Part shown: positions 1-64,000 of the stretch, in pieces | How positions within the stretch are numbered: position 1 is the stretch's first letter | Layout of the letters: the number at the start of each line of letters is the position of its first letter | IMG/VR virus record: IMGVR_UViG_3300037189_010507 | Location: 26,572 to 90,571 of that record | DNA: 64,000 bases | Reading direction: 5' to 3' (one strand) | From: a virus | Translations under genes and position numbers: made by a program | The notes under the pieces: generated by a model | What the model saw: only the letters and a program-made list of their open reading frames with translations | What the model was told of the DNA's origin: nothing | Databases searched by the model: none

Positions 1-135
1 AGAGATATTTCCAATAAAATTAGAAATACTGTTTCTTTCTTCTAGCAAGTCAGCAATTTGCCTTGCTTCACTTAATGATTCAAGTTCGAGAATAGTTTCA
101 TTAATAACTTTAATTTTAAATTTTGTTGTTATCAT
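1..135 (-). CDS. hypothetical protein, truncated at window edge (MITTKFKIKVINETILELES...)
   Basis: ATG at 135 overlaps the end of whiB; frame read by hand stays open to position 1. Confidence 0.55.
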   Translation of the reverse strand, partial: MITTKFKIKVINETILELESLSEARQIADLLEERNSISNFIGNIS

Positions 136-412
136 TAGTTTTTACTACCTTAATAGAAACATCTTTGGCAATAACGCTACGTTGTGCAAGAATTTTACTT
201 CTTTCTTTTGGAGTTGTGCCTCCCCAAATGCCAAAAGCTTCTTCATTTTTTAAAGCATATTCCAGACATTCCGCTCTTACAGAGCAAATCTTGCAAAAAG
301 CTTTAATTTCAGCAGATTGCTTTGCTGAACCTTTTACCCCAGGTTCAGGGTAAAATAACTCTGTATCTTGACCAAAACATGCAGCGTTATTACGCCAAGT
401 TTCATTATTCAT
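116..412 (-). CDS. whiB: WhiB-family Fe-S transcription factor
   Basis: WR..AAC, LFYP, CxxC.VR.ECLEYAL and GIWGGTT..ER motifs with four Cys. Confidence 0.95.
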   Translation of the reverse strand: MNNETWRNNAACFGQDTELFYPEPGVKGSAKQSAEIKAFCKICSVRAECLEYALKNEEAFGIWGGTTPKERSKILAQRSVIAKDVSIKVVKTNDNNKI

Positions 413-797
413 TTATCTCCCAATATGGTAATGATTTTGATTCTTCTCTCATAACAGGCAAAACCTCAGACATAAGAAAAGAGTAATAGTCTTCAATATT
501 AAAACCATCAGCGATTAGATTGCTAATGATATTAGAATAGTTAAAACACAAGGCCAGGATTACTCCAAATACATTGTCTTCAACTAAAATATCTTCACTA
601 TTTTCTCCATCTTCATAGCATAGATTAATACACTGCATCATAAATGTCATTCTATCTTCATCAGATGTAAAATCTGTTGTAGACATAATATTTACAATTT
701 TTTCAAGAATAAAATGTGAATCTGAACCGTCAGTCATACCGTCTGCCATTTCAGTTCTCATTTTTTCAATATGATCAAAGTCTTCTTTCTTAAACAT
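405..797 (-). CDS. hypothetical acidic protein
   Basis: 130-aa ORF in the gene chain, overlapping the whiB start. Confidence 0.75.
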   Translation of the reverse strand: MFKKEDFDHIEKMRTEMADGMTDGSDSHFILEKIVNIMSTTDFTSDEDRMTFMMQCINLCYEDGENSEDILVEDNVFGVILALCFNYSNIISNLIADGFNIEDYYSFLMSEVLPVMREESKSLPYWEINE

Positions 798-811
798 TTA
801 AAACTTTCTAC

Positions 812-1243
812 TCAGAACAATTCGTTAATTGCTTCGGCAAGTGAACCTGTAGCATTGTTGAAATCGTATACCTTTTCATCAGCATCATCAAATTTAATAA
901 CGCTACCAAAGATATTTTTATTTGCAATGTTAACAGCAATAGCAAGAGCAACTCTACGCCTATCTGGATGCTTACTTGGAGCTCCATCTACTTCTCCATC
1001 ATCATTCAAAGGTGCAGCCCAACCTGTTGTTACAAGGCTTACATATTCGAATAGCAAATGCTTGTTTTGATTTCTAATCTCTTCAATAAGATCATATACA
1101 TCTGGATTGAAATCAATAAGTACGGACTTAAGTTCTCCTTTTTCATTAGTAGAAATTCCATATGCTTTGGCATCTGTAATCTCAGGGTGAATAGCAGAGA
1201 TATCAAAAATCTCATCCAATAGTGTTTCGTTTTTGTCTTTCAT
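812..1243 (-). CDS. hypothetical protein
   Basis: 143-aa ORF with AAGGA SD; TTGWAAPL...PSKHPDRRRV looks like a conserved motif. Confidence 0.8.
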   Translation of the reverse strand: MKDKNETLLDEIFDISAIHPEITDAKAYGISTNEKGELKSVLIDFNPDVYDLIEEIRNQNKHLLFEYVSLVTTGWAAPLNDDGEVDGAPSKHPDRRRVALAIAVNIANKNIFGSVIKFDDADEKVYDFNNATGSLAEAINELF

Positions 1244-1264
1244 TTTGTTTTCCTTTTTTTGTTG

Positions 1265-1852
1265 TTATTTTTTGTTTGAATCGAAAAGATACTCTGTATC
1301 AAATTCGTTTTCGATTAGGTCAGCTTGATATGATTCTACACATTCGCCATTAATCCAAATGTTCTTTCCACAGAAACCCATTCCTTCTTCTTGATAATAA
1401 AGACAGAATAAAAGGTTTGGGTAATCAATTGCAATTTTTTCAAATGCTTCAATAGGTGGAGACCAAGCAGTTGAAAAATCAAAATCAATTTCAATACGCC
1501 CTCTTGAAAGAATAGGAGTATTGAAAAACAAATCACTTTCTGGCCATTTAGTTCCCCATTTCTCAACTCGCCATTGATACCAATCAGGATAACCAAATTT
1601 TTCAATATTAACTTTTTGAGTATCGTTATGCACAATAGGAGCATCACCAATTAACAAATCTGTAGGTGTTGGATAAAGATTTTCCAAAAGAGTAATATCA
1701 ATTTTCCCGTGTTGAAATTCTTCAAGAACAACTTTTGTTGTTTCTACTACATTATTGTTTTGATCAAGTTTACGAGAAATGATACTAAGAAATTGCATCA
1801 TATCTTTCTCTTCACCATAAACATATAAATTATTTGAGCACCAATTAGGCAT
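1265..1852 (-). CDS. DUF1281/YubB ferredoxin-like domain protein
   Basis: MPNWCxN start, DWYxWRxxKWGTKW, FSTAWSPP and YxEEGMGFCG signatures. Confidence 0.85.
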   Translation of the reverse strand: MPNWCSNNLYVYGEEKDMMQFLSIISRKLDQNNNVVETTKVVLEEFQHGKIDITLLENLYPTPTDLLIGDAPIVHNDTQKVNIEKFGYPDWYQWRVEKWGTKWPESDLFFNTPILSRGRIEIDFDFSTAWSPPIEAFEKIAIDYPNLLFCLYYQEEGMGFCGKNIWINGECVESYQADLIENEFDTEYLFDSNKK

Positions 1853-1994
1853 CTTGTTCTACTTTCTTATTGTTGTTTTTATTTGCACATTCATAACAGA
1901 TGTTTGTGATATCATCAAGGCAACCCAAAATCCAAGCATCAATGCCTGACCAAACGATATTTTCTTTGGTATCACATTCTTTACATTTACTCAC
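1845..1994 (-). CDS. small Zn-ribbon protein, 49 aa (not in ORF track)
   Basis: GTG start; MSKCKEC...ICYEC; fills the gap and overlaps both neighbours. Confidence 0.65.
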   Translation of the reverse strand: MSKCKECDTKENIVWSGIDAWILGCLDDITNICYECANKNNNKKVEQDA

Positions 1995-2124
1995 TATCTT
2001 CTTCTTTCTTAAATAAATCATCCCAAGATGATTTTACATACTTGACATTTCCTTTTTCATCAACATATGCTGTAAGCACCATTGTTGCACTAAAAAGTGC
2101 TGTATCGTTATTTTGTTCTTCCAT
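1987..2124 (-). CDS. small hypothetical protein, 45 aa (not in ORF track)
   Basis: AAGGA upstream; MEEQNNDTALFSATMVLTAYVDEKG... Confidence 0.55.
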   Translation of the reverse strand: MEEQNNDTALFSATMVLTAYVDEKGNVKYVKSSWDDLFKKEEDSE

Positions 2125-2125
2125 T

Positions 2126-2302
2126 TTATTTTTCCTTGTTTAGTTGTTTAAGAATCCAAACCGCTTTTAAAAAGTTTGGGTGATCTTGATTATTAATTGC
2201 TAGATTACGATTGAGCCATCCAATATCCTTTTTTCTTTGGTTTGGAACATCCATACCAATAAGGACATTTTGAAGTTCATCTATTAATTGTTCTTTATCC
2301 AT
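2126..2302 (-). CDS. small hypothetical protein, 58 aa (not in ORF track)
   Basis: TAATG coupling to upstream stop; MDKEQLIDELQNVLIGMDVP... Confidence 0.6.
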   Translation of the reverse strand: MDKEQLIDELQNVLIGMDVPNQRKKDIGWLNRNLAINNQDHPNFLKAVWILKQLNKEK

Positions 2303-2586
2303 TAAAATTCATCATCCTCATCTATATCCATAGGATCATCTCCCATTTCACATTTACCACATAAAATATCTGACCCCCACCAAGATCCAATAAAAGTTCC
2401 ATGAATACAATATTGTGAACGGTCATTTCTATCCCAATCCCATTCATCACCGTATTCATAATCATCATCTATTGGCTTAGATAGATCATTAATATTTCTT
2501 GTTAAAGAATCAAAAGCAGCATCAATTTCTTCATACTTACTTTGATTATTTTCAACATACTTCATGTATTCTTCATAGTTATTCAT
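2302..2586 (-). CDS. hypothetical acidic protein with CxH...CxxC motif
   Basis: ORF track 2302..2613; start refined to the ATG after AAAGGA. Confidence 0.7.
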   Translation of the reverse strand: MNNYEEYMKYVENNQSKYEEIDAAFDSLTRNINDLSKPIDDDYEYGDEWDWDRNDRSQYCIHGTFIGSWWGSDILCGKCEMGDDPMDIDEDDEF

Positions 2587-2588
2587 TT

Positions 2589-2840
2589 TTATCCTTTTAT
2601 ATTGCTTTCCCAATTTGTTGTAAAACGGAACACTATTTTAGTTTCAAGACCAGTAATCTTTTTAACCGTAATGTATCCATTTTCTACGTCTAATAACAAA
2701 TCACAGTTCTGACATTCATATTCTTCCCATTCTGCCATTTCAGACTTAATTTCTGAAGAAGGATATATAATATTTTCACTGCTATCTATAAAAGTTAAAT
2801 CTTCTAATTTACAAATTGGGCATTTATTAATCATTAACAT
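2589..2840 (-). CDS. Zn-ribbon protein
   Basis: CPIC...CQNC; GAGG SD before the ATG at 2840. Confidence 0.7.
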   Translation of the reverse strand: MLMINKCPICKLEDLTFIDSSENIIYPSSEIKSEMAEWEEYECQNCDLLLDVENGYITVKKITGLETKIVFRFTTNWESNIKG

Positions 2841-2841
2841 T

Positions 2842-3531
2842 TTAATCCTCAAATAAATTTAATTGATTAGGGTTATATTGTCTTGTAGGAATTGGCTCAA
2901 GATCATTACGTTCAATAAACTCAGTCCAACCATCAATGTTTTCTTTGTTCCAATATTGAATGTTATAGACAGCCATTAGAATATCTTCATCTTTTGGATA
3001 AATTCCAGCATCTGGACATAACTCCACATTCATATTCATCGCTAATTCGTTATAGATAAAATCAGCCCAATTAGAATCAGAAGTATCAATTAAATCTAAA
3101 AGATAACTTGGGAGTTCCTTTATGGATTCAATTACATTTTCATATTCTTTGTCAAAGTAATCACTCTCATTAGCAACTGAATCTTCCATTAATTTTTCTT
3201 GCCATTCCATAGCAGCAATAAAAGCAGGACTAATATTGCTTTCTGTAACGTCACTTTCTGATAAAAGAATACGGCAAACTAAACGATCAATTGAGCCTAC
3301 AACCCAATGCCTATAAGTTTCAATTCTAAAATCACCAGGAAATCTTTTCATTAAATCTTTGCTGATAACTTCAAAGTTTGACTTTTCGAGAATACTTTGA
3401 GCAGTATCATCAATTCCAGAAAAACCCCAAGTTTTAAACATATCTTCAGGCCCCCAATAACCAAAATCTTCTGGTTTTTTCAAAGCCATAGTTGCAAGTT
3501 CTTCAATATTGTAATGCGAAATATCAATCAT
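2842..3531 (-). CDS. hypothetical acidic protein
   Basis: 229-aa ORF coupled to its neighbours. Confidence 0.8.
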   Translation of the reverse strand: MIDISHYNIEELATMALKKPEDFGYWGPEDMFKTWGFSGIDDTAQSILEKSNFEVISKDLMKRFPGDFRIETYRHWVVGSIDRLVCRILLSESDVTESNISPAFIAAMEWQEKLMEDSVANESDYFDKEYENVIESIKELPSYLLDLIDTSDSNWADFIYNELAMNMNVELCPDAGIYPKDEDILMAVYNIQYWNKENIDGWTEFIERNDLEPIPTRQYNPNQLNLFED

Positions 3532-3850
3532 TTTGTTTTCCCAATTCTTTCAATGCTTCCTCATCCCAATGACTAGGAAGACTTCTTTCAATTTCGTAAG
3601 CGTAATCGTCAGCGTCTGAATTATCGAGATCCCAATAGATACAAACTTCTCCATACCTACCAAAATCATGATTGAACCATTTAATTTTAAATGATACACC
3701 TCTTGAATTGGCATCTGGAAACATTCTATAAAGCTGATTCACATACTCATCCATTTCCTTTTTAGCAAGAGCAGGGTAATTCAAATCTCCAATTTGAATA
3801 CAATCTTCTTCATAAGGAGTTGGACCAATTTCCATATATTCAATATTCAT
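3524..3850 (-). CDS. conserved phage hypothetical protein
   Basis: IGPTPYEEDCIQIG...HDFGRYGEV and LPSHWD motifs. Confidence 0.8.
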   Translation of the reverse strand: MNIEYMEIGPTPYEEDCIQIGDLNYPALAKKEMDEYVNQLYRMFPDANSRGVSFKIKWFNHDFGRYGEVCIYWDLDNSDADDYAYEIERSLPSHWDEEALKELGKQND

Positions 3851-3963
3851 TACATATACCTTTCATCTCTATTTTTTACTACTTCTTGTTCCATACATTG
3901 AGTGCAAACTGAATCATCAGGTAATTCTTCATAAACAGCCTCACAGTTTTTACAAATATACAT
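3850..3963 (-). CDS. rubredoxin-like Zn-ribbon peptide, 37 aa (not in ORF track)
   Basis: MYICKNC...VCTQC; AGGGG SD; TAATG coupling to the next gene. Confidence 0.65.
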   Translation of the reverse strand: MYICKNCEAVYEELPDDSVCTQCMEQEVVKNRDERYM

Positions 3964-3971
3964 TGCTACCC

Positions 3972-4277
3972 CTATTCGTATTTTGTTTCAATACAATGAA
4001 CACAAGGTTGACCTTGTTCCATTTCTTCACATTCGCACTCATCTTCATCAATAGCAGAAAACATTTCTTCCCAGCAATTTGGATGAGTTCCTGAAATCAT
4101 AACTTCTCGAAGTTCTTTTGACAAAAAAGGAAATACATCTTGAATGTATTCATTATTTAGAATCAGTCTTTCATATTCATCAAAAGACAAATAAAATTCA
4201 CTCTCTTCTCCGCAATGAAAACACTTTCTGGTAAAACCATAAACATTTTCATTAATCATATAAACATTTGCTCTCAT
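3972..4277 (-). CDS. Cys-rich hypothetical protein
   Basis: CFHC...IQDVFP.LS...RE..ISGTHPNCW motif plus a C-terminal CEC...CVHC. Confidence 0.8.
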   Translation of the reverse strand: MRANVYMINENVYGFTRKCFHCGEESEFYLSFDEYERLILNNEYIQDVFPFLSKELREVMISGTHPNCWEEMFSAIDEDECECEEMEQGQPCVHCIETKYE

Positions 4278-4278
4278 T

Positions 4279-4587
4279 TTAATTGTTCCCTTCAGGATAA
4301 ATAGTTAATAATGCTTGATACCTTTTTACAAAGGTTGGATTTTCCCAAGCCAAAGAGCCAGGTTTTGCGTTAGGCAAATCTGGAAGTTCTTCGCGATGAA
4401 TATGGATTGACATTCCATTAATAATAACGGAAAGTCTATAACCAAGATAAGAAGCAAAGTCTTCTAAAGCTTCTTCAATTGTTTGAAAATATTTAATTTC
4501 TCCATCTTGATTTCGAGTTGAATAATTAGTTTCTTCTTGAAACATCATTTCATCTTCATTCATTTCCATTCTCCATTGTGTAATCAT
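4279..4587 (-). CDS. hypothetical protein (true start possibly 4569 or 4563)
   Basis: ORF in the gene chain. Confidence 0.7.
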   Translation of the reverse strand: MITQWRMEMNEDEMMFQEETNYSTRNQDGEIKYFQTIEEALEDFASYLGYRLSVIINGMSIHIHREELPDLPNAKPGSLAWENPTFVKRYQALLTIYPEGNN

Positions 4588-4828
4588 TACTTACATCTTC
4601 ATTAATCATAAAGACTCTTTCTTCCATTTTTTTATCAATGCAATCATCACAGATCCAAATTACCATTTCAGTTAAGTCATATCTTGAACCATAACTACCT
4701 TGTAGGGTAACTTCAATTGCAAAATCTAATTCAAATAGAACTCTTATTGATCCATCTCTAAGACTAATTAAATCTATTTTATGTTCTATTTGTTTTCCAC
4801 AAGAAAAACAAGGACAGGGTGTATACAT
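4556..4828 (-). CDS. Zn-ribbon protein
   Basis: CFSC...GSYGSRYD...ICDDC. Confidence 0.75.
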   Translation of the reverse strand: MYTPCPCFSCGKQIEHKIDLISLRDGSIRVLFELDFAIEVTLQGSYGSRYDLTEMVIWICDDCIDKKMEERVFMINEDVSNDYTMENGNE

Positions 4829-5163
4829 TATCTCATCTCCAAAAATTGAGGGTATTGCTTATAAAATAAAAATGTTTTGATTTGATAATTAACCATTTGA
4901 TGAACATAGTTAGATGCAATATGAATTCTTAACTCATCTCCCATCTTGGCTTTACTACCAAGATTTTTCATAACTTGATTTTTAACTCTTGAATGGAAAA
5001 AACATTCGCGTCCTTTTTTAATTTCAAAAGTATTGATCACTTTAACTATCTCTCTACCAATTTTTTTATTAGTAGCAACATCACCAGTGCCGTAATCAGC
5101 ATTGATAAATATTTTTTTCTCTACGTCATTTATAGAAAAACTAACCATTTCTTCAGTCTTCAT
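4828..5163 (-). CDS. hypothetical protein
   Basis: start refined to MKTEEM, which follows AGGAG. Confidence 0.7.
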   Translation of the reverse strand: MKTEEMVSFSINDVEKKIFINADYGTGDVATNKKIGREIVKVINTFEIKKGRECFFHSRVKNQVMKNLGSKAKMGDELRIHIASNYVHQMVNYQIKTFLFYKQYPQFLEMR

Positions 5164-5263
5164 TTTCTTTACTCCTATATTCGTAAATACATTCAATAAC
5201 GGCTACATAACCGAAACAAATAAAAGGTGTCATTGCGACACCAAATATCAACCAATCAATCAT
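5153..5263 (-). CDS. small membrane peptide, 36 aa, paralog A (not in ORF track)
   Basis: MIDWLIFGVAMTPFICFGYVAVIECIYEYRSKENED; TAAGGA SD; ATGA coupling. Confidence 0.7.
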   Translation of the reverse strand: MIDWLIFGVAMTPFICFGYVAVIECIYEYRSKENED

Positions 5264-5439
5264 TTGGTTTCCTTATCTTTAACTTCTTCATAATAAGCTG
5301 CCCAAGACAAATCATCTTGAACAGCTTTTAACTTCATTAACACTTTTATATATTCATTTGGAAAAGCAAACTTACTTTCGCTTTTTGCAAACTCATCTAC
5401 AAGTTTTGTTACAGTGTCATACATTTCATTAAAGTTCAT
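5260..5439 (-). CDS. small hypothetical protein
   Basis: start refined to MNFNEMY, which follows AGGAG. Confidence 0.65.
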   Translation of the reverse strand: MNFNEMYDTVTKLVDEFAKSESKFAFPNEYIKVLMKLKAVQDDLSWAAYYEEVKDKETK

Positions 5440-5440
5440 T

Positions 5441-5536
5441 TCAACTCCTATATTCATCAATGCATTCAATTATTAATGCAATACTAACTGCAATAAAAGG
5501 TATCATTACGACACCAAATACTAACCATTCAATCAT
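5441..5536 (-). CDS. small membrane peptide, 31 aa, paralog B (not in ORF track)
   Basis: MIEWLVFGVVMIPFIAVSIALIIECIDEYRS; AAGGA SD; ATGA coupling. Confidence 0.7.
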   Translation of the reverse strand: MIEWLVFGVVMIPFIAVSIALIIECIDEYRS

Positions 5537-5691
5537 TTTTTATTTTCCTTTTTGTTTCTAACTCTTTTGCAAGCTTTACATTCTTTTCCAATACATACCA
5601 TTTTATGTTGATGACATACAATACATATTTTTTCTTCAGGAAAAAACTTTTCAAAAGCTTCACCACATTCAATGCATCTAACCAACTTCAT
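5533..5691 (-). CDS. small Cys-rich protein, 52 aa (not in ORF track)
   Basis: MKLVRCIEC...C.H.H...C....CKAC; AAAGGA SD. Confidence 0.65.
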   Translation of the reverse strand: MKLVRCIECGEAFEKFFPEEKICIVCHQHKMVCIGKECKACKRVRNKKENKK

Positions 5692-5729
5692 TTCTTACTT
5701 TCCTTTTTCTTTTTGGTCTATCTATTATT

Positions 5730-5972
5730 TCAACCATTTTGATCTCCATAACCATCTATAATGTCTGCTCTTGTATTTAGACTTTTCAATTCGTCTTTAC
5801 GAACCCAAAAGTAATTACATTTGTGAAGTAAAGCCGGAGTATAAATCTTACGAAATTCTCTTTCTCTTTCGTCAAGCCCCATCCGATTACATACTTCATC
5901 TAAGCAATAATCGTAACCAGCTTCAAATCTTTCTTCAATAAATTCTTGTTCACAGAATTTACAAATTGCCAT
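5730..5972 (-). CDS. Zn-finger protein
   Basis: CKFC...ERFEAGYDYC....C. Confidence 0.75.
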   Translation of the reverse strand: MAICKFCEQEFIEERFEAGYDYCLDEVCNRMGLDEREREFRKIYTPALLHKCNYFWVRKDELKSLNTRADIIDGYGDQNG

Positions 5973-6172
5973 TATTCATCTCCATTGTGATTTCTCCAAC
6001 CATTGCTGAATTCTTCTTTTGCTTGTTTCTTTGTTTCAATGACTAAACTAACTAAAATTAGAAGTCGATGATTTTCAAATTGTTTTTGATTGATTAATCC
6101 TTTTGCCAAATCATTTTGGATTTTATCCAAACGATTAGTTGCTCTTTTGATTTTGTTTTCTTCTTGTTCCAT
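5972..6172 (-). CDS. hypothetical protein
   Basis: AAGGA SD; coupled ORF. Confidence 0.65.
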   Translation of the reverse strand: MEQEENKIKRATNRLDKIQNDLAKGLINQKQFENHRLLILVSLVIETKKQAKEEFSNGWRNHNGDE

Positions 6173-6320
6173 TTTCTTTTTCCTTTTGATTTTGTATTAT
6201 TCCAAATAACACATCATTTATTTTTTTCATCTCATCATTCTTCTTTTGAAGAAGTTTGATTTTATTTTCCAAGTTTTCTATCATCATTAATAGAATTGTT
6301 TCATTTGAATTTGGATGCAT
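6135..6320 (-). CDS. small coiled-coil hypothetical protein
   Basis: adjacent to the upstream stop; heptad pattern. Confidence 0.6.
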   Translation of the reverse strand: MHPNSNETILLMMIENLENKIKLLQKKNDEMKKINDVLFGIIQNQKEKENGTRRKQNQKSN

Positions 6321-6620
6321 TTATATACCTTCAATGATTAGAGTAATTTTTTTCTTATCTTTTGACCAACGATGATGTACTTCTATGTTGTTATACAAAC
6401 AAGATTTTTTAACAGCTTTAAGAATTAATTTTCTATCTTCTTCTTTTGTTCCGTCAATTTCAATGTCAATCTTTTCTCCAACTCGCATAGTTGAAATCTT
6501 TTTATGAAACATTTTTTCAAGTTCTGTTACAAACTTTAGACCAACTTTTTTGTGGTTATAAGCTTCAACTTTGTTTACTTTTTCTATCACTTTTATTCTT
6601 TCTTTTTTGTGCCTACTCAA
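6321..6620 (-). CDS. basic hypothetical protein (possible DNA binder)
   Basis: Lys-rich 99-aa ORF. Confidence 0.65.
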   Translation of the reverse strand: MSRHKKERIKVIEKVNKVEAYNHKKVGLKFVTELEKMFHKKISTMRVGEKIDIEIDGTKEEDRKLILKAVKKSCLYNNIEVHHRWSKDKKKITLIIEGI

Positions 6621-6652
6621 TGAAAAATGGGATAGTAAACACTATCCCATTT
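6621..6652 (-). terminator. intrinsic terminator-like hairpin
   Basis: 12-bp stem AAATGGGATAGT/ACTATCCCATTT (6625-6652), 4-nt loop, T run on the minus strand. Confidence 0.7.
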
Positions 6653-6689
6653 CCCATCTTTTTCTTATCTTTATGACGTAAGTAATTAC

Positions 6690-7097
6690 TTACTCAGAAT
6701 CAATTGTTGTATACAGTTCTTCAACATTTTGATAATGAGGAAGAATAACAATTTCACAATCACCATAATCAAGCTGACGAATTGTGTAACTATCTTGCGT
6801 AATCAAAACTTGAAGCATTTCTAATTGGTAAATGCGTAACTCATCTCGATGTTCTTTACTCAATCTTGCAGCATAATCATAATGCTCAATATTGATCAAA
6901 CGCAAATTCTTAATACTTTTACGAATTTCCATTCGAGCAAAAATCATAAGTATTTCTGAACCAGCATCATTACCCCAATAAGTTCTATCTTCCAAAGGAG
7001 TATCAAAAATAGAAGGTGTTTTTTCTACTTTTTCTCCACCAAAACCTCTTGATGGAACAATTTCACTTTCGTCAATAAATTCAAATTCCATTGTCAT
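6690..7097 (-). CDS. hypothetical protein
   Basis: GGAG SD; ATGA coupling. Confidence 0.8.
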   Translation of the reverse strand: MTMEFEFIDESEIVPSRGFGGEKVEKTPSIFDTPLEDRTYWGNDAGSEILMIFARMEIRKSIKNLRLINIEHYDYAARLSKEHRDELRIYQLEMLQVLITQDSYTIRQLDYGDCEIVILPHYQNVEELYTTIDSE

Positions 7098-7615
7098 TCT
7101 CCGTCACTTTCTTCATTCTTATTAGCAAAGTATTCATTGACGCTAAGATTAGCACGTTCTAAAATCTCATCAATTGTCAAACCGTTAGGATTTGTCTTAC
7201 CTTTAGGAGAAATAAATTCTTCAGGAAAAGCACCAGCAGAAGTTACAGTTGATGTAATATCAATACTTTCATCATTACTCACTTTTGCAGCAGTATGTAT
7301 TTGTCCACTTGTAAGTGAACGCATACCTGAACGCCTAACTCGCATTTGACGATTACGCAATACCTTATCTGTACCGTCAGGATAAACAATAGCAGGTCTA
7401 TTTTCTAACGTGCGGCGATAGTTATTCATAAAACGCATAGCAGAACCTGAATCAATTTTCCTACCTGTATCTGTTACAAATACATATCTAACAGCCATAT
7501 TTTCTGTAATCTTGATGTAATCCACAATCTTACCGAAATCTTTTACGCCATTAGATAACTGAGTATTTACCATAGCAATTACCCTAGCTTCATAATCATC
7601 ATTTAGAGAAGTCAT
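7094..7615 (-). CDS. hypothetical protein, first gene of the small-gene block
   Basis: 173-aa ORF downstream of the long intergenic region. Confidence 0.8.
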   Translation of the reverse strand: MTSLNDDYEARVIAMVNTQLSNGVKDFGKIVDYIKITENMAVRYVFVTDTGRKIDSGSAMRFMNNYRRTLENRPAIVYPDGTDKVLRNRQMRVRRSGMRSLTSGQIHTAAKVSNDESIDITSTVTSAGAFPEEFISPKGKTNPNGLTIDEILERANLSVNEYFANKNEESDGE

Positions 7616-7689
7616 ACCTGAACCTTATCTTTTATGCAATACAATGCCACGTGTAATTCGTAACTCAATTGTTGCGCTATTTGTGGCAT
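7612..7689 (-). CDS. possible leaderless 25-aa leader ORF
   Basis: TGA-TAGACT-6nt-ATG; MPQIAQQLSYELHVALYCIKDKVQV ends in an ATGA overlap with the 7615 start. Confidence 0.35.
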   Translation of the reverse strand: MPQIAQQLSYELHVALYCIKDKVQV

Positions 7690-8007
7690 AAAGTTAGTCT
7701 ATCAGTTGGGAATTGAGTTGACACGCTGGAAATTAGATTTCTTTTATATTTCTTTTAGATCAAAGAAAGGCGCGATTAATTGATCAGAATAGGATCGTAA
7801 AAATATTTTTTATAATATATTGAATTACATTGGCTAGGATCTAAAAGATCAGCTTATTGACGATCTATATTGCCCGTGTAATTTTAGGGAATTTTCTCAC
7901 CTAATTCACACCCCGCAATATTTTAGCAAATAATGCAAAAATTTTAATATATTTTTTTGGGCCTACTACGTTATTCTTATAAAACCCAAAAAGGTAAACA
8001 CTTTGAC
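7690..8007. other. AT-rich non-coding region with six GATC sites (candidate ori, pac or terminus)
   Basis: GATC at 7758, 7782, 7793, 7838, 7847 and 7862; longest non-coding stretch in the window. Confidence 0.5.
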
Positions 8008-8820
8008 TTATTCTGCTGGCTTAGCATTATCTATAAGGAACTGCATAAGAGTTCCTGTGTATTTCATTCTACCTAGATGCGTAAGTTCAATAGTTGGGTC
8101 TGTCCAAATATCGCCATTCATCTTTTGCCAATAGCGACAGAAACCGTAATCCTCAGATAAGAATCTATTATCTTCGTCTACATAAGAATTAAATAAGGCA
8201 TAAGAATAGTTTCTTTCATCTTCATTAAGCAGCCCGGTATCATCATCATATTTTAATTCCGGATACTGAGCAAACATTTTCTCAAATGCGCTACGCTTAA
8301 TCATCATAAAACCAGTACCAGCATCGTGAACAGAAATGGCACCATTTTCTACAACAATTTGATCACTACCAAAACGAACTGGATTTACAACAAATCTTGT
8401 ACTCAATGATAAAAGTCTATCTGGATCCACACCTTTTTCTACTGCTTTAGAAATTTTTTCCCAATTTATATCCTTTATGGGATAAGCACCAGTTACAATT
8501 TCTTTATCGTGCCATAACATCTTCAAAATATCATCAGGGTTAAAACCTAAATCAACATCAATAAATACCAAATGCGTAAACTCAGGATTAGCCATAAACT
8601 TAGCTACAAGCTGATTTCTAGCTCTTGAAATAAGAGAATCAGATAGTGTACTAATAGAAAATTTTAATCCAATGTCTTTAAACCCAATTGCTGTCTTTAT
8701 GAAAGACATAAAAAATGGTTCCGTAATTTGTTGATCATAACAAGGCAAAGCAAAAAATGGATGCCAACCTTTTATTTGATCAGAAGTAATTTCAATTTCT
8801 TGTTCTTGTGTTTGAATCAT
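8008..8820 (-). CDS. GT-A fold glycosyltransferase-like protein
   Basis: SLISRARN, THLVFIDVD (DxD), AGTGFMMIKR, LSEDYGFC and LTHLG motifs; start refined to the ATG 7 nt after TATACT. Confidence 0.85.
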   Translation of the reverse strand: MIQTQEQEIEITSDQIKGWHPFFALPCYDQQITEPFFMSFIKTAIGFKDIGLKFSISTLSDSLISRARNQLVAKFMANPEFTHLVFIDVDLGFNPDDILKMLWHDKEIVTGAYPIKDINWEKISKAVEKGVDPDRLLSLSTRFVVNPVRFGSDQIVVENGAISVHDAGTGFMMIKRSAFEKMFAQYPELKYDDDTGLLNEDERNYSYALFNSYVDEDNRFLSEDYGFCRYWQKMNGDIWTDPTIELTHLGRMKYTGTLMQFLIDNAKPAE

Positions 8821-8837
8821 AAACAAAAGTATACACG

Positions 8838-8870
8838 AAAAAAAACCCCCATGTGTTTCCACATGGGGGT
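8838..8870 (-). terminator. intrinsic terminator
   Basis: 11-bp stem ACCCCCATGTG/CACATGGGGGT (8845-8870) followed by a T run on the minus strand; T-rich on plus as well. Confidence 0.85.
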
Positions 8871-8894
8871 CTTTTCCTAAATATTTTTTAATAT

Positions 8895-9236
8895 TTACTT
8901 AGATGCTTTTGTCTTCTCTTTTGCAGTAACAGAAGGCACTGCATTTGCAGTAACAGAAGTCATTGCATTTGTGTCTTGTGTTGCCTTAAAGTAAAGCTTG
9001 CTATCATCTGCATCAAAGCGAATAACAATATTGAAACCTAACTTCTTAGCCTGAGCACGAATACGCTGTTGCATTGAATTGTATGCCTTACCTTTTTCAA
9101 TACCAGTAATGCAAAACTTTTCTCCAGTCTTTACAGACTCATTGAGCGCATCAATAATCATCTGCAATTCTTCAGATACTCTACCTGAGCGAGAGATTTC
9201 TGGAAAGTTTTCTACTTTTTGAATGCTAATGGACAT
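8895..9236 (-). CDS. small hypothetical protein (possible DNA binder)
   Basis: AAAGGA SD before MSISIQK; own TGn-TATGAT promoter and downstream terminator. Confidence 0.75.
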   Translation of the reverse strand: MSISIQKVENFPEISRSGRVSEELQMIIDALNESVKTGEKFCITGIEKGKAYNSMQQRIRAQAKKLGFNIVIRFDADDSKLYFKATQDTNAMTSVTANAVPSVTAKEKTKASK

Positions 9237-9380
9237 TTTAATTTCCTTTGTTCTTGTTGTTTGTAAGTGTTGAAATGGTCTTTCCATTTCGTTGAATGTC
9301 ATCATAACACCGCCTTTTTCACCGTGTCGGCAGTTTGCGTATCTTTTTTAAAAAAAGTTTTTGTAACAATTATTTTGTGA

Positions 9381-9578
9381 TCAAAAGTCTTGAGCAATAT
9401 TTTTAGACTTTACATCGTCAGTTTCTTCATAAGTCAAAATGATTTTTTGCAGCTTTTGCACAGCCAATTTGTTTACAGTAAGTTCAAAATTTAAACTACT
9501 AATTTGCCGATTCAATTCAGCAATAATTTCATCAACAGTAACTTGTCCGCTATCTTTATTTAGACTAGATCTATCCAT
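9381..9578 (-). CDS. small coiled-coil protein
   Basis: overlaps the end of terL; SD present. Confidence 0.7.
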   Translation of the reverse strand: MDRSSLNKDSGQVTVDEIIAELNRQISSLNFELTVNKLAVQKLQKIILTYEETDDVKSKNIAQDF

Positions 9579-11290
9579 CTCTCAGCCCCTCCAATCTCTT
9601 TCTTATCTGTATCTTCAAACATTTGAAGATCTCTATTATACATTTTTACAGAAGAGAATTCTTCAAATTCATCATCCATTTCAAATATAGGACTAGGTGC
9701 TAATACTTCAATTTCAACTTCTGAATCAATGGCAGCCATACTCATAGCATTAAAGACAGACCCGGCTAATGCATCAGCTAAGTCTTTAGAACCAGTAGCA
9801 GGGTGATCAATTTTGTTATTACCAAATAACTTTAACTTTAATAATTCTTCTTCAACTAATAACTCATTCCAATATCCGCGTAATCTTGTATCGTACATAC
9901 AAGACATTAATGTGTCATAATCTGTTTTCTTTACGCTATGAAAGTCAGAATTAATTCCCATATTTCTCAAGCTTTGAATCATCTCGATTGATTGCCAACG
10001 GTCAAAGGTAACTAATCCAACATCAAATTTTCTATGGAGATCAACGATCATTTGCCTAATTGATGCGAAGTTAATTTCATTACCAACAGTAGCTTCCCAA
10101 GAATGAACAAGATCAACATTAATAATTGGCAACTTTTCTATACCCATTGATGTTTTAATTTCTTTAAATCCAGCACAATGCGACATACAAAGTGCAGCCC
10201 TATCTCGTTTCAAAGCCAAGTCAACATGAATAAATCTTGTATATCCATCTTTATTATTAAACCAAGGTTTAAACATTCCTTCTTCATCTACTGGATTTTC
10301 TCTATACATAAATGCTTTTCTAACTAGATCAGCATCTCTAAAGTATGCGTCTTCCATATTAGGTGGTTCACATTCAAATCTAGCTCTAGCCTGAATAGGA
10401 TTACGAATATATTCCGACTCTAATTGCTCTCTCTTAATCGTAGGATTAACTTCCCAAGTAGCAGCTTTCATTGACCAAGTTTTTGGTTCATTATTATTTC
10501 TAGAATCAAAATATCTTTGTTGAATAAAGTCACCTTTATAACGAGGGAAAGACAGAAGAATAACTTTACCGACTTCCGGGAAACGAGACATAACAGATAA
10601 CTTACTCATATTATAAATTGCAGATGCAGAACCTTTTGATCTCGTTTCTCCCTTTAATTCAACATCTGTTTTAAAAGCAGCAATTTCGTCAAGAATAATA
10701 GTCATAACTTCATAACCTTCCCAACCTTCACTTTCAGAGTGACCAGAGAAACATCTAACAGGTCTACTAAAGAAAAATATTTCTGAAACTCTAGGTTCAA
10801 ATCCTACTTCATTAAAAAATGGAGAACCAAGCAGTAAGTTTTTAAAAGGCTCAAAGAAAACTCTTTGTGCTTGCTGAGCGTTTACAGCTAAGTTAAGCAA
10901 GTCAATATATACACCATTTGCTTTACCATAATAACTTAAAGGATCTCGAAGACAATGCATAAGATAAGCTGTATACGCCATTGAAATTCTTGCACAATGG
11001 TCTTTACCAGAGCCTTTACCTAACATGCATATGACTTCATTATCTGTATACTTATCGTAATAAGCCGCCCCTTCTTCTTCACCCATCAAATTCATTAACG
11101 TATGTTTTTTAAAAATTTGTGTAGAATGTCGTACAATCTCTAATTGAATAGGAGATAATGGTGGAAGCCCAAGATATTTCCTATCCTCAACAAATACTTC
11201 AATAGGAACAGGTTCTTGTACAAATTCTTCTTTCTTTAGCAATCTTTCAAAGTCTGCTAATTCTAAGTTCATACCGATAAAGTCAGACAT
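9560..11290 (-). CDS. terL: terminase large subunit
   Basis: Walker A LGKGSGKD, Walker B IILDE, RNase H-like nuclease HVDLA...FDRWQS...KDLADA. Confidence 0.92.
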   Translation of the reverse strand: MSDFIGMNLELADFERLLKKEEFVQEPVPIEVFVEDRKYLGLPPLSPIQLEIVRHSTQIFKKHTLMNLMGEEEGAAYYDKYTDNEVICMLGKGSGKDHCARISMAYTAYLMHCLRDPLSYYGKANGVYIDLLNLAVNAQQAQRVFFEPFKNLLLGSPFFNEVGFEPRVSEIFFFSRPVRCFSGHSESEGWEGYEVMTIILDEIAAFKTDVELKGETRSKGSASAIYNMSKLSVMSRFPEVGKVILLSFPRYKGDFIQQRYFDSRNNNEPKTWSMKAATWEVNPTIKREQLESEYIRNPIQARARFECEPPNMEDAYFRDADLVRKAFMYRENPVDEEGMFKPWFNNKDGYTRFIHVDLALKRDRAALCMSHCAGFKEIKTSMGIEKLPIINVDLVHSWEATVGNEINFASIRQMIVDLHRKFDVGLVTFDRWQSIEMIQSLRNMGINSDFHSVKKTDYDTLMSCMYDTRLRGYWNELLVEEELLKLKLFGNNKIDHPATGSKDLADALAGSVFNAMSMAAIDSEVEIEVLAPSPIFEMDDEFEEFSSVKMYNRDLQMFEDTDKKEIGGAERWIDLV

Positions 11291-11913
11291 TATTCTGCTC
11301 CTTTATGGGGCGAATTTTCCGTTTCAAATTGTGGAGTTTCTACAATCTCTGCTTCTTCTATAAATTCTTCTTGCGTATTCATAATGTCAAAAGCAATAGA
11401 CAGCTCTCTACGGACTTCATCAGCAATCTCTGGGTACTTTGAAATAACATCTCTGAGGACTCTAGAAAGAATTTGATTAACATTCTCAGCCTTTTGCATT
11501 CGGGCAATATAATCAGAATCACCATTTGTACCGCCCATAAGCTTATGCAATTGTGCTTTCTTATTCGCAATGTCTGCTGCCAATTTAAGAGCCTGAATTC
11601 TTGCTGGAACCATTCCATGATCAGTTGCTATGTTAACTGTCTCCCAAGCTTCCTTACTTAATTGATCAAACTCTTGAAGAGCTTTAATAGTATTAAATTG
11701 AATTCTCTCAAGGAAGTATGGGTCTTCTTCTGCTTGACGGTTGAGTATCTTTTTATACTCGTTTATATAATCTTTCGCATCCGCTATCTTTATAGATAAT
11801 AGCGTTGCTATTTCGTGATAAGAATAACCTTTAACATATAACTGGCCTGCATCTTCTATAGACCTTAATTTGTCAAAGATATTCTTGTCACCTATTGGTT
11901 CAATATTTGACAT
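11290..11913 (-). CDS. terS: probable terminase small subunit
   Basis: N-terminal HTH (GYSYHEIATLL), helical body, TAATG-coupled to terL. Confidence 0.7.
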   Translation of the reverse strand: MSNIEPIGDKNIFDKLRSIEDAGQLYVKGYSYHEIATLLSIKIADAKDYINEYKKILNRQAEEDPYFLERIQFNTIKALQEFDQLSKEAWETVNIATDHGMVPARIQALKLAADIANKKAQLHKLMGGTNGDSDYIARMQKAENVNQILSRVLRDVISKYPEIADEVRRELSIAFDIMNTQEEFIEEAEIVETPQFETENSPHKGAE

Positions 11914-11929
11914 AATATATAGTTTATCA
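11914..11929 (-). promoter_or_regulatory. leaderless-type extended -10 for terS
   Basis: TGA-TAAACT-7 nt-ATG just after a terminator. Confidence 0.55.
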
Positions 11930-11942
11930 TACTAATACAGAA

Positions 11943-11980
11943 ATAAAAGCGAAAAGCCCCGCCGAAGCGAGGCAATTCAC
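11943..11980 (-). terminator. intrinsic terminator with cUUCGg tetraloop
   Basis: minus strand GCCTCGC-TTCG-GCGGGGC-TTTTCGCTTTT. Confidence 0.8.
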
Positions 11981-11992
11981 TATTTTTACTTA

Positions 11993-12079
11993 TTAGTTAG
12001 AGACAACTCTGTAAATAGTAATCTTGTCGTTTTTTGCAAAAAGGACAAGTTGTTCTTGGACTTTTATTGGTGAATTCAT
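11993..12079 (-). CDS. 28-aa peptide with its own promoter and terminator (not in ORF track)
   Basis: TGA-TACTAT-AGGAAT-ATG; MNSPIKVQEQLVLFAKNDKITIYRVVSN. Confidence 0.55.
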   Translation of the reverse strand: MNSPIKVQEQLVLFAKNDKITIYRVVSN

Positions 12080-12142
12080 ATTCCTATAGTATCATATTCT
12101 GAATCGTTATTTTGTCGTTTGTTTTTGTTTGTATAAAAATTA

Positions 12143-12907
12143 TTATTCTTTCACAAAACCAAGTTGGTCGCCATCTTTTTCAGCAAAAGTGTGAAGAGTA
12201 TCATAATCATAACCATGCATCTTAGTAAAAACTAATCTATAGTTATACCATCCTCTTACACCTTCCCAAAATTTTTGGTCTGTTTCTGCTGCTAGGTCTA
12301 CCAATTCTTCACTCGTTAACAAGAATGTTAGAACTCCCAAAGGCATATAAACAACACTGTTATATGTTGCATCTTTGTCAGATGCATACTCTGCAAGTAT
12401 GTCTTGATACTGCTTAATGACTCTTGCTACACCATCACCGGCATAATAATCAACTTGACCATGTGCATTTCTAATCCTAGGACAGTAATCATCAACAGGA
12501 GTAATTGTTCCAAATGTTCTACAAACCATCGGTCTATATCCATAGATAGTGCAACCACCCTTGTAGAATACACAATGGCGATCTGTCTCTCCATTCATTT
12601 CCCAATTTGGATCATGCATTGCTTCTTTCAAAGATTCAATCATTGATTCCATCCATTCATTTGCAAACTGCTCACCCTTATCTTCCATCTTCAAATAGAA
12701 TTCTTGTGTAATTTTGAAAGCAATATTTGCACATTCTGCAAGAGGAATTCTTAATCCAATCTTGCAACATTTACCTGAACCAAGACACTTGTATTCAGTA
12801 TTATTCTGCTTTGCTTCAATCACTCTAACTTGATTGTAAATCATATCAAGTTTTCCAAATGTTGAAATATCTTTAGCAGTTACGCTTCTTCTCATTTCTT
12901 TCTTCAT
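12143..12907 (-). CDS. YkgJ/FliB-family (CxxCxxCC, PF03692-like) Fe-S/Zn protein
   Basis: CLGSGKCC...CVFY..GCTIY..RPMVCRTF...C. Confidence 0.85.
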   Translation of the reverse strand: MKKEMRRSVTAKDISTFGKLDMIYNQVRVIEAKQNNTEYKCLGSGKCCKIGLRIPLAECANIAFKITQEFYLKMEDKGEQFANEWMESMIESLKEAMHDPNWEMNGETDRHCVFYKGGCTIYGYRPMVCRTFGTITPVDDYCPRIRNAHGQVDYYAGDGVARVIKQYQDILAEYASDKDATYNSVVYMPLGVLTFLLTSEELVDLAAETDQKFWEGVRGWYNYRLVFTKMHGYDYDTLHTFAEKDGDQLGFVKE

Positions 12908-13200
12908 TTTAACTTACCTTTCTTTTTAAGTTCATTTTGTTTTCTCATTTCTCTTCGTCTTTGCTCTACCATTTTTTGGGCTGGCGATTTAGGAGCTTTC
13001 TGTTTACCAGCAGATAAGTTTCTTCCCTTGCCCCTGTACTTAAGCAGATCATATTTTTTACACCAGTTGTAAACTGTCTGAGGACTTGTTTTAATATTGT
13101 AATTCTTATCTAAAAGTTTTACAATATCTGTCAAGTTCATTCTTTTAGCAACATAATGCTCATATAAAAATGTTTTATCTTTATAAGGCTCAAGGCCCAT
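12904..13200 (-). CDS. HTH DNA-binding protein
   Basis: LYEHYV...LTDIV...SPQTVYNW; basic C-terminus. Confidence 0.75.
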   Translation of the reverse strand: MGLEPYKDKTFLYEHYVAKRMNLTDIVKLLDKNYNIKTSPQTVYNWCKKYDLLKYRGKGRNLSAGKQKAPKSPAQKMVEQRRREMRKQNELKKKGKLK

Positions 13201-13771
13201 CTTTACCACCAGTTTTGTAATACCATAAAGCAATTCCTAATGCGTCAATAATATCATCATCTTCAAGACCTGGGGTTTCATTTCCATAAGCAATTGAAAC
13301 AATTTCTCTTACTCTAGTTTTTCTTTCGTTCTTCATTTTAATCTGAATAGACCCTTTGGTGCCATTCTTTTCTAAAGAACTCTTATCTTGCTTAGTAACA
13401 TTTTTGTAACCGATAGCTGGTTTCCATTGAAGAGGATTAATATCTCTAGTTTTGATACCTGCTTGATGGAGTATTCCCCATGTAAAACCTATTACATAAG
13501 AAATAATTCTACTTGATTGAAAGTTTTGGACATACACTGATTGCTCAATAGCAGCAACATCTGGCTTATACATATCTATAACCGATGACATTTCTTTGTA
13601 TATCTTTGCAAACTTTTCTGATTCTGTTTTCTCTTTTTTAAGATCTATTTTCCCAGTAGCAATCACATCTTTTTCTTTTGTGACGACTGCCCATGCCAAA
13701 GAATGAGATGCTGGGTCAATAGCTATGACTTTTTGCCAGTCATTGCTACCGACAATATTCTTTAAACTCAT
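13190..13771 (-). CDS. ruvC: RuvC-like Holliday junction resolvase
   Basis: IAIDPA, AAIEQ, PLQWK and DIIDALGIA. Confidence 0.88.
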   Translation of the reverse strand: MSLKNIVGSNDWQKVIAIDPASHSLAWAVVTKEKDVIATGKIDLKKEKTESEKFAKIYKEMSSVIDMYKPDVAAIEQSVYVQNFQSSRIISYVIGFTWGILHQAGIKTRDINPLQWKPAIGYKNVTKQDKSSLEKNGTKGSIQIKMKNERKTRVREIVSIAYGNETPGLEDDDIIDALGIALWYYKTGGKDGP

Positions 13772-13783
13772 CTATATATTATA
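13772..13783 (-). promoter_or_regulatory. leaderless-type -10 box for ruvC
   Basis: TATAAT-6 nt-ATG with no SD. Confidence 0.6.
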
Positions 13784-13792
13784 GCGTATAGA

Positions 13793-14104
13793 TTAACGCT
13801 GTTCATCCCTAAGCTTCTTTTCATCCCATCCCCAACTAATTAATCTTTGTATGTATCGTTCAGTTTTACACTGTTCGCATATTTCTTCTTCATTATAGGA
13901 TGAAAGAACAGTATCACAATCTTTTGTTTTACAAATTCTTTTTCGCTTTTTATTCTCTTTTTTTCTGTAGTAGTTTTCAAGCAGTTTTTTATTTGTTACA
14001 ACTTTTCTACATTCTGGTGAGCAGTATATAGTGTTGTAAACTTTTGCTATAAAATCTTTTTTACATTCTTCGTTTTGACATACTCTTTGTTCGCTATCAA
14101 ACAT
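13793..14104 (-). CDS. double Zn-finger protein
   Basis: CQNEEC...YCSPEC and C....C...LSSYN...ICEQC. Confidence 0.8.
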   Translation of the reverse strand: MFDSEQRVCQNEECKKDFIAKVYNTIYCSPECRKVVTNKKLLENYYRKKENKKRKRICKTKDCDTVLSSYNEEEICEQCKTERYIQRLISWGWDEKKLRDEQR

Positions 14105-14816
14105 TCCCCGACCAGCATTTATCAGCCAAAGCACACTCTGCACATTTAGCAGAACTACGCTTATAAGGCTGAGCGGGGATTTCTCGCTTTAAGAAAGCAT
14201 CGTAAATTCCCCTATATTTTTTAAACAATTTATCTATGAATGTGTCATCTCTTTCAATATAAATTGGAAGAATTTCTTGGTTATTTTTATTCTCGTAAAT
14301 AACTAAACCAGATGGCAAATCAAGACAGCGCATATAAATTTGTGCTTGTCTAAAATGATCGTCTTTTGGTTTGTTATATAGCTTTCTATAGTGAAAGCCT
14401 TCATTTGATATTGATTTCAACTCTATTAGTTTATGACCATCAAGATCAATTATACCATCTGCAGTGCCCTCAATTGGGGGATCATCGTGTGTTACTGGAA
14501 TTTCTTCTGCTACAAGTATGCCAATTTCTCTCAAATAACTGTAAAGTCTGTCATGGACAGCATGACCATTATCAAAGATTCTATAAGTTTGAGGATGGAA
14601 TGTAGTTGTCATTTCAGTACCTTCAAATAGATAATACCAATAACGCGCACATTGGTTTGTATAACTGGGATGGAACCCGCCAACCTTTTTCTCAGTTGGG
14701 GTATTACGCTTTTCTAGATGAGCATCAATTGTTTTCAACAAATCCCCTACAATATCGTCACCCGATTTCTGTATTTTTTCCTGCTTTGGGAGTTTTAGTG
14801 CATTTAATGATTTCAA
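14097..14816 (-). CDS. Cas4-like PD-(D/E)XK exonuclease
   Basis: HPS...CAR, G.AVH, GTADG, IELKS, QAQIY and C-terminal CxxC....C. Confidence 0.88.
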   Translation of the reverse strand: MKSLNALKLPKQEKIQKSGDDIVGDLLKTIDAHLEKRNTPTEKKVGGFHPSYTNQCARYWYYLFEGTEMTTTFHPQTYRIFDNGHAVHDRLYSYLREIGILVAEEIPVTHDDPPIEGTADGIIDLDGHKLIELKSISNEGFHYRKLYNKPKDDHFRQAQIYMRCLDLPSGLVIYENKNNQEILPIYIERDDTFIDKLFKKYRGIYDAFLKREIPAQPYKRSSAKCAECALADKCWSGNV

Positions 14817-15131
14817 TTAATTTCCTTTTGATGCGATTTTGAGAACATTAATGTTCTCTGCTAGAGCTTCATACATGGTTTTCCATATATCATTTACCAT
14901 TTTATCTTGTTCACTCATGAGACTAGATCTTCTCTTAAAAGCCTGAGACTTAATAATCATTTGAGTTCTATATGCTGCCAAAAGGTTTGCATATTTGATA
15001 GCCTGCGCTCCAACATAATGATTTGGGTTGTCAATAATATCTTGTACAATTGCCATACACTCAATAAATTCTTTTGATCTTTCTCCCATATGCTGGGCGA
15101 TGAAATCAACATCTACAATAATATCAGCCAT
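14817..15131 (-). CDS. hypothetical helical protein
   Basis: AGAGAAG SD; coupled ORF. Confidence 0.75.
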   Translation of the reverse strand: MADIIVDVDFIAQHMGERSKEFIECMAIVQDIIDNPNHYVGAQAIKYANLLAAYRTQMIIKSQAFKRRSSLMSEQDKMVNDIWKTMYEALAENINVLKIASKGN

Positions 15132-16515
15132 GTATATCTTCTCTTTCTATTAGGTTCTTCAATTGTACACCTATCCAATGCGATACAGGGCTTGCAATAG
15201 CATTTCCGCACATTTTATATCTATTGGTATCGGCAATCTTTTTACCGTTTCTATCAAATGCCGTGTGATTATCAGGGAACCCCATTAATCTTTCGCATTC
15301 AATAGGTGTAAGTCTTCTTAAAATAAATTTCTTTTCATCTACTGGAATAGCAATGTGGTCAGCGGAGTCAATACCAGTTCTGATTGTTCTATAAGTATCT
15401 TCTGTTATTTTATTATTATAGCCATCATATGCAAGAACAGGTACTTGACCACCACCTGTCCCCATCCTGTGCTTTAAAGTTGGAACAATTCCATCTTCAT
15501 AGATTCTAATATCATCAACTCTTGTCCCATCAAGCACCATTATATGAGGCATATTATCCCCATTATGATGCTCTGCTCTAAGAGTTGGAACTAAATCTTC
15601 ACTAACTCCATAACCTTGTCTAACCATTACTCCCGGCTGAAAGACAAGGACTGTTGCTCTCGCTTCTCCAGTGTTATCAAATGCATTAAGAGTTGGTGAT
15701 ACGTTACCACTAATCCAAGACTCTGAATCTTCATTATTCTGCGCCCTCTTTGTCTTAACAAAAGGCTCTAAAATGAAGTTCATATCCGGTCTTTTATGGT
15801 CAGAAGAAGATAGACTTACTCCTCCTTCTTCATATTTGCTAAATCCTGTTTTCCCATACCAGATAGGTCCATCAATGCCTGTCTCAAAGGCTCTGGGATT
15901 TGATTTCCCTTTCTTTCTCCTCTTCTTAATATCCCCATTGCTGTCTTCGGGGACAGATAATATTTTTCCATTACTTCTTCTAATGGCTGAAGAGTCCCAG
16001 CAAGCGATGACAAATATTCTTCTTCTTCGCTGGGCGACTCCGAACCATTGTGCATCCAAGATATGCCATTCAATTCCCAATGCCCCGATGTTAGCCATTT
16101 GGTTGAGGACTTCCCCGAAGTCTTCTCCTTTATTACTTGTGAGGGCACCTGGGACATTTTCCCAGATTGCCCATTTTGGATATTGTCCATTTGTTGCATC
16201 ACGCATCTCCTTAATTATTCTAATACCTTCAAAAAATAATCCTGATCTATCTCCGTCAAGACCAGAACGCTTACCTGCTACTGATAAGTCTTGGCATGGT
16301 GAGCCAAAAGAAATCAAATCAACAGGTGTTAAATCTGCGCCATCAACATCTCGTACATCTGTGTACTTTAATGTATCAGGCCAGTTTCTTTGCAATACTT
16401 CTTGGCAATTTTTATCCCATTCAACTTGGAACTTACATTCCCAGCCAGCAGAATCAAAACCAAGATCAAATCCACCTACTCCTGCGAATAGGCTTCCATA
16501 AGTTAAATTACTCAT
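15124..16515 (-). CDS. dcm: DNA (cytosine-5) methyltransferase
   Basis: motif I SLFAGVGG, IV GSPCQD, VI WENV, VIII QRRRRIF, IX RRLTPIECERLMGFP, X GNA. Confidence 0.95.
   Translation of the reverse strand: MSNLTYGSLFAGVGGFDLGFDSAGWECKFQVEWDKNCQEVLQRNWPDTLKYTDVRDVDGADLTPVDLISFGSPCQDLSVAGKRSGLDGDRSGLFFEGIRIIKEMRDATNGQYPKWAIWENVPGALTSNKGEDFGEVLNQMANIGALGIEWHILDAQWFGVAQRRRRIFVIACWDSSAIRRSNGKILSVPEDSNGDIKKRRKKGKSNPRAFETGIDGPIWYGKTGFSKYEEGGVSLSSSDHKRPDMNFILEPFVKTKRAQNNEDSESWISGNVSPTLNAFDNTGEARATVLVFQPGVMVRQGYGVSEDLVPTLRAEHHNGDNMPHIMVLDGTRVDDIRIYEDGIVPTLKHRMGTGGGQVPVLAYDGYNNKITEDTYRTIRTGIDSADHIAIPVDEKKFILRRLTPIECERLMGFPDNHTAFDRNGKKIADTNRYKMCGNAIASPVSHWIGVQLKNLIEREDIHG
15816..16199 (-). CDS. nested alternate-frame gene inside dcm (M.EcoHK31I beta-like polypeptide)
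   Basis: AAGGAG 7 nt before the ATG at 16199; SSL...L....V.EKYYLSPKTAMGILRRGERKG.QIPEPLRQAL. Confidence 0.7.
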   Translation of the reverse strand: MQQMDNIQNGQSGKMSQVPSQVIKEKTSGKSSTKWLTSGHWELNGISWMHNGSESPSEEEEYLSSLAGTLQPLEEVMEKYYLSPKTAMGILRRGERKGNQIPEPLRQALMDLSGMGKQDLANMKKEE

Positions 16516-16913
16516 TATTTTCCTTTAAACACAACTACGACTGATGGGAAAGGAGCGTTATAAATTGCTCCTTGAAATCTCAGTCTACCTTTAATAAAAC
16601 GAATTTCATCCGCTTGCATGACATATGTATGCCACCATTTTGTGTCAGTACGACTTGGGATTAGAAAAACTGATGTATTGCCCTTCTCCTGCTCTCTCAT
16701 AGCTTTTTCAAGCCATTTCGCAATCACATTGCCATATGGTGGATTAACAAAGTTGCAAGAACCCCATTCAATTTCCAAACCGTCAAAATCGGGATTAGAT
16801 GGACATGGATCAAAATTAAAATTAAATTCTTCATTTAATTTTTGATAGAAAACTTCAGGAGTTTTCCACTTTTCATTAACTGACATAAAGTGAACTTGAC
16901 TACTCATAATCAC
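16515..16913 (-). CDS. phage N6-adenine DNA methyltransferase (T1 Dam-like, PF05869)
   Basis: W.TP, F.FDPC, VNPPYG, LIPSRTDTKWWH, RFIKGRLRF and APFPS. Confidence 0.9.
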   Translation of the reverse strand: MIMSSQVHFMSVNEKWKTPEVFYQKLNEEFNFNFDPCPSNPDFDGLEIEWGSCNFVNPPYGNVIAKWLEKAMREQEKGNTSVFLIPSRTDTKWWHTYVMQADEIRFIKGRLRFQGAIYNAPFPSVVVVFKGK

Positions 16914-17199
16914 TATCCTTGATCAACTCTTTAAATACATGCCATTCAATAATAGCAACCTTAACATCAGAATCTTCTCCAAGGACAACAGAAATACATG
17001 GGTATTTATGATTGGATTTCCATGCATCCTTACGCATTTTAATCCAAGCAGTTCTTGTCAATGTAAAAGATGCTCCATTGTGTTTGTAATCTAATAAAAA
17101 CTCATGGAACTCTGCATCGCCCTTCTTAAATCCTCTACCTGAATTCTTCACAGCCTTTGCTTTGTCCTTCTTGATTTCTTCTTTTTCAGTTCTTTTCAT
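16900..17199 (-). CDS. small PD-(D/E)XK endonuclease/resolvase-like protein
   Basis: E....NSGRG..KGDA....LLDYK; ATGA coupling. Confidence 0.65.
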   Translation of the reverse strand: MKRTEKEEIKKDKAKAVKNSGRGFKKGDAEFHEFLLDYKHNGASFTLTRTAWIKMRKDAWKSNHKYPCISVVLGEDSDVKVAIIEWHVFKELIKDSDYE

Positions 17200-17645
17200 A
17201 GTAGCGCCCATACATAACTTGGCTCATCAACTGGTTTTTCTGTAACATCGTCAAACTTATCACAGTACCAATCCCAGTGTTTCCATGCTAACTTCAAGCG
17301 GTGTGATCGGTGAATGTCTTCACGACCAAACCAATATGGCATTACTAGCTTATCATAATTTATGACTTCAAGCTTCATTGTATTGTTATAACCACGATTA
17401 ATCCATTGCTCAACTGATTCATTAAAATAAAGTTTCAATGCTTCTTCGTAACCTCTCCACATTCTTGTAACAACATGGTTCTCCCAGCCATAATAAAATG
17501 TCCCATCCTTTTTCATCTTCGGCTGAACTCTTTTCAAAAGAACATTCAAGACCTGATGTGTTTCAACACGCTGTTTCCCAAGTCTTTTATAATCAAGAAC
17601 TTGTAGCGATTCTTTGAAATCTGGATACGGTAAAAATGTTTGCAT
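17196..17645 (-). CDS. pyrimidine-dimer DNA glycosylase (DenV/MSMEG_6728-like)
   Basis: MQTFLPYPDF...LDYKRLGKQRVE..Q, H...MWRGYE.AL and HRSHR. Confidence 0.88.
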   Translation of the reverse strand: MQTFLPYPDFKESLQVLDYKRLGKQRVETHQVLNVLLKRVQPKMKKDGTFYYGWENHVVTRMWRGYEEALKLYFNESVEQWINRGYNNTMKLEVINYDKLVMPYWFGREDIHRSHRLKLAWKHWDWYCDKFDDVTEKPVDEPSYVWALL

Positions 17646-17736
17646 AGATGCCTCCTATTTAGACGGTGTGCAGAATATACCACAATGGCAAATGATAATA
17701 GGGGGTAAGGAGGATTTTTTATTTTTTATTTCTGGG

Positions 17737-17862
17737 TTATTCCCAAAAAATATCTTCATCAAAGTCCTCTTCAACCTTCTTTATTAAAGCAATTGTGCCA
17801 ACAACGAGAAGTCCAGAGGCTACTAAAAATGGTAGTGATACTAATACTAGGAGTCTTTTCAT
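17737..17862 (-). CDS. 41-aa single-TM peptide (not in ORF track)
   Basis: ATGA overlap with the recA stop; MKRLLVLVSLPFLVASGLLVVGTIALIKKVEEDFDEDIFWE. Confidence 0.6.
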   Translation of the reverse strand: MKRLLVLVSLPFLVASGLLVVGTIALIKKVEEDFDEDIFWE

Positions 17863-18773
17863 CCTAATATTTTAGCACTAATTTCCTCAATTTGCTTATC
17901 AGTAAGCTCAATCTTACCCATACCATTCCACTTCTGATCTCCGTAGAAAAACCAAGCACCCCTGCGCTCAATAATATTCATCTCAATTGCAATATCAAGC
18001 ATTTCACGATATTTATCAATCATACCCTCTTGAGGGAGAACATAATACTGTCCATGTGTCCCAATGCTTGGGATCTGTTTTGTCTTTTCAATTGTCCATG
18101 TTACTTTTTGAGATGTAATCATATTAACTTCATCTCTTTCCATTTCCTTTGACGACATGGATAGAAATAACTTAACAATATTATGCATATTATGATGAAC
18201 CGTATTACCCATCTTTGCTTTTGTTATTGCATACATTCCTGACAAGTCAATCGTCTGGTGAGCAACAAAGATCATCATATTCCTCTCTTTATGGAGATAG
18301 TTTACGAGCTTCTGAAGAAGAAAGCCTTGTGAGCGAGATTGAAGACCCATTGCCTTACCGCCTTCAGGCTTGTCATAAAACTCTTCTTTAATAATATTTG
18401 AAAGAGAGTCAAACAAGAAAATATGCTTCTCTTCTTCGTGAGTAAGATATGGATGGATATTCTTCAGAATGTCTTCAACAACTGTTGATTGAATAACTAC
18501 AATGTCATCAATATCAATACCACACTTAGCAGCATACTCTTCGTTAAATGAATACTCTGAGTCAACAATTACTGGTCTAAAACCTCTACTCTGTGCTTCA
18601 GCTAAAATTCTAAAACACATTGTTGACTTACCTACTGATGGAGTACCCCAGAACAAATGTGTTGCGCCTGTATTTAGACCTCCACCTAATGCGCGATTAA
18701 GTCCAACACTAGGGGTTGGAATAACCTCATGCACTGGCATTTGGTCGCCTTTTCTTTTATCTACAATTAACAT
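17859..18773 (-). CDS. recA: RecA/UvsX-like recombinase
   Basis: TPSVGLNRALGGG, Walker A GTPSVGKST, VDSE, FDSL and GAWF motifs. Confidence 0.9.
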   Translation of the reverse strand: MLIVDKRKGDQMPVHEVIPTPSVGLNRALGGGLNTGATHLFWGTPSVGKSTMCFRILAEAQSRGFRPVIVDSEYSFNEEYAAKCGIDIDDIVVIQSTVVEDILKNIHPYLTHEEEKHIFLFDSLSNIIKEEFYDKPEGGKAMGLQSRSQGFLLQKLVNYLHKERNMMIFVAHQTIDLSGMYAITKAKMGNTVHHNMHNIVKLFLSMSSKEMERDEVNMITSQKVTWTIEKTKQIPSIGTHGQYYVLPQEGMIDKYREMLDIAIEMNIIERRGAWFFYGDQKWNGMGKIELTDKQIEEISAKILG

Positions 18774-18820
18774 TTACTCTTCTTTCTACTATAGATTTAT
18801 GCAATAATAACACATGGGAG

Positions 18821-19855
18821 TTACAGAGTTCCCATCCAGTTATAAACTTTTTCCGCATCGTATGCGAAATCAACATTATTCTTAAATGTTTCATAAGCTT
18901 TAACAGACATTGATTCTAAAATCTCAGAATCTGTCAATACTTTTCTTATCTTGTTAACAGCATCTTCAACAGAAAGACCGTCAAGGTTTATACTACTTTC
19001 TGCGTTAAACAACTCCTGAGCAAGTTGATTGTCGTATCCAGATCTTCTTATAATAGTTGGTCTACCACATGCATATGCATTATAAATAATATGACCATAA
19101 CCATCTCCATGATCTTTAACATGAAAAATTAAATCATCATTATTCATAGAATCAGCTAGAACTTCTGCACCGGCAATACTTCCATCACGACATTGACCGC
19201 CATAACTTTTGAATGAAAACTCTTGCAATGAATTTTCAAGATCTGTAAAATCTCTCCAGCCAATAGTTAGTTCTTGTAATATATTTATATAACTACTTAT
19301 AGTATTAGATTGAGTATGAGTCTTTGGCTTGAACAAATTAGTATCAAACTCTTGATGATAGTAAACAACATTAGCATCTTGAATATTACCTGGCTTAACA
19401 GAGCCTAAAACATTAAGACCTCTAAAAATATTTGGATTCCAGTTATTTCCAATTTGAATAATCAACTTAGCTTGAGGTTGAAACTCCTGTATTAATTTTT
19501 GAAATAGAGGAATATGCTCAGGTATTGATGCAATTATGTAATCAAATTTACGACTTTTAAATGATTCCAATGTTATAGCATTATGTATTGTTATATTTCC
19601 TGGATCATAGACGCTGTAAATGCCATCTGATTGCTCTTTCACAACATTAAGTGGAGGTGTATTGTCAGGCATAATCTGACATTCGAAATCCAAAAATTGT
19701 TTAGCAGTACTCAACTGATCATTAATAGCCCAATAACCTTCATAAAACCACTCTAGCCCGATTGGTCTATAAACTTGCATTCCCAATCGCCCTTCGAAAA
19801 GAAGAACCAGAGAGCGAAGAAGTGAGTTATGATGAAAATCAGTTAGAACATTCAT
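18821..19855 (-). CDS. GT-B fold glycosyltransferase-like protein
   Basis: DGYGHIIYNAYACGRPTI, a GT4-like C-terminal motif. Confidence 0.72.
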   Translation of the reverse strand: MNVLTDFHHNSLLRSLVLLFEGRLGMQVYRPIGLEWFYEGYWAINDQLSTAKQFLDFECQIMPDNTPPLNVVKEQSDGIYSVYDPGNITIHNAITLESFKSRKFDYIIASIPEHIPLFQKLIQEFQPQAKLIIQIGNNWNPNIFRGLNVLGSVKPGNIQDANVVYYHQEFDTNLFKPKTHTQSNTISSYINILQELTIGWRDFTDLENSLQEFSFKSYGGQCRDGSIAGAEVLADSMNNDDLIFHVKDHGDGYGHIIYNAYACGRPTIIRRSGYDNQLAQELFNAESSINLDGLSVEDAVNKIRKVLTDSEILESMSVKAYETFKNNVDFAYDAEKVYNWMGTL

Positions 19856-20604
19856 TACTTTTCAAAATAAGCTAGACCGATAGTTGCATAATTTTGAACA
19901 TCTTTAAACTGTTCATCAGTTGTGTCGTTAAAGTCTTTGCCAATTAACTCATGAAATTCTTCATACATTGATTTCGTTGTTGGCAAAGCATGCAGTTCAG
20001 CAACAATCTTATCAATCTTTGCAAGAGACTCTTCTGAAGCACCTGCAAAAGCGCTCCATTCAGCACCTTCACAGTCAATTTTTAGAATAGTTACGGCTTT
20101 TACATTCTTCAATATGTCATCAATACTGATTGTATCAACCTTAATTTCACGACCATTTGTCCAAAGATTTTCTTGCCAGTCTGAAGAATCAATTGTATTG
20201 CCAATGAAACGATGATGAGAACCACTCTCTGTTTTTTCATCCCCGTAACGAAGCACAACTTGTTTTCCGGATATCTCATTAATAGCTTTGCTATGAAGAG
20301 TAAAGTTTTTTTCCCATCCATTAGCCTTAACATTTTTCATAATAAGTTCTGCGTTTTCAGGCAATGGCTCAACAGCAATCACTTTAAAACCACGACTAAG
20401 GAGAGCGAGTGAACAACCACCAGCATGACCTCCAATATCAACAGCGATAATATCCTTATCCGCAGGAACTTCTAAACTTCCTACTTTATACTCGTCTTCC
20501 GTAATACAGGAATATAAAGTATTCCAATCATTAGTACCCTCTCTTGTGAATACCGTTAATTCTACACCCCAAGGTGTAGTAAATTTATTTTCTTCATATT
20601 GCAT
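19855..20604 (-). CDS. FkbM-family SAM-dependent methyltransferase
   Basis: VDIGGHAG, VIAVEP...N and ILKIDCEGAEW. Confidence 0.9.
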   Translation of the reverse strand: MQYEENKFTTPWGVELTVFTREGTNDWNTLYSCITEDEYKVGSLEVPADKDIIAVDIGGHAGGCSLALLSRGFKVIAVEPLPENAELIMKNVKANGWEKNFTLHSKAINEISGKQVVLRYGDEKTESGSHHRFIGNTIDSSDWQENLWTNGREIKVDTISIDDILKNVKAVTILKIDCEGAEWSAFAGASEESLAKIDKIVAELHALPTTKSMYEEFHELIGKDFNDTTDEQFKDVQNYATIGLAYFEK

Positions 20605-21592
20605 TTAAGAATTCCTCCCATTGTTTAATTATTTTCTTTTTACCAAATACATCAATAGCGTAAGCTCTTTGCCTATCGCTAATTTCTTTGGCATATGCAT
20701 CGTTGTCAAGCAACTCTTGTGTTTGTGAGATCATTTCTTCAACGCTTCCACAAACAATTCCACCAAGACTCCTAAGAATCTCCTCAACCTCATAGAAGTC
20801 AAAGTTATAAATTATATTAGCCATTTGATTATTAATAGCAACAATTGGCAATCCCATCATTAAAGCTTCAATAAATGAAAGAGTGTATGAAGCAGGAGCA
20901 GTTCCACCATATGGCATAACCCTTGCCTCTTGCATTCTCTTTATTTGTGCTTCATACGGAATTGCACCACCATTGTAATGACCTAAATCTTCATTACCAG
21001 GGCCATACACAGTTCCATCAAATTTTTCTATTACAGCCATTACTTCATCGTAATGACAATGACTTCTTCGCCCCTTTAAAGACTGAGCGAAATTAACAAC
21101 ATTGCGACCATCTCCAGTCCAGCCAGATAATTCATCTTCGTCTTTATAGAAACGAATAAGAACATCTTCTCCGATATAGTTAGATAATCTTCTTTCATTT
21201 GGAGAATATCTAATAATCTTTAATCCCTCATCACGCATTGGCTTTAAAGTTGCCTCAACGCCTTCGGTTGACTGACCGATTGTTCTCCAGATAACTTTCT
21301 TATGCTTAATCCTATCCCAGTTATGAACAATAACATCAGGAGAATGCATAACTATAAGAACATCAAATGGTTCAATCAATTCATTAGGCAAGTTAGTTTT
21401 AGGAAAATTAGTCGCAAAAGGAACATATTCTTCATAATACTTAGCACCCTTAATTCCGGGTCTTGGGTGTGTTATATGCCCCGCAGGATCAATATACGCA
21501 CCATTAGAGAATACTTCATGCCCTAAGTCTGTCAGTAGCTGTACTTCATCATATTCCAGAATAGAATGGCAGCTTAAATAATGTATTTTCAT
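20594..21592 (-). CDS. GT-B fold glycosyltransferase
   Basis: SYTLSFIEALMMGLPIV and C-terminal F.......QW. Confidence 0.8.
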   Translation of the reverse strand: MKIHYLSCHSILEYDEVQLLTDLGHEVFSNGAYIDPAGHITHPRPGIKGAKYYEEYVPFATNFPKTNLPNELIEPFDVLIVMHSPDVIVHNWDRIKHKKVIWRTIGQSTEGVEATLKPMRDEGLKIIRYSPNERRLSNYIGEDVLIRFYKDEDELSGWTGDGRNVVNFAQSLKGRRSHCHYDEVMAVIEKFDGTVYGPGNEDLGHYNGGAIPYEAQIKRMQEARVMPYGGTAPASYTLSFIEALMMGLPIVAINNQMANIIYNFDFYEVEEILRSLGGIVCGSVEEMISQTQELLDNDAYAKEISDRQRAYAIDVFGKKKIIKQWEEFLNAI

Positions 21593-22677
21593 CAGCCCTT
21601 AACCTCTTGTAAAATCTCTTCTGCTCTTTTAATGTATGGCTGGGATACTTTCTCCCAAGTCATATTCTCATTAATATAAATAGCGCTCTCATATGTTCTC
21701 CGAGCAACTTCTTCGTAGTGCTCAGCAACATATAGCATCTTATCACACAAGTCGTCAAAGATTGGCTCTGCCCATTCACCGCAGTTCTCATACCTTCCAA
21801 ACATTCTCCATGTCCCCCATCTAAAATCAAGAGGAACAGACATATGAGCAAACTCTGTACAGGCTAATACATTTGTGCAAATTGTTGGAATACCTTTTGC
21901 AATTGCTTGGAATGGAAGGTTACCCCATCCTTCTCCGCTAGTCGGATACAAGACGCAATCAGCCATGTCGAATATTCTGCCGAGTTCTTCATGAGATACC
22001 TCTTCGTCAATAACTTCAATCTGAGGATGCCTAAGACCATTGACTTCTCCATTGCGATAGATTCTGCCATCAGGATCTCCATTAGATTTATAAATTAAAC
22101 GGTAGTCATCATTTCCCTCAAACATTCTTAAAAATGCATCAACCGCCATCTGAGAATTCTTACGACTAGATGGCGAGCCAATAGACAAAAATGTAAATGT
22201 AGAATGAGGTGTCCTTAACTTAGGGAAATAGATATTAGGGTCAACACCTAACTTAAATTCGTACACAGGCCGCTGAATTCCTGAAGCAATGAAAACCTTT
22301 TGCATGTACGAACTGCATGTCCAAATCTCATCCATTTGATTACATAGTTTTACCCAATGATCGGGGAGTCTATTTGTTTCCCAGAATGTAAACCCAACCG
22401 AATAAATCCGTGACTTTACAAACCCCTCCGGTACGGAATGATTAATGATGACCTCTCCAGAGCAATCATCCTTTTCCATATATCCAAATCCGATTCCGAG
22501 TCCTTGCATTTCAGCAAGTTCGGGTGGCACTTGAATCTTCCCAATCTCATCCCAATTTGTGGGCTTACTCCTGCGGATTGGCAATCCGCTTGTGCCGATG
22601 AAATCCCATAGACGGTCAGGGGTATAGCCATAGCCTTCACTAAATTTCGGTATTTGGTTATCCGACCATACTAGCAT
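21592..22677 (-). CDS. GT4-family glycosyltransferase
   Basis: TFWET, GVD...YFP, RKN and PTSGEGWGNLPFQAIAKGIPTI. Confidence 0.88.
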   Translation of the reverse strand: MLVWSDNQIPKFSEGYGYTPDRLWDFIGTSGLPIRRSKPTNWDEIGKIQVPPELAEMQGLGIGFGYMEKDDCSGEVIINHSVPEGFVKSRIYSVGFTFWETNRLPDHWVKLCNQMDEIWTCSSYMQKVFIASGIQRPVYEFKLGVDPNIYFPKLRTPHSTFTFLSIGSPSSRKNSQMAVDAFLRMFEGNDDYRLIYKSNGDPDGRIYRNGEVNGLRHPQIEVIDEEVSHEELGRIFDMADCVLYPTSGEGWGNLPFQAIAKGIPTICTNVLACTEFAHMSVPLDFRWGTWRMFGRYENCGEWAEPIFDDLCDKMLYVAEHYEEVARRTYESAIYINENMTWEKVSQPYIKRAEEILQEVKG

Positions 22678-25600
22678 TCTTTAATCCTTTCATATCTATG
22701 TACTGTTCAATTGGAATCATTGATCTCTCATTCTCAATCTTGTATGAGTCCAATCTTGTTAGAGTTTTCTTATCTTCAATTTTAGCAAGTTTTGCAGCAT
22801 ACCATGTGTTCTTTTTGATAATACTTTTCAACTTTCCGAACACCGAAGGGAATAGAACGATCTTAAAGATTTGTTCTCCATCCCAGCAATACAAGTTAGC
22901 CATATCCTTACCAGTCTGTGTGGTAAAGAATCGTGTGTGGAAGATGTACAACAATGTTTTTTCGTTATTAACGCTCCCCAACCCCGATGGATACAGCCAC
23001 CCAAAGTCATGCTCCAAGCCTTTGGCTCTCAATTTGATGAAGTCATGCAATGGTGTATCAATATAGTTAAAAGCGTCACTAAAGGCATGAAGCGTTCGGT
23101 CACCGATAAGGGCATAGAGATAGTCTCTGACGGCCACCTCGGTATCACGCTCTGCAAACACCGTAGCGGAGCCTGAGGCATCTTCAAATTCAATTCGGAG
23201 GTATTGGGGGGTTTTCTTAGTAGAACGCACCACAGCCTTAACCAGCGTCAATGGAGAGTTGATTTCGTGGAAGTTTGCTATGTCCTCTACGAATTCATCC
23301 ATTTCGTTTCTATCCGAAGCCAATGTGATGGGGAATCCTAGGATTGGTAGGTAGTATCTTTCGTGCTCATATTGGGATTCAAACCCGATTGATTTGAAAG
23401 CACCTACCTTTTCCAAGTTTTCTTTGACATTGGATCTTACGGCTCTCTTAGAGCATTTGTTTACGAATTCATCGTAAGAGTTAAATGGTCTCTTTGAAGT
23501 AATCTCTTCAATTGCTGTCTTTCCACAAGCCTGAACATTGCTCAACCCGAAACGGATGCCCTCTACTCCATCTTCACTACCGATAGTGAAGAACTCGTCT
23601 GATTCATTAATATCAGGAGGGAGAACCTTAACCCCAAGTCTTTGTGCTTCCATAAGGTATGCAGTAATCTTATCTGTTGAGTCCTCGTTGCAAAGCAATG
23701 CCCAAGTGAACTCAAGAGGATAATAAACTTTTAACCACATTGTCTGGTATGATAGCATTGAATATGCAACAGCATGAGACTTGTTAAACATGTATAAGGC
23801 TGCTAACTCAAAGTCAGCCCAAATCTTTTCTGCTTTCTCTCTCGTAATGTATTTGTTATTGACGAACTTTTCTCTATACTCATCAAATCCAGCAGCATCA
23901 CGCTTCTTACCAATGATCTTACGAAGTTTGTCTGCTTCTGACCAAGTAAAGTCAGCAAGCAATACAGCCATTTGCATTAACTGTTCTTGGAAGATAACTG
24001 TTCCATATGTTTCACGGAGAATATCCTCTACTAATGGATGAGGATATCTAGGCTTCTTTTCACCCTTCTTGCATTCAATATAAGTTTTACCCTGAGAAAG
24101 TAGCGCACCCGGTCTTACAAGAGCGTTGCTAACAACCAAGTCATTAAAGTCATCAATGCCCATTCGTTCAATGAGATTCCTATAAGCAGCGGCATCAGCT
24201 TGGAACACACCAACTGTGTTACCGTTTGCAATGTTTTGATATACAGACTTGTCATCAAGCCTGAGTGATTCTTCTGTAACATCTACACCTGTTCTTTCTT
24301 TAATCTTGGAAATGCAATCTTTAATAACCGATACTGTTTTTAGACCCAATACGTCAATCTTAATTAGACCAACTGCTTCAGCGTCTTCCATATCAAAAGC
24401 AGTTACAACAGATCTAACTCCTGAGTTAACATCTTTTCTTGTCTCTACAGGACAGATATCAGTCAATGGAATTGAAGAAACAACCATACCAGCAGCATGA
24501 ATGCCTGCGTTACGAATTCGGCCTTCTAATTGTTTGGATAGTTTTGCAACATCAGGATACTTCTTACAGAAAATTTTACCTTTATCTGATGTTTCAAGTT
24601 CTTCTAATGTCTCAAAGTATGGAGTGATTGCATTAATCTCTTGGAATGGAACTTGATAAACTCTAGATACATCCTTGACAGCAGACTTTGGCTTGTATGT
24701 TCCATAAGTTGTGATAGCAGCAACATTGTCATGCCCCCATCTTTCACGAAGATAGTTTCTAACTTCATGTCTGCGCTTATCTTCAAAGTCTAAGTCAATG
24801 TCAGGATAGTCGTTACGGTCTGGGTTAATAAAACGCGCAAATAACAAACTATACTTGATTGGATCAACTTTAGAAATGTCCAACAAGAAAGCCAAGATAC
24901 TTCCACCGACAGAGCCTCGACCTGTACCACGACCAATGTTGTTCTGATCTGCCCATTTAACCAAGTCCCATACAATCAGGAAGTAGTCAGCAAAACCTAA
25001 TTGCTTAATAATTGCCAATTCTTCATCAAGACGAGTCTTGTATTCTTCACCGTATCCTCTTGATTGCAATTCAAATTCAGTAATCTCACGAAGATAGTCA
25101 TCGGAATTAAATAACTTTGAATATTTAGGTAAAAGATTTGCTCTCTTTTGCAGTCTAGCAGTACACTTGTCTGCTACCTCAATAGTATTTTCTAAGAATG
25201 ATGCATTTGAATAACCCGCATCTTGAAACCAGCTAAATACAGTTTCAGCGTCTGCAACATATGGGTTAATCTCATCAAAGCGTAAGAAACGATTTGGGTA
25301 CATCTTATTAATCTTGTCAACAACTGACGCACTTGGATCATTAATAATTGAACTATTTTCTTTAGCCAATCTTTCCTCTGCTGCTCCCATACTTGGATAC
25401 TGTGATACCATGAGAAGAACTTCCTCACAACCTCTATCGTCATGAGTTGGGAAATGACAGTCAGCAGTGCCAACTACTTTCTTATTAAAATGCTCTGCTA
25501 AGTTAATTAGACCGTCATTAATATTCTTTGGGTTCCAAGCCTGTACTTCAAAGTAAAAGTCATCCTTAAAGATTTTAATAAATCTTTCAGACAACTGCTC

Positions 25601-26062
25601 TGCCCTTGCATAGTTCTTATTTTCAATAGCCTTAGAGATTGCACTACCCATACATCCCGATAGTGCAATAATGTCATCATCAACTAATGATTCAAGAAGT
25701 TCAAAATCCATTCTTGGTTTGTAATAAAAGTTATTAGTCCAACCGACTCTTGATGCTTTAAATAACTTCTGTAAACCTTCGTTGTTCTTAGCCAAAAGAA
25801 TTAAGTGATATCTTTCGTGCTTTCCATCACCATCACTTCCGACTGATGGGACAAAGTATGCTTCAATGCCAAATATTGGCTTTACATTTTGCTTATCACA
25901 AGCTTCTTGAAATTTTAAAACACCACCCATTGTTCCATGATCGGTAATAGCAGCAGCATACTGCCCATTCCTACTTGATGTTCTTGCAATTTCTTCTGGT
26001 GTTGACATACCATCCAATAGTGAATACTCTGAATGGCAGTGTAGGTGAACAAAATCAGTCAT
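22658..26062 (-). CDS. dnaE: DNA polymerase III alpha subunit with intact PHP domain
   Basis: HLHCHSEYSLLDG, TDHG, GRGS, PDIDLD, GIHAAG, KIDVLGL and FNKSHAVAY. Confidence 0.97.
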   Translation of the reverse strand: MTDFVHLHCHSEYSLLDGMSTPEEIARTSSRNGQYAAAITDHGTMGGVLKFQEACDKQNVKPIFGIEAYFVPSVGSDGDGKHERYHLILLAKNNEGLQKLFKASRVGWTNNFYYKPRMDFELLESLVDDDIIALSGCMGSAISKAIENKNYARAEQLSERFIKIFKDDFYFEVQAWNPKNINDGLINLAEHFNKKVVGTADCHFPTHDDRGCEEVLLMVSQYPSMGAAEERLAKENSSIINDPSASVVDKINKMYPNRFLRFDEINPYVADAETVFSWFQDAGYSNASFLENTIEVADKCTARLQKRANLLPKYSKLFNSDDYLREITEFELQSRGYGEEYKTRLDEELAIIKQLGFADYFLIVWDLVKWADQNNIGRGTGRGSVGGSILAFLLDISKVDPIKYSLLFARFINPDRNDYPDIDLDFEDKRRHEVRNYLRERWGHDNVAAITTYGTYKPKSAVKDVSRVYQVPFQEINAITPYFETLEELETSDKGKIFCKKYPDVAKLSKQLEGRIRNAGIHAAGMVVSSIPLTDICPVETRKDVNSGVRSVVTAFDMEDAEAVGLIKIDVLGLKTVSVIKDCISKIKERTGVDVTEESLRLDDKSVYQNIANGNTVGVFQADAAAYRNLIERMGIDDFNDLVVSNALVRPGALLSQGKTYIECKKGEKKPRYPHPLVEDILRETYGTVIFQEQLMQMAVLLADFTWSEADKLRKIIGKKRDAAGFDEYREKFVNNKYITREKAEKIWADFELAALYMFNKSHAVAYSMLSYQTMWLKVYYPLEFTWALLCNEDSTDKITAYLMEAQRLGVKVLPPDINESDEFFTIGSEDGVEGIRFGLSNVQACGKTAIEEITSKRPFNSYDEFVNKCSKRAVRSNVKENLEKVGAFKSIGFESQYEHERYYLPILGFPITLASDRNEMDEFVEDIANFHEINSPLTLVKAVVRSTKKTPQYLRIEFEDASGSATVFAERDTEVAVRDYLYALIGDRTLHAFSDAFNYIDTPLHDFIKLRAKGLEHDFGWLYPSGLGSVNNEKTLLYIFHTRFFTTQTGKDMANLYCWDGEQIFKIVLFPSVFGKLKSIIKKNTWYAAKLAKIEDKKTLTRLDSYKIENERSMIPIEQYIDMKGLKNASMVG

Positions 26063-26579
26063 TGATTTCCAATTCTAATAGACCGCCGATTGTCGGCAGT
26101 TCGTTCCAATATTTGCGATTGTACCATGCTTTTCTAAGGAAAGCATTATGACCTTCCTCAAGAAGTGTGATTACTTCATTTGGGTTATCTTCTACAATGA
26201 ATTCAGGATTTAATTCTTTAATTACATTGTGCTTTTCACCCATCTTACAGAAGATAGGCTTCATAGTGTTTATCTTCCACTCATCAAGCCATTGCTCTGT
26301 TACTTCAATAGATGCAGGAGTCCGTCTAGCAGTAACAATATATACATCATTTCCGTTAGAAAACCACTTATTAACTTGATGCCATGCATCTTCAAAAGGT
26401 TTTAAATTTTTCCAAAATAAAGATGAACTCATTATTTCATCTGATAATTCGCATTCATGATGCGTAGTTAGCCATTCTGTATAATCATAATCAAAATGGC
26501 CTCTTTCTTCAAGTTCTATATTTAACGCTTCGCCAATGTCTGCGATTACGCCATCTAGGTCTAAGGCTATCTTTTTCAT
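26055..26579 (-). CDS. HAD-family 5'(3')-deoxyribonucleotidase-like protein
   Basis: DLDGVIAD, IVTAR, K...IVEDNP and AWYN. Confidence 0.85.
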   Translation of the reverse strand: MKKIALDLDGVIADIGEALNIELEERGHFDYDYTEWLTTHHECELSDEIMSSSLFWKNLKPFEDAWHQVNKWFSNGNDVYIVTARRTPASIEVTEQWLDEWKINTMKPIFCKMGEKHNVIKELNPEFIVEDNPNEVITLLEEGHNAFLRKAWYNRKYWNELPTIGGLLELEIND

Positions 26580-26591
26580 AAAATGAGGATT

Positions 26592-26617
26592 GGGGAGTGG
26601 TTTTTACACCACTCCCC
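26592..26617 (-). promoter_or_regulatory. GC-rich hairpin between ssb and the nucleotidase gene
   Basis: GGGGAGTGGT/ACCACTCCCC 10-bp stem directly downstream of TATGAT (26624-26629). Confidence 0.5.
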
Positions 26618-26638
26618 TTTCGCATCATACCTTTCTAA

Positions 26639-27286
26639 TTACCACTCTTCTTTGGTGATTTCGCCAGTCGTATAGAAACGCTCTTGCTTATCGTATGGCA
26701 ATGTCAAATAAGTGTTTTCAAGTTCATGCATAGGCAGTTGCTTAATTTCACTTGTCATTTCTGAGACACTCAATGGAATAAGGCTGTAGTTAGTGTCAGA
26801 TGCTCCTGAGCCTTGACGAGAATACTTGTAGTCACGATCAGTGATTGTTCCAAATTCCTTTGCGTACTCAATCAAGATTGCACCAATATGACGCTGATTG
26901 AAAGTAGTGTCAATGATTCGTGGTTCCCAAACTCCCGGCTCAACCTCAACTGCAACATTAATAATCAAGTGAGTCTTTGGTCTCCAAGCCTTATCCTTAT
27001 GAACTTGCTCTGAGGCCCAGCATCTAAAACCAAACTTTTCAATCTGGGCAGTAGAAGCTGCTCTCCATTTCCAGTTAATTGGAGAAGTAATAACAGGAAC
27101 CATGATCCCTGTTCCAAACTTCTCATCGTAGCCTTTTCCATCCTCAGTTAGTTCCTGACGGAAACGAACTTTAACGGACTCTCCAGCGCCAATTGTTAGA
27201 TACTTCTTAGTGCCAGTCTTTTGTGCACCTGCTACTGGTGCTACTGTCTTTTCTAATTCTGATAGTGTTTTTACTGATTTAAACAT
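26639..27286 (-). CDS. probable single-stranded DNA-binding protein
   Basis: position between primase and polymerase; GESVKVRF...DYKYSRQG.GA.DT.YSL (gp32-like); acidic C-terminus. Confidence 0.7.
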   Translation of the reverse strand: MFKSVKTLSELEKTVAPVAGAQKTGTKKYLTIGAGESVKVRFRQELTEDGKGYDEKFGTGIMVPVITSPINWKWRAASTAQIEKFGFRCWASEQVHKDKAWRPKTHLIINVAVEVEPGVWEPRIIDTTFNQRHIGAILIEYAKEFGTITDRDYKYSRQGSGASDTNYSLIPLSVSEMTSEIKQLPMHELENTYLTLPYDKQERFYTTGEITKEEW

Positions 27287-27301
27287 TTGTTTATACCTTC
27301 C

Positions 27302-28246
27302 TTATATGTGTATTTGTTTGTTTGTTAATGTAAGTTTAATTTCTGTTTCTGTCATATCACCTGCATCCTTGCGGTCTTCAGGTAATGTGACTGTGTAGAG
27401 TTCCTTGCCACTACACGCATCTAGTATATCATGCTTCATCTGCTCTCCAGCCTCATCATTATCCGAGAAGATAATTATTTTATCAAAATATCTTCTAAGT
27501 AATTTGTATTGATACTCTGAAACTTTTGAGCCGAGTGTGGCAACAACATTGGGGAAACCAGATTGATGAATGAACATTGCATCAACACTACCTTCCACAA
27601 CTATGCAAGAATCATACTGTTTTGCATTTTGGATATTAAACAATACATCGGCTCTTTTAAAGCCTTTGTTGTATAAGTATCTTGGCTCTTGCTCTGTACT
27701 GATAGCACGACCAATAAAACCAACTAACTTATATTGTGCATCCCTTACAGGAATTACAATTCTTTCTTTCTTGGTTGAATAACCAATTTCAAAATATTCA
27801 AGTGTTTCAACTAACAGTCCTCTTTCAATGAAAGTAAATAGATTATTAATTTCATCTTCATTAGAGTAATCAATCTCAACATCAGAAATATTTAATTGCT
27901 CTTTTTCTCCCTCTTCATAATTTAAATCTCTATCAATAGCATTTTTAAGGGCTAAATGATCTAGCTTTATATCTTTTGTAAAAGGCTTACCAGTAATCTG
28001 TTTGTACAGTTGTCTGAAATTACCCTTTTTACCGCAAGACGGATTAAAGCATTGCCAAAGACCAGTTTTTACATTTATATAAAAAGCAGGACTATGTAGA
28101 TTTTTATGAAATGGGCAAAAGATTGTTACTTCATTCATACCCTCATTATGGATATGAATATTATAATTATCAAATAACTCTCTTATGTTTCTTTCAATAT
28201 TACTTGAAGAAATGTAACTGGAATTTGAAGATATTTGATTTCGCAT
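27302..28246 (-). CDS. dnaG: DNA primase (CHC2 Zn finger + Toprim)
   Basis: CPFH...WQCF..C, GFIGR, VVEG..D and DNDEAG. Confidence 0.92.
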   Translation of the reverse strand: MRNQISSNSSYISSSNIERNIRELFDNYNIHIHNEGMNEVTIFCPFHKNLHSPAFYINVKTGLWQCFNPSCGKKGNFRQLYKQITGKPFTKDIKLDHLALKNAIDRDLNYEEGEKEQLNISDVEIDYSNEDEINNLFTFIERGLLVETLEYFEIGYSTKKERIVIPVRDAQYKLVGFIGRAISTEQEPRYLYNKGFKRADVLFNIQNAKQYDSCIVVEGSVDAMFIHQSGFPNVVATLGSKVSEYQYKLLRRYFDKIIIFSDNDEAGEQMKHDILDACSGKELYTVTLPEDRKDAGDMTETEIKLTLTNKQIHI

Positions 28247-28388
28247 CGTAGTCTGTTGTTAGCTTAGTCTTCTTAAAATCACCGTATTCGGCCTTCCATT
28301 CATCTTCAATCCAAGGTCTCAACCTTACGATTGTCTCAATGTCTTGAGCCTCACCAGCAATATACTTCTTTGGAATTATAGTTCCCAT
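28200..28388 (-). CDS. small hypothetical protein
   Basis: overlaps the helicase stop; protein-like composition. Confidence 0.65.
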   Translation of the reverse strand: MGTIIPKKYIAGEAQDIETIVRLRPWIEDEWKAEYGDFKKTKLTTDYDAKSNIFKFQLHFFK

Positions 28389-29593
28389 TCTTCTGTCCAC
28401 TTTCCTGTCTCTAGGTTCCATCTTAGATAAAAACCAAAATGTGTTGATCTTCTTACTTTTCTTGATACTACTTGAAATACATCTGAATTGTATTCACGAT
28501 GAATTGCAAGCACTAAGTCTGCATCGTAAGCAAGTTGCTTACTCCATGCTACCTCTTCCAATTCTGGCGGTCTTTCTGAGTGACCTTCATTCATTGTTAC
28601 TGCTGCTACGTCAATGATAGGGATTCCATTTTTAACAGCAATTCTCTTGAATGCCTTTGAAAGATTTTTTGCCTTCTCTGTCTCATTTTTTGCACCACTG
28701 GCATCATCAAATAATCCGTGGTAATCCAAAATAACCATGTCAGGATGATATTGGTCAATCTTTGCTTGAACCATATTTTGATCTGCTGTTTCAAGACCCT
28801 CTGATGTTACAAGATAGATAGGATGCTTACCTTCAAAGGTTGCTTCAGCCCATCTCTCATAACTATCCACAATGCCCCTATTCGCTTTTACAAGATCGGT
28901 ATTAGTAAAGTGACCTTCTCCATTGTTTAACAATGTGTCAAGTCTCTGCCCCTCCTGTTGCTTATTCATTTCTAATGAAATAATCAATGGGCGATAACCT
29001 GCTCTCCAAGCATTAGCAGCAAATAGTCTAGCAATAAAACTTTTACCAACTCCTGTCCAACCTAAAAGAACAACAAAGTCTCCCGGTTGCCAACCACCAA
29101 AAGATTTATCAAGAACTTTAATACCACTTGGAATCCCAGGAATATCTCTAGCTTCTTGCAAGGATCTTTCTCTTAAGTTGTCTGCTCTATCTTTCCACTC
29201 ACTTACTAAGTCAGTATCTTTCAAGCTGCTAGAGAACTTATACAATTGAGATGTTGATTGCATAAGGTAAGCCATTGATTCTTTTGGCCCCATATCTTTG
29301 AGTATATTATGAGCCTTAGAAATAATCTGTCTTGTCTGATAGGACAGAGATTCCCTCTTTGCTTCATCAATATAATAAGTTAATGGTTCAGGTGTGTTAA
29401 TAAATTCAAAGTCTGGGTAATGATGTTTTACCGTATCTTTTGATGGTGTCTTTTTATATTCATCGTAGTGTTGCACTACGAAATTCCAAATGTCACGGTA
29501 TTCAACAAATACATTCTCAATACCATCGTTTACTGCCGTTACATATTCTCCAGAATTAAGTAAGGAGTTTATAACCCTTAACTCATAATTCAT
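28376..29593 (-). CDS. dnaB: DnaB-like replicative helicase
   Basis: GIPSG...LD..FGG, GWTGVGKS, ISLEM, ILDY and YDADLVL. Confidence 0.93.
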   Translation of the reverse strand: MNYELRVINSLLNSGEYVTAVNDGIENVFVEYRDIWNFVVQHYDEYKKTPSKDTVKHHYPDFEFINTPEPLTYYIDEAKRESLSYQTRQIISKAHNILKDMGPKESMAYLMQSTSQLYKFSSSLKDTDLVSEWKDRADNLRERSLQEARDIPGIPSGIKVLDKSFGGWQPGDFVVLLGWTGVGKSFIARLFAANAWRAGYRPLIISLEMNKQQEGQRLDTLLNNGEGHFTNTDLVKANRGIVDSYERWAEATFEGKHPIYLVTSEGLETADQNMVQAKIDQYHPDMVILDYHGLFDDASGAKNETEKAKNLSKAFKRIAVKNGIPIIDVAAVTMNEGHSERPPELEEVAWSKQLAYDADLVLAIHREYNSDVFQVVSRKVRRSTHFGFYLRWNLETGKWTEEWEL

Positions 29594-29891
29594 CTGTCAT
29601 TCGCTTTCTTGTTTCTTCTAATATTGCCTGAAATTTGCTTTCTGATTTATTATCAAATTGCACCTTGTCTATATATGTCTTAGATTCAATTGCAAAATCA
29701 AAAACTAAAACTGGCCCTGACTTTGCTTTGACAAAAGATTCAATTGCCTTAAACAACAGTTCTGATTCATAGAATTCAGAAATCGCTTTGGCTACTGGTT
29801 CTTGCCTTGGTGAATCTGGGATAAACAACTTACTGTGCTTTTTGCAACAATCTTGAAAGTGTTGAATTGTCTGTTCTCCAGTTACTTTCAT
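29583..29891 (-). CDS. hypothetical protein (possible helicase loader)
   Basis: TAAGGA SD before MKVTGEQ; directly upstream of the helicase. Confidence 0.65.
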   Translation of the reverse strand: MKVTGEQTIQHFQDCCKKHSKLFIPDSPRQEPVAKAISEFYESELLFKAIESFVKAKSGPVLVFDFAIESKTYIDKVQFDNKSESKFQAILEETRKRMTDEL

Positions 29892-30132
29892 CTTCCTTAT
29901 ATGCTCTTTTCCAAATCGTGTTGAGGTAATCATACTCTGACATACCCGCAACAACTCCTACAAAATAATCATTTTCTAATGCCATTATTAGGCATTCTTT
30001 TTTAACATTACATCTCGCACAGCCAGATTTTGCATATTTAACATCGTTAAGATCATAAGACAACCATTTGTTGGCAAACTTATCGTTAGCACAAACTGCC
30101 TCATCTCTCCAACTACTTTGTTGTTGCATCAT
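29830..30132 (-). CDS. whiB: second, divergent WhiB-family protein
   Basis: SWRDEAVC...AKSGCARCNVKKECL..AL....GVVAG. Confidence 0.8.
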   Translation of the reverse strand: MMQQQSSWRDEAVCANDKFANKWLSYDLNDVKYAKSGCARCNVKKECLIMALENDYFVGVVAGMSEYDYLNTIWKRAYKEDESNWRTDNSTLSRLLQKAQ

Positions 30133-30316
30133 CCAACTCTTTGAGTTTCGCTTCAATTTGCAAATCAATAGAATCCCAAAGCTTTTTCCAAGCTACTTCG
30201 TCTTCTAAAGATGATGCCATTGTCTTTGCACCTGCATCCAATCTTAGCGACTCATAGTTGCCAAGATTTTTTGTGATGCCAAGTGATGCCCAAATTTCTA
30301 CTTTTTCTTCTGCCAT
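30113..30316 (-). CDS. conserved small phage protein
   Basis: LGITKNLGNYESLRLDAG motif; GAGG SD. Confidence 0.75.
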   Translation of the reverse strand: MAEEKVEIWASLGITKNLGNYESLRLDAGAKTMASSLEDEVAWKKLWDSIDLQIEAKLKELDDATTK

Positions 30317-30323
30317 AATTACC

Positions 30324-30758
30324 TCAGAATTTTAATTTTACTTTCTGTTCAATTGATTTAATTTTTGAATTAACATCAATACTTTTACTTTGCGCTGGTC
30401 TTCCCGGAATCCTAGTGTTAAAGAATTCAATCATCTCATAAATGTCTGATTCTTCATAATATCTCCAGTTTTCATAGCTTTTATACTTATCCCCAAATTT
30501 ATTTGGTGAGGGAATAAGATTTTTTTTCTCATACTTTCTTAGGGTATCAGATCTTTTTTCTACAATCTTTGCAACTTCTCCAACAGTATAAAGTCGTGTT
30601 AGAAGAATTTCGCATTGCTCGTATGGTATCAGAATAGATTCTCCATTGTCCAGCCTTTCGGCAAGAATCTTATTAGAATTTTTGCTGATTTTTTTTAATT
30701 TCACAATAGTATTTGCGTATCTATAAAACTTATTTAGAACTGGTTTTCTTGTTATCAT
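30324..30758 (-). CDS. MerR-type HTH DNA-binding protein
   Basis: YTVGEVAKIV.....TLRKYEK..LIP...WRYY...DI. Confidence 0.85.
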   Translation of the reverse strand: MITRKPVLNKFYRYANTIVKLKKISKNSNKILAERLDNGESILIPYEQCEILLTRLYTVGEVAKIVEKRSDTLRKYEKKNLIPSPNKFGDKYKSYENWRYYEESDIYEMIEFFNTRIPGRPAQSKSIDVNSKIKSIEQKVKLKF

Positions 30759-30942
30759 TTACAACCACTTTCTCATGCTTAAGTTTTTCTAAAAATATAT
30801 TTAATTTTTCAACCTCAATATCTTTGGTATCACTACATATTACACATGTAACATCAACATAGTAAGTTCCATATACATAATATGGTTCACCAATAAACTT
30901 AGGTCCACTACATACAGCACACTTAAGTCTAATTTTATCCAT
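30730..30942 (-). CDS. Zn-ribbon protein
   Basis: CAVC...CVIC. Confidence 0.7.
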   Translation of the reverse strand: MDKIRLKCAVCSGPKFIGEPYYVYGTYYVDVTCVICSDTKDIEVEKLNIFLEKLKHEKVVVNDNKKTSSK

Positions 30943-30943
30943 A

Positions 30944-32110
30944 TTAGTCCAACCAGCAAGTATACTCGGCAGTTACTATTCCCTTTTCTGGGTGGATAAA
31001 CATCAACGGCTGTGATGCTTTACCAATAGCAGCAAGACTCTCCATTGCGTATGTATTAGTTGATTCAGGGCTTCCTGAGATGCGACATTGAACACTATTA
31101 AATGTCATCTTAGTTGGAGTATGGAAGTGCCCAAAATAAACATCATCAAAATCCTCCTCAATTGCTCCTACTTTCCATCCATAAATTTTCTTTTGGAATG
31201 AGTAGAGAGTTGAAAGACTGCCAAATTGATCACCATGAATTAACAATGACTTATAGTTGCCAATTGTGTCAATTGCATACCAGTTTCTTTCACCACGACC
31301 ATCTGGGATAATAAACTTAATCCTCTTTTCATTTTCAAACATAAGTTGAACAATGCGATAAAGCATTCTATCTCCGTTTGTTTCGGGATCGTGGTCTCTT
31401 CTTGCTCTACCGCCAATTGAACCATGATTACCAATTACACCGACAAATGTAACTGTTTCAAAATTCTCAAGCATCTTTGTCAAGAAATTCTTAATAATCC
31501 TTGGTCCATCAACAGTGATTTGACGATACAAGCCTCCATCAACCAAGAAGCTCTGACCGGGAAAGATTAATTCTCCTTCAACAATATCTCCTAAAGCCCA
31601 AACATGTAGGTGCTTAACTGGATGTTCAGTTCTCTGAATTTCTGTCAGTCTGATTACAGTATCAGCATACTGTTCAATTCTCTTTTCACAAATTTCAGAA
31701 TTATAAGTAGGAGTTACTTTTGCTAACTGCCAGTCTGCAATCACAGCAACAGCAACTTCTTCTGAGTGCTTTCTTTTATCTTTTGCAGGTGCTGGTACAC
31801 GGATAATCTTGTTATCCTTGATATCTTCCTTGACTGCACGATATACAGCATCTGCAATAGCGTCTTGCTTTGTCTTAATTTTTTCATACTCTTGCAGTAG
31901 TTTTGCATATGAAACTTTAAGTTCAGATTCAGTAGTTGGGGCTTTCCCAATAACTGGATTTACAGGGATTTCTACAAGCCCATTTTCTTTTCTAAACTTG
32001 CACAGTCCAAGAGAATCAATTGATTTTCTACAACTCGGATCTGCGTATTTTTGGTTTTGTGTATTTGGTTCAAAGGTCTGATTACAACCTTCTGCTCCAC
32101 ATTCTTTCAT
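30944..32110 (-). CDS. calcineurin-like metallophosphoesterase with N-terminal Zn-finger-like segment
   Basis: ADWQ, LGDIVEG, GNHG, HGDQ and GHFH. Confidence 0.88.
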   Translation of the reverse strand: MKECGAEGCNQTFEPNTQNQKYADPSCRKSIDSLGLCKFRKENGLVEIPVNPVIGKAPTTESELKVSYAKLLQEYEKIKTKQDAIADAVYRAVKEDIKDNKIIRVPAPAKDKRKHSEEVAVAVIADWQLAKVTPTYNSEICEKRIEQYADTVIRLTEIQRTEHPVKHLHVWALGDIVEGELIFPGQSFLVDGGLYRQITVDGPRIIKNFLTKMLENFETVTFVGVIGNHGSIGGRARRDHDPETNGDRMLYRIVQLMFENEKRIKFIIPDGRGERNWYAIDTIGNYKSLLIHGDQFGSLSTLYSFQKKIYGWKVGAIEEDFDDVYFGHFHTPTKMTFNSVQCRISGSPESTNTYAMESLAAIGKASQPLMFIHPEKGIVTAEYTCWLD

Positions 32111-32151
32111 AGGGACTCCTTCTCAGTCCCGAATATCATACCATAGGATAT

Positions 32152-32595
32152 TTAGATGTTTGGTCTTTTTAATCTATTTTCTATTGGTTTATTTTGAGCA
32201 TGATTTCTTTTCTTTGTATGAGGCTTTGTTTTCTTTACAGTCTCCCTCATTTTGTCTTTTCGACTTGCAGAAGGTTTATGGCCTTCTTTATGTACAGCAC
32301 TATGCTCAGAATGTGTACAAAGAAAAAGATTATCTAATCTATTATCAACTTTTATTTCATTAATGTGATGAACAGTTTCCCAAGGTTCTAGATATCTACC
32401 AAGATATTCTTCCATAACAAGACGGTGTTCATATGCGTAACCACGAATATTACGCGGGTGATCAGTCTTAAGGACTCTTACATACCCTTTATCGTCAATA
32501 TATTTTCCGCCGTTATAGTTGGCGCTATCTTCACCAGATGGAAGACTATCTGACCACTTAACATCTTTTCTTTTAGACGCAAGTTCTCTTGGCAT
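32152..32595 (-). CDS. HNH endonuclease
   Basis: YEHRLVME..LGR.L...E.VHHIN..K.DNR..NL....H..H...H. Confidence 0.9.
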   Translation of the reverse strand: MPRELASKRKDVKWSDSLPSGEDSANYNGGKYIDDKGYVRVLKTDHPRNIRGYAYEHRLVMEEYLGRYLEPWETVHHINEIKVDNRLDNLFLCTHSEHSAVHKEGHKPSASRKDKMRETVKKTKPHTKKRNHAQNKPIENRLKRPNI

Positions 32596-32598
32596 ATT

Positions 32599-33270
32599 TT
32601 ATGCTTGGCCAATCCACTCGCCAATATCTTCAATATAAAATTGCATTTTACCAGCAGCCCCAAGAACTGTCCAGCCAGATGCATTATTTGAGTTTGATTT
32701 GTATCTTTCAAGTTCAACAATATGACTTTGATTATTAGCATTAGTTCCTTGAAATACATACGAGTATGTCCCAGCTCCAAAAACAATATCACTTCTTAAG
32801 GTTATATTATTAGTAGTAGGAGCCTCTGCATCTGTGTTAATATATAATCCAGCACCAGATGATAAAACAAATGTGCTAAGAATTGTACCAGTATTGGCAG
32901 TATTTCCAGTTCTAAATCTTATATAGTAAATACTGTCTTCACCACCAGCATCAGCTTGCACAATACCTGGGCAGATAAAAGTTAATCTATAGTATCTTTG
33001 TGAAGATAATGTAACTCTATTGTCATAAGCAACGTTGCCTTCTGTTTCTTGAGTTAGCGAAATAATTTTAGTATGTTTAAAAATATCACCTGCAACTGAA
33101 CCATTTGAAACATTCCCAGTTGCCTCTCTTATTTTTAAGATCCCCTTTGGTTTGCTGTCATTGACAAGTTTTACTTGATCAATATTTGTAGACATTTGGT
33201 TAAGTCTTACACTTGTAATGGGGGTAAGGTCTGACCAAGAGACTGTTGAATAATTTGTATAATCAGGCAT
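32599..33270 (-). CDS. virion structural/minor tail protein
   Basis: PITSVRLNQM.TNID N-terminus; C-terminal beta-rich domain ending IEDIG. Confidence 0.65.
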   Translation of the reverse strand: MPDYTNYSTVSWSDLTPITSVRLNQMSTNIDQVKLVNDSKPKGILKIREATGNVSNGSVAGDIFKHTKIISLTQETEGNVAYDNRVTLSSQRYYRLTFICPGIVQADAGGEDSIYYIRFRTGNTANTGTILSTFVLSSGAGLYINTDAEAPTTNNITLRSDIVFGAGTYSYVFQGTNANNQSHIVELERYKSNSNNASGWTVLGAAGKMQFYIEDIGEWIGQA

Positions 33271-33283
33271 ACTATCTATTATA
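33271..33283 (-). promoter_or_regulatory. leaderless-type -10 box
   Basis: TATAAT-7 nt-ATG with no SD. Confidence 0.6.
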
Positions 33284-34574
33284 CACCTTCAAGAGCCTGT
33301 AATCTAGCCTCTAAAACCTCTATTTTCTCCATCAGCATTTTGATTCCAGCAGTCAAAATAGGTGTTAGTTTTGAATAATCAACTTGTTGGTACTGTGGAT
33401 AGCCATCTTCATTTATTGCATCTTTATCACCAGATACTGCATATGGGATAATTTCTTGAAGTTCATGAGCAATAAAACCATGCGACCATTGATCAGGGTC
33501 AGATACCCAATTGAATTCAACTGGTTTTAACTTATTTAAAATTTCTTCTATATTTGAAATAATTTTAATATTTGTTTTTAATCTATAATCAGAGCCTGAA
33601 TTATAGCTTGTTCCACCTCCTGTAACTTTAATATCTCCAACTACTGAACCTCTTCTTCTAAATTCAGCAATTAATACAGGGTCGCTACCGCTTGTTGTTT
33701 GATTTAAAACCAAACACCCTCCTGGTCTAGTAAATGTTGCAAATCCAGAACTTGACAACCAACCACCAGATGCGCCTGTACCACCACTTGATTGGTTGGT
33801 ATCATTGCCAATTCCAGCACTTGTTGTAACCAGTAATTGATCAATACTTCCTTCACCACTAATTGACAGACCAGGAGAGTCAACAGATGTTGATGTAATT
33901 TGTGTATTAGTAACAGTTCCACCAATATTACTTGAAACAGTCATACCATCAGAGTCAATTAAGATATCATAATAATATGATGGGGTAGCAAAGCCTGCGG
34001 GGATATACGAATGTAGATTCATTATTCCATTACTATATAATGCCGTATAATTTGCATTTAGCGTTGGGGCTTGTCCTGCATAAATCTTATCTGCACCTAA
34101 AGTCCAGCCGCCAATTGTTCCGCTATTTGATATGACAGTACCCCTCATTGTCACATTGCTAAACTCAGCGTTACCATTGCTATATATTGCCCAACCAACA
34201 CTACCGCTTTGGAATCCATTGCTTTTAATAATATTATTAACTAAGATTATATTTGATGAAAGTTCATTAGCAGTAATTGTGCCTGCTGCTATCTCATTTG
34301 CTGTAATGGCATTTGCCTGAACTCTAATACCTCTTGGGTTTAAAACCCTTTCCTCAACTGCACTTACAATAAATGTTTTAAGGCTTATAACATTATTCTC
34401 CTCAAATGCTCTTCTTGAAGTGCCAGGACTTGCAACTGGATAGGTAATAAAATCAAAAATGGAGTATTTAGTATAATCAATTAAATTAGATGTTAGGCCA
34501 TCATGTCGGTGACCAATATCTCTTTTAAAAATAACTTGATTTTCATTTATATTAATTTTTGGGTCAATTGCCAT
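33279..34574 (-). CDS. tail spike/fibre with C-terminal S74 intramolecular chaperone
   Basis: SDYRLKTNI...LKPVEFNW...GFIAHELQ...VDYSKL; Gly/Ser beta-helix; TAATG start at 34574. Confidence 0.88.
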   Translation of the reverse strand: MAIDPKININENQVIFKRDIGHRHDGLTSNLIDYTKYSIFDFITYPVASPGTSRRAFEENNVISLKTFIVSAVEERVLNPRGIRVQANAITANEIAAGTITANELSSNIILVNNIIKSNGFQSGSVGWAIYSNGNAEFSNVTMRGTVISNSGTIGGWTLGADKIYAGQAPTLNANYTALYSNGIMNLHSYIPAGFATPSYYYDILIDSDGMTVSSNIGGTVTNTQITSTSVDSPGLSISGEGSIDQLLVTTSAGIGNDTNQSSGGTGASGGWLSSSGFATFTRPGGCLVLNQTTSGSDPVLIAEFRRRGSVVGDIKVTGGGTSYNSGSDYRLKTNIKIISNIEEILNKLKPVEFNWVSDPDQWSHGFIAHELQEIIPYAVSGDKDAINEDGYPQYQQVDYSKLTPILTAGIKMLMEKIEVLEARLQALEGV

Positions 34575-37500
34575 TATGTAACCTTCCTTAATGTAAGAGA
34601 TTGACTTAAAGATTCGCCATACCCAAATTCTTGTGATATTACCCAATAATCTTGATTTGTAAGATCAAATGAATTAAATGATGTAATTCTAATTCTATCA
34701 CCTAATTGAATTTTTGGGACACACATTGTATTAATTGTTATAATTGGAACAGGATCGCTTACTTTTTCAATTATAAAATCAGCCAATTTTTGAGCATGCT
34801 CTTCTGATGTGATATAAGGACTTTCAATAGTTAATTCTTTCAAACCATACTTACGAATATTTTCAGAAAGTGAATCTTTTTTTTCAGTAATTTGAGCATT
34901 GTTTAAAGTCGCAATAATTGGATTTCCACGAATTTCAAAAGAAGATATAATATTTGTTCTTGGGTCTTCTCCCTGTACATATATGTGATTGTCATAATCA
35001 ACATTTGCCGATGCTGCGAAAATTAATCTAGATGTATAAGGACCACTTTCAAATTTAATTATATCAACAGTATTCGGCTCATCATAAACAATCCCGGTTG
35101 ATATAGGATACTTAACCGCAATTGCTGGTTTCTTATCATATGTAACTTCATATGATCTAGCTTCTCTTATTTTTGTATTAGCAGCAACATTGCCAAGAAT
35201 TGGAGTCCCGAATTTGCCTCTTTCCACATTTAAAAAATAATTATCAGATTTAGAACGATATCGAACAATTTCAGTTTGTCCAGCGCTAGTGAAAGCTAAA
35301 TACCCAACATTGGGAAATACTGGACTTGTCGTTGAGGAAACATGGATTCCATCATGCGATGATAATATTGGTGTTATTAATTTAACAACCCCAAGTGTTG
35401 TTTTGTCTTCTACTGCCCATAAAACTTCTGGGAAAAGTGCAACTTTTGTAACTGCTGATATCTTTACAACAACTTTATTTGTTTGCAATTGAACATTCAA
35501 ACTGCCATCGATAATATTTGTTGTATCGCTAAAGCTATATTGAATATTTGAATGTTGATCTATTGAAGATTCAAAAAATCTATTATAATGTTCGTACCTA
35601 GCAAACCCTTCTTCATCTATATAGAATCTTCCTAAATCAGCCAGTGTGATTTCATCAATAGCCCCTCGTAGATTTTCCTGTTCTGAATAGATATATGGAA
35701 AAATTTCAGTGTAAGCAATTTGTGAAGATATATATCTATTTTTAACTTCTTGTGATGTTAGACACTTTTTATATATTGCAAATTCATCAATAATCAATTC
35801 TCTTGTTGTTGATGGAGCTTGCTCTGCACCAGATGCAACATTGTAATAAGAACCCCTTCCGCCAACTGTAATATCAGATTGACTTAAGACAACATTCCCA
35901 TTTACTGTATCTGTATCTTTTAAATCACCATTTATATAATACGATAATAAATTACTTGCAGAATCGTAACTTACGAGGATATGGTAAAATTCAGATTGTA
36001 AAAGATCAGTTGTATCAGAAACAGATGCTGTTGTAATTGTTGGTCCTGTTGTTTTAATTTTAAAACCATGACTTGATGTATCATTATAATAAAATTCAAA
36101 ACCATTATTTGGATTATTATTAGCCCAGCAAGAAAGATATTCTCCATCACCAGTAGAAAAATGTCCATCATTAAATTTACATATTAATTCAATAGTAAAA
36201 TCTTCTTCTGTAACCGCAATTGATTCATGATTTGGAATTCTTATGTATGCACTATTTGTTAATAATATGCCAGTATTGTCGTTATCAGATACCAATCCAG
36301 TTGCATAACTCAATTGAGCATTACTATGAATAAAGGCATCATTTTGATGATGATTTAAAGCAATATTATTTATAGCGTATGTAGTTGGCACAATGCCAGT
36401 TAAATTTCTTGATCCAAGACCATCTCTTGCAACAACTGAACGGAATTGCGCTGCGTTCAGCAATGTTTTTGTTGAAGATATATAGGAATGCAAACTCATT
36501 GAAAAATTTGCATTTCCTGGACCATGGAAGAAATCGATTCTTATTTTATAAGGAACGCCAGCAGTTAAGTTTTGACTAATTGTTGTCAAAGATACAGATG
36601 AATTTTCCCCATAGGATTCAGCCAATAGAATATCGTCTATGTAAATACGACCTCCACCATTTGAAATATCAAGAATAAGACTTTGTGAGCCTGATGTTTT
36701 GGGGAAATAATACCCGTCTACGACTCCGTTAAAATACTTTGTATATGTAACAGAGTTTACATTTCCCAAGAATGAAAAATTAGACAAATTTAGAGCATTT
36801 GTATTTGAAACAGATATTTCTGTTGATATTCTAGTTGAATCTGGAACTGCATAGACAGCTTCTCCTTTTATTCTTTCTTCAACTGATATATTCTTTTCTA
36901 GAATATCTGCTTTTATTGTTTTATAGTCGGCTTCAAAACCTGGTCTCATGCCCCAGAATCTGCATCTTAATCCTGGATTAAGAGTTGTCAAGACTCCATT
37001 TTTATCAATAGCATCTTCACTAAAAGAATATCTGACAACACCGCCAAGTTGGGAAATCCCCTTACTGTACGGAAGATTATGTGAATAGTCTGCTTTTGGG
37101 AAGTTTCTTCTCAAAACAAGATTTTGGACAGCCTCACTCATTGTTTTGTTTTCAACTAGGAAACCATTTGTTAATTTTGTTTCAGATAAAAATTTTGACC
37201 AATCAGATCCTGTTACAGATACGGTCATATCACTAGTTGAGGTTGTCCATTCATCTACATAAAATGTACCCATAGATACATATTCATAGGGATCAAATTG
37301 AACAATAGAGCCAGCTGTATGAGCATTTGTGTCAGTTTGCTGAATTCCTCTTTCTGAGAGACTGATTGTATTAGTTGATGTTACAGCATTGCATAATATA
37401 ATTTCTCTATTTTCTTTATTTGGATTTAGTGTAACAATAAAATTATTATTTACTCCGCCAGTTGGAAAAATATCAGAATTAATAACGGACATGGTATTTG

Positions 37501-38488
37501 CAGAGTTGCTTAGATTTGATCTAAGAGTAGTTGTAGATACTGTATCGTTTGTTTTTTTAATTCTCCAACCAGTTGATATAGTCAACTTTAAATCTTTTTT
37601 CATATATTTACCATAAGTTGAAGATGTGTTAAAAACATTCCAATCTTTATTGGTATTATCAAGTTTTAATGTTAACTTAGGTGTTTGTGTACCACCTATT
37701 GGCAAGCTGCTTTCATGAATATCTCTAGCTCTTGAAATATTATAATCAATTACATAATCAGTTATATCTACTTCATATATTGGAGATATTTCATGTATTC
37801 TTGCACAATCTAATGCATTTTTTGTAGAAAGAATTGTTAATTCAATTCTTTTTGCTAAAAAGTTAGATGAAATAGCATTGTTGCTATTTAAATATATATC
37901 CTTATAATAATCATCATCTCCAAAAACAACAGTTTGATCAAGAAGGTCTATTAAAGAAGCGTCTTTGACTTTGATTCTAAAAGACTTTACCTGACCATAG
38001 AATTCAGATGTTGTTACTCTAATTTTGTTAACTTTTCTTTCTTCAAAAGCAACGGTTATAACTGGTGATGATGCAAAAACACCGTTTGCTTGACTTCTTG
38101 TTTTTGACCACCATCCAAACTCAAAATCACCGTCTAATTTATTATCTTCATCAAGAGTCGTTGGCATACAGTGCCAACTACCATCAGCAGTGATAATCTT
38201 CCCATTTTTATCTAAAGAGTCAGTTACTGCCCAAGTAAAAGATTCTCTTTCATATCCATTAATTATTTGTCTTTCTGAAAAGTAGTAGCCAACGGAGCCT
38301 TCAGATGTTACAACATGAGCATCCGTATTAGTAATATTTGCATTACCTATTAGAACATTTTCTAATACTAAATGACGACTATCAAGAAGATCTATAAGAA
38401 CTTTTGGCTTCACATTTTGAGCAGGAGATTGTATAGCATTATTAAAATTACTGGTCAGGGTTGTGCCATATATACTTTTTGTTAACAT
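34574..38488 (-). CDS. large minor tail/hub protein with PA14-like and LamG-like inserts
   Basis: 1304 aa downstream of the TMP; LTAGVPYKIRIDF (PA14-like); FTIE...YHI..SYD.....YINGD...IDEFAIY (LamG-like); SEEHAQKLA...IQLGDRI C-terminus. Confidence 0.8.
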   Translation of the reverse strand: MLTKSIYGTTLTSNFNNAIQSPAQNVKPKVLIDLLDSRHLVLENVLIGNANITNTDAHVVTSEGSVGYYFSERQIINGYERESFTWAVTDSLDKNGKIITADGSWHCMPTTLDEDNKLDGDFEFGWWSKTRSQANGVFASSPVITVAFEERKVNKIRVTTSEFYGQVKSFRIKVKDASLIDLLDQTVVFGDDDYYKDIYLNSNNAISSNFLAKRIELTILSTKNALDCARIHEISPIYEVDITDYVIDYNISRARDIHESSLPIGGTQTPKLTLKLDNTNKDWNVFNTSSTYGKYMKKDLKLTISTGWRIKKTNDTVSTTTLRSNLSNSANTMSVINSDIFPTGGVNNNFIVTLNPNKENREIILCNAVTSTNTISLSERGIQQTDTNAHTAGSIVQFDPYEYVSMGTFYVDEWTTSTSDMTVSVTGSDWSKFLSETKLTNGFLVENKTMSEAVQNLVLRRNFPKADYSHNLPYSKGISQLGGVVRYSFSEDAIDKNGVLTTLNPGLRCRFWGMRPGFEADYKTIKADILEKNISVEERIKGEAVYAVPDSTRISTEISVSNTNALNLSNFSFLGNVNSVTYTKYFNGVVDGYYFPKTSGSQSLILDISNGGGRIYIDDILLAESYGENSSVSLTTISQNLTAGVPYKIRIDFFHGPGNANFSMSLHSYISSTKTLLNAAQFRSVVARDGLGSRNLTGIVPTTYAINNIALNHHQNDAFIHSNAQLSYATGLVSDNDNTGILLTNSAYIRIPNHESIAVTEEDFTIELICKFNDGHFSTGDGEYLSCWANNNPNNGFEFYYNDTSSHGFKIKTTGPTITTASVSDTTDLLQSEFYHILVSYDSASNLLSYYINGDLKDTDTVNGNVVLSQSDITVGGRGSYYNVASGAEQAPSTTRELIIDEFAIYKKCLTSQEVKNRYISSQIAYTEIFPYIYSEQENLRGAIDEITLADLGRFYIDEEGFARYEHYNRFFESSIDQHSNIQYSFSDTTNIIDGSLNVQLQTNKVVVKISAVTKVALFPEVLWAVEDKTTLGVVKLITPILSSHDGIHVSSTTSPVFPNVGYLAFTSAGQTEIVRYRSKSDNYFLNVERGKFGTPILGNVAANTKIREARSYEVTYDKKPAIAVKYPISTGIVYDEPNTVDIIKFESGPYTSRLIFAASANVDYDNHIYVQGEDPRTNIISSFEIRGNPIIATLNNAQITEKKDSLSENIRKYGLKELTIESPYITSEEHAQKLADFIIEKVSDPVPIITINTMCVPKIQLGDRIRITSFNSFDLTNQDYWVISQEFGYGESLSQSLTLRKVT

Positions 38489-39477
38489 TAGACCTCTTCC
38501 AAACTTAAATTACACTCATACAAGTATACATCTTCTGAGATGTATCTTCTAGTCAAAGTTTCACTATAATCTCTTACAAATACTGTATATGTAGACTCCG
38601 TATAAGGGGTTGTCCCCGACTCATTTTGATTTATAATTTTTAACTCATGAGCATCTGGGTCTTCAGCAATTGAATGAAGAAAATCTCTTCCATGTCTTGA
38701 ATCAACAGTGTCATCCATTGCGTTTGGCAAATCCCTCCAAGCAATTGTGAATTGCCTCCTGCCCGAAGTTGATTCTCTTTTATAATATCTATTTTTTTTA
38801 TTATTCCAGTTAACTGTTTCAACAAAATTTGGAACTAAAGATATATCAAGTTTTCTTTGATGATTTGTTAAAGGCTTACCATCTAATATCAATAATGTTC
38901 TTATAGAGGTTTCATCAATATATGATGGAGAAAATCTAATTGGAGCATTTATAATTATTCTAGACTGTATAGAGACTTGTTGTCTCATGTAACTAATTAA
39001 TGTTGAATGAAAAGCAGTAATTGCAGTAATGTTAGATGATGCAGATGCTTTAGCAATCTTTTTTGATGCTGGAGTTACAGTTGTTGTAATATCAGCAAAT
39101 GCAAGGGCAGATGTAGTTTTTAAAGCAGATACTGATGTATCTAATGATATCGAAATGGATGATGAAGCATTCGTAGTCTTTTGTGAAGCTACAGAAACTG
39201 ATACTGTAGAGTGTATCAATGTAAGAACATTTAAAATTTGTAATGGAGTTGACTCACAAATTAACTGAATTTCAACTTCAGAAGAAACATTTGTTACCTT
39301 AGTAGCAGAAAATGAATTACTTGATTCAATTGAGATTGAAGATGAAACATTAATAATTTTTGTTGCAGATGCCGTAACTTCTGTATTAATAAAGGAATTA
39401 ATATGAATTATTTCAGCACCAATATAAAAATCGATGTCGCTAAGTTTTGGACCTATTTCATAATATTCTTCGGTCAT
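38488..39477 (-). CDS. distal-tail-like protein with N-terminal 20-aa repeats
   Basis: C-terminal ~140 aa paralogous to 39477..39896. Confidence 0.7.
   Translation of the reverse strand: MTEEYYEIGPKLSDIDFYIGAEIIHINSFINTEVTASATKIINVSSSISIESSNSFSATKVTNVSSEVEIQLICESTPLQILNVLTLIHSTVSVSVASQKTTNASSSISISLDTSVSALKTTSALAFADITTTVTPASKKIAKASASSNITAITAFHSTLISYMRQQVSIQSRIIINAPIRFSPSYIDETSIRTLLILDGKPLTNHQRKLDISLVPNFVETVNWNNKKNRYYKRESTSGRRQFTIAWRDLPNAMDDTVDSRHGRDFLHSIAEDPDAHELKIINQNESGTTPYTESTYTVFVRDYSETLTRRYISEDVYLYECNLSLEEV
38950..39369 (-). repeat. seven tandem 20-aa (60-nt) S/T/I-rich repeats
   Basis: SATKIINVSSSISIESSNSF / SATKVTNVSSEVEIQLICES / ... / ASQKTTNASSSISISLDTSV / SALKTTSALAFADITTTVTP ... 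Confidence 0.7.
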
Positions 39478-39896
39478 TATTGCTCACCAAGACCTATTGT
39501 AACATCATAGTAAGCACAAGCGTTACCAATATCCCTTCTAACCAATTTTTCTGTATAAGAATTAACAAAGCATACATAAGTTTCAAATTCATCCGTTGGT
39601 GACATTTTTATAGATATAGTTACTGTACCTCTAGTGTTGGATATGGAATTAAGGTAGTCTCTTCCTTTTCTGCCATCAACAGTTTTATCAACAGTATTTG
39701 GAAGATATGTAAAAGTTAGATTGAAGTCTTTTTTATTTTTTCTAATGTATCTTCTAATAACCCCCCTTCCTAGTTCAACATCCGCTCCTGATTGCAGAAT
39801 AGTCATTGAAAATTTTCTATTATGTTCTGTTATTTCTTCACCGTTGATTGTAATAAGGTGTGTTAAACCTGTTTGCTGATTCTGTATTGCTGGCAT
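39477..39896 (-). CDS. distal tail protein-like
   Basis: immediately after the TMP; LP..VDKTVDG motif. Confidence 0.7.
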   Translation of the reverse strand: MPAIQNQQTGLTHLITINGEEITEHNRKFSMTILQSGADVELGRGVIRRYIRKNKKDFNLTFTYLPNTVDKTVDGRKGRDYLNSISNTRGTVTISIKMSPTDEFETYVCFVNSYTEKLVRRDIGNACAYYDVTIGLGEQ

Positions 39897-42800
39897 TATA
39901 GACCTCTATTAATTCCTCTATAGGTTGAGATAGTCGTATTATTCAACCCAGCAGCCTTTTGGTTTTGCGGGGCTACATTAATATTATAGTCTTTCATCAT
40001 TGACTCAAACCACTGCTTTTCACCAATAAAGTTATCAACATAAATATGAACAGTTGAAGTAGAAGATGTTTGCGGCTGTACAGGGCCAGCATATGATGGA
40101 GATTTTGGAGTATTAAATCTCATATCGTTAATTGCTTGAAGGGCAGCAATTCCAAGATTTTTTACAGCATTAGAATTTACAACATATTCTCCACCGTGAA
40201 GCATTGCTGGAACGCCCTGTGAAGCAAACGCATTAACAAATCCACCATTTGCATAACCGCCAATTCGATCTCTAATATCAGATTTTGACTCCCCGGTTAC
40301 ACCTCTTGCGTTTTCCATAATTCTTCTTAACATTAAATGAGTTCTTCTTCTAACACCTAAATCCTTAAAAACATTTTCCGGATTTAATTCAGATATCCTA
40401 GATCCACTATAACGAGCCAGATGTGGACCTGGGTAAAAATCTATATCATTCAAGCTAGTAGGATAATGCTCTCCATACCAGCTAATGAATCTTATACGGG
40501 GGTCTAATTTTTCAAAAACTTCTTTCAATTTAATTACTAAAGCTTCAGAATGAACAGAAGTGCTTCCAGGATTGATTGCATCAATATTATTTGGAAGCAT
40601 TATGTCTGAGTACACATAGGACAGCATTTTCATTACATCGACTGCAGAGCCAATAGAGTTTCCTCTTTGCAGAATGCCAACATCAAGACTTCCGGCTCTT
40701 GGATCAATACTAAATTGAAAATTAGATGTATTACCAAAACTTCCATCCGAAAGCGGTTGCCAAGTCGTTATATCGTAATTAGTACCCCTTGAACCACTTA
40801 TATTCACATTTAAAATCATTTTATCTGTCAGTGCTTTTAATTCTTCTCTGCTTGATAAAACTCCTGCCATTCTTGCCATTCTAATTGATTTAGATATATC
40901 TATGTTTTTTAAAACTCTATCTCTCATTTCGGCTTTTATCTTTCGTTGGTTAATATAAGTTGTATATTTATACATATCAGTAGGAAGTTTTCTATTAACT
41001 ACTCTACCCGTATATAAAGCATCCATAAATCTATCAAGGTCTGAATACCCGTATAGATCAGGATGAGTTGGCGATGAGTATCTGTGACCACGTATATTTG
41101 CTAGACTAAGTGCATTTTCAATTTGTTCATCAGAAAAATTACGTCCAGATGAACGAGCTATGCGCCAGAAATCTTCTATTGGGAATGATGCTGCTCTGAA
41201 CGCTGAACTTGCAAGCCTCGGTGTTTTATAGTACATTTCACGAGCCATATTGCGGATTTCAGAACTGCGACTACGATCGCTAAGGATATCAAAGTATCCG
41301 TCTTTTACTTCACCAATTTTTCTGCTTAAACGCCATACATGATGAGAATCAGCAGAATCTGGGAATGTTTCTCTACGCAAAACATCTCCTGAGCCAGATG
41401 CTCTTGCACCAATTAGATTTAAAATTCTTCCAGTTTCTTGAGATAATGTTGGTCTCAAACCTGCTGGCATTGGAATTCCTGTTCCTGGGAAGAATTGTTC
41501 AACATTAGACGCTTCTTGAATTGTTTTTTGCAAATTTGAGACACCCTTTATTCCCTTGCCAGCACCACTCATATATCCAGAGTTAGGAGCAAAAATTGTG
41601 GTATTACCTGCCATTGAACCAAATGAAGAAAGCAACCAACCAAGACGGCTAAGACCACTTCTATTCTTGTCAGCTGCATTGTATGCAGCCATTACTCCAC
41701 CAGATGGAGTGAAATCCATTCCAACTCTAAGAGCGTTTGAAGCCTTTAATAAAGCGCGATTTCTAAATATAGATCCAACAGGCAATTCTTTATTACTATC
41801 ACCAGTTATATTAAAAAGACTTGCATCATTTGTTGCCTCTGTAAAACCTTTAAAAGTATCAGCATACGAACCACTTGTTCCTGTTCCTCTCCCATACATT
41901 GCGCCAAACATTTCTTTTTGTAATCTATTCTTAACCGCCCTAAATGGAGAAGTAACAGCAGAAGTGAATTTACCCCAAAGACCCTTTTTCTTCTTTTTCA
42001 CATCTTGAGTTGCATTATATGTAATTGTTTGAATATCAAAATCAGGTATGTAATCAGCCATTCTAAAACCAGCAGCAGATGGTGTCTTAGTGTTCTTTTG
42101 ACCTTTTACAAGACCGCCAGTTTCGTAACCTCTAATAAGACCACCATTAAATACTTCATCAAGTGGAATTCTATCTATTATACGGCTAGGAATTGGAGGA
42201 GGAAGAACTGATTGTGGTGATAAAGATTCATTACGAACAGTTCTCATTGTTCTCATAAAGATAGCACCAGCAGGTGATTGTAAGAAATGCTGGAAAGGCC
42301 AAGAAAGAAGGTTAAACGCATTTTGGTCTATGCCTGTTGATGATGCAGCCATTGTTGCCATCCATTGCATATCTCTCATATTTCTAGCGTTAGCGCTATA
42401 ATCTTCATATGCTTGTTGCCATTCATCTGCTGACTTTGGAACCCTTCCTGCTTTCTTTGCTTCTTTAGATGCTTGCAATAATGATTTTTCACCAGCCTTG
42501 ACTTTTGCTTTTGCTAAAATATCTTTTATTCTATTAAAATTGTTCAAAAATATTTCTCTATCTAACTCTGTTTGAAATAACTTTCCACCAGTTATCATTT
42601 CTGGAAATTCTATATTGTTTGGCCTCCAACTTGATAATGGAGGTGTCATAACTTGAACTGATGGATCTAGGAATTCCATCATTGCGCTAAGTCTGTCAGA
42701 AAGAGCATATGAATATTTTGAATAACTTCCATTAGTAACGGTAGTAACATTGTGCTTTTTAATTATATTCATATAAACAAAAGCTAAAAGTTTTGAAACA

Positions 42801-45800
42801 TCAGTTTGATTAAAATCAGCTAGAGAGAAAATACCACCGATATTAAGATTCCTTCCACCACCAGTACCACCATTTAAAACAGAAAAGTTAAATGAAGCAC
42901 TTGGGAATAAAGCATTTTCTGGTATAAAATCCATTTCATGTAAGCCTAAATATTTAGCATCTGATTGTTTAGTTGCTCTCCTCATAACAGTTATCAAATA
43001 GTTGCCAATACCATCAGCTGGATTAGCACTATAGGATTCAAAATTAACACCTATAGCCATATTCTCTGAAAAATTCCTTTGTAATTTTTCTAAATTTCCT
43101 TTCTTTAACATCTCATAGAGTTGCTGTCTAACATTCAAAGGAAATACATCAAATTCAGATGAAAGATTTGACATTTTAAATCCGCTATAATAACCAGTTC
43201 TTGATTTTTCAATTCTATCTTTTATACTTGCTATTCTTGAATCTCTAATAAATTTTATTCTTTGTTGTTGATTTATCTCATTTAATATAGCAAGATTTTC
43301 TGGTGTCGGATTTGCAATTCTATTCCCTGTGCCAAAAGAACCTCTTATATTTCTCTTAAAAGGAATTAGGCTTGAAGCTAAATCAAATGTTTTTTCTTTT
43401 ATTGAAATGCCAAGTTCGCTATAAGCTTTTTTTAATTCTGGGAAATTAAGACCAAATGCGTTGCCAATATCGCCAAGCACACTATCATCTCTTAAACTTT
43501 TTGGTTTTCCAAGTCTTTCTCCAAAATATTCAGCAGTCTTTGATTTATATTCAATTCCAAAAGGGCCTCCGTCTGCTTCTCTATAAAATTTCTTAGGTGT
43601 TGACTTAGGATTCTTAATTAATCTTTTAATATCAGTTATTTCATTACCAATTTTGACAGCTGTTGGATATTTTGCATTAATTTTATTTCTCAAATTGTAA
43701 TATGGATTCAACATTGTCTTATATATTGAACGAGGAAGTGAGAATTCTTGCGTATCAAGGTTCAAACCGGCTTCATAGGCATTACCAAAAAATCTTCTTA
43801 CTTTGTTACCACCATACAAGTCACCCCAGTTAGGCATAAACTCGCCTCTCCTAGCGAGATCAGCATCTCTATTTAAAAGACTTTGAACTTTCATTGCTTT
43901 TTGATGATAAAAATATTCAGGATAACTCATATCTTCAAGAAGACCACGTGAAGATGGGCGCATACCCCTTGTCTTTCTCATTAAAATAACTTTCTTTAAA
44001 TCTTGTAATTCTTTATATTGTTTATATAGTTTTGGATTCTTATTGAAAAAATTTGCCTTCTTAGCCCAGTATGCATCGGCTAGTGTTTCACGACCTGCTT
44101 TAGTAAATAATTGCGAAGTTGTTTTAAATCCTGATTGACTTCCTGTTTTAAACTTGCTAAGTCCAGATTTAATTCCAGATATTCCAACAACAGGGTCAAG
44201 AGCAAGTAGAGCCAACATATCTCCACCCATATTTGTTGCCATGTATGCACCAGAACCCTCTTTTGCAATTCCAGTCTTATCAAGACCATAATAAGCCAAC
44301 AAACCGCCTGGACTTAAAATAGTTCCTTTACCAAGAATTGACCTATTCTGAGAAGCCTCTTTCATCGCTCTTTCTGAGGCAGACATTGGTATGAAGCCAG
44401 CAAGACCGAATGGCCCTCTATCTAGCCCCATTAATTCTCTGTAGTCTTTTCCTGTTGTAACCATCTCCTTGGCAGCTTTTAATGTCTGACCCAAGGATGT
44501 TTGCATGAAAGGACTTGCAATCAGTTGGTTAAATAGACTTCCTTTAGCCTGTGACTCTCCAATACCAGCCTTGCCAAGAAGGGTTGAACCTAAAGCAACT
44601 GCAAACTCTGGAGCAAATGAAACGCCAGCAAGGAATGATGAAACACCAATCTTTGCTGTATTTGCAACGCCAGTGACAACTTTTCCTAATGTCTTATCCC
44701 AAAGAGAAACTTTTGCATTTTCCGGCTTATAAGCCAAATCACTAAATGGATTTAATACCTTTCTTTGATTAGCAACATTGTATCCACTTTCTTTCATCGC
44801 CTTTATTCTGGCTGATGTTTGATCCATCATTGCTTGATAGTTGTATTTGTAAATTCCTTCTTGATCAGCTTTTCTAAAATCTGCAGCTGAGGACAGTTTC
44901 TTTTTGCCCTTTACAAGACCGCCAATTGCGTAACTATCAAAATTAGTATTAAAATTATCAAAACCTTTTGGATCTGGTACTCTTACTGCACCAGTTCCTT
45001 TGCCCATTACCCATACTGAATTTTGGCTAAATGGCATTGTAATTTTGTTTAACTCTGTAGGCTTTTTAGTAAAGTATCTTAAGTAAGCATCTCTAGCTTG
45101 CCTGTTAATAAAAGCATTATTAGCAGAGCCAAAACTCTTTGGAGTTTTTGACATTTGACTCAATACGCTAAGTTCTTGATTAAAGTGCTCTGGTAGAGGG
45201 ATTTTATCTTTACCACTCATCTTTTGCCCTCTCATAAATGAATGTCCACCTGTACCGAGAGGAGGATTGTAAGCAGTGGCTCCAGCAGGGAAGTTCTTAT
45301 TACCTACAGCGTATTTTTTAATCCAGCCAAAAACAGCCATTCTATTTTTTACAACCATCTGCTGTAAGGCTGTTGCTAGATTTGCAGTTTTTGCAAAATG
45401 AGTACCACCATAATCATCCCATGCACCATCTTCAATGGCTAATCCACCACCCATCCAGCCATCTTTTGTTTTTACACGGTTTCTCCATTTAGGACCAATC
45501 CCCTTCCATGCATCTCCAGTTTCAGCAAAACCAATTGCATTCATGTAGGAACTAGATAGGCCTCCGTGTTTTTGTTGCCATACCCATTCTTTATATGCAG
45601 GATCATTAAATTCTTTTTCATCAAATCTTCTTGCGCCTTTAGGAACAATTCCACCAACAGCATATGGTTTAGGCTTGTATGTTCCTTGATTAATTTGTTG
45701 CATCATTCCCCATCCGTATTTCTTAACGGCTGAGTTTCTTACAACATATTCACCACCATGAAGAATTGCTGGGATACCTTGCTGAACTGGACCCTTTGTT

Positions 45801-48800
45801 GAACCACCCATTGCATATGGAATACCACCTTTATAATAACTAGATGGAGTTAAATTATAAGTACTATCATTTAGCAAATACTTTGTTTTATCAAGAACCA
45901 TTCTTGCAACCATTCTCGCTTTATTTGCAACAGTTCCAGACCTATTCCAACTATCATTTGTATTTTTAAACATAATGTCCAGATCACGAATTGATACATT
46001 TTCATTTGTTCTTCTTGGAAGGAAATATCCCAAAGTCTTTGACAAAAGAACACCTTGATCAGATTGAGGATATGCCCTCCTTCCTGCTGTTATAATTGCC
46101 GTTCTTAAAGAGACTGCATCTGTTGGAGTCGCAGTTACAGGAGTACTGCTTCCTGCCCTCATTCCAGCGTTATATAAGCCTGTACCAAGTGCTATTGACT
46201 CTTGGCGAGTAAGTGCCCTGCCCCCTGTTGCTCCCCCAAGACCGGGACCTGTTGCACCAGAAGTGTCTGCATTAGTGCCAGCCCCACCAGTAGAATCACC
46301 TGTATCAACAAGTGACTGATATTTCTTGTAGATTTCAAAAAGCTTCTTAAAAGATTCAGATTTAGTATCAATAACTGTTGTTAATGTATTTGTGAGTCCT
46401 TGATACTTTCTTGTTAAAGCATTAATGCTTGCATCAATTGTTTTATTCCATACACCATTTACACCAAATGGATTATTTTCAGTTAATACTCTGCCAATTG
46501 CTTCAAGCGAAGAAGTCAATGGGCCTGATGCGTTGACCCCAATCTGAGAGAGGGCACCGCCAAAAGAGTCCGAGAAGACAGTCCCCATGCTATTAGCAAT
46601 CGCTCTTGCTCCAATAAAGCCATTACCACCCTCAATAAGTTGGTTAAGCATTGTGTTGAATTCTTCGGCAGTCGTTGGAGGGAATTCTGTAATCTTCTTG
46701 GCAGCATCAGTAAATGACTTAATCATGTCATCAAAATACTTACTTGCTTCTTGCTTTGCTAACTTAATAGAATCAATTAAGTCTGCTCTATTTTGCTCAG
46801 CGACTTCTTTTGCTCTATCTTGATTAATGTCATTAATCTTTTCGGTATCTTGTGTTTCTTGTCTGGCTGCTTGATCTGCAATATTTCTTGCTTCATCAAT
46901 GTTTCCAGCGTATACAGCCATAGCATAACTGCGTCTGCTATTTATTCTATTAAGGGATCTTTCAGCCTCTGCTTCTCTTAATTTATTCTGATATTCTTGT
47001 TCTTTTGTTAATCTGCCCTCCGCCTTAGCAACATCTTCAATTTTCTTTATTTGTTCATCATAAATTGCAAGTGCAGATTCTTTTTGATTTTTTAGTACAT
47101 CTTGTATACTTTCAACAACACCTTGCATCGTGTCTTTAATACGATCTGCAATTTCTTGTTGAAGTTCTTTCTTTAAGCCCTTAAGAACAGCAGCAATCCT
47201 TTTTGCACCATCTTCTGCTCCATCTTCAAACCCTTGACCAGATTGATTAGCAATTGTTTCTTGAGCATCGTCTGCATCTACATCAACGCTATTTTCATCT
47301 TTACCGCCAAAGAGATCCAGTTTTCCTTTACTCTTTTTGACACCACCCTTAGCAAGTTTATCAACAGCGCCTTTTGCTTTTTCAACTCCAGAATCAATGC
47401 CTCTTTTAAGCGTGTCACCAGCTGAATTAACAGCATTTGCAACTGTTCTTACAGTGCCGACATATGCATCTCTAGCATTTTTTAAACCACCTAAAACAGC
47501 ACCACCTGCTGCTCCTAAGAATCTTCCAAGGATTGGTATTCTTTTAACTTGACCTAAAACCCATTCAACAAAGCCAAAAAATAAATCTGTTGCTTGTTCA
47601 ATACCCCATGCCCATGCTTTCATAAAAGCAGTTGGAATTTCAAAAATCAAATTAATAATTTGCTTAACAAGGAAACTCATTATTGTAATTCCAAGTTTTA
47701 CAACGCCTCCAAAGACATTAGCAAAAGCTGCTGCTAATGCTTTTAGGGCATCACCCCATTTTCCTTGAAAAATATTAACAACAAATTTAACAAGATTAAC
47801 AATTCCATAAAGATATGGTTGAATTATATTTTCTACCAAAAACTTAAAAACATTTGCAACAAATTCAAGAATTTTTGTTAATCCATTAAAAGCACTTCCA
47901 AGACCGCCAATAGCGCCTTCTGCGCCATCTGCGCCACTACCGAAGGAACTAAACAGATCGACAATGGGTCTGATTAAAGATTCAAATGTTGTTTTTAATG
48001 TACCAAGAACTTTTTTAATAGTTGCAAACCCAGAAGCGCCAGATTGCTTGAACTTATCCATGTTTTTCATAACAAGCGTTATTGCAACGCCAAGTGAAAG
48101 AATTATAATGCCTATACCAGATGCTATAAGAGTTATCTTAGTAAGTTTAATTGCATTATTGACTAATCCAAATGATTTTGCAAAACCGCCAACACTTGCT
48201 TGCATTCTTGCAAAAGCACCGGGTCCTGTACCAGTAAAAGCTAGAGTTTCAATTCGTAATAATCTTTGTGCTTCTTTTGCTCCTAATAATCCTTTTTGAT
48301 ACATCCCAACAGCAGCAGTTGGAGCACCTTTAATTGCAGAAAGGCTACTTGTTAATGCAGAAGATGATCTAGCACCAATTGTGTCATATGCTTGAAGAGC
48401 TCTACCTCTTATACCACCACCAGCAATTGAGAGCGCTCTTTCTTCTGAGATTTCTCTTCCGAGTCTCATAATTCTTCCACCGCCAAGAGATGAAGATGGA
48501 GATGTTCTTGTTATTCCAGTTCTTTCAAAGGCTTGCTGTCTAAGGTTAATTGCTTCACCAACATCAGCTGCTGATATTGATCTAAAGCCAGTTCTTCTTC
48601 CACGAAGACCAAATCTTTGTTCAATGTTATATCGTGTACCAGAAGCACCAGATCTTCTTAAACCCATTTGCTCCATTGAAAACTCTTCTTCTGCGAATGC
48701 TTTACGAGCAGCAGAAGGGATTCTTGCGGTAGGGTCTAGGGGATCAATAATGCCAGCAGATGTTCTGACGAGTCTTCTTAGTCTAGCAGCAGGAGTTGCC

Positions 48801-51187
48801 CCACCACTAAGCATTGGGTCAAGAGTAGGGTCTCCAGATAATGCTCCCCTCACAGTCTTTTGAGACATTACTTCGCTTACTAAAGGAAGAGGAGCAGTTG
48901 TTGTCTTTTGAAGAACGCCTGTCATCTCTCCAAGTTTTTTAGCCATATTTGAGACTGGCCCATCACCACTTGATAATGTTGCAATAAATGTTGCAAATTT
49001 ACCATTGGTATTTACAACAGTATCACCCATAACAGTTATTGGTTTTGTTAATTTAAGAAGACCATCTCTTGCTGCAAGGGATTCAATCGTCATTGTTTTA
49101 AGTCCTGGCAGGAAGCCAAATAAAACTTTTCCAATGCTACCCATTGCCAGTCTAAACTGACCAAATACAAAAATCAACGGACCAATTGCAGCAGTTGCTC
49201 CTGCGCCTATGAGAGCCATTGTGGAAATTAACTTTTTAGTTCTATCATCAAGACTGGACCATTTTTCAATAAGAGTCGTTGAAATGTCTGAAATTTTTTC
49301 TATTGCTGGTTTTATGCTTGTTAGAATGTCGGAAGCAAAGGCTTTAAAGTTATTTTTTAGAATAGAAATTTGTGTATCAAGTGCACTCAAAGACACCTCT
49401 AATTCTCTTTGAGCAACTTCAGAAGCATTAGCCGCTCCAGCAAGTTGGATAAACATTGCTCTGCCAGCTTCTGTTGCTACTGAGCCAATTAAGTCAACTT
49501 GGTCTTCTCTTTGTGCTTTTACAATTTCGTCAGTAACTTTTTTTCTAACTTCTTTTGCAGCATTAATTTGTGATTGAGTTACTTTACCCTGCATTCCTTC
49601 AACATCTTGACCAGCCTGTGCAGTTGCAATTCTTGCAATAATACCAATATCTTTAAAACTTTGAATAACTGGGAGGTTAGCATTTTTGGCTCTATTAGCT
49701 GCAAATACCGCAGTGTTTGCATAGCCTTGCAATCTTTTTTCCGCACTCTCTGTTGCGGGGATAGTTTCATTCTTTAATAATTTGTCAAAAGCTGCTAATT
49801 GAGCAATTGCAACTTCCATTCTTGGACCTTGACGAACGCCAAAAACTTTTGCAAAGAATTCCATTGCGCCTTCTTGACCAGCAGCACTGTCTTTTAATTC
49901 ATTAAAAGAATCAATAAGGCTTTGAATTGCATCAAGACCAGTACCCTTGACTTCTGTAAAACTCGTTCCATACTGCTTTGCTAATGATTTAAACATCTCA
50001 GCATTTTGCTTAGTTGGTGCTGTTAGTCTTTGAAGTGAAACTTTAATTGAGTTAGCAGACGCTCCAACTTCAAAACCAGCAGATTTCATAGGAGCAAGCA
50101 ATGCTGCTGCTTCAGTCATTGATAAGCCGAATGATGTGGCAGCAGCAGCAACTTCTGGGAATGCATCACCAAGATCTTTAAGTGTTAAAGCCGTTACGTT
50201 TTCAACAGAGTTGAATAAGTTTAATTGTGCAGTAGCTGCTTTAATTCCTGCAAGTTCTCTTGCTTCAACTGTTGGAAATAGTCTGCCAGATTGCTGGAAT
50301 GCTCTTTGTGCTTGGAAGTAAAGGCTCTGTACCAGATCTTTAGCATTGCCAATATCCATATTACCAAGCTTTTCTGTCTTGGCTGTTAGTTCTGTAATTT
50401 CTTCAATATTCTTAGTTACTTGAATACCAAGTTCTGCAAAGTCTCCAGCAAGTCCAACTGTTAAGCTTTTTGATACACCATAGGTTCTACTGATCTTAGT
50501 TAAACCTTCATCAAGTCTATTATAATTATTAACTAATTTATTAACACTATCAACTTGTTTCTCTGTTGCGTTATTTAAATCAACACCAATTTTTTTAGCA
50601 GCAGCATCTGCAGTTGGAGCAACTGTTTCAAGAACCTTAGTTAATCTAACAAATTCTCTATCTATTGCGACAAGAGATTGTAAACCAAATCTTGAAAACC
50701 CCATGATCGGTGTTGTAAGACCAATAATAAGGCTTCGACCTACGAACTGAGCGTCTTTACCAAGTCTCTTTTGCTCTTGTGAAAGTGATTTAAGATCCTC
50801 AACTAAAGCGCGAACTCTAATACTCTTTAATGATTCTTCATAAGCTTTTAAATCTCTAACAGCAATTTGTCTAAATTCAGAAGATGCTCCTGACGCAAAT
50901 TTATAAGATGTTCCTAACCCAGAAATTTCTTTTCTTACTCTAGAAAATTCATTAGTAAGAATTGCATTGTTTCTTGCAACTTCAGAAATAGTTTTTGCAT
51001 GATTTTTTAAAGATGAATCTGAGGAACCTATGGCAGATGATAGAGCACGACTTCTTGCTTCAAGGTTTTTAATTGGGTTTGTAGCGCCAACAATAGCCCT
51101 GTTTAATTGATTCATGGCATTGCTTAAGTTGTAGACTTTCTCTACACCTTGAACGGCTATGCCTAATACAATATCTACATCACTCAT
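39896..51187 (-). CDS. giant tape measure protein with internal cargo modules, including an Rpf-like transglycosylase
   Basis: follows the TAC pair; TP901-like core (AG.SIKVSL.RL.AP); amphipathic repeats; PAxLHGGEYVV motif twice. Confidence 0.93.
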   Translation of the reverse strand: MSDVDIVLGIAVQGVEKVYNLSNAMNQLNRAIVGATNPIKNLEARSRALSSAIGSSDSSLKNHAKTISEVARNNAILTNEFSRVRKEISGLGTSYKFASGASSEFRQIAVRDLKAYEESLKSIRVRALVEDLKSLSQEQKRLGKDAQFVGRSLIIGLTTPIMGFSRFGLQSLVAIDREFVRLTKVLETVAPTADAAAKKIGVDLNNATEKQVDSVNKLVNNYNRLDEGLTKISRTYGVSKSLTVGLAGDFAELGIQVTKNIEEITELTAKTEKLGNMDIGNAKDLVQSLYFQAQRAFQQSGRLFPTVEARELAGIKAATAQLNLFNSVENVTALTLKDLGDAFPEVAAAATSFGLSMTEAAALLAPMKSAGFEVGASANSIKVSLQRLTAPTKQNAEMFKSLAKQYGTSFTEVKGTGLDAIQSLIDSFNELKDSAAGQEGAMEFFAKVFGVRQGPRMEVAIAQLAAFDKLLKNETIPATESAEKRLQGYANTAVFAANRAKNANLPVIQSFKDIGIIARIATAQAGQDVEGMQGKVTQSQINAAKEVRKKVTDEIVKAQREDQVDLIGSVATEAGRAMFIQLAGAANASEVAQRELEVSLSALDTQISILKNNFKAFASDILTSIKPAIEKISDISTTLIEKWSSLDDRTKKLISTMALIGAGATAAIGPLIFVFGQFRLAMGSIGKVLFGFLPGLKTMTIESLAARDGLLKLTKPITVMGDTVVNTNGKFATFIATLSSGDGPVSNMAKKLGEMTGVLQKTTTAPLPLVSEVMSQKTVRGALSGDPTLDPMLSGGATPAARLRRLVRTSAGIIDPLDPTARIPSAARKAFAEEEFSMEQMGLRRSGASGTRYNIEQRFGLRGRRTGFRSISAADVGEAINLRQQAFERTGITRTSPSSSLGGGRIMRLGREISEERALSIAGGGIRGRALQAYDTIGARSSSALTSSLSAIKGAPTAAVGMYQKGLLGAKEAQRLLRIETLAFTGTGPGAFARMQASVGGFAKSFGLVNNAIKLTKITLIASGIGIIILSLGVAITLVMKNMDKFKQSGASGFATIKKVLGTLKTTFESLIRPIVDLFSSFGSGADGAEGAIGGLGSAFNGLTKILEFVANVFKFLVENIIQPYLYGIVNLVKFVVNIFQGKWGDALKALAAAFANVFGGVVKLGITIMSFLVKQIINLIFEIPTAFMKAWAWGIEQATDLFFGFVEWVLGQVKRIPILGRFLGAAGGAVLGGLKNARDAYVGTVRTVANAVNSAGDTLKRGIDSGVEKAKGAVDKLAKGGVKKSKGKLDLFGGKDENSVDVDADDAQETIANQSGQGFEDGAEDGAKRIAAVLKGLKKELQQEIADRIKDTMQGVVESIQDVLKNQKESALAIYDEQIKKIEDVAKAEGRLTKEQEYQNKLREAEAERSLNRINSRRSYAMAVYAGNIDEARNIADQAARQETQDTEKINDINQDRAKEVAEQNRADLIDSIKLAKQEASKYFDDMIKSFTDAAKKITEFPPTTAEEFNTMLNQLIEGGNGFIGARAIANSMGTVFSDSFGGALSQIGVNASGPLTSSLEAIGRVLTENNPFGVNGVWNKTIDASINALTRKYQGLTNTLTTVIDTKSESFKKLFEIYKKYQSLVDTGDSTGGAGTNADTSGATGPGLGGATGGRALTRQESIALGTGLYNAGMRAGSSTPVTATPTDAVSLRTAIITAGRRAYPQSDQGVLLSKTLGYFLPRRTNENVSIRDLDIMFKNTNDSWNRSGTVANKARMVARMVLDKTKYLLNDSTYNLTPSSYYKGGIPYAMGGSTKGPVQQGIPAILHGGEYVVRNSAVKKYGWGMMQQINQGTYKPKPYAVGGIVPKGARRFDEKEFNDPAYKEWVWQQKHGGLSSSYMNAIGFAETGDAWKGIGPKWRNRVKTKDGWMGGGLAIEDGAWDDYGGTHFAKTANLATALQQMVVKNRMAVFGWIKKYAVGNKNFPAGATAYNPPLGTGGHSFMRGQKMSGKDKIPLPEHFNQELSVLSQMSKTPKSFGSANNAFINRQARDAYLRYFTKKPTELNKITMPFSQNSVWVMGKGTGAVRVPDPKGFDNFNTNFDSYAIGGLVKGKKKLSSAADFRKADQEGIYKYNYQAMMDQTSARIKAMKESGYNVANQRKVLNPFSDLAYKPENAKVSLWDKTLGKVVTGVANTAKIGVSSFLAGVSFAPEFAVALGSTLLGKAGIGESQAKGSLFNQLIASPFMQTSLGQTLKAAKEMVTTGKDYRELMGLDRGPFGLAGFIPMSASERAMKEASQNRSILGKGTILSPGGLLAYYGLDKTGIAKEGSGAYMATNMGGDMLALLALDPVVGISGIKSGLSKFKTGSQSGFKTTSQLFTKAGRETLADAYWAKKANFFNKNPKLYKQYKELQDLKKVILMRKTRGMRPSSRGLLEDMSYPEYFYHQKAMKVQSLLNRDADLARRGEFMPNWGDLYGGNKVRRFFGNAYEAGLNLDTQEFSLPRSIYKTMLNPYYNLRNKINAKYPTAVKIGNEITDIKRLIKNPKSTPKKFYREADGGPFGIEYKSKTAEYFGERLGKPKSLRDDSVLGDIGNAFGLNFPELKKAYSELGISIKEKTFDLASSLIPFKRNIRGSFGTGNRIANPTPENLAILNEINQQQRIKFIRDSRIASIKDRIEKSRTGYYSGFKMSNLSSEFDVFPLNVRQQLYEMLKKGNLEKLQRNFSENMAIGVNFESYSANPADGIGNYLITVMRRATKQSDAKYLGLHEMDFIPENALFPSASFNFSVLNGGTGGGRNLNIGGIFSLADFNQTDVSKLLAFVYMNIIKKHNVTTVTNGSYSKYSYALSDRLSAMMEFLDPSVQVMTPPLSSWRPNNIEFPEMITGGKLFQTELDREIFLNNFNRIKDILAKAKVKAGEKSLLQASKEAKKAGRVPKSADEWQQAYEDYSANARNMRDMQWMATMAASSTGIDQNAFNLLSWPFQHFLQSPAGAIFMRTMRTVRNESLSPQSVLPPPIPSRIIDRIPLDEVFNGGLIRGYETGGLVKGQKNTKTPSAAGFRMADYIPDFDIQTITYNATQDVKKKKKGLWGKFTSAVTSPFRAVKNRLQKEMFGAMYGRGTGTSGSYADTFKGFTEATNDASLFNITGDSNKELPVGSIFRNRALLKASNALRVGMDFTPSGGVMAAYNAADKNRSGLSRLGWLLSSFGSMAGNTTIFAPNSGYMSGAGKGIKGVSNLQKTIQEASNVEQFFPGTGIPMPAGLRPTLSQETGRILNLIGARASGSGDVLRRETFPDSADSHHVWRLSRKIGEVKDGYFDILSDRSRSSEIRNMAREMYYKTPRLASSAFRAASFPIEDFWRIARSSGRNFSDEQIENALSLANIRGHRYSSPTHPDLYGYSDLDRFMDALYTGRVVNRKLPTDMYKYTTYINQRKIKAEMRDRVLKNIDISKSIRMARMAGVLSSREELKALTDKMILNVNISGSRGTNYDITTWQPLSDGSFGNTSNFQFSIDPRAGSLDVGILQRGNSIGSAVDVMKMLSYVYSDIMLPNNIDAINPGSTSVHSEALVIKLKEVFEKLDPRIRFISWYGEHYPTSLNDIDFYPGPHLARYSGSRISELNPENVFKDLGVRRRTHLMLRRIMENARGVTGESKSDIRDRIGGYANGGFVNAFASQGVPAMLHGGEYVVNSNAVKNLGIAALQAINDMRFNTPKSPSYAGPVQPQTSSTSTVHIYVDNFIGEKQWFESMMKDYNINVAPQNQKAAGLNNTTISTYRGINRGL

Positions 51188-51204
51188 CAATTAGTACCTA
51201 TCAA

Positions 51205-51233
51205 ATTATCCCATTTTACAGTAAAAAATGCAA
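51205..51233 (-). promoter_or_regulatory. sigmaA-like promoter upstream of the TMP gene
   Basis: TTGCAT-17 nt-GATAAT with a TGn extension. Confidence 0.55.
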
Positions 51234-51238
51234 TAAAA

Positions 51239-51577
51239 TTATTGAGAGAATTCAAAGCCAAGACCGATTGGAATATCAACAATATTGTCTTTAGTAATTG
51301 AATTATCATCTACAGGATTCTGGTCATACCAATCATCATCAAAATCAACCTCTCCACCAAATGCAACAGCAGATGCTTTAATTGTCTTTGAATATTCATT
51401 ACCGCATGCACGATATAAAAGGAAAAGTTCATGTAGGAGCAAGGAGTCTTCTAATTCTTCTAGATTCTTCCAAGCCCCTATCTGAACAAAAACTTCTGAT
51501 TCATACTTCAGTAAGGGAAGATCATCCCATGCGATTGGCTCACCAGAACCTGCTGACCCTCCCTCTACAGGTTTGGG
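51239..51577 (-). CDS. frameshift extension of the tail assembly chaperone (gpGT-like)
   Basis: the -1 frame is open from the slippery site through PVEGG...WKNLEELEDSLLLHEL into track ORF 51239..51442. Confidence 0.85.
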   Translation of the reverse strand, partial: PKPVEGGSAGSGEPIAWDDLPLLKYESEVFVQIGAWKNLEELEDSLLLHELFLLYRACGNEYSKTIKASAVAFGGEVDFDDDWYDQNPVDDNSITKDNIVDIPIGLGFEFSQ

Positions 51578-51876
51578 TCGCCACCCATAGCGACTGCCAT
51601 GAGTTCTTGGAATGAACGAAGATCAAGTGCGTCTTCCAATGCATCTTCATCAGCAGCCAACTCTGGGTCTACCTTCTTAAGAGCAATCTTTGCCGCAGCA
51701 ACCATCTTGTCAATGTCCTCATCGGTCATTGCACCTTCATCTGTTGCTTTCATATCATTTGCAACCTTCATGAATTCTCTGAGTGAACGGATTGTGAGGG
51801 GCTTAATTGTTCGCACCTTGCCATCAGCAAACACGATATCTGTTCCCTTGTACATATCCACATTCTTATTAGCCAT
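51565..51876 (-). CDS. tail assembly chaperone (gpG-like)
   Basis: between major tail protein and TMP; IKPLTIRSLREFM; start refined to MANKNV. Confidence 0.88.
   Translation of the reverse strand: MANKNVDMYKGTDIVFADGKVRTIKPLTIRSLREFMKVANDMKATDEGAMTDEDIDKMVAAAKIALKKVDPELAADEDALEDALDLRSFQELMAVAMGGDPNL
51571..51577 (-). promoter_or_regulatory. -1 programmed frameshift slippery heptamer C CCA AAC
   Basis: XXXYYYZ heptamer in the correct frame, one codon before the TAC stop. Confidence 0.85.
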
Positions 51877-51974
51877 TTTAAATGAACCATCCTTTTGTCT
51901 ATAAATAGGGAAAATCCCCTGTGCAATATAATACCACACAGAGGATTGACCCAAGTACTAAAGATTAGTGTTTT

Positions 51975-52568
51975 TTATGTCTGATCGATGATCTTACCGT
52001 ATTCGTAACCAGTATCGTCAGATGCTGGAAGTACACGGAATGAAACTGCAAAGACGGATGCCTCTGCTCTCTTCATGCTGATTGTTGATGATTCCATTGA
52101 GATTGCTCTCTTTGTTCTGAACTTACGTGTCTTCGTTGTTGATGCGTCAGAGCCAGGTGCATTACCTTCAATCTGAACAGCCTTCTCGAATGGGTACACG
52201 CTCTGTCCACCAAACTTGAATGTTCTAGTGCTTGCACCGTCAAGTGTGTTAACGATGTCTGCTCCCTCAGAATCACTGTTTGCGATTGTAGTGTTGTAGC
52301 TCCATGCGATTGCAAGGTTTCTCAAAGTGCCTTCGGCCATGGTTGTCTTAACCATAACCTTAACTCTTGACTGAATAACCTTAGCAGCGTCACCGAATTG
52401 GTCGACTTCAATATCAACCATATCTGGCTGCCAAGAAATTTCTACACCACCTTGGGTGTAGCCAACATCAGTAAGAGCGTCAAAGTCGGTTCCTGTCATT
52501 GTCAAGTTGGAAGCACCAACTTTAACAACTGCTTCACCGACCACAATATTTGCTGCGTTTGTTGCCAT
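51975..52568 (-). CDS. major tail (tube) protein
   Basis: NIVVG, DVGYTQGGV, VDQ and T.MAE.TL.NL motifs; AGGAG SD; highly biased codons. Confidence 0.88.
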   Translation of the reverse strand: MATNAANIVVGEAVVKVGASNLTMTGTDFDALTDVGYTQGGVEISWQPDMVDIEVDQFGDAAKVIQSRVKVMVKTTMAEGTLRNLAIAWSYNTTIANSDSEGADIVNTLDGASTRTFKFGGQSVYPFEKAVQIEGNAPGSDASTTKTRKFRTKRAISMESSTISMKRAEASVFAVSFRVLPASDDTGYEYGKIIDQT

Positions 52569-52582
52569 TTTTTTCTCCTAAA

Positions 52583-52777
52583 TTATTCGAGGAAGAAAAT
52601 TTTCTTTCCTCTTTTATCACGCCATTTAGCGATCTTTTTTACATGGTCTGGGTGAACCTCATCCCCTTTTCTACCAATTCCCAAGCCTTTCTGCCATTCA
52701 AACTCGTAGGATTTAGCACCCATTCTGACGGTATAACCTTCAGTTTTGCCTATGTATGTAATAGTAGTATACTTCAT
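52583..52777 (-). CDS. small hypothetical protein in the tail operon
   Basis: own TGG-TATGCT element 8 nt before the ATG. Confidence 0.7.
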   Translation of the reverse strand: MKYTTITYIGKTEGYTVRMGAKSYEFEWQKGLGIGRKGDEVHPDHVKKIAKWRDKRGKKIFFLE

Positions 52778-52797
52778 ATCTTATTAGCATACCATAG

Positions 52798-53217
52798 TTA
52801 TGCGTAAGAAGTTGAATATATCCTAAAATCTAAGTCCATTTGATACCAGCCCTCTTTTTCTAAAGGTTCTAAAATTGAAGAACCTACAAAGATTGCAGAC
52901 TTGAATCTATGGTTTACACTCTCAATTCCACCAGATTGAGAAACAGTATCTCCTCTGCCAAGTAGATAGATAAATCTTTCTGCTATTTTAAATAGTCTAT
53001 CAGCATCACTATCATAAATTGAGTATCTGATATTGTCGTATCTATTCCAAAAAGCCTCAACTGATGGAATTGATGGGTAGAAATAGTAAACAACAAAAGG
53101 AGGAGACTCTGTTCCATAACCAATTACAGGGAAAAAATTCATTGTTTTACCAGCAATTGATTGAAGAGTTGCATCTTCTTTTAAGAAAGTATTTACATCG
53201 TATACGCTAACTGTCAT
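52798..53217 (-). CDS. tail terminator protein
   Basis: size, synteny and PPFVVY motif. Confidence 0.7.
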   Translation of the reverse strand: MTVSVYDVNTFLKEDATLQSIAGKTMNFFPVIGYGTESPPFVVYYFYPSIPSVEAFWNRYDNIRYSIYDSDADRLFKIAERFIYLLGRGDTVSQSGGIESVNHRFKSAIFVGSSILEPLEKEGWYQMDLDFRIYSTSYA

Positions 53218-53765
53218 TATTGTCCCACCCTTGATCTAACATATGGTAAATCAGTAAGACCTGAGGTACCGCCTAATGGACCAAAGCCAAATCTTTTAAC
53301 AGCAAACTCAAGATTTTGAATAATAATATTACGAGCTTCTGTTTTAATCTCATCACTATGACCTTTTGAATAGGGGATAGAAGCGATTCTTAAAACCCTA
53401 GGATATGGAGGAACTGATGCATCTCTCAATACCATCAGATTCCCCCTCTTCCCTCTTACAGTATAGGCTTTTCTTCCCTTCAATAATATAGAAGCTGCAA
53501 TATATGCGTCTGCGCCATTGCTTGTTTTTTCATTTTTCATTGGTGTTATTGTCAGGCTATAACCCAAAGAACCCCTTGTAGAAATTACAAAATCTAAATA
53601 TCTAGACGCAGGAAATCTATTGTAGAGTTTTTGACCTAGATTATTAGATGTTCTATAAAGAGCAGATTGTTGTGCCGATGCAATCCTATTAGGAAAGGTA
53701 TCAATTTTATTCATCAACGCTTCCATTTGCCTAGTTGCGTTAGAGTTAATATTCATCTTAAGCAT
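53217..53765 (-). CDS. neck/tail completion protein (HK97 gp10-like position)
   Basis: basic protein; synteny. Confidence 0.55.
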   Translation of the reverse strand: MLKMNINSNATRQMEALMNKIDTFPNRIASAQQSALYRTSNNLGQKLYNRFPASRYLDFVISTRGSLGYSLTITPMKNEKTSNGADAYIAASILLKGRKAYTVRGKRGNLMVLRDASVPPYPRVLRIASIPYSKGHSDEIKTEARNIIIQNLEFAVKRFGFGPLGGTSGLTDLPYVRSRVGQ

Positions 53766-54132
53766 TTTCTACCACTCTTCTGGTAACGATCAAAAGATGG
53801 TGCAACGCACCTTTAAACCCCATATATTTACGAATGCTGATAATTTCTAATGGTCCAACTTCAAGTACATTACCATATCTATCTCTAACATTTTGAATTC
53901 TATTATTATAAGTTATGTACTGAGCATCTTGATGAGATATGTAAAATTCGTATTCATCAATATTGTCAACATAAGGCTCAATTCTTCTTTCGCTTCTTTT
54001 TGCTTGGAATACGGCGGGAACAGTCGCTGACTTTGCAAATGCGATTGTCCTCTGACCTGCACTATTTGTTGATGTTGTTCTTTCATAAACATCTACTTTA
54101 TGAACAAATCTTAAATATGTTTTTGCACTCAT
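53758..54132 (-). CDS. head-to-tail stopper
   Basis: synteny; beta-rich 124 aa. Confidence 0.65.
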   Translation of the reverse strand: MSAKTYLRFVHKVDVYERTTSTNSAGQRTIAFAKSATVPAVFQAKRSERRIEPYVDNIDEYEFYISHQDAQYITYNNRIQNVRDRYGNVLEVGPLEIISIRKYMGFKGALHHLLIVTRRVVENA

Positions 54133-55043
54133 TAGACAATATAATCCATCACAAAAAGCGTATAGTCCATTAAAAGAACATCTGCTTCAATATTGCCAGT
54201 AGTTTCATAGAATGTATCTTTCATATAAACAGTAAGAGCATCCATCTCAACTCTAGTCATTCCATGCGCTCTATATTCATAATCGTTATTCATAATGTCA
54301 GCAATAAGAATGTCACAAGCCTGTTTAACATTTTCAGGAACAAATCTCCAACCAAAATCTCCAGAAATCTTATACGTCAAATCTGGATCCCATCTTCCTA
54401 ATACAAAAATTTCTTCTGGTTCAGATGTTTTCTTAAATCTAATGTTATAAGTGGTGTCAAAGTTGAATGGTTGCCTAATCTTCTCTACCCTGTCGACAGT
54501 CTCGCTAAGGAGTATGAATTCATCATCTTCGCCCGGCTCTTGGATAACACTTCTTAAAGTCGTTACAGGGATTGGCAATCTTAATGACGAATAATTATTT
54601 CCATTAATGGTCATTGTCTTGTTTGGGTAGAAGTCAAAAGACTGACCACAGTATGTGTCAACTGCGTTTCTAACCCTCTTGGCAATTGACTCAAACTTAT
54701 TACCAAATTCATCATCCAATTCAGGGTGATTGTCAAAGAATTCAGCAGAAGTGATATAAGGAGTAAAGACATTTATATATTTTGATTGGGTATACTGAGT
54801 CCCAGAAACGGTATATGTGAAATCAGCCCTGTGTCGTCCTGCTGAATTTAAAATATAGATACCAGAGGCTTGTTGCCCATATGTAATTGTATAAGTTCCT
54901 GTGCCCGTTCTGGTGGCGCTGCTTGGACCTGAGACCAGATCGCCAAGTTCATGATAAAGGGATACAGAAACCAGATTTGAGGTTGGGTCAGAAGGTAATG
55001 TCAAAGTTAGCGTTTTTGATGTGTTTATCTTAACTTCTTCCAT
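54132..55043 (-). CDS. head-to-tail adaptor with N-terminal Ig-like domain
   Basis: VDTYCGQSF, G.FGW..VPENVKQA and TGNIEADVLL.DY. Confidence 0.75.
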   Translation of the reverse strand: MEEVKINTSKTLTLTLPSDPTSNLVSVSLYHELGDLVSGPSSATRTGTGTYTITYGQQASGIYILNSAGRHRADFTYTVSGTQYTQSKYINVFTPYITSAEFFDNHPELDDEFGNKFESIAKRVRNAVDTYCGQSFDFYPNKTMTINGNNYSSLRLPIPVTTLRSVIQEPGEDDEFILLSETVDRVEKIRQPFNFDTTYNIRFKKTSEPEEIFVLGRWDPDLTYKISGDFGWRFVPENVKQACDILIADIMNNDYEYRAHGMTRVEMDALTVYMKDTFYETTGNIEADVLLMDYTLFVMDYIV

Positions 55044-55058
55044 AATACCTCTATTTTA

Positions 55059-56177
55059 TCAGAAATCAGGATTTATAGATAATTCTAATCTATCCAAAAG
55101 TTCTATTTGCTTCTTAATAAAATTAATTTTAATTTTAGCAAAAATCTTCAAGCCATCCAATGTTGCATTGGATAAGATATATGCCAATAAATTATCCGAA
55201 TTTGAAACGCTCTTATCCATATTTTCAGGAACAAATGGTGTAACAAAGTCTTCCAAATCTTTTTGTATTCTAGTTCTGTCTTCTTCAATAATTGAACCAG
55301 CATCCCATGCCGTTGGATACAATGATAAAAGTGCAGAAAGAGTGCCATAAGATGAATTCTTTTTAATAAACATTTTCAATTCTTCACTATTTGACTCGAC
55401 ACCTTCTGGTCTTTGTCTTGCATTTGTATTTCCTTTAAGATACTCAAAGATTTGCATATCAACTTGATTAGATACATAAGAATTATCAAAATAAATTTGT
55501 TCTAAGAAATTTTTAGAATCTAGTGCCATCTCTTGTGTATTATTGAATGGAGATTCTGTAACTACAGACCATTCAACCAACTGTTTAAACACTTCCGATA
55601 GAGTTCTTCCATAAAAAGGAATTGGATTACCATTAATAAAATACTCTTCAATCTCTTCTGGGATGATTACATGGGCGTATACTAGATGCCCAATAGAGTT
55701 AATAGACATAATTGGTTCATACACAACAATCTGATCTAAGGTCTTTAGCATTGGTTCACTCATATCTAAACCGACATTGTATCCAAGAGGACCATATTTA
55801 GCATTATCACATCTCCAATCCAGCCCATCCAAAGCCATTGGAATAGAATTCATGAAAACAAAAAAACCTTCAGTACTATCTGTTGGTTTATCATAGTACG
55901 ACCAAATTCTTTCAAATGGTTGCATTGGAACAATTTCAGAAATATTGCCATCTGTTGCAACTAGATTATATATGTTGGAGTATTTAAATGGATCTGGAAA
56001 AGCCAGAAGAACCTTTTTATCATTCATTTCAAAAAGATCAAAATCATAAAAAGCAGATGTAGCGCTAACCTCTTGACAATAAAGCATAAAGTCTTCAATA
56101 TCAGAATTAAGATGTTGTAAAATATAAAACATCTTATAATTTCTAATTAATTCGGGTGTAAATTTTTCTATTTGCAT
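55059..56177 (-). CDS. hypothetical acidic protein
   Basis: 372-aa ORF with its own TGA-TAAAAT element. Confidence 0.8.
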   Translation of the reverse strand: MQIEKFTPELIRNYKMFYILQHLNSDIEDFMLYCQEVSATSAFYDFDLFEMNDKKVLLAFPDPFKYSNIYNLVATDGNISEIVPMQPFERIWSYYDKPTDSTEGFFVFMNSIPMALDGLDWRCDNAKYGPLGYNVGLDMSEPMLKTLDQIVVYEPIMSINSIGHLVYAHVIIPEEIEEYFINGNPIPFYGRTLSEVFKQLVEWSVVTESPFNNTQEMALDSKNFLEQIYFDNSYVSNQVDMQIFEYLKGNTNARQRPEGVESNSEELKMFIKKNSSYGTLSALLSLYPTAWDAGSIIEEDRTRIQKDLEDFVTPFVPENMDKSVSNSDNLLAYILSNATLDGLKIFAKIKINFIKKQIELLDRLELSINPDF

Positions 56178-56200
56178 ATTCCTACCATTTTATCATTCTA

Positions 56201-57247
56201 TTAAACAACTGGTGCCCAATACTTAAATGAAACCATACCAGCTGTTCCTACACCATTTATTGAATCTCCACCAGAACCATAACCACTTGGAGTAACTGAT
56301 GTTCCTGACCCTTGTGTACCATAACCACGACCACCTTCTCCTCCATAATACCCATAATGAGTTGCTCCAGTACGACCATTTCCGCCATAAATAGTCATAC
56401 CACCATCGCCTGTTATTCCATAGCCATTCCCTTCCCAAGATGCTCCACCTCCTGAACCCCATGAAGAGCAGTCTTCATACGAACCTTGTTTTCCGAAGTT
56501 AATTCCACAACCTCTTGCTCCACCATTATATGCAAGATCTCCAGAACCCATATTTCCACCAGGATTAGAGCTTGCACCAGTACCAGCAAGTCCTGCTCCA
56601 CCACCACCCGCTGTCAGTGTTGTTATACCAGAGCCGCTTATAGTTGAAGAACCTCCTGCTGTTTGTGCTGCTCCACCACCACCTACTGCCGTATTGATTG
56701 TTAACGATGTTGCACTGTTTAATGCAAAGGTGTCTTTTTTAACATATCCTCCAGCTCCACCACCTGCGTAACCTCCTCCACCTCCACCACCAGCAATAAA
56801 TACTTCATAAATTGTTGGGATAATTGCACTTGAACCTGTTGGTGTTATTGTTTGCAAGGTTACTGAACCAGAGCCTGAGCTAAGCAGCTCATATGTGTAT
56901 CTCTTCCATGTTGTGAATGTTGTATTTGAACTCGTAGATGTGCCTGCTGAATTTGTAGCAACCGCTCTTACATAATAGAATGTTCCAGTTGATGTATTTT
57001 CTGTTAAACCCGTTTGATTTGAATATACACTTTGACTTGTGCCAGTTAATCCTGTTATTGTTGCGCCATCAGTCCAATTTGAGTTATCTGTACTATATTG
57101 AAACTTAACGCTTGTTGTAGCGCCATTTGGATTTACAGTTGCATTAAATGTTGCTCTATTTTGATTAAAATTGGTAGTGCTATTTATTGTTATTGTCGGT
57201 GCTGATGCTTGTGGAGCACTACTTGCTACAATGCCTAAGTGCCTCAT
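56201..57247 (-). CDS. virion fibre/adhesin: FN3-like plus glycine-rich domain
   Basis: ATFNATVNPNG...YYVRAVATNSAG; IAGGGGGG...GGGAGG repeats. Confidence 0.75.
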   Translation of the reverse strand: MRHLGIVASSAPQASAPTITINSTTNFNQNRATFNATVNPNGATTSVKFQYSTDNSNWTDGATITGLTGTSQSVYSNQTGLTENTSTGTFYYVRAVATNSAGTSTSSNTTFTTWKRYTYELLSSGSGSVTLQTITPTGSSAIIPTIYEVFIAGGGGGGGYAGGGAGGYVKKDTFALNSATSLTINTAVGGGGAAQTAGGSSTISGSGITTLTAGGGGAGLAGTGASSNPGGNMGSGDLAYNGGARGCGINFGKQGSYEDCSSWGSGGGASWEGNGYGITGDGGMTIYGGNGRTGATHYGYYGGEGGRGYGTQGSGTSVTPSGYGSGGDSINGVGTAGMVSFKYWAPVV

Positions 57248-57597
57248 GTCGTAATGTCACCAACAACTACCCAGCTATTACTTGTAACTTTTATAAGGCT
57301 ACATGCCCCTAATGCGACTCTTATTTGTGGAGTTGCCCCAGATGATGATGTAATAGTTAATCCGCCTGGGGCGGTATTAAAAATAACATTTGAATTTGCT
57401 CTAATAAAATCAAATTGAGATCCTATTGGCAGTGCATTACTAACAGCAATCGGAATGGTTATATATAATGCGGTTGAATTATTACAGTAGTATATTGAAC
57501 TACTTTCATTAGATGCAATTGCTATGTTTGCTGTTGCATTTATAACTCTTTGAGCTTTATCTTGACCTCTTAATGGGTAGTAGTTTATTCCAGACAT
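57244..57597 (-). CDS. stand-alone tail-fibre adaptor domain
   Basis: paralog of the C-terminal ~100 aa of 57622..59442 (LIK....W...GD). Confidence 0.7.
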   Translation of the reverse strand: MSGINYYPLRGQDKAQRVINATANIAIASNESSSIYYCNNSTALYITIPIAVSNALPIGSQFDFIRANSNVIFNTAPGGLTITSSSGATPQIRVALGACSLIKVTSNSWVVVGDITT

Positions 57598-57609
57598 ATA
57601 TCTATTATA
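57598..57609 (-). promoter_or_regulatory. leaderless-type -10 box
   Basis: TATAAT-6 nt-ATG. Confidence 0.6.
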
Positions 57610-57621
57610 CCTTTTAACCGA

Positions 57622-59442
57622 CTAGGCTGACAGGTCTCCTATGGCTACCCATGTATTTGCAGCTCTTTTAATCAAGGTTGCAGCAGACCATTGAGTTCTA
57701 AGCTTAAGACCTGTTGATCTATTAATTGTAACACCTGAAGCAGCTACAATTGTTGTCTGTCCAGACCCGACTTGGAGGATATCAATAGATGTTCCGACAG
57801 GGAAGTTTACAGTGTTGTCTGCTGGAACTGTAAGGTTATTAGCACTTCCAACATTCATTTCAACCAAATCCCCATCATCACTCAAAGCCAAGGTATATGA
57901 AGCAGTTTGCTGATTTGTAATAACATGATCAATAACTGCCCCAGTTACCGAAACATTTCCAGAAACAGATAACGATGTTAAAGTCCCTACTGATGTAAGG
58001 CTTGAACCAGTAATGGAAGAATTAAGAGATGAACCAGTAAGAGTCGCAGCGTTTGCTGTTACTGTTCCTGAACTTCCAAGAGATATTGATGTGCCATTAA
58101 TTGTTAAAGATGTATTTGTTAGAGCAACAGTAGGAGTTGCACCTTCTCCAGAATTATTTGATAAAGTAATTCCAGTTCCAGCAACAAGTGATGCAACATA
58201 GTTTCCAACAGTATCTGTTCCTAAATCAATAGCGTCATTGACCCAAGCAGAACCATTGTATTTAAGAAAATCTCCAGAAGATGGGGATGGAACGGTTACA
58301 TTTTGGAAATCATCAAGAACAGTTGCACTTGGCAATTGTGTATACATTACCTGAACTGCTGTGAAGATAACAGATGGAATTGCAGGAGCTACCCCCTCTG
58401 CAGGTCTATATTCAAGACGAATATTCGTATCTGTTGTCTGCCAGAATAATTCAATATAATCACCAGCAGCAAGGGATTGAACTAGGTTTACTGTTCCTAC
58501 TGCTTTACCATCAATACCACCGTGAGATTCAACAATGCTAAATGATGTATCAGAGGCAGGGATATTTGTTCCATTTTTCTTAAACCAAACATTGGCATCG
58601 TCAATTTTATTGTCTGCATTAGCAAATTGAATAGAAAAAATAAAAGAATAAACACCAGCATTTGTAAAGTTAATACGACTGCTGTTTGAAAGGGTTACAC
58701 CAGAATTTGCAGTATCAGAATTATTAAAAGTAATTGCATAAGCAGTCCCTGTTGCCGCAGCAGTTTGGTCTTGAGTTGACCAAAAAGAACCCCAATAGCC
58801 AAGAGCACCGCCTGCTCCTGTAGCACCAGTATCACCTTTTGGTCCAATACCAACTGAAATAAATGTAATATTATCTGTCCCAATTTTAATTGAACCGTCA
58901 GTATTAGTACCAGTAGCGTTCATCATCCAAGCTCTACCTGTATTAACAGTGCCTCTGGCTGAGTATGTATAGTCACCAGCAGTTACTTCTGGACCGGTTG
59001 AATTATCAAAATCCAAAGCCCTAGTTAATCTCCATTTAGCAGATACAGTTCCAACAGTTGTTACACTGTAAATACCGTTATGAATTTGATTAACTTGATC
59101 TTTTACAAGAATTCTATCACCAACACTTGGCGTAACAGAGTCAACAACTAAAACAGCGTTTGAGCCTGATTCAAGATAAGCCCCAATTCCTAGACCACTG
59201 TTCCCATCAGCAGAGCCAGCAGTGTATGTTGGAGAGTTTGGAAGAACAGCAGTTGTTGCTAACTGAACGCTTTCATGGGCATTAATATTTCCTGCATTAA
59301 GAGTAAATTCAGAGATAACACCTGCACCATTTTTATAAAAAATCTTTCCATCGGCATAGTTCAGCCCCAGCTCTCCATATTCAAGAGAACCGGGGACTGC
59401 TGCTGGAGTACCTGAGTTTTTTAACTTAATGGTATTAGCCAT
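57622..59442 (-). CDS. tail fibre protein
   Basis: Mtd-N-like start (P.SL.YGELG.N..DG), GDRILVKDQ....NGIY, short collagen-like stretch, C1q/BclA-like domain. Confidence 0.82.
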   Translation of the reverse strand: MANTIKLKNSGTPAAVPGSLEYGELGLNYADGKIFYKNGAGVISEFTLNAGNINAHESVQLATTAVLPNSPTYTAGSADGNSGLGIGAYLESGSNAVLVVDSVTPSVGDRILVKDQVNQIHNGIYSVTTVGTVSAKWRLTRALDFDNSTGPEVTAGDYTYSARGTVNTGRAWMMNATGTNTDGSIKIGTDNITFISVGIGPKGDTGATGAGGALGYWGSFWSTQDQTAAATGTAYAITFNNSDTANSGVTLSNSSRINFTNAGVYSFIFSIQFANADNKIDDANVWFKKNGTNIPASDTSFSIVESHGGIDGKAVGTVNLVQSLAAGDYIELFWQTTDTNIRLEYRPAEGVAPAIPSVIFTAVQVMYTQLPSATVLDDFQNVTVPSPSSGDFLKYNGSAWVNDAIDLGTDTVGNYVASLVAGTGITLSNNSGEGATPTVALTNTSLTINGTSISLGSSGTVTANAATLTGSSLNSSITGSSLTSVGTLTSLSVSGNVSVTGAVIDHVITNQQTASYTLALSDDGDLVEMNVGSANNLTVPADNTVNFPVGTSIDILQVGSGQTTIVAASGVTINRSTGLKLRTQWSAATLIKRAANTWVAIGDLSA

Positions 59443-59454
59443 TACTTCCTCCTA

Positions 59455-60789
59455 TTAGAAAGTACCGCCATCTACTGTATCAGACCACGCTGGAACTCCA
59501 GCAACAACTTTCAAGAATTGTCCAGCAGTTCCAATTCCAAGTTTAGAAAGTGTATTACCAGATGAGGAATAAATTAAGTCACCAGTTGTATAGGATGTAA
59601 GACCTGTACCTCCAGATGTCGAAGCGATTGCTGTGCCATTCCATACACCAGTTGCAATGGTGCCAACCGATGTTAGGCTTGAGTTCACAACTGTTGAACC
59701 GAGAGTTGTATTAGAAAGAACTGAAGTTCCACCAATTTCAAACACTTTACCGGCCAAAAGATTCAAGTCTTCTGATGAAGTCCAAGCCAATGTTGCATTA
59801 ACCCAGTTAAATGTCTTACCAGTTGAGCCATCTGTTACGGTGATACCAGCGCCATCTGCTGTCGTATTTGATGCAGATGTGACATTGGCAAGAACAATAT
59901 TCTTATCTTCAACCGTTAGTGTTGCAGTATTTAAAGTTGTTGTATTTCCATTAACAATCAGATCTCCAGTAACAGTAAGAGTATTGCCAATTGTTACATC
60001 GTCTGGGAGACCAATAGTCACAGCGCCAGTCCAAGGACCAGCTCCTGTACCAGAAACATTAACTTCATTTGATGTTCCAGTTACAGAAGTTACACCTGTA
60101 TTTGTAAAAGCGAGAGTTCCTGCGGAAGAGTTATTATCAGTATAGGAAACACTAATGCCAGAGTGAGTAGCGGCTGTAATCATCGTAGATGCAGTATCCT
60201 CAACAGCCTCTTGCCAGTTTGAAATTTGTGAGTTTGTAATTGAGATAGCGCTATTTCCAGCGGCTGTTAAACGACCTTGTGCATCAACAGTGAAGGTAGC
60301 AACAGTATTTGCATTGCCATAAGAACCACCCGTAACAGTAGTATTGTCAAGATTTAATGTAAGCGTGTCAGTTGCGCTAGCAACAGATGAAAGACCTGTT
60401 CCACCAGAGATTGTAAGTGTATCGCTTAAACTTACCGTTTGGCTTGAACCACTGTCTCCAGCAACCGTAATTGAACCACTTACACCAGACACTGCTTGGT
60501 CAACATAAAGTTTTGTTGCAGCATGGGTATTCGCTGTTGGTGTTGCAACAATTGTTGTTCCAGTAAACTCTTTGTTACCTGTAATTGTTTGAGCACCCGA
60601 AAGTGACACATATGCGCCAGTACCAGCAATTGCTTGAACTGTCGTAGCAGTTCCACCAGCACCGCCTGTTCCTTTACCGTAGTAAAGGACATCATCTACT
60701 TCGTTATATGCAAGTTCTGCATTCTCCAATGAAGATGGAGCACCGGCATTGCCAGTAGCCCTTCTTTTGATTCTAATTGTATTTGCCAT
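59455..60789 (-). CDS. tail fibre protein
   Basis: Mtd-N-like start, HAATKLYVD, TVDAQGRLT, VEDKNIVL and GGTG repeats. Confidence 0.82.
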   Translation of the reverse strand: MANTIRIKRRATGNAGAPSSLENAELAYNEVDDVLYYGKGTGGAGGTATTVQAIAGTGAYVSLSGAQTITGNKEFTGTTIVATPTANTHAATKLYVDQAVSGVSGSITVAGDSGSSQTVSLSDTLTISGGTGLSSVASATDTLTLNLDNTTVTGGSYGNANTVATFTVDAQGRLTAAGNSAISITNSQISNWQEAVEDTASTMITAATHSGISVSYTDNNSSAGTLAFTNTGVTSVTGTSNEVNVSGTGAGPWTGAVTIGLPDDVTIGNTLTVTGDLIVNGNTTTLNTATLTVEDKNIVLANVTSASNTTADGAGITVTDGSTGKTFNWVNATLAWTSSEDLNLLAGKVFEIGGTSVLSNTTLGSTVVNSSLTSVGTIATGVWNGTAIASTSGGTGLTSYTTGDLIYSSSGNTLSKLGIGTAGQFLKVVAGVPAWSDTVDGGTF

Positions 60790-61064
60790 TAATAATTTCC
60801 TCCGTCTAATAGCGTATTTGCAATTGAGTGGACATGATCCGCTCTGCTTGCAATCTCTAAAACCCCAGAACTACCTGTTCTGGCAATGTCAGATGGCGTT
60901 GCATCCGACAAAGTTAGTATTCTTTCGAGTGTTATAGTTGCAGGAGTTGAGTTAAGAACTGTAATATCCCCATCTCTAACTACAACATTTGTTACATCAG
61001 ATTCTGTAATTGTAACATTTGTTACATCTCCAGTATCCACTCTTAATGTAGTAATATCAGCCAT
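60789..61064 (-). CDS. small virion structural protein
   Basis: ASRADHVH and C-terminal LDGG motifs typical of fibre modules. Confidence 0.65.
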   Translation of the reverse strand: MADITTLRVDTGDVTNVTITESDVTNVVVRDGDITVLNSTPATITLERILTLSDATPSDIARTGSSGVLEIASRADHVHSIANTLLDGGNY

Positions 61065-61392
61065 TGCTTATGTCTCCGATAACTGTGACTTTACCTCCCA
61101 TAAGAGTTGTCACAACAGAGCCATTAATCTCTTCTAAGTCATAATAGTATATACCACTTGTTATATTTGCCGTATTACTTGAAGACATTGAAAATGTTAA
61201 TATTCCATTTGCGGCATTAGTAATTTGTGTTGTAAATGATGCAACAATAGTATCAGAACCTTTTGATTTCTTAATTTGTGCAGAATATGTACGACCAGAT
61301 ATATTAATTGCTGTATTTGCAGAGTTTTTTATACGCGCTTCATGCGTATAAAAATCTCCTTGATAAATTGATATATCTCTTGATGCAGCCAT
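61057..61392 (-). CDS. virion structural protein (BppU-N-like)
   Basis: I.IYQG......AINISG.T..AQIK...G.YYYDLE. Confidence 0.7.
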   Translation of the reverse strand: MAASRDISIYQGDFYTHEARIKNSANTAINISGRTYSAQIKKSKGSDTIVASFTTQITNAANGILTFSMSSSNTANITSGIYYYDLEEINGSVVTTLMGGKVTVIGDISNG

Positions 61393-61394
61393 GA

Positions 61395-61475
61395 TCAGCA
61401 GTCACACGCCTCACATCCACAATCGCATTGTTCAACACATTCACAACCGCATTCACATGCTTTGCTTCTAGACAT
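61395..61475 (-). CDS. metallothionein-like 26-aa peptide (not in ORF track)
   Basis: MSRSKACECGCECVEQCDCGCEACDC; AGGAG 6 nt upstream; fills the intergenic gap exactly. Confidence 0.75.
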   Translation of the reverse strand: MSRSKACECGCECVEQCDCGCEACDC

Positions 61476-61484
61476 AACTAACTC

Positions 61485-62015
61485 CTATTTAGCAGGCTTT
61501 GGAATTGACTTCCAAGCCGCTTCCATTTTTGTAGCATCTTCAGCAAATTCTTTTTCAAATTCTAGATGCAACCACTGGCCTCCAAAAGACCCGGCATTCT
61601 CTTTTTCATTATAGACTTTTACCCCAGCCATACCTTCACCTCTTGAGCAACGGTAACCTCTTCCATAACCAGGCTTTCCATCTTTAGCGTTTGAATCAAA
61701 TGCATAATCATGAATTTCTACAATTCCTAATTCTTTTGTATGAGTGATGAACCACTCCCACATTGCAAGACCAGTCTTACGATCTGGATAGCCGATATCG
61801 CAAGCAGCACCGGTTGCATGAACGGACAGCCATTTCTCCATTCCTGGATCTCCGATTTTCTTACCTGCTGTATGAGAATTTCTCATTAATCTTGGAGAAT
61901 AGATCCCCATATTTGTTGCCTTCCATCTACGACCACAAGCCATGACGAACCATTCAACGCCAGCGCCTGCCTTTTTACCATCGTGCGCAGGATAATATGG
62001 ATATTTCCTGGGCAT
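61485..62015 (-). CDS. probable endolysin, M15/LAS-type Zn peptidase
   Basis: R...SVHATGAACD (H-x6-D) and WLHLE; next to holin-like genes. Confidence 0.72.
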   Translation of the reverse strand: MPRKYPYYPAHDGKKAGAGVEWFVMACGRRWKATNMGIYSPRLMRNSHTAGKKIGDPGMEKWLSVHATGAACDIGYPDRKTGLAMWEWFITHTKELGIVEIHDYAFDSNAKDGKPGYGRGYRCSRGEGMAGVKVYNEKENAGSFGGQWLHLEFEKEFAEDATKMEAAWKSIPKPAK

Positions 62016-62212
62016 TACTTACCTGCACCCTTGCCAAAAGCAGCATCCTTTGGATTCAAATAACGCATAATTACTGGCAATGCTGCAGCCCAAAGAGCAT
62101 TCAGCGCTAACTTCCAATCCTGTGTTGCTGCATATGTAGATACACCTGCACCCAAAACGCTTCTTCCATATGAGGCGAGCAAAGCCTTGTTATTTTCAAA
62201 AATCTTATTCAT
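62015..62212 (-). CDS. holin-like membrane protein
   Basis: LASYGRS..two short TMs..PVIMRYLNPKD.AFG; AAGGAG SD. Confidence 0.7.
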   Translation of the reverse strand: MNKIFENNKALLASYGRSVLGAGVSTYAATQDWKLALNALWAAALPVIMRYLNPKDAAFGKGAGK

Positions 62213-62254
62213 AGACTCTCCTTTGTGATCAAATATCACTAATTACATTATACA

Positions 62255-62503
62255 TTAGTCTGCTTCATCAGGCTTACTTTTTGCTTTGCTAAAGATTGAC
62301 TCTATCTCTTTATCATCAAGTTTTCCATCATCAAGGAAAGCGTTGGCTAGTCCTTCTACCACTTTTGCAACTCCACCAATTCCAGCCATAAAAATAGCCT
62401 TTGGTAGACTTACTCCAGCGACAGCGCCAGCCCCGATGACACCTAGACCAGAGGCTCCGAATACAGCAAGTATTCTAAGGAGAATATTATTTAAATTTTT
62501 CAT
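62255..62503 (-). CDS. holin-like two-TM protein
   Basis: two hydrophobic segments followed by LDDGKLD..EI. Confidence 0.65.
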   Translation of the reverse strand: MKNLNNILLRILAVFGASGLGVIGAGAVAGVSLPKAIFMAGIGGVAKVVEGLANAFLDDGKLDDKEIESIFSKAKSKPDEAD

Positions 62504-63855
62504 TTTTCCTCCAATAATGAAAGGCCATAAAAGAATGCTCCTATCATTAAAATTAAAATTGCCAAAAACATTTTTGGCAAGAATCCACTACCAGTTTCTG
62601 GTAGTTTGCCATGACTATGGGTGCTATGATCATGAACCGTTGTAGTAGTTACTGAAATTGCTGGCAAAGTCGTGGTTATTAATTCAGTTGTGGTTGTTAA
62701 CTGAACGGTTGTTGATGGTGCTAATGTCGTAGTTGGGGCAACTGTTGTTGTAGTTGGAGGCGCAGTCGTTGTCGTTGGAGGATTCCAAGAGACAGTCGCT
62801 GATACGGTTTTCGCTACTCCATTAACAGTTGCTGTAGCGGTATAAACAGCAGTACCAATAGAATTTGTCCTGACAGTAATTGTTGCTATACCACTTGAAT
62901 TTGTAACAGCTGTAAGTGTTTGACCAGCATCTGGTCCACTACTTACTGTTACTGTAACAGTAACTCCTGACTGTGGAACACCGGCAAGTGTTTGTGCTGT
63001 TGCAGTAATTGTTAAATCCTCACCAGCATTTGGGTTCTGTGGAGATATTGCCAATGTAAAAGAACTTGGCAACGAAACAGATCCACCACCAATCGAAACG
63101 GCTTTTCTAGTGCTCGACATTGTTGGATATGGATAATCAACAAGAGTTTTAAGTGTTCCAACATTGCCAGTAAAGTATCCATGCCAGCAAGCTGCAACAA
63201 TTGTGTTATTTAAATTAAAATCTGAAATGCCGTCAGATGTTGCTTCTGGACCACCATTGCAACCTCCATTGTTATAAACGGCACTCGGAAGAAGTGCTGT
63301 AAGCCAGCCATATGTTCCGTTATTTGCAAATAAACCACCACCAGAGTTTACAAAGTCAGCAATTTTTTCTGCATTATTTGTGAATAATGTTTCTTTTGAT
63401 GCACTTCTTGACCAGTTGTCTGGGATCCAGATAAGGGCTGGTGTTGCAGATGTTATGGTCGTTGAAAAAAAGGAACTTATCTGTGCATCTGTCGTATAAA
63501 AATCAACAGATGGCGCAGTGGTGAATTCACCAAGATACTCAGGAAGTTTTGATGCCCAAGAAGCACCGCAGGAGTTATTTCCTCCATTAGAACCTAAAAT
63601 AGCAATGTGTCCATTGTTTGGATTTATCGCACCATCATGGACTTTCTTTAGAACTCTAGCAATGTATAGACCTGTTGATTCATAACCAGAGTGACAAACT
63701 GGATCCATACCATCAAGAACAATTGGACCACCACCAGTTGCCTTTGCACCCCCAATAAGAGCCATTGGTGCATTACTCGGTGCCCAAGGGATAAAAAGCC
63801 CAAGAGCAACAATTAAAGATAATGATGATAAAAATTTATAAATTTTATTCCTCAT
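62500..63855 (-). CDS. secreted LPXTG cell-wall-anchored protein (alpha/beta N-domain, Ig-like domain, Thr/Pro linker)
   Basis: signal peptide; Big_1-like domain; PTTTT repeats; LPETG followed by TM and short charged tail. Confidence 0.85.
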   Translation of the reverse strand: MRNKIYKFLSSLSLIVALGLFIPWAPSNAPMALIGGAKATGGGPIVLDGMDPVCHSGYESTGLYIARVLKKVHDGAINPNNGHIAILGSNGGNNSCGASWASKLPEYLGEFTTAPSVDFYTTDAQISSFFSTTITSATPALIWIPDNWSRSASKETLFTNNAEKIADFVNSGGGLFANNGTYGWLTALLPSAVYNNGGCNGGPEATSDGISDFNLNNTIVAACWHGYFTGNVGTLKTLVDYPYPTMSSTRKAVSIGGGSVSLPSSFTLAISPQNPNAGEDLTITATAQTLAGVPQSGVTVTVTVSSGPDAGQTLTAVTNSSGIATITVRTNSIGTAVYTATATVNGVAKTVSATVSWNPPTTTTAPPTTTTVAPTTTLAPSTTVQLTTTTELITTTLPAISVTTTTVHDHSTHSHGKLPETGSGFLPKMFLAILILMIGAFFYGLSLLEEK

Positions 63856-64000
63856 CTTTATTTCCTTTAATAATTACACCGAACATATGGACAACAAAAG
63901 CAGCTATAGTTAACCACAATCCATAAGTTTGAGTTTTGCCAGATAATGTAATTAAAACAATTACACCTCCAGATAATGTCCATGCCAAAGCATGGAGTTC
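63845..64000 (-). CDS. C-terminal end of a two-TM membrane protein (start outside window)
   Basis: ...ELHALAWTLSGGVIVLITLSGKTQTYGLWLTIAAFVVHMFGVIIKGNKDEE* read by hand. Confidence 0.65.
   Translation of the reverse strand, partial: ELHALAWTLSGGVIVLITLSGKTQTYGLWLTIAAFVVHMFGVIIKGNKDEE

Follow-up and report, generated by a model that had tools for sequence, protein, structure and literature searches.

Tape measure proteins (TMPs) are usually viewed as rulers that carry at most a small muralytic motif. Such embedded motifs have been described in actinophage TMPs, including the Rpf-like motif 1 of Barnyard and motif 3 of TM4 (Pedulla 2003; Piuri & Hatfull 2006, PMC1796659), and in TM4 they are dispensable accessories (PMC1796659). 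In mycobacteriophage Douge, the last 42 TMP residues lie inside the lumen of the baseplate hub (PMC13033339).

The TMP analysed here, encoded in a 64,000-nucleotide stretch of viral DNA (hereafter the window), resembles actinophage TMPs in having a predicted peptidoglycan hydrolase domain inside the C-terminal region of a siphophage TMP. Its repeated end-unit has counterparts in the TMP of Gordonia phage GMA4, which combines an SLT domain with two YxxGG...GEFV end-units, and in Douge gp16, where the end-unit occurs twice (964–1021 and 1412–1470). Unlike in actinophage TMPs, the cargo comprises three modules totalling about 1,800 aa, mostly non-muralytic and bounded by reiterated joints, and the gain, loss, and swap of cassettes can be demonstrated between near-identical genomes. 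No description of a repeated end-unit or of joint-bounded TMP cassettes was found in the literature searched.

Results

The source of the TMP is an uncultured freshwater siphophage. The protein matched PhageMin_Tail of Pfam (PF10145) at 58.4 bits (cut-off 33.2) and TIGR01760 at 57.1 bits (cut-off 28.8), and nine PHROG TMP families aligned to aa 1 to about 1400. The gene is flanked by that of an Ig-type major tail protein on one side and by tail-tip genes on the other, in the same order as in the relatives. The initial annotation had proposed one long TMP reading frame with a core; the frame is indeed open from end to end (Table 1), and the coordinates given in that annotation were correct within one base. 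The core contains three hydrophobic TM-like segments (aa 654–679, 1013–1045, and 1151–1186) and shares 57–98% identity with those of relatives.

Table 1 Features of the TMP gene and its neighbourhood, in window coordinates.
Feature	Position	Strand	Residues and remarks
Upstream tail genes: 129-aa ORF (usual chaperone position) and 197-aa Ig-domain major tail-like protein	51565..52568	(-)	
TMP gene	39896..51190	(-)	3,764 aa; TTG start; single ORF; Pfam, TIGRFAM, and PHROG matches
TMP core	45839..51190	(-)	aa 1-1784; PhageMin_Tail domain aa 232-451
End-unit copy A	45665..45838	(-)	aa 1785-1842; YYKGGIPYAMGG...PAILHGGEYVV...INQGTYKPKP
Module M1	44933..45664	(-)	aa 1843-2086; opened by YAVGG (45650-45664); putative Rpf-like lytic transglycosylase
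M1 catalytic core, predicted	about 45338-45478	(-)	
Module M2	42128..44932	(-)	aa 2087-3021; opened by joint YAIGGLVKGKKKLSSAADFRKAD (44864-44932)
GNAT-like domain alpha2 in M2	42458-42961	(-)	
Module M3	40256..42127	(-)	aa 3022-3645; opened by joint FNGGLIRGYETGGLVKGQKNTKTPSAAGFRMAD (42053-42151)
GNAT-like domain alpha3 in M3	40298-40789	(-)	
End-unit copy B and conserved C-tail	39899..40255	(-)	aa 3646-3764; YANGG...PAMLHGGEYVV...NFIGEKQWFESMMK...GINRGL
Downstream tail-tip genes, 139, 329, and 1,304 aa	34574..39896	(-)	kept in all relatives regardless of cargo

The consensus of the normal C-terminal end-unit of the TMP is [YF]xxGG ... P-A-[IM]-L-H-G-G-E-Y-V. As first noticed from the sequence, this end signature recurs in the window TMP, where LHGGEYVV occurs twice, at aa 1810 and 3664, and the DNA of the two LHGGE units is 84% identical over 43 nt (40177–40219 vs 45739–45781 in a repeat search). 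Copy A was 84–96% identical across relatives and 52% identical to copy B, and A-type end-units were also present in TMPs of cultured Gordonia, Rhodococcus, and Vibrio phages. Copy B with the C-tail, the presumed hub plug, was 75–100% identical across relatives with only 57% core identity.

The repeated YxxGG motif was located at aa 1785, 1792, 1843, 2087, 3022, and 3646. The window TMP has six [YFW]xxGG sites, all past aa 1784, versus about 1.0 expected from composition. Across 49 non-redundant TMPs, this motif was observed 166 times from the first end-unit onward (36 expected) and 34 times in the cores (52 expected). Each module opens with a [YF]xxGG joint, in many cases in the doubled form NGGxIxx[YF]xxGG. 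The 25/28-nt DNA match reported for the joints of M2 and M3 was confirmed; it includes a 15-nt exact run and extends in the repeat search to 37 nt at 86% (42093–42129 vs 44898–44934). Since the remaining joints use different codons for the motif, it is conserved as a peptide and not only as DNA.

The initial annotation had also suggested that the joints are maturation-protease sites. In this reading, taken here to include self-cleavage, the modules would be separated within the virion or once ejected, each then acting as an injected protein of its own. Gly-Gly sites are common protease targets. However, the motif also stands ahead of the end-unit of cargo-free TMPs (1,800–2,400 aa), in one to three tandem copies, where there is nothing to release, and in two relatives (L031 and L087) it forms tandem 9–11-aa repeats that look structural, unlike cleavage sites. 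A metzincin with HELGH is the last cargo module of one relative (L016), the only TMP in which it was seen, and no peptidase was found in the window TMP or in most cargo-bearing relatives. Proteolytic processing has been described for lambda gpH (Tsui & Hendrix 1983, cited in PMC1796659), and metallopeptidases are the proposed processing enzymes of polyvalent proteins (Iyer et al., PMC5512222); even counting these precedents in its favour, we regard cleavage at the joints as decidedly improbable.

Alignment with related TMPs, the comparison proposed in the initial annotation, revealed a conserved core followed by 0 to 3 modules that varied in type and were delimited by the YxxGG joints. The relatives were not colinear across the module region: the number of modules between end-units was zero in L014, one in L011 and L013, two in L004, L005, L012, and L016, and three in the window, L002, and L003, and P0004 and L052 have three end-units each. 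The distance from the core end to the last end-unit was bimodal in 52 TMPs (192–366 aa in 25 and 898–2,804 aa in 27), and the cargo of relatives amounted to as much as about 2,800 aa. Further cargo types in relatives, besides the metzincin, were a ~500-aa His/Glu-rich domain (“beta”) and another designated “gamma”. The source is an IMG/VR metagenomic contig and the gene has internal direct repeats, so the long ORF might be suspected of being an assembly chimera or a collapsed repeat. The architecture nevertheless recurred, with varied module sets, in different samples on over 25 independent contigs, including a 3,781-aa colinear relative, and also among proteins of an independent protein collection, which makes such an artefact exceedingly unlikely.

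Six boundaries of DNA identity fell on joints, in three independent genome pairs. Between the window and L003, DNA identity was 94.6% up to 45648, adjoining the YAVGG that opens M1; no similarity was detected through M1 and M2, which have been replaced, and identity was 85.9% from 42172 and 95% downstream. Compared with L002, the window showed 92.5% DNA identity over 44929–42061, corresponding to M2 from joint to joint, against a background of 78%. L011 and L014 were 95% identical on either side of a 2.1-kb module (706 aa), present in the former and absent from the latter, that is flanked by NGGxIxxYxxGG repeats. Crossovers were also found within modules, at the boundary between adaptor and payload (alpha, beta, or gamma) about 180–300 aa in, where YxxGG is absent, which makes the joints favoured rather than exclusive sites of crossover. 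The joints and the flanking end-units are the places at which related phages recombine, whole modules being gained, lost, or replaced, and the exchange keeps the reading frame and the essential C-terminal plug intact. With relatives that are not colinear and breakpoints that lie on the joints, the proposal that the YxxGG units are recombination joints of a polymorphic cargo is well supported.

M1 matched the Rpf/transglycosylase-like model PF06737 weakly (21.3 bits, cut-off 27; E 4e-4), and the same model matched the cargo regions of four relatives, with a best E of 1.7e-7. A profile built from six M1 modules (A1) matched RpfB structures (4emn) at E 7e-4. The catalytic Glu is aligned in this match, and Glu48 of M1 was invariant across the six modules. 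From its sequence, M1 is a predicted Rpf-like lytic transglycosylase, an already known sort of TMP insert.

The modules had been described as non-repetitive, basic, and globular-looking. Their pI of 9.7–9.8 is basic, and M2 and M3 proved to be paralogues (hhalign probability 96.8%, E 2e-10), so the first description did not hold. The last was true of the alpha/beta domains and failed for the start of M3, whose initial ~267 aa had an AF2 pLDDT below 50. M2 and M3 have the same layout, in which a globular GNAT-like domain accompanies a basic adaptor that was poorly modelled. AF2 modelling of the whole M3 gave a mean pLDDT of 44, with large stretches predicted as low-confidence helices, and the alpha domain modelled alone reached pLDDT 74 and pTM 0.76. 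The modules are not plain coiled coil: M1 is Rpf-like by profile comparison, and M2 and M3 each end in a modelled alpha/beta domain. Almost all of the best 50 chains retrieved with the alpha-domain model in the VIA wide search had a GNAT fold (Z 4.7–6.4), the best being 5i0c at a middling Z of 6.4 (rmsd 2.5 over 88 aa); Foldseek with the same model returned nothing at E ≤ 1e-3 from PDB and BFVD. In GNAT enzymes, motif A (Q/R-x-x-G-x-G/A, beta4-alpha3 loop) binds the pyrophosphate of acetyl-CoA. This motif was not conserved in alignments of 9 and 13 alpha sequences, which instead have an invariant GSxSxxS at the beta5-alpha4 loop, and Pfam acetyltransferase models gave no match to the M2 and M3 alpha domains at E ≤ 1. 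The modelled alpha domains thus appear GNAT-like in fold and lack the acetyl-CoA motif.

M2 had no Pfam, PHROG, or PDB match, and no free-standing M2 homologue of 514–1637 aa was found. When 1.84 billion representatives were searched exhaustively with HMMER for M3, five clusters were found, four of them TMPs of 2,961–3,781 aa and the fifth a 721-aa piece running into the same C-tail. M2 and M3 form one paralogous family that was found only in the giant TMPs of this lineage, never free-standing, and they are not taken from a general effector pool.

The dN/dS values were 0.15–0.17 for the TMP core, 0.07 for unit B and the C-tail, 0.51 for M2, and 0.92 for M3. Values near 1 in the cargo could reflect an arms race or, equally, relaxed constraint, and the frame through the cargo would be kept open in any case by the essential C-tail downstream of it. 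Such values also agree with modules that are mainly extra tape, or tolerated, and extended in the tube of a tail of about 560 nm, their gain and loss being length variation. The low-confidence helices that make up much of M3 would suit this reading, and very long tails are plausible in the group because the TMPs of two relatives (L056 and L090) reach 3,460 aa or more with long cores and just one end-unit. The TM4 tail shrinks predictably, from 200 to 180 nm, when the embedded muralytic motif is removed (PMC1796659). The cargo nevertheless contains real domains, namely the Rpf-like domain with its invariant Glu, the GNAT-like alpha/beta domain with its invariant GSxSxxS, and the metzincin of L016, and the composition shifts from core to cargo, aromatics rising from 6% to 10–13%. 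We consider it unlikely that the modules are mainly tape; a role in length is compatible with delivery, and both can hold. By analogy with TM4, the cargo may lengthen the tail, and since embedded motifs count toward length there (PMC1796659), a tail matching the core alone is not the default expectation.

Discussion

The whole of the evidence is probably best explained by an in-frame array of modules between duplicated end-units, swapped at the joints and carried as cargo by the tail tip. The C-tail would dock in the tail-tip hub, so that the cargo would adjoin the tip and be the first part out upon expulsion of the TMP. M1 would then cut peptidoglycan at infection, and M2 and M3 would be dispensable, rapidly evolving factors with a host-interaction or accessory role.

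A stronger reading takes the TMP as a modular injection chassis, from which cassettes are freed at the [YF]xxGG joints and enter ahead of the DNA as host-takeover or anti-defence enzymes. If so, the GNAT-like domains would modify a target in the host envelope or cytoplasm, the system would parallel polymorphic toxin systems inside the tail lumen, and this lumen would be added to heads, T6SS, and eCIS among the routes of polymorphic protein delivery. Pfam detected no toxin, anti-defence, or processing-peptidase domain in the window TMP, and we hold this reading to be rather unlikely. The term “exchangeable effectors” used in the initial annotation goes beyond the data, M1 being a known kind of muralytic insert and M2 and M3 a single family.

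The module array between duplicated end-units, in our preferred reading, changes what a TMP may be seen to carry: in this freshwater lineage, 27 of the 52 informative TMPs hold 0.9–2.8 thousand extra residues, mostly unknown domains, among them new TMP-restricted families such as the GNAT-like alpha and the His/Glu-rich beta. The empty site of L014 and the filled sites of L011, the window, and others provide an insertion rule for placing foreign domains in a TMP without loss of assembly. They also make available natural isogenic pairs in which it can be asked whether globular inserts count toward tail length.

Polymorphic toxins carry demarcating motifs, such as VENN in CdiA and PxxxxDPxGL in Rhs. 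The TMPs likewise present variable payloads on a conserved delivery scaffold, demarcated by a short junction peptide that doubles as a recombination point. In contrast to the C-terminal payloads of the toxins, those of the TMPs lie internally, ahead of a conserved plug, and no immunity gene was found downstream of the TMP, where the genes are conserved tail genes.

Polyvalent proteins are also giant single polypeptides with several unrelated domains, sometimes including a lysozyme and a zincin peptidase, for which co-delivery with DNA is proposed (PMC5512222). They are, however, thought to be packaged in the head, the words “tape measure” occur 0 times in that paper, and none of their signature domains was detected by Pfam in the window TMP. 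Extracellular contractile injection systems (eCIS) such as AlgoCIS (bioRxiv 10.64898/2026.05.27.728243) similarly hold protein cargo in the tube lumen beside the TMP and expel it on firing. Their cargo consists of separate polypeptides loaded via an N-terminal signal and an AAA+ ATPase, whereas the cargo described here is fused in-frame into the TMP itself.

Architecture of the tape measure gene

The tape measure protein (TMP) is encoded on a 90.6-kb IMG/VR viral contig, with completeness rated 87%, by a single ORF that starts at TTG and runs for 3,764 codons without interruption. Pfam PhageMin_Tail scored 58 bits (cut-off 33) and TIGR01760 57 bits, nine PHROG TMP families covered the N-terminal region, and the NCBIfam search detected nothing beyond the TMP core. 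By these profile matches, the N-terminal part of the ORF is a tape measure protein. Upstream lie a gene for a major-tail-like protein with an Ig domain and a small ORF; downstream, three ORFs encode 139, 329, and 1,304 aa, of which the longest gave minor-tail matches. This set of predicted genes fits a siphophage tail module. TM-like segments were confined to the core within the whole TMP, and the protein contains no cysteine. A 150-aa ORF antisense within module M3 lacks supporting evidence and is probably spurious.

Coordinates of features in the window TMP and in related loci
Feature	Locus (strand)	TMP residues	Remark
TMP ORF	window 39896-51190 (-)		3,764 codons
PHROG TMP families		1 to ~1400	core
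PhageMin_Tail		232-451	core
Core-to-unit A linker	window 45839-46270	~1640-1784	mosaic block
Y..GG motifs		1785, 1792, 1843, 2087, 3022, 3646
End-unit A		1792-1817
M1		1843-2086	cargo module
M2	window 42128-44932 (-)		cargo module, 935 aa
M3			cargo module, 624 aa
End-unit B		3646-3671
Antisense ORF	window 41556-42008 (+)		within M3
Beta domain	L012:6354-7835
Beta domain	L011:10787-12283
Metzincin-type module	L016:9867-11099	3289-3699	last cargo module
Tandem repeat	L031	2388-2420	GFAxGGYMTTP
Unit B profile matches	Douge (PDB 8zdo)	964-1021, 1412-1470
GMA4 TMP	L097, KR053199.1 10768-16050

The initial annotation had described a repeated YxxGG motif and a recurring end-unit, and both were recovered: the window TMP has six Y..GG sites (~1 expected by chance), all six beyond the core, and two copies of YxxGG...PA[IM]LHGGEYVV. 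The 25/28 DNA match that it had noted between the M2 and M3 joints was also borne out, as a 37-nt repeat (86%), and a 43-nt repeat (84%) was found between the two LHGGE units. Because the codons for the motif differ at the remaining joints, it is conserved as a peptide too. Among 49 non-redundant TMPs, [YFW]xxGG was enriched 4.6-fold from the first unit onward (166 vs 36 expected) and depleted in the cores (34 vs 52 expected). TMPs free of cargo carry one to three copies immediately ahead of their single end-unit.

A 58-aa end-unit query matched TMPs of cultured Gordonia, Rhodococcus, Vibrio, Streptomyces, and Mycobacterium phages, and the unit B profile matched the TMP of mycobacteriophage Douge twice; judged by these matches, the end-unit is a general TMP signature. 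P0004, a 3,574-aa related protein, and the related locus L052 have three LHGGE end-units with cargo in every interval, so reiteration of the unit is not limited to one extra copy. Tandem repeats adjoin an end-unit in two other relatives, NVPAFGS (~6x) at the TMP C-terminus of L021 and GFAxGGYMTTP (3x) in L031.

Module number in related TMPs

Relatives of the TMP were encoded on 15 viral contigs and 80 metagenome contigs. The shortest TMP in the close set has 2,034 aa and the longest 3,831 aa or more, the lengths of many metagenome TMPs being lower bounds because they were cut by the 10-kb flank. The layout was constant in close relatives (core, unit A, n modules, unit B, C-tail), and they were not colinear: the units enclose no module in L014, where both are directly adjacent, one in L011 and L013, two in L004, L005, L012, and L016, and three in the window, L002, and L003. 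The distance from the core end to the last unit was bimodal, at 192–366 aa in 25 of the 52 informative TMPs and 898–2,804 aa in the other 27. The presence of this architecture on many independent contigs makes an assembly artefact very unlikely.

Neither the gene nor the last 2,000 aa matched INPHARED phages in nucleotide and protein searches, and only the 58-aa end-unit led to cultured phages; among 185,579 species genomes, none yielded a prophage copy of the C-tail. Four further loci (L056, L090, L034, and L084) have a single end-unit in TMP ORFs that the 10-kb flank truncates at 3,450 aa or more, with a core-C block lying ~2,800–3,070 residues into the available portion. In L056 and L090, ~2,300 aa without assignment separate the N-terminal and C-terminal parts of the core; this is either a tape measure of truly exceptional length or an insertion site of a different type.

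Recombination breakpoints at the joints

The strongest result is that breakpoints fall at the joints, as seen in three independent pairs. Between 49352 and 45648, window and L003 DNA was 94.6% identical, and the codons of YAVGG lie at 45650-45664. Similarity was essentially absent over M1 and M2. It resumed at 42172, a short way upstream of the YETGG joint, with 85.9% identity, and identity was 95.2% through the downstream tail genes. Against L002, the background identity of 77–78% on either side of M2 rose to 92.5% over 44929-42061, a stretch that covers M2, starting at its YAIGG joint and stopping at ...SAAGFRMAD in the joint that follows. Codon-wise, the DNA of this pair was unrelated before A-I-G-G and then rose to 99% identity; at the other end of M2, identity was 99–100% through NGGLIRGYETGGLVKGQKNTKTPSAA.FR and then fell to ~50%. 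L011 and L014, with DNA 95% identical on both sides and TMP core proteins 93–100% identical, differ by one extra 706-aa module in L011, which has NGGxIxxYxxGG repeats at both ends.

The cassette polymorphism proposed in the initial annotation, with breakpoints at the joints, is thus present in three genome pairs, and the identity patterns match the product expected from crossover between reiterated joints. Some breakpoints were internal to modules, ~180–300 aa from the module start, at the border between a common adaptor region and payloads that differ. Mosaicism extends to the linker that joins the core to unit A: this block was 10–17% identical to L002 and 87–93% identical to L003, with flanking core at ~75% vs L002.

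Module content

Aligned with five relatives, M1 shows the pattern GGG-L ... W..YGG ... QQM-V-NR and a Glu that is invariant. The M1 profile matched RpfB and RpfC structures (E 7e-4) with the catalytic Glu aligned, and Pfam Transglycosylas was sub-threshold in window M1 and reached E 1.7e-7 in relatives. M1 is the same kind of insert as the Rpf-like ‘motif 1’ known from mycobacteriophage Barnyard (PMC1796659). The Rpf-like domain hints at a Gram-positive, perhaps actinobacterial, host.

M2 and M3 had no match in Pfam, PHROG, NCBIfam, or PDB sequences, and their module profile gave nothing against PDB sequences at E <= 5. Each begins with GGLVKG, a stretch rich in Lys, and SAA.FR.AD and terminates in an ‘alpha’ domain of ~170 aa (BLAST E 4e-6; hhalign probability 96.8%); on this resemblance, they are paralogs. 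Self-BLAST of the whole TMP returned no off-diagonal matches, and module-wise BLAST was needed. GSxSxxS was invariant across twelve alpha-domain instances. An exhaustive HMMER search with M3 of 1.84 billion representatives yielded five clusters, four of them TMPs of 2,961–3,781 aa and the fifth a 721-aa piece continuing into the same C-tail; for M2, no free-standing homolog of 514–1,637 aa was found. All modules are basic (pI 9.7–9.8) and contain more aromatic residues than the core.

Structures were predicted from alignments that left out the related proteins P0004, P0005, and P0006. The AF2 model of whole M3 was poor (mean pLDDT 44; first ~267 aa below 50, with low-confidence helices) and was excluded from the fold search. 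The alpha domain alone (pLDDT 74, pTM 0.76) was modeled as four strands, a helix, a strand, and a helix. Foldseek against PDB and BFVD gave nothing at E <= 1e-3, and scattered rows suggesting an RNase-H-like or metallo-beta-lactamase fold were dismissed as noise. A search independent of Foldseek returned nearly all GNAT-fold acyltransferases at middling Z (4.7–6.4). The acetyl-CoA motif A was not conserved in the alpha-domain alignments, and a canonical GNAT acetyltransferase was rejected for that reason. Because of the middling Z and this missing motif, the domain is named a putative GNAT-like fold and no activity is assigned.

Relatives carry other payloads, including a further type, the ‘gamma’ block. 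The ~500-aa ‘beta’ domain, the most common payload across the wider family (the two tabulated instances and eight others), has invariant VHE and HFA.NH motifs, in full LVHE, R...HFA.NH.V.GH, ANPG, and VD.W.TP. These motifs suggest a metal-dependent enzyme; the domain had no Pfam match and nothing against PDB sequences at E <= 5. The last cargo module of L016 is a metzincin-type zinc peptidase (Pfam Reprolysin_4, 30 bits vs cut-off 22; HELGHTIGLYH present), the sole peptidase among 21 cargo regions.

Selection on scaffold and cargo

By the Nei–Gojobori method, dN/dS was 0.15–0.17 for the core (window vs L003 and vs L002) and 0.07 for the C-tail (vs L002), compared with 0.51 for M2 (vs L002), 0.92 for M3 (vs L003), and 1.27 for the alpha domain of M3 (vs L003). 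Protein-level evolution is far faster in cargo than in scaffold. The cargo values are compatible with diversifying selection on host-interaction modules and equally with relaxed constraint, since a stop or frameshift would be purged anyway for destroying the essential C-tail. Invariant motifs retained across ~25%-identical paralogs argue for functional domains.

Possible delivery, cleavage and tail lengthening

The Douge TMP has its last 42 residues bound inside the lumen of the baseplate hub, and expulsion of this TMP is proposed to occur upon hub opening (PMC13033339). By analogy, the highly conserved C-tail would act as the plug, and the cargo just above it would exit first. M1 would then cut peptidoglycan, as does motif 3 of TM4, which is dispensable yet helps to infect stationary cells (PMC1796659). 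The accessory factors M2 and M3 would be dispensable and would evolve fast. Nothing computed supports cleavage at the joints, the other role suggested for the motif, and it is less likely because the motif is present in cargo-free TMPs too. Removal of an embedded motif from the TM4 TMP shortened the tail as predicted (PMC1796659), and the cargo modules may therefore lengthen the tail as well, the full 3,764 aa implying ~560 nm at 0.15 nm per residue; such lengthening is compatible with delivery.

Comparison with known systems

Muralytic domains embedded in TMPs are already known (PMC1796659), as is protein mosaicism in phage structural genes (e.g. PMC10684548), and polyvalent proteins have been described in an account that does not mention TMPs (PMC5512222). 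The literature searched contained no description of duplicated end-units bracketing multi-module in-frame cargo, of joint-bounded cassette exchange, or of these TMP-restricted domain families. The genes downstream of the TMP are conserved tail genes, and an immunity-gene-linked toxin system was rejected on this ground. CDI and Rhs toxins have polymorphic payloads bounded by a junction motif. Among cultured phages, the TMP of Gordonia phage GMA4 resembles that of the window in having two units, together with an SLT domain. It follows the same layout in miniature: two YxxGG...GEFV units, the SLT domain ahead of a last YDQGG, and, directly after the second unit, a G-x-D-C-S-G stretch that is NlpC/P60-like by eye only.
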